The notes below the pieces were generated by a model. That model saw nothing but the letters and a program-made list of their open reading frames with translations. It did no database searches and was not told where the DNA came from. A stretch of 10,796 nt of DNA from contig JBEKDF010000061.1 in assembly GCA_050014495.1 (NCBI GenBank), positions 1 to 10,796 of the forward strand, in the 5' to 3' direction. Shown piece after piece: positions 1-10,796 of the stretch. This DNA is from Candidatus Bathyarchaeia archaeon (GTDB taxonomy: Archaea > Thermoproteota > Bathyarchaeia > TCS64). Within the stretch, counting starts at the first letter, position 1, and every line of letters starts with the position of its first letter. A program made the position numbers and the translations under genes.

Positions 1-211
1 AGATTTCTTCTATCGTCGCGGCAATACTTTTTCCAACGCCAGGTATCTTATTGAGTTCATCTCTCTCCTTCACCTTCCGGATGTCCTCGGTGAGGCTCGA
101 TATCCTCTGCGCTGCGAGAAGGTATGCTCGGCTTCGGAATCTATCATCCTTGATTGTTAGTATCTCCCCAATCTCGTAGAGGATTGATGCGACTTCCGCG
201 TTTAAGCTCAC
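1..211 (-). CDS. polX: DNA polymerase X family protein, N-terminal 8-kDa/helix-hairpin-helix domain (partial, continues off the left edge)
   Basis: Manual translation from GTG at 211: MSLNAEVASILYEIGEILTIKDDRFRSRAYLLAAQRISSLTEDIRKVKERDELNKIPGVGKSIAATIEEI. It carries the PolX N-terminal pattern N.E.A..L.E....FR.RAY..AA and the HhH motif IPGVGK. Not in the ORF track. A stand-alone HhH protein cannot be excluded from 70 aa. Confidence 0.85.
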   Translation of the reverse strand, partial: MSLNAEVASILYEIGEILTIKDDRFRSRAYLLAAQRISSLTEDIRKVKERDELNKIPGVGKSIAATIEEI

Positions 212-290
212 GTTTATGATTAGGGCTCCCCTTCTCTAATAGCCTAGTGCCTCTTAGGCCAGAGCTTATCGAGTATCTATCAAAAATAAG

Positions 291-917
291 CTAAGTATTA
301 GTTGCCCTGGGGGCTCTCTTAGGCACCTTTTCCTTGAAAACGAACTCGGATAGTGGACGCCTATCCCTCTTTGAGGGCCACGAATCGGGGACACCGATGG
401 GTATCAAGCAGTTGATGACATATCTTCTAGGGATCTCGAAGAACTCCCTGAGAGTGTTCGCTGAAACTGATCCAGTTATCATCACGGAGCCATAGCCAAG
501 AGCCCTCGCAGCCAGCATCAAATTCTCTGCCGCGAGAGCACCATCTTTATCGGCATAGCCCTTATGCTTAACAGCCGTATCGACAAGGACGACAACATGG
601 AGAGGAGCCCCCAAGATGTTGTTGTAGTGGGCCTTCATCTCATCATCCGAGTCTGCCTCGTATCCATTATCGAGAAGCCACTTCTTCCTAGCCCGCCAAG
701 CCTTATCCCTGAATTTCTTCAATATTGCTTTGTCTTGGACAACCAAGAATCGCCACGGCTGCTGGTTACCCGCGTTGGGTGCTTGACGAGCCGCCTCAAG
801 TATAAGCTCAAGATGCTCCGGTTTGACCGGGTTAGCCTTATATTTCCTAACCGAAACCCGCTTCTCGACGACCTCAAAAAAGGGCATATCTGTATCCGTC
901 TTTGGCTTCGCTGACAT
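291..917 (-). CDS. Nitroreductase family protein (FMN-dependent)
   Basis: 208 aa with R.SVRKY, LEAARQAPNAGNQQPWRFLVV and D.ALAAENLMLAARALGYGS motifs. GTGAT Shine-Dalgarno-like sequence just upstream. Confidence 0.93.
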   Translation of the reverse strand: MSAKPKTDTDMPFFEVVEKRVSVRKYKANPVKPEHLELILEAARQAPNAGNQQPWRFLVVQDKAILKKFRDKAWRARKKWLLDNGYEADSDDEMKAHYNNILGAPLHVVVLVDTAVKHKGYADKDGALAAENLMLAARALGYGSVMITGSVSANTLREFFEIPRRYVINCLIPIGVPDSWPSKRDRRPLSEFVFKEKVPKRAPRATNT

Positions 918-1008
918 GGTATCACTTCAAGTCTTTAAAATAATCTCTAAAACATTTGTGTACCACTCAAAGGCTAAAAGCCTGGAATGGACCCCATAAC
1001 TGACTCTC

Positions 1009-1254
1009 ATGAATGTGCTTGACCACCTGAAGAAGAAGGAGATCATAGAACTCGGCTGCGATCTCATTCGGCAACCTAGTCTGACGAGGCAAGAGGGACC
1101 TGCCGTGAAGTTTGTGAAGGATTGGTTTGAGGACAAAGGTTTTGACGAAGTCACCCTGCAAGAGGTAGAACCAGGTCGAAACCAAGTAATCGCAAGGCTG
1201 AAGGGAGATGGAAAGGGTAAGAGCATGATATTCAACGGCCACCTCAATATATAA
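1009..1254 (+). pseudogene. Truncated M20 family metallopeptidase/deacylase (ArgE/DapE-like), N-terminal 81 aa only
   Basis: DLIRQPS..E, GRNQVIARLKG.G.GKSMIFNGHL is the standard M20 N-terminus. It stops at the H-x-D Zn ligand motif (GHLNI*), whereas intact proteins are about 400 aa. AT-rich non-coding DNA follows at once. Confidence 0.88.
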
Positions 1255-1628
1255 TTATAAATAGCGAAATGTCCGGTATTTTTCAATAAAATAGCGTTAA
1301 ACTAATAAATATTCTTATTTCCCCTCTTTTATAACAATTAATATAATTCATATCCGAGTTAAATATCATCAGATACACTATATATTGCCAATTTAGCGTT
1401 TAAACGTTCCGTTAAACAGTGCATATTTGTGTTTACCCAGATGTAAATTCCTTGAATAACCCAAAATTCAGGCATGTGAGTCCGTTTTTGCTATACCATC
1501 ATAATATCAGCCACAAAAACACCAAAAAGAGTTTCCTGAGCCACCCTGTAACCATTGAACAATATAGGTTATGTTGCACGGCTACTTGGTGCGTGTATAG
1601 ATGGGAATCAAATGAGTTTAATAATATG

Positions 1629-2012
1629 GTACGTGTGCAGCTCCTTGTCCATTCCGGGTTAGAGCCTCTCCTAAGGCCTGAGGCAGGTCACGGCCCTGCT
1701 GCCCCAAAGTCGACAGCACCGATATCACCCGCTCACAGATCATAATACCCTTACCATTCCTGAAGCACCACATAATCTTCCTCTGAACCACCAACTCACG
1801 AAGCGCCCTCTCCGCACGATTATTCGTCGCCTCAACCCCAGCCACCTCAAAAAACGTGAACCAGTGACCCAACCCACCAAGCACCTTCCCCGTGAACCTC
1901 CTCACCCTCCATGGACTCGTGAGGCCTCCCCGCCAAACGCAGCATCTCATCCCTCGCCTACTCCGCCAGCCCACACGCCACCCCAAGCGGAGGACCTGCC
2001 CTCGGCGGCACA
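1629..2012 (-). pseudogene. IS66-family transposase C-terminal remnant with probable terminal repeat
   Basis: WFTFFEVAGVEATNNRAERALRELVVQRKIMWCFRNGKG matches the IS66 TnpC C-terminal TNN.AER.LR..V..RK motif. Apparent frameshifts and an in-frame stop flank it. GTACGTGTGCAG at 1629-1640 resembles IS66 GTA-starting ends. GC-rich versus its flanks. The right coordinate is approximate. Confidence 0.85.
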
Positions 2013-2035
2013 CTAATGCGCCGGTAGAGCCGGAG

Positions 2036-2063
2036 GAGCTTAAACCCAAACGGGTTCAGATCC
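2036..2063. repeat. Imperfect 11-6-11 palindromic site, copy 1
   Basis: GAGCTTAAACC-CAAACG-GGTTCAGATCC. Shares AAACGGGTTCAG (12 nt) with copy 2, 111 bp downstream. Confidence 0.55.
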
Positions 2064-2146
2064 TATTATTTCGCGTTGTATTCTAAAGAAACCACTAAAA
2101 AGTTAATCCCTTGTTTTTTTCATTTTCATAGTGGATAAGACGGGCC

Positions 2147-2174
2147 GGACTTGAACCGAAACGGGTTCAGGTCT
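2147..2174. repeat. Imperfect 11-6-11 palindromic site, copy 2
   Basis: GGACTTGAACC-GAAACG-GGTTCAGGTCT. The arms are 9/11 complementary. Confidence 0.65.
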
Positions 2175-2201
2175 GTTTAGTAGCACATTGGGAGGTATCC
2201 A

Positions 2202-2234
2202 CCTAAAATTTTATTCCATTAGTATTCGTTTATG
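2202..2234 (+). repeat. 33-bp direct repeat, copy 1
   Basis: CCTAAAATTTTATTCCATTAGTATTcGTTtATG. First 25 nt identical to 4718-4742; 31/33 overall. Confidence 0.92.
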
Positions 2235-2241
2235 CATACAC

Positions 2242-2460
2242 TTAACCTTGTAAGTTGCTTAATTGGGCTGTTTTAAGATCTTGTTCTATAATCTTCTCAT
2301 GAAACAATCTCAGAGACTGTATTACAGCGTCTGAATTGCTTGTTATGATTCCACGTCTCTTCCATTCTCCAAGCCACTGGGCAGGTTCTCCTTTTAGTGT
2401 CATGTTTATTCTAACATGATTAAGATTGTTGTAAGTTTCTTTTCTCATTCTTGCACTCAT
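2242..2460 (-). CDS. Small putative ribbon-helix-helix (CopG-like) DNA-binding protein
   Basis: 72 aa. Alternating strand VRINMTL, helix, G turn (KRRGIITS), then S.SDAVIQSLR helix, as in archaeal RHH proteins. AT-rich TATA-like box about 25-30 nt upstream. Confidence 0.6.
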   Translation of the reverse strand: MSARMRKETYNNLNHVRINMTLKGEPAQWLGEWKRRGIITSNSDAVIQSLRLFHEKIIEQDLKTAQLSNLQG

Positions 2461-2664
2461 CTATTTGGTATCGTCTAAGTGTATATTTTAACGAGATGGA
2501 TATTAATAAGAAAGGTTACTTTGCAAATTATCCTATATCGATGAAAACATCAGCCATATACTTAGAATATTTATTCGGTTTTACCTCGATGTGATTCTAT
2601 ACCAGCTCAATTACTAAAGAGGTGACTTCCATAACAATATCGATCATTTCCTTTTGGGGATGGC

Positions 2665-2931
2665 ATGAAAGAATCCTCTGAAATTGTAATTAAAATGGAA
2701 ATCAAACACGCTGTCGAGGCGTCGAAGCGTTTTAGGAACTGCGCGAAAGCGTATGGAGAAAGCGATAATTTTCATCACATCTACAACGATATAGCTTCTA
2801 TCTATGAGAGCTATGGTATCTCTTTCATATTCGTTCTCTTTTCGGAAGGGGTCCTTCAAGCAGAGAACTTTGAAGACTTGCTTGGGAGAGATTGTTTAGA
2901 CCTGGTTAGAAACAGCTGGTTAATGAAATGA
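2665..2931 (+). CDS. Hypothetical protein (88 aa)
   Basis: ATG-started ORF with GGGA upstream, co-oriented with downstream genes. No recognisable motif. Confidence 0.4.
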   Translation: MKESSEIVIKMEIKHAVEASKRFRNCAKAYGESDNFHHIYNDIASIYESYGISFIFVLFSEGVLQAENFEDLLGRDCLDLVRNSWLMK

Positions 2932-2985
2932 CTACTTCACTTCTAATCTATTGGCCTGAGAAATTGACTTTAGATTACGATCACG

Positions 2986-3022
2986 GTGCTTGCGCAAGTA
3001 TTGAACCAGAATTCATAGAGTA
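2986..3022 (+). repeat. Intergenic two-armed hairpin motif, site E (degenerate)
   Basis: GTGCTTGCGCAAGTATTGAA-CCAGAA-TTCATAGAGTA. Confidence 0.4.
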
Positions 3023-3057
3023 ACTAATCATTTACTTTCGTTTTTTCAATTTTGCGT

Positions 3058-3402
3058 ATGTCTCAAAGTAAGGATACATTTACGGCTGGCGAGGTTCGTG
3101 AACTCGTCTACTATAGTCAGACAGTAATTTTTGACGCCGTCCAAGCGCCGTTGAGGGCTAACAAAGAGGAGTGTGAGGCGATCACACTCAGGATGCTGAG
3201 GCAGAACGCAAGGTTAGCGTTCTATCCTGAGTTGATTCTCGAGGAGATTTCTAAAGAGGAGGTGAATGGTGGCGGTTCTTTGAGCAGAGAGTTTAGGGAG
3301 TCTCTGTTTAATCTGCTTGGGAATAGAAGCCAGGAAGTTGTCTCTTTAAGTGATGATGATTTGATTCGGGAGGTTAAGAGGCAGGTTAGAAGCTATCACT
3401 AA
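3058..3402 (+). CDS. Hypothetical protein (about 114 aa, helical, charged)
   Basis: The ORF track gives 3052 (TTG); the ATG at 3058 is the likelier start. Protein-like composition, no motif recognised. Confidence 0.65.
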   Translation: MSQSKDTFTAGEVRELVYYSQTVIFDAVQAPLRANKEECEAITLRMLRQNARLAFYPELILEEISKEEVNGGGSLSREFRESLFNLLGNRSQEVVSLSDDDLIREVKRQVRSYH

Positions 3403-3567
3403 TACGTGTGATTGAACCAATTTTCCTTTTACTCGTAAATGGAAGATTCGTTTGGGGAGTGATCTCTCTGGAGGACACCGGTGCGCTGCTAGACGTTATG
3501 TTGAAGACAAGAGTAGATCCGTGCCACTACTTTGGGATCCCAAGCTAAGCGTTGAGTTTCCTGCTAC

Positions 3568-3645
3568 CGTGCGCGCAGTGAGTTCTATCCGTAATCATTG
3601 GAAAATAACCTCGCCTTCCTGAGTACTGGTATTATCTCGTGTGTG
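3568..3645 (+). repeat. Intergenic two-armed hairpin motif, site D
   Basis: CGTGCGCGCAGTGAG (3568-3582) ... CTCGC CTTCCTGAGTACTGGT (3615-3630) ... CTCGTGTGTG. The ends can pair with G-T wobbles. Confidence 0.45.
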
Positions 3646-3653
3646 TTATATAC
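3646..3653 (+). promoter_or_regulatory. Putative archaeal TATA box for a leaderless transcript
   Basis: TTATATAC 25-32 nt upstream of the ATG at 3678, with no SD sequence. Confidence 0.5.
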
Positions 3654-3677
3654 AAAAATACATCTAAAGTCAAGTAA

Positions 3678-4676
3678 ATGGTCCCTGAAAGGCTTCTCGA
3701 AAAGGATATTGAGGATATTTTAGAGAAACATCATGACTATTTCATCGAGCCTGGACTGAAATTTAAAAGCAGACAAGTCTCAGTCAAGGGTGGTCGAGCA
3801 GATCTTCTATTCGTAGATAGATTCGGGGATGAGTTGCTGGTCGAGCTTAAACGGGGAACCGTGAAAAGGGAAGCAATAGCCCAGCTCATCGACTACCTTG
3901 GCAATCTTGCTAATGAAAATTCGCGAATGAGGCTTATGCTTATTGCAGGTAGTATACCCGCAAATTGGAAAAATGCGTTAGACCGACAGGGGATAGAATT
4001 TAAGGAGTATATCGAACGAGATTACCTGACTTATCTTGAAAATAACGACAAAGAATTATTAGAGAAAATTCTTCAGTCACAAAGCGTCTCTGCATCAACC
4101 TCGATCCCTCTTTCAACTAATAATGAGTCGATTATCAGAGAGTTGTACCCTGAGGAACGCCTAATCGTCAAAAACTATGCTGATTTTATGAGGGACCCTC
4201 GAGAAGGTGAAAAATTTGTCGAGGAGGTTAAGGCGCTATTTGCGATGGTTCAGGGAGATGAGCTCACGGAGAAAGGACCTGGAACAAAGAATGCTTGGAT
4301 TCTCATAAAACGTGGCGGCGTCATTGTTGCGAGGGCACACACCCTCAGGGAAAAGTATGAGCTTAAGGAGTATTCTAAACGTGTTTATGATTCTGGTCCA
4401 AGAGTTTCATCTAGATTGAGTAAGTATGAGGATTTGTTACCCCATATGGAACCACTGAGCGGTAAGTTAGTGGGTGATTACGTGATTCTGCCCTTTGATA
4501 TTCTGAAGGGTGTTATGAATAGAAGTGGTGAAGAGATGAATCAGGCGAGACGTGCACTTCAATGGTTTCTCAGAAACAGGTATGGCGCAGTTGTAGCTGA
4601 TAATATGGGAGACTACCTCAGTTTTGGTACAACTGTTGGGGCAATTAAGGTAATTAAAACTAAAGAATTTCCATAA
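3678..4676 (+). CDS. NucS/EndoMS-like (DUF91) PD-(D/E)XK endonuclease domain fused to an unknown C-terminal domain
   Basis: N-terminal LEKDIED...RQ....GRADLL..D....LLVELKRG......AIAQL.DY matches the NucS catalytic domain. A Ser-rich linker (SQSVSASTS) is followed by about 180 unassigned aa. It lacks the N-terminal domain of true NucS. Confidence 0.85.
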   Translation: MVPERLLEKDIEDILEKHHDYFIEPGLKFKSRQVSVKGGRADLLFVDRFGDELLVELKRGTVKREAIAQLIDYLGNLANENSRMRLMLIAGSIPANWKNALDRQGIEFKEYIERDYLTYLENNDKELLEKILQSQSVSASTSIPLSTNNESIIRELYPEERLIVKNYADFMRDPREGEKFVEEVKALFAMVQGDELTEKGPGTKNAWILIKRGGVIVARAHTLREKYELKEYSKRVYDSGPRVSSRLSKYEDLLPHMEPLSGKLVGDYVILPFDILKGVMNRSGEEMNQARRALQWFLRNRYGAVVADNMGDYLSFGTTVGAIKVIKTKEFP

Positions 4677-4687
4677 AGGATACGGGG

Positions 4688-4700
4688 TTTCTTTTTTTTT
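4688..4700 (+). terminator. Oligo-T tract, probable archaeal terminator
   Basis: TTTC followed by T9, starting 12 nt after the stop of the NucS-like gene. Confidence 0.55.
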
Positions 4701-4717
4701 CACTATATGCGCGCACG

Positions 4718-4750
4718 CCTAAAATTTTATTCCATTAGTATTTGTTAATG
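4718..4750 (+). repeat. 33-bp direct repeat, copy 2
   Basis: CCTAAAATTTTATTCCATTAGTATTtGTTaATG, 2516 bp from copy 1. Confidence 0.92.
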
Positions 4751-4967
4751 ATTTAGCAAGATGGACCAGACTTATACCAATATGAGTATAGGTCCATATT
4801 TTAGTTTGTTATTTTTGAAACCCCGCCAAAGGAGGGGCTAGTTCGTTAAAAAGTGAGGCTGGTTAGATTTGAACCACGCAGATGTGGAGATATCCCCCGA
4901 ATCCAACCCCTTTTTTTTATCTTAATTCTTTAGGATAATACATGTAAACAACTAGTTGAACGTATAT

Positions 4968-5007
4968 GTTTAAGCGCAGAGGAAGAGCTTCAGAGTATGG
5001 TTTAGAC
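4968..5007 (+). repeat. Intergenic two-armed hairpin motif, site C
   Basis: GTTTAAGCGCAGAGGAAG-AG-CTTCAGAGTATGGTTTAGAC. Confidence 0.5.
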
Positions 5008-5101
5008 TAGTATAATCAGTTTACCTTGTTTAAGCGAATTGAAATCGTAATCGAAAAAAACTCCTGTGTTAGTGTGAAAGTTGGTTGTTTTTTAAGCTAA
5101 T

Positions 5102-6034
5102 ATGGCAGAGGGTGTTTTAGGTATTATCATGGGGAAGCAACTCTCTCCCGAGTTATCTAAAGCGGTTGCCGAGTTCAAAAGTTACCTTCAAACCGAAGAT
5201 GGAAAATTACATTTTAATTACTTGAAGGTGAAAGAGCCTACCGAAACGAAAAATGTATTGAAAAGACTTCATTCTCTGCCGATACAGAGCGACGAGTTTG
5301 TAGAGCTTGTTCTCTATGGGCTACTACCTAATTTTAAGACGAAATACGCGAAGAGAGTGAGCGTCTCACCTTCTTTCATGAATATCAGGAAGTTCTTCGG
5401 TCGGTTCAACTACTCTGAAAATGATTGGAAGGAACTGTCTCTACTTGTTTACAATCTCATTTCAAAATTCGAGCAGAACCCCTCGCACTTGGACGAGTAC
5501 ATCCGTGATTTCATCTCATATAAGCTGAGCAAGGGCTTGCAGTGTGGGTCCGTCTCACCAATTTTCTTCGCATTGAACCCTAAGTTCCCAATTATAAACA
5601 ATAGAGAGAAGCAAACTTATGATGAGCTCTCATTTCACGTTCTGGATCTAGAAGACGAACTAAGCCAAAGGCTTGAGAACTACATTTCCAACGTATCAAA
5701 GGTTGACAAGCTGATTGAAGTGCTAGGGAAGGATTACGCATTCAAAGAGGTGGGAGATTATGCAATCTTTGACCTTTTTTGCTTTTGGTACACGGAGAGA
5801 AACAAGCTGGTCAGAAAAACAAAAGTACAAAAAGTCCGGCAAGCAACCCCGCAGGGGTCTCCGATAGAGGACAGGGAGATGGCTAATTTCATTCAAGCTA
5901 TGAAGTGTTCTGATCCCAGGGCGTTTTTCATCGGCATGACTGATGGGCCATTAAACCTCTACAAGCTCGACTCAGATGGTAGGATCATCTACAATACCGA
6001 GTTCCAACGTGGTGAGGTTTGGGATAAGCCAAGC
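5102..6034 (+). pseudogene. 5' part of a DUF262 (GmrSD N-terminal, ParB/Srx-like) domain gene, interrupted by an IS
   Basis: After about 240 aa of helical N-terminal domain and a linker comes GRIIYNTEFQRGEVWDKP, the opening FQR..VW motif of DUF262. The last 10 aa of the track ORF are read from the IS end. Start at 5102 or 5129. Confidence 0.8.
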
Positions 6035-7316
6035 GCGCGCGCTGCCCTGTCCCTAAATTCAGAATAAACTTATCTTAACAGTAAGGGTCCCGTCACCTAT
6101 GGCGGCAACCAAAGGAGGTCATTCCGTTAGGACAAGACGAACACGAGACCCTTGAAACACTCTTCAAAAACGTCGACTTAAGCATTGCCCAACAGCAAAT
6201 CATCGGATGCTACCACACATCAGGTCCAGGGAGGCCACCCCGAAACCCGCTTGGCATCTTAAGAGCCCTCCTCATCATGAGGTTGAAGGGAATACGCAGC
6301 CTCAGGGAGCTCACAAGGATCCTCGACATAGACCTCCGCCTCAGAAGGCTCTGCCTCATCCGCCCCAGACAAAGAGGTTACACCCGATCAGTCATCAGCC
6401 GCTTCACCAGACGCGTCGGAGCAGAGACACTTCAACTCATCATCGAGGATAAGGTCATCTGGCTCCTACGAAGGAGCAAAGTGGAGGATGTTGACGTGCT
6501 TCTGGACGCCAGCTTCATCAAGGCCCGAAGCATCAGACACCCCGACGACGGCAGACGAGGCTTCTCAGACGCCAACGCCATGGTTGGGAGGAACGGACGC
6601 TTCTACGGCCTCGGATACAAGCTCCACGTCGCGGTGGACCACCGCAGCGTGCTGCCTCTCGCCACCCTGCTTGCCCCGGCTAATGACAACGAGAAGAAGC
6701 ATGGGCCGGCGCTGATTGAGAGGACCCGGGTGGTTCTGGGGAAGGCTGGGGCGAGGCTTCGGAGCCTTGTGGCGGACAGTCAGTACAGCAGCAGGAAGGT
6801 GAGGGGTCTCGTTGAGGACTCGGTGATACCTTACACGTCTAATCAGAGTGGCGAGGATGTGCTTCGGGTTGATCGGAGGTTCAGGACATATGGCCCCGCT
6901 GGGTTAGTGGTTGAGTACCATAAGCGGTCGTTGGTGGAGTCGGTTTTCAGCTTCTTGAAGGACCAGTATGGGTTGAGGGTGAATAACGTTAGGGGTCTGC
7001 TGAATGTGTCGGTGTACGCGTTGCTGAGTTTGCTGTGTCATGTGCTGGGTCGGGAGGCGGCGGAGAACGTGGGTAGGCCGGAGAAGGCGTTGTCGCCGAC
7101 GTTTTTCAATACTTGAGTATGTGTTCGTCTTTGGCTTGGGGGTGGGGTTGTTAGTGGGCGCCAGGTTTATGGTTCTTCAATGGGTGCGGATTCGCGGTTT
7201 GTGTGTTGGTGTGTCCGTGTTTGGTGGTCGGTTTATGTTTGCTAGGGGTCTTTGGTTGGGTCTTAGTGGATGAGAATCTGCGTGTGGGCTCTATTTAGGG
7301 ACAGGGCAGCGCGCGC
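6035..7316 (+). mobile_element. Insertion sequence, DDE type of the IS4/IS5/IS1182 group, 1282 bp
   Basis: Perfect 24-bp inverted repeats GCGCGCGCTGCCCTGTCCCTAAAT (6035-6058) and ATTTAGGGACAGGGCAGCGCGCGC (7293-7316), a single transposase, and high GC. The exact termini within the GC run are ambiguous. Confidence 0.93.
6121..7116 (+). CDS. DDE transposase (DUF772-like N-terminus plus DDE_Tnp_1-like core); start codon uncertain
   Basis: Catalytic LLDAS, VADSQY and a Y-x2-R-x3-E-x6-K signature (YHKRSLVESVFSFLK), plus GYKLH. The frame is open from 6085 and encodes GRPPRNPLGILRALLI upstream of the first ATG (6277). SD AAAGGAGGT at 6111-6119. Confidence 0.9.
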   Translation: MPLGQDEHETLETLFKNVDLSIAQQQIIGCYHTSGPGRPPRNPLGILRALLIMRLKGIRSLRELTRILDIDLRLRRLCLIRPRQRGYTRSVISRFTRRVGAETLQLIIEDKVIWLLRRSKVEDVDVLLDASFIKARSIRHPDDGRRGFSDANAMVGRNGRFYGLGYKLHVAVDHRSVLPLATLLAPANDNEKKHGPALIERTRVVLGKAGARLRSLVADSQYSSRKVRGLVEDSVIPYTSNQSGEDVLRVDRRFRTYGPAGLVVEYHKRSLVESVFSFLKDQYGLRVNNVRGLLNVSVYALLSLLCHVLGREAAENVGRPEKALSPTFFNT

Positions 7317-7535
7317 AAGGATCCAAAGAGGGCATATGATTATTGCGAGAAACTCACGGTATTCGATAGAGATAAAGGGATTTGCCAGATATGCGGAAAA
7401 GTGACTGCATTTGACAAGGGTACTGTTGACCACAAGATACCTCATAGTAAAGGTGGCTTTACGACCATAGAGAACGGCCAATGGTTATGCATAGAAGACA
7501 ACCTCAAGAAGCTCGCCAAGTTACCTGAGAGTTAA
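7317..7535 (+). pseudogene. 3' fragment encoding an HNH endonuclease domain (probable C-terminus of the DUF262 gene)
   Basis: Manual translation KDPKRAYDYCEKLTVFDRDKGICQICGKVTAFDKGTVDHKIPHSKGGFTTIENGQWLCIEDNLKKLAKLPES* shows CxxC, DH.IP.SKGG, EN...LC...N. It has no start codon and is missing from the ORF track. Confidence 0.9.
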
Positions 7536-7536
7536 C

Positions 7537-7622
7537 GATGAGTTCGCGCACGCGCAGTTGAAGGATGTGTTCAATTCCAATATGAAAAGTGACGAACACA
7601 GAAAGAGTTTCACACGCGCCTA
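7537..7622 (+). repeat. Intergenic two-armed hairpin motif, site A
   Basis: GATGAG..GCGCACGCGCAGTTGAAGG (7546-7564), internal stem TGTGTTC/GAACACA, then CAGAAA-GA-GTTTCACACGCG (7599-7618). Confidence 0.65.
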
Positions 7623-7715
7623 TGCGAGTCAATAGTTTTCAGGTCGTAATGCATGAAAGTATTAGTACATGCAATCCATAGAACGTATATTTTCGTGTAA
7701 GTATTATCTATTGAC

Positions 7716-8198
7716 TTGTCAAAAGAACAACTTATCCAAAAGTTGAAAGCCGCCTCTCTCTACGCGGAGTGCCCTAAGTGTCACGGAGAGTTCAAGTTAG
7801 GTGACGCCTTGCTATTCGATGGCCTAGGTCCATTCCCTCATGAAGCCCTTGAGGTCCAAGCTCAGCTCCAGGCAGAGATCGAAAAAAGGGCTAAGCAGCT
7901 CGACAAGAGGTCAGCGATGGCTGACGCGGGTGCGGAGCAGAGGGCGATAGCTTCTGGCTTGGGTAAGATTCTTGAGACGGTCATCCCAGCCCACAGGGAC
8001 TTCAAGATCCCTCTCTACGACTGCAGGCCCTTGTATGAGCCCATTGATCTAATCGCCTTCAACGGACTTGGAAAGGGCGAGGTCAGTAGCCTCGACTTCA
8101 TCGAGATAAAAACTGGGAAGGCTCGGCTCAACGAGCACGAAAAGGCCGTGAAAGAGGCAGTTGAATCGAATAAAGTGGATTATAAGGTGATTAAATGA
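7716..8198 (+). CDS. Holliday-junction-resolvase-like endonuclease (Endonuc_Holl type) with N-terminal CxxC
   Basis: G...E...P, PIDLIAFNGL, FIEIKTGKARLNEHEKAVKEAVE: a complete PD-(D/E)XK set. CPKC motif and a coiled coil. TTG start, with GAACGTATAT promoter-like box at 7681-7690. Confidence 0.85.
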   Translation: MSKEQLIQKLKAASLYAECPKCHGEFKLGDALLFDGLGPFPHEALEVQAQLQAEIEKRAKQLDKRSAMADAGAEQRAIASGLGKILETVIPAHRDFKIPLYDCRPLYEPIDLIAFNGLGKGEVSSLDFIEIKTGKARLNEHEKAVKEAVESNKVDYKVIK

Positions 8199-8698
8199 GC
8201 GCCGGATTCGTGGATTCATTCCAGGACCTCCGCACAATCCTCTGCGTGTGTCCATGCTGTGGCGAGCTAGTTAGGGCTAGTGAACTGCACCTAAGCTTGC
8301 ATGGAAAGGCTCCGAAGACGTGGCTCGACGATTACGAGGCGGAGCTGCATAGGCTTGAGGATCGTGAGGATGAGTTTGAGGCTAACGCAGCTGAGGTTAA
8401 ACAAGCGGCGATTGAGAGAGGCCGTAAGAAGGTTGTGGAAAGGGCCTGCTCTTGCCTCGACTCTAGTATAGCTTGCTTTAATTATGACCCCTATGACATT
8501 AAGGCTCTCTTCCACCCTGTCGACTTCGTAGTCTTCAATGGCTTAAACGCGGGTGAGGATCTAGATGACATCACTTTCCTCACTAGGCAGAGGCGTGGGG
8601 ACTTGATCCAGAAATCGGTAGCTAAGGCGATTAAGAATGGCAAGTACAACTGGAAGGTCGCCAGGGTCACGGAGGACGGTGGAGTGGATTACGAATAG
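8195..8698 (+). CDS. Paralogous Holliday-junction-resolvase-like protein, catalytic ExK motif absent
   Basis: CPCCG, coiled coil, KALFHPVDFVVFNGL, then DITFLTRQ where the partner has FIEIKT. ATGA overlap with the upstream stop. Confidence 0.82.
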   Translation: MSAGFVDSFQDLRTILCVCPCCGELVRASELHLSLHGKAPKTWLDDYEAELHRLEDREDEFEANAAEVKQAAIERGRKKVVERACSCLDSSIACFNYDPYDIKALFHPVDFVVFNGLNAGEDLDDITFLTRQRRGDLIQKSVAKAIKNGKYNWKVARVTEDGGVDYE

Positions 8699-8700
8699 AG

Positions 8701-8784
8701 TAGATGAGCGCTTGCGAAGTGGAAGGTGATAACGGGGTCTTTTTGGACCAACTTCAGAAACTTGTTTTACAGGCGACCAATCTA
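8701..8784 (+). repeat. Intergenic two-armed hairpin motif, site B
   Basis: GATGA-GCGCTTGCGAAGTGGAAGG (8708-8726), internal stem GGTC/GACC, then CTTCAGAAA-CTT-GTTTTACAGGCG (8752-8775). Outer pairing TAGAT/ATCTA and CGCTTG/CAGGCG. Confidence 0.65.
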
Positions 8785-8935
8785 AAGAGACCTAACGAAG
8801 AATTCATTGATATTTTTAAAAAAGTTGAAGAATATTAATTAACAAGTTATGATTTTATGATTCATAAAGTATTAAAAAAACATTGACTACTGGAGATTTG
8901 ATAAGAACTCAGGAATTTTGCTAGGTGTATCTACT

Positions 8936-9529
8936 GTGAAAAAGAGCCTATTAATCCTCGAGCTGACATCTGAGAAAATTGAGAAAAAATCGGAAGGTTG
9001 GCTATTATTTGAATTAATAAAGATATTGTGGAATGAAAGTAGAGTTGAGTTTCCTAATTCGGTTGGAAAGACCAATTTTCTTGATGCATTAAAAAATACT
9101 GAACACAGATATGTTCACGTAAGTAGCCATGGATATTCAGGAGTCAGAGGTACAAGTCTCCAAGTCCAGAGAAAACGTAATGGTCGATTCATGAAAATTA
9201 AACCAGAGGATTTCAAAGGGCTATGGGAGAACCATAAAAAAACTCCAAAGCTCATTGTTTTATCGGCTTGTGATGCGGGACATCAAGATATGATTAAGGC
9301 TCTTGCTAAGGAGGGAGTAAAGCATGTTATTGCACCTCTTCATACGACATTTTGGGATTACACGGCTGCTTTCTCAATCTTGTTTTATAAGTCGCTTCTT
9401 GGGGGAGGGCATAGTCCCTGGGTTTCATATAGAAAGGCTCAATTAGGAATGGATGCAGCTTTTCCTGATTCTACTGGCAAATGGAGATTCTATGAGTGGG
9501 GAGAATATATTCCTTTGATTAAAGAGTAG
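8936..9529 (+). CDS. Stand-alone CHAT-domain (caspase-like, clan CD) protease
   Basis: YVHVSSHG (His) and KLIVLSACDAG (Cys), followed by GVKHVIA and F...FYKSL..G, typical of CHAT. The GTG at 8936 has AGGTG 8 nt upstream; the track start is TTG 8918. Confidence 0.78.
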   Translation: MKKSLLILELTSEKIEKKSEGWLLFELIKILWNESRVEFPNSVGKTNFLDALKNTEHRYVHVSSHGYSGVRGTSLQVQRKRNGRFMKIKPEDFKGLWENHKKTPKLIVLSACDAGHQDMIKALAKEGVKHVIAPLHTTFWDYTAAFSILFYKSLLGGGHSPWVSYRKAQLGMDAAFPDSTGKWRFYEWGEYIPLIKE

Positions 9530-9538
9530 AATGCACGT

Positions 9539-10796
9539 TTAGATAGATTTGTCAAGTAAGGCTATTGACAGGACTTCTTGGAGGTTTGTTACGGTTGTTA
9601 TTTTCAAGTCTTTTAATATGTATGGGGGTAGGTTTTGTATCTCGTTTTTATTGTCTTCGGGGATTATTACTTCTTTGACTCCTGCTTCGAATGCTGCTAA
9701 TACTTTCGCTTGAATACCCCCGACAGGGAGTACTCGTCCCATAATTGTTATTTCTCCAGTCATCGCTAAGTCGTTTCTCACTTTTTTACCTGTCAGAGCT
9801 GATACTATACCGGTTACAAGGGTTATTCCAGCGGATGGGCCTTCTTTTGGAATAGCCATGTATGTTGCTAATACAGCAACGTCGTAATCGTCGCGCCAAT
9901 CTAGGGATATTCCGAGTTCCTGGTGCTTTGCTTTGATATATTGAGCGGCTGCTTCGACACTTTCTTTCATTACACGTCCTAGTGATCCTAAGGGGACTAT
10001 TCGTCCGGAGCCTTTGGATGCTTGCATCTCGAAGAGCATGATGACTCCTCGGTCTCCAGATACTCCTAATCCGATTACTTCGCCAACCGATGGGGTCGCT
10101 GGTAGAGCTATCCTTTGTTCTCGGCGTGAGTCTGGGAGAATTGGAACTAGGATGTTGCCTGTTTCGAGTATTTTCGTTCCGATCTTAACTTTTTCGTATT
10201 CTCCTGGGGCCATTAAATGAAGTTGGTTTCTTACCCTTTGTCTAAGTTCGCATGAGATAAGCAATGATTCTTCAAGTTCTTCGTTTGAAATCTTTCCGTT
10301 GGGATAAATTAATTTCATTAGACCTGATAATGTCTTGAAAATGGCTCTTTGATCTCTACCCGATATTCCTCTAAGGGTCTTAGCGTCATCAATTACTTCA
10401 AAGCGCATTCTAATATCGTCGATTGGATTTGTTTTTCTTAGTTCATGCATTATTTCGCAGAAGTAGTCTGTGATGAAGCCATAGTCTTTTGCATAACTGG
10501 TGGGAGAAAGCTTGGGGATTTCCCATCCAGGTATGTAGGAGTGGATTCTGTCGAGGAATGCTAATTCCTGTAGATAGTCGGGGAAGGGTTCGAATAGGTG
10601 ATAATATTTTTCGTGTGGAAGGCTGCCTTGGACATCGATGTTTCCGACAAAAACAAGGCTTCCAAATGCTAATACTTCTTTTTTACCTCTGCTGAATTTC
10701 GCGTCTTGCATATATCCTTGCATGATGCTTACGAATGTTTTTGGGTCTGTAAAGTATGTGTTCGCTATTTCATCGAATACGACAACGTCTCTTGTA
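9539..10796 (-). CDS. brxL: BREX-associated BrxL: AAA+ ATPase plus C-terminal Lon protease domain (partial, 5' end beyond the window)
   Basis: The frame is open to the window edge ([11 protein letters not shown], Walker B). BrxL ATPase motifs [40 protein letters not shown]. Lon_C motifs [22 protein letters not shown]. Confidence 0.92.

What the first reader, a model, noticed from the sequence alone, without database searches (positions are those of the whole stretch)
2986..8784. Recurring two-armed hairpin motif in the spacers between co-oriented accessory genes: candidate non-canonical gene-cassette array
Seen: five spacers carry a related element. The best pair is A (7546) GCGCACGCGCAGTTGAAGG versus B (8708) GCGCTTGCGAAGTGGAAGG, 15/19 identical, both preceded by GATGA within 5 nt of a stop codon. 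After an unrelated internal stem-loop both continue CAGAAA-N2-3-GTTTYACASGCG (10/12). Site C (4974) is GCGCAGAGGAAG-AG-CTTCAGAGTATGGTTT. Site D (3568) is CGTGCGCGCAGTGAG...CTTCCTGAGTACTGGT. Site E (2986) is GTGCTTGCGCAAGTATTGAA-N6-TTCATAGAGTA. Each lies about 65-230 nt upstream of the next + strand gene (hypothetical, NucS-like, DUF262-HNH, nuclease pair, CHAT) and can fold as an imperfect hairpin. Known: conserved ends, a variable central hairpin and one site per gene describe integron attC arrays, but these sites lack the RYYYAAC/GTTRRRY boxes. Inference: they are recombination sites, or a structured RNA element, of an undescribed system that stockpiles defence genes. C, D and E are degenerate, and no recombinase is in the window.
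Basis: partly seen in the sequence, partly recalled or inferred. Interest (0 to 1): 0.8.

Follow-up and report, generated by a model that had tools for sequence, protein, structure and literature searches.

The report
tRNA-Ser integration scars in archaeal island
The repeated motif is not an integron-like hairpin: site C is a copy of a serine-tRNA tail plus a conserved arm that recurs in rows beside that tRNA in related archaea, sites A and B are likely older decayed copies, D and E look like chance, and the region is likely a pile of defence genes left by repeated insertion of tRNA-targeting mobile elements.

Summary
No site folds better than shuffles, and of ten pairs only A–B beats chance (p about 0.01). 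Site C is the reverse complement of this genome's tRNA-Ser(CGA) 3' tail plus a 25-nt arm. The same site lies 1.25 kb behind that tRNA on contig C60 and in co-oriented rows in relatives, where the flank switches at the tail. At some copies the frame runs through the site into a tyrosine-integrase fragment, so the att site lies in the integrase gene, as for suicidal integrases. A and B match the same tail at 11 of 13, in C's orientation, and are probably decayed copies. Their right arms match no known arm, and an A/B model finds no convincing copy in 78 relatives. D and E are GC-run noise. Best reading: tandem accretion at tRNA att sites (CIME- or tycheposon-like), not an integron. The scan noted a tRNA-Ser array of this kind before on other Bathyarchaeia DNA (e1-6521134).

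The parts
4974..5010 (-). Site C: attR-type scar of the tRNA-Ser(CGA) family; 12-bp tRNA tail (4974-4985) plus 25-nt conserved arm (4986-5010); no integrase frame follows it here
   Evidence: Exact 12-nt match to the tRNA-Ser(CGA) end; copy on C60 behind that tRNA; E=4.7e-12 to a model built without the window; frame stops right after the core
7552..7564 (-). Site A left arm: probable decayed tRNA-Ser tail
   Evidence: 11/13 to the genome's own tail, 12/13 to a sister-genus tail; one of 5 non-coding hits genome-wide at <=1 mismatch to five tail variants; rank 108 of 311 with an 18-nt array profile
7599..7618 (.). Site A right block shared with B; unexplained, possibly a diverged arm
   Evidence: no match to 127 fetched tail-following sequences beyond chance level
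8714..8726 (-). Site B left arm: possible decayed tRNA-Ser tail
   Evidence: 11/13 to own tail; rank 34 of 311 with the 18-nt profile; rank 94 of 25,911 with the two-block C model
8752..8775 (.). Site B right block, resembling both A's block and the start of the C arm
   Evidence: low score to the C arm profile (1.2 bits)
8704..8838 (+). 44-codon ORF overlapping site B; no homologue outside the same strain
3568..3582 (.). Site D left part: GC run, not a family member by any test run
2986..3021 (.). Site E: short GC palindrome, not a family member by any test run
2141..2173 (-). att-like scar: 18-nt tRNA-Val 3' fragment plus 10-6-10 inverted repeat (a second, weaker palindrome at 2037-2062)
   Evidence: family found in 12 of 71 genomes, often joined to tRNA tails
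2202..2234 (-). Conserved element arm (CCTAAAA family), copy 1
   Evidence: 33-nt direct repeat with 4718; family in 19 of 71 genomes, controls 0, mostly joined to tRNA-tail-like sequence
4718..4750 (-). Conserved element arm (CCTAAAA family), copy 2; its tRNA tail is replaced by a GC run
4769..4794 (.). 10-6-10 inverted repeat of the same family as 2148-2173
4858..4925 (-). Arm resembling the tRNA-tail-linked sequence beside a CHAT homologue in G319
   Evidence: pairwise alignment, (one comparison only)
3052..3402 (+). Hypothetical gene (cargo)
   Evidence: no Pfam or PADLOC family
3678..4676 (+). NucS-like PD-(D/E)XK nuclease (cargo)
   Evidence: PF01939 E=7.7e-10
5102..6034 (+). N-terminal part of a DUF262-HNH gene, broken by an IS with loss of about 280 codons
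   Evidence: homologues of ~667 aa at up to 63% identity carry PF03235 and PF01844
6035..7316 (+). Insertion sequence (DDE_Tnp_1 + DUF772) with 24-bp terminal inverted repeats in a GC run
7317..7535 (+). HNH C-terminal piece of the broken gene
   Evidence: PF01844 E=1.1e-9
7716..8698 (+). Pair of Endonuc_Holl genes (cargo between A and B)
   Evidence: PF10107
8918..9529 (+). CHAT-domain gene (cargo); homologues sit next to tRNA-Val and tRNA-Leu att scars
9539..10795 (-). BrxL (BREX Lon-like protease), cut by the contig end

Best explanation
Site C is a tRNA-Ser(CGA) tail joined to a conserved arm, likely the attR-type scar of a tRNA-targeting integrative element, and A and B are likely older, decayed scars of the same kind, while D and E are likely chance GC-run look-alikes. 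Inferred mechanism: circular elements carry an att site inside the first codons of a tyrosine-integrase gene and recombine with the last 12-14 bp of tRNA-Ser(CGA). Each insertion fuses the integrase body to the tRNA end and leaves arm plus tail at the far side. Repeated insertion pushes older elements outward; these lose their integrase and remain as att-bounded cargo blocks. The window is likely the outer, decayed part of such a pile, mixed with scars of sister elements that target other tRNAs and reshuffled by IS elements. Shown: sequence identity of C, its copies, flank switching, and integrase frames at copies in relatives. Inferred: recombination itself, the order of events, membership of A and B (about 55%), and any link of this contig to the tRNA.
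For: C matches the tRNA tail exactly over 12 nt, and a second copy lies in direct orientation 1.25 kb behind the tRNA on C60. The metagenome scan gave 13 stretches: 4 of this locus, 1 of the C60 locus, 6 from other strains or species, 2 unrelated look-alikes; the shared sequence ends at the tail and CCA/TTT ends are swapped between tRNA and repeat. G002 has six co-oriented copies on two contigs, G012 and L074 have the tRNA plus two copies each; sister genera have rows with other arms. At L078 and L099 the frame reads through arm and tail into a protein 53% identical to a PF00589 integrase. In 16 of the 22 best loci examined a called tRNA ends within 75 nt of that integrase match, tRNA-Ser(CGA) in 8. 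Of 46 tRNA tails only Ser(CGA) matches the five spacers at <=2 mismatches, three times (C, A, B), all in one orientation; background gives P(>=2 extra) about 1e-4 for the spacers, and 3 matches against 0.17 expected in the whole window. Other co-oriented scars lie at 2141-2234 and 4718-4925.
Against: The tail test for A and B was chosen after seeing the data and the 13th base helps them; with 12 nt two further hits appear on the other strand (5 against 0.8 expected). A and B rank poorly with models that include the arm, and their right block matches none of 127 tail-following sequences better than chance. No tRNA-Ser gene or integrase is on this contig; the tRNA is on C60 and no join was found; G000 had no match to the Ser-type integrase query. 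No joint at any site in 8 of 20 listed runs, contigs only. Distant homologues of the nuclease pair do not show the A/B motif on inspection (part was cut from view). No homologue of the 5102 gene was found beside a Ser att site.
Confidence: 0.6

Rival explanations
1. Only C (and the scars the reader missed) are att remnants. A and B are a chance pair: a GC run followed by a purine-rich, Shine-Dalgarno-like stretch, with B possibly the start of a small ORF.
For: A-B p=0.01 becomes about 0.1 over ten pairs; GC runs are 14-19 times enriched between genes; the A/B left-arm pattern occurs in 4 of 400 other genomes, with 1 control hit, and most relaxed hits are inside genes; the A/B covariance model finds 1 of 78 other genomes at E=0.18; B lies in a 44-codon ORF.
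Against: Only the Ser(CGA) tail among 46 matches the spacers, at both A and B, in C's orientation; relatives' arrays contain equally decayed tails just after stop codons; the ORF has no homologues.
Confidence: 0.3
2. A-E are single-strand hairpin recombination sites (attC-like) or a structured RNA of an undescribed cassette system.
For: One site per spacer in one orientation; A and B share two blocks; cargo is defence-like.
Against: No folding signal on either strand; no R-box pair enclosing any site; no Rfam match at E<=1; no further copies by covariance model or in viral contigs; C is fully explained by the tRNA tail.
Confidence: 0.05
3. A, B, D and E are footprints or targets of the GC-run-targeting IS family, or ends of a decayed miniature element.
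Against: The sites share nothing with the IS ends beyond GCGC; no multi-copy family in the genome.
Confidence: 0.05

Closest known systems
Tandem accretion at tRNA att sites with cis-mobilizable elements (CIMEs), streptococcal ICE/IME model (PMC5704250, passages read)
   Same: Elements stacked at one tRNA end, older ones without integrase but keeping att sites.
   Different: Archaeal; no conjugation genes seen; att lies inside the integrase frame; scars of several tRNA specificities are mixed.
Tycheposon-seeded tRNA islands of Prochlorococcus (bioRxiv 10.1101/2020.12.28.424599, passages read)
   Same: Partial tRNA copies and integrase fragments scattered outward from a tRNA; cargo accumulates distally.
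   Different: Shared core here is 12-14 bp rather than about 40; no replication or packaging modules seen; different integrase arrangement.
Suicidal (type I, SSV/pTN3/pT26-2) archaeal integrases (PMC7253208 passages; PMC8371274 section 17 and passages)
   Same: att site inside the integrase gene; the C-terminal part is left fused to the tRNA end.
   Different: Reported att identity is 40-50 bp and tandem insertion was not observed in those data sets; here 12-14 bp, rows of sites, at most a few codons upstream of the core, and PF00589 rather than PF16795 in the two proteins scanned.
Archaeal integrons and CALINs (bioRxiv 10.1101/2022.02.06.479319, part 1 of 4 read)
   Same: Short accessory genes separated by repeated sites, often with no recombinase nearby.
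   Different: No attC fold or R boxes; sites derive from a tRNA end; cargo on both strands.

Membership tests
Integron / CALIN (attC array) | RYYYAAC and GTTRRRY boxes enclosing the site | tested here: not met
   With one mismatch allowed, box pairs occur in the spacers but none encloses A, B, D or E with the expected pairing; none found in spacer E
Integron / CALIN (attC array) | Stable bottom-strand hairpin with extrahelical bases | tested here: not met
   DNA folding z from -1.0 to +0.7 on both strands
Integron / CALIN (attC array) | IntI integrase with its extra domain in the genome; hit to curated attC models | not tested
   13 PF00589 matches in G000 were not checked for the IntI insert; IntegronFinder models are not available here; Rfam gave no match
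Tandem tRNA-att accretion / CIME-like island | Co-oriented copies of a tRNA 3' end bounding cargo | tested here: met
   C and its family in G000 C60, G002, G012, L074, L084; for A and B inconclusive
Tandem tRNA-att accretion / CIME-like island | Flanks differ between strains exactly at the site | tested here: met
   Left flank switches at the tail in the aligned copies; not shown for A or B
Tandem tRNA-att accretion / CIME-like island | [quoted passage not shown] | tested here: inconclusive
   tRNA-Ser(CGA) is on C60; orientation is compatible but the window ends in brxL and no join was found
Tandem tRNA-att accretion / CIME-like island | Excision or mobilisation in cis by a neighbouring element | tested here: inconclusive
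   No joints in 8 runs, contigs only, which drop rare forms
Suicidal (type I) integrase element | att site within the integrase reading frame; int(C) fused to the tRNA end | tested here: met
   In relatives; no integrase fragment at site C itself
Suicidal (type I) integrase element | Substantial int(N) at attR, 40-50 bp att identity, PF16795 domain | tested here: not met
   Arm conservation ends 25 nt from the core, identity 12-14 bp; PF16795 not listed for the two full fragments scanned
Suicidal (type I) integrase element | Recombinase activity on these sites | not testable with these tools
   Needs an in vitro or in vivo recombination assay

The most novel reading that the evidence does not exclude
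Bathyarchaeia run an integron-like gene-stockpiling system built on tRNA tails. A family of tyrosine integrases whose start codon lies in the att arm, three codons before a 12-bp core, switches itself off on insertion, is rebuilt in frame by the next tandem insertion, and shuffles integrase-less defence cassettes (DUF262-HNH, nuclease pair, CHAT, BREX) bounded by C-, A- and B-type sites. The codon at that position is NTG in 17 of 18 copies (7 TTG, 4 CTG, 3 ATG, 3 GTG), and rebuilt frames are seen at L078 and L099, whereas tandem insertion was not observed for described suicidal integrases.
Probability: 0.2. Interest if true: 0.7.

Novelty: new variant of a known kind. Interest (0 to 1): 0.4.

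Why it matters
It replaces a proposed new hairpin system with a testable known-type mechanism and gives a precise target: a 12-bp tRNA-Ser core, a 25-nt arm and a named integrase family in an abundant uncultured archaeal class. If the in-frame rebuilding of these integrases in tandem rows is real, it bears on the open question of how self-disrupting archaeal integrases persist and excise, and on how Bathyarchaeia exchange defence genes. The window itself is a decayed example, so better loci (G002, G012, G143, G254) should be used.

Tried and rejected
Rfam scan: no match at E<=1. Single-site and profile nhmmer and a two-block PWM in the own genome: only the C60 copy of C. A/B left-arm patterns in 401 class genomes and 18 genus genomes: near control level, mostly coding; one G011 hit after a stop codon was not reproduced by the covariance model. 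DNA search of 7400-9000 in 61 genomes: nothing meaningful. Covariance model from A+B (two sequences, strict filters): 1 of 78 other genomes at E=0.18. Viral contigs: three patterns and one protein query, nothing. Contigs of 8 of 20 listed runs laid on the window: joints only in or across the IS; no RNA holder listed. A 13-nt sister-genus tail pattern matched 62 of 71 genomes and was too loose except to locate tRNAs. Four 3-mismatch rows (G038, G257, G213, G011) were not examined. Hammerhead, C/D-box and SECIS readings were considered from recall and dropped for lack of their core motifs; not tested by a call. No MEME or IntegronFinder was available. No supplements were read; element tables in them could already list Bathyarchaeia examples.
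Full report
Setting. The window is the whole contig C61 of G000. Homologues of its genes come from records titled Bathyarchaeota or Bathyarchaeia, so the host is taken to be a Bathyarchaeon. Runs holding the DNA are peat and wetland metagenomes. The contig carries a NucS-like gene, a DUF262-HNH gene broken by an IS with about 280 codons lost, two Endonuc_Holl genes, a CHAT gene and brxL.

Observation. Every quoted string is at its coordinate. As a family of five hairpins the claim fails. Folding energies equal those of shuffles (z from -1.8 to +0.7). Of ten spacer pairs only A-B exceeds chance in a two-block alignment (p=0.010 with 200 shuffles; 6 of 500 comparisons with real spacers score as high), and whole-spacer alignment gives p=0.063. 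GCGC runs are 14-19 times enriched in non-coding DNA genome-wide, which accounts for the start of all left arms. A covariance model from A and B finds only A and B in G000 and one E=0.18 hit in 78 other genomes.

Site C. Its first 12 bases are the reverse complement of the end of tRNA-Ser(CGA). The same 37-nt site lies on C60, 1.25 kb behind that tRNA and in direct orientation. A metagenome pattern scan returned 13 stretches: four are this locus, one the C60 locus, six come from other strains or species, and two are unrelated look-alikes. In aligned copies the shared sequence stops at the tail, and CCA and TTT ends are exchanged between the tRNA and the repeat, as expected for hybrid att sites (inference). 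G002 has six co-oriented copies on two contigs that both end in a copy; G012 and L074 have the tRNA plus two copies; L084 has two. Sister genera have rows of their own tail variants with other arms. Cargo lies on both strands and modules hold one to several genes. A model built without the window scores C at E=4.7e-12.

The recombinase. On the tRNA strand arm and core read in one frame. At L078, L099 and at the tRNA of L074 the frame continues into an integrase-like protein. That fragment is 53% identical over 70 residues to a 313-residue PF00589 protein fused to tRNA-Leu in G016. It matches in 53 of 401 genomes; in 16 of the 22 best loci examined a called tRNA ends within 75 nt of the match, tRNA-Ser(CGA) in 8. 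So the att site lies inside the integrase gene, as in suicidal integrases (PMC7253208, passages; PMC8371274, section 17 and passages). It differs in the short core, the very short upstream part and the rows of sites; PMC7253208 states that tandem insertion was not observed in its data. The codon three positions before the core is NTG in 17 of 18 copies; reading it as the start codon is a guess, since four are CTG and DNA-binding constraints could explain it. At window site C a stop follows the core, so C is the far-side scar. G000 gave no match to the Ser-type query but has 13 PF00589 matches, two with frames running through tRNA ends.

Sites A and B. Both match the genome's own tail at 11 of 13, in C's orientation. 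Of 46 tRNA tails only this one matches the five spacers at two mismatches or fewer; 12 background hits in 527 kb of non-coding DNA give P of about 1e-4 for two extra hits. In the whole window there are 3 matches against 0.17 expected. A is 12/13 to a sister-genus tail. Against this, the test was chosen after the fact; with 12 nt there are 5 matches against 0.8, two of them on the other strand; models that include the arm rank B 94th and A 2,793rd of 25,911, or 34th and 108th of 311 non-coding hits; and their shared right block matches none of 127 tail-following sequences beyond chance. B also overlaps a 44-codon ORF without homologues. I put their membership at about 55%. D and E pass no test.

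Better scars lie at 2141-2173 (18-nt tRNA-Val fragment with a 10-6-10 inverted repeat), 2202-2234 and 4718-4750 (a 33-nt direct repeat), 4769-4794 and 4858-4925. The two patterns occur in 12 and 19 of 71 family genomes and are mostly joined to tRNA-tail-like sequence. Those with a direction point the same way as C. CHAT homologues sit beside tRNA-Val and tRNA-Leu att scars in G009 and G143.

Mobility. Contigs of 8 of 20 listed runs show joints only in or across the IS; same-population contigs cross A, B, D and E unbroken. Several of these runs may be the source of the DNA, and contigs drop rare forms. The sequence beyond brxL is not in the G000 assembly, so the link to the tRNA is open.

Comparison. 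It works like tandem accretion with integrase-less CIMEs (PMC5704250, passages) and like tycheposon-seeded islands with scattered partial tRNAs (10.1101/2020.12.28.424599, passages); arrays at one site are also noted for thaumarchaeal elements (PMC6563490, passages). It is not an attC array as described for archaea (10.1101/2022.02.06.479319, part 1 of 4). Two literature searches combining Bathyarchaeia or Bathyarchaeota with integrase and tRNA terms returned no paper holding all terms; a looser one listed virus papers and general reviews. The library lacks most subscription journals. The scan's own notes already describe a tRNA-Ser array in Bathyarchaeia (e1-6521134), seen only after my reading was formed.

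Verdict. A real but mixed signal: one certain att scar, two probable decayed ones, two chance matches. New variant of a known kind; interest 0.4.

Noticed in passing
window 2141-2234, 4718-4750, 4769-4794, 4858-4925: Further att-like scars of other tRNA specificities; the two 33-nt repeats bound a 2.5-kb block with the NucS-like gene.
   Followed up: partly
window 6035-7316: IS in a GC run; the DUF262-HNH gene has lost about 280 codons at this point, which suggests an IS-associated deletion.
   Followed up: partly
window 1009-1254 and 1618-2049: Truncated peptidase-like ORF (by appearance; no Pfam match) and an IS66 transposase fragment at the left edge of the island.
   Followed up: no
G000 C18:40320-41315 and C44:18614-19897: Tyrosine-integrase frames running through the 3' ends of tRNA-Pro(GGG) and tRNA-Leu(CAA).
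   Followed up: partly
G000 C3:28255 and 31972, C10:45299, C42:15950, C63:4965, C5:85679: tRNA-Lys or tRNA-Arg tail fragments with element arms, or the 10-6-10 palindrome, far from any tRNA gene; the C5 copy is 300 nt behind an integrase gene.
   Followed up: partly
L078:4070-4369 and L099 site 14183: Tandem junctions that rebuild an integrase reading frame for about 90-100 codons.
   Followed up: partly
L237 (G143:C8) and L238 (G254:C4): Dense tRNA-Ser(CGA) rows with four and three tail copies besides the tRNA, several just after stop codons.
   Followed up: partly
L038 (G011:C25:16469-16487) and G000 C82:3420-3493: Single look-alikes of the A/B left arm directly after stop codons; not recovered by the covariance model.
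   Followed up: partly
G000 C66:3336-5053: Three tandem paralogous small membrane-protein genes, related by appearance to a cargo gene in the G002 array.
   Followed up: no
L075 (beyond the window's right end): Same-strain contig continues with full brxL and a large methyltransferase-like ORF absent from the G000 assembly.
   Followed up: partly
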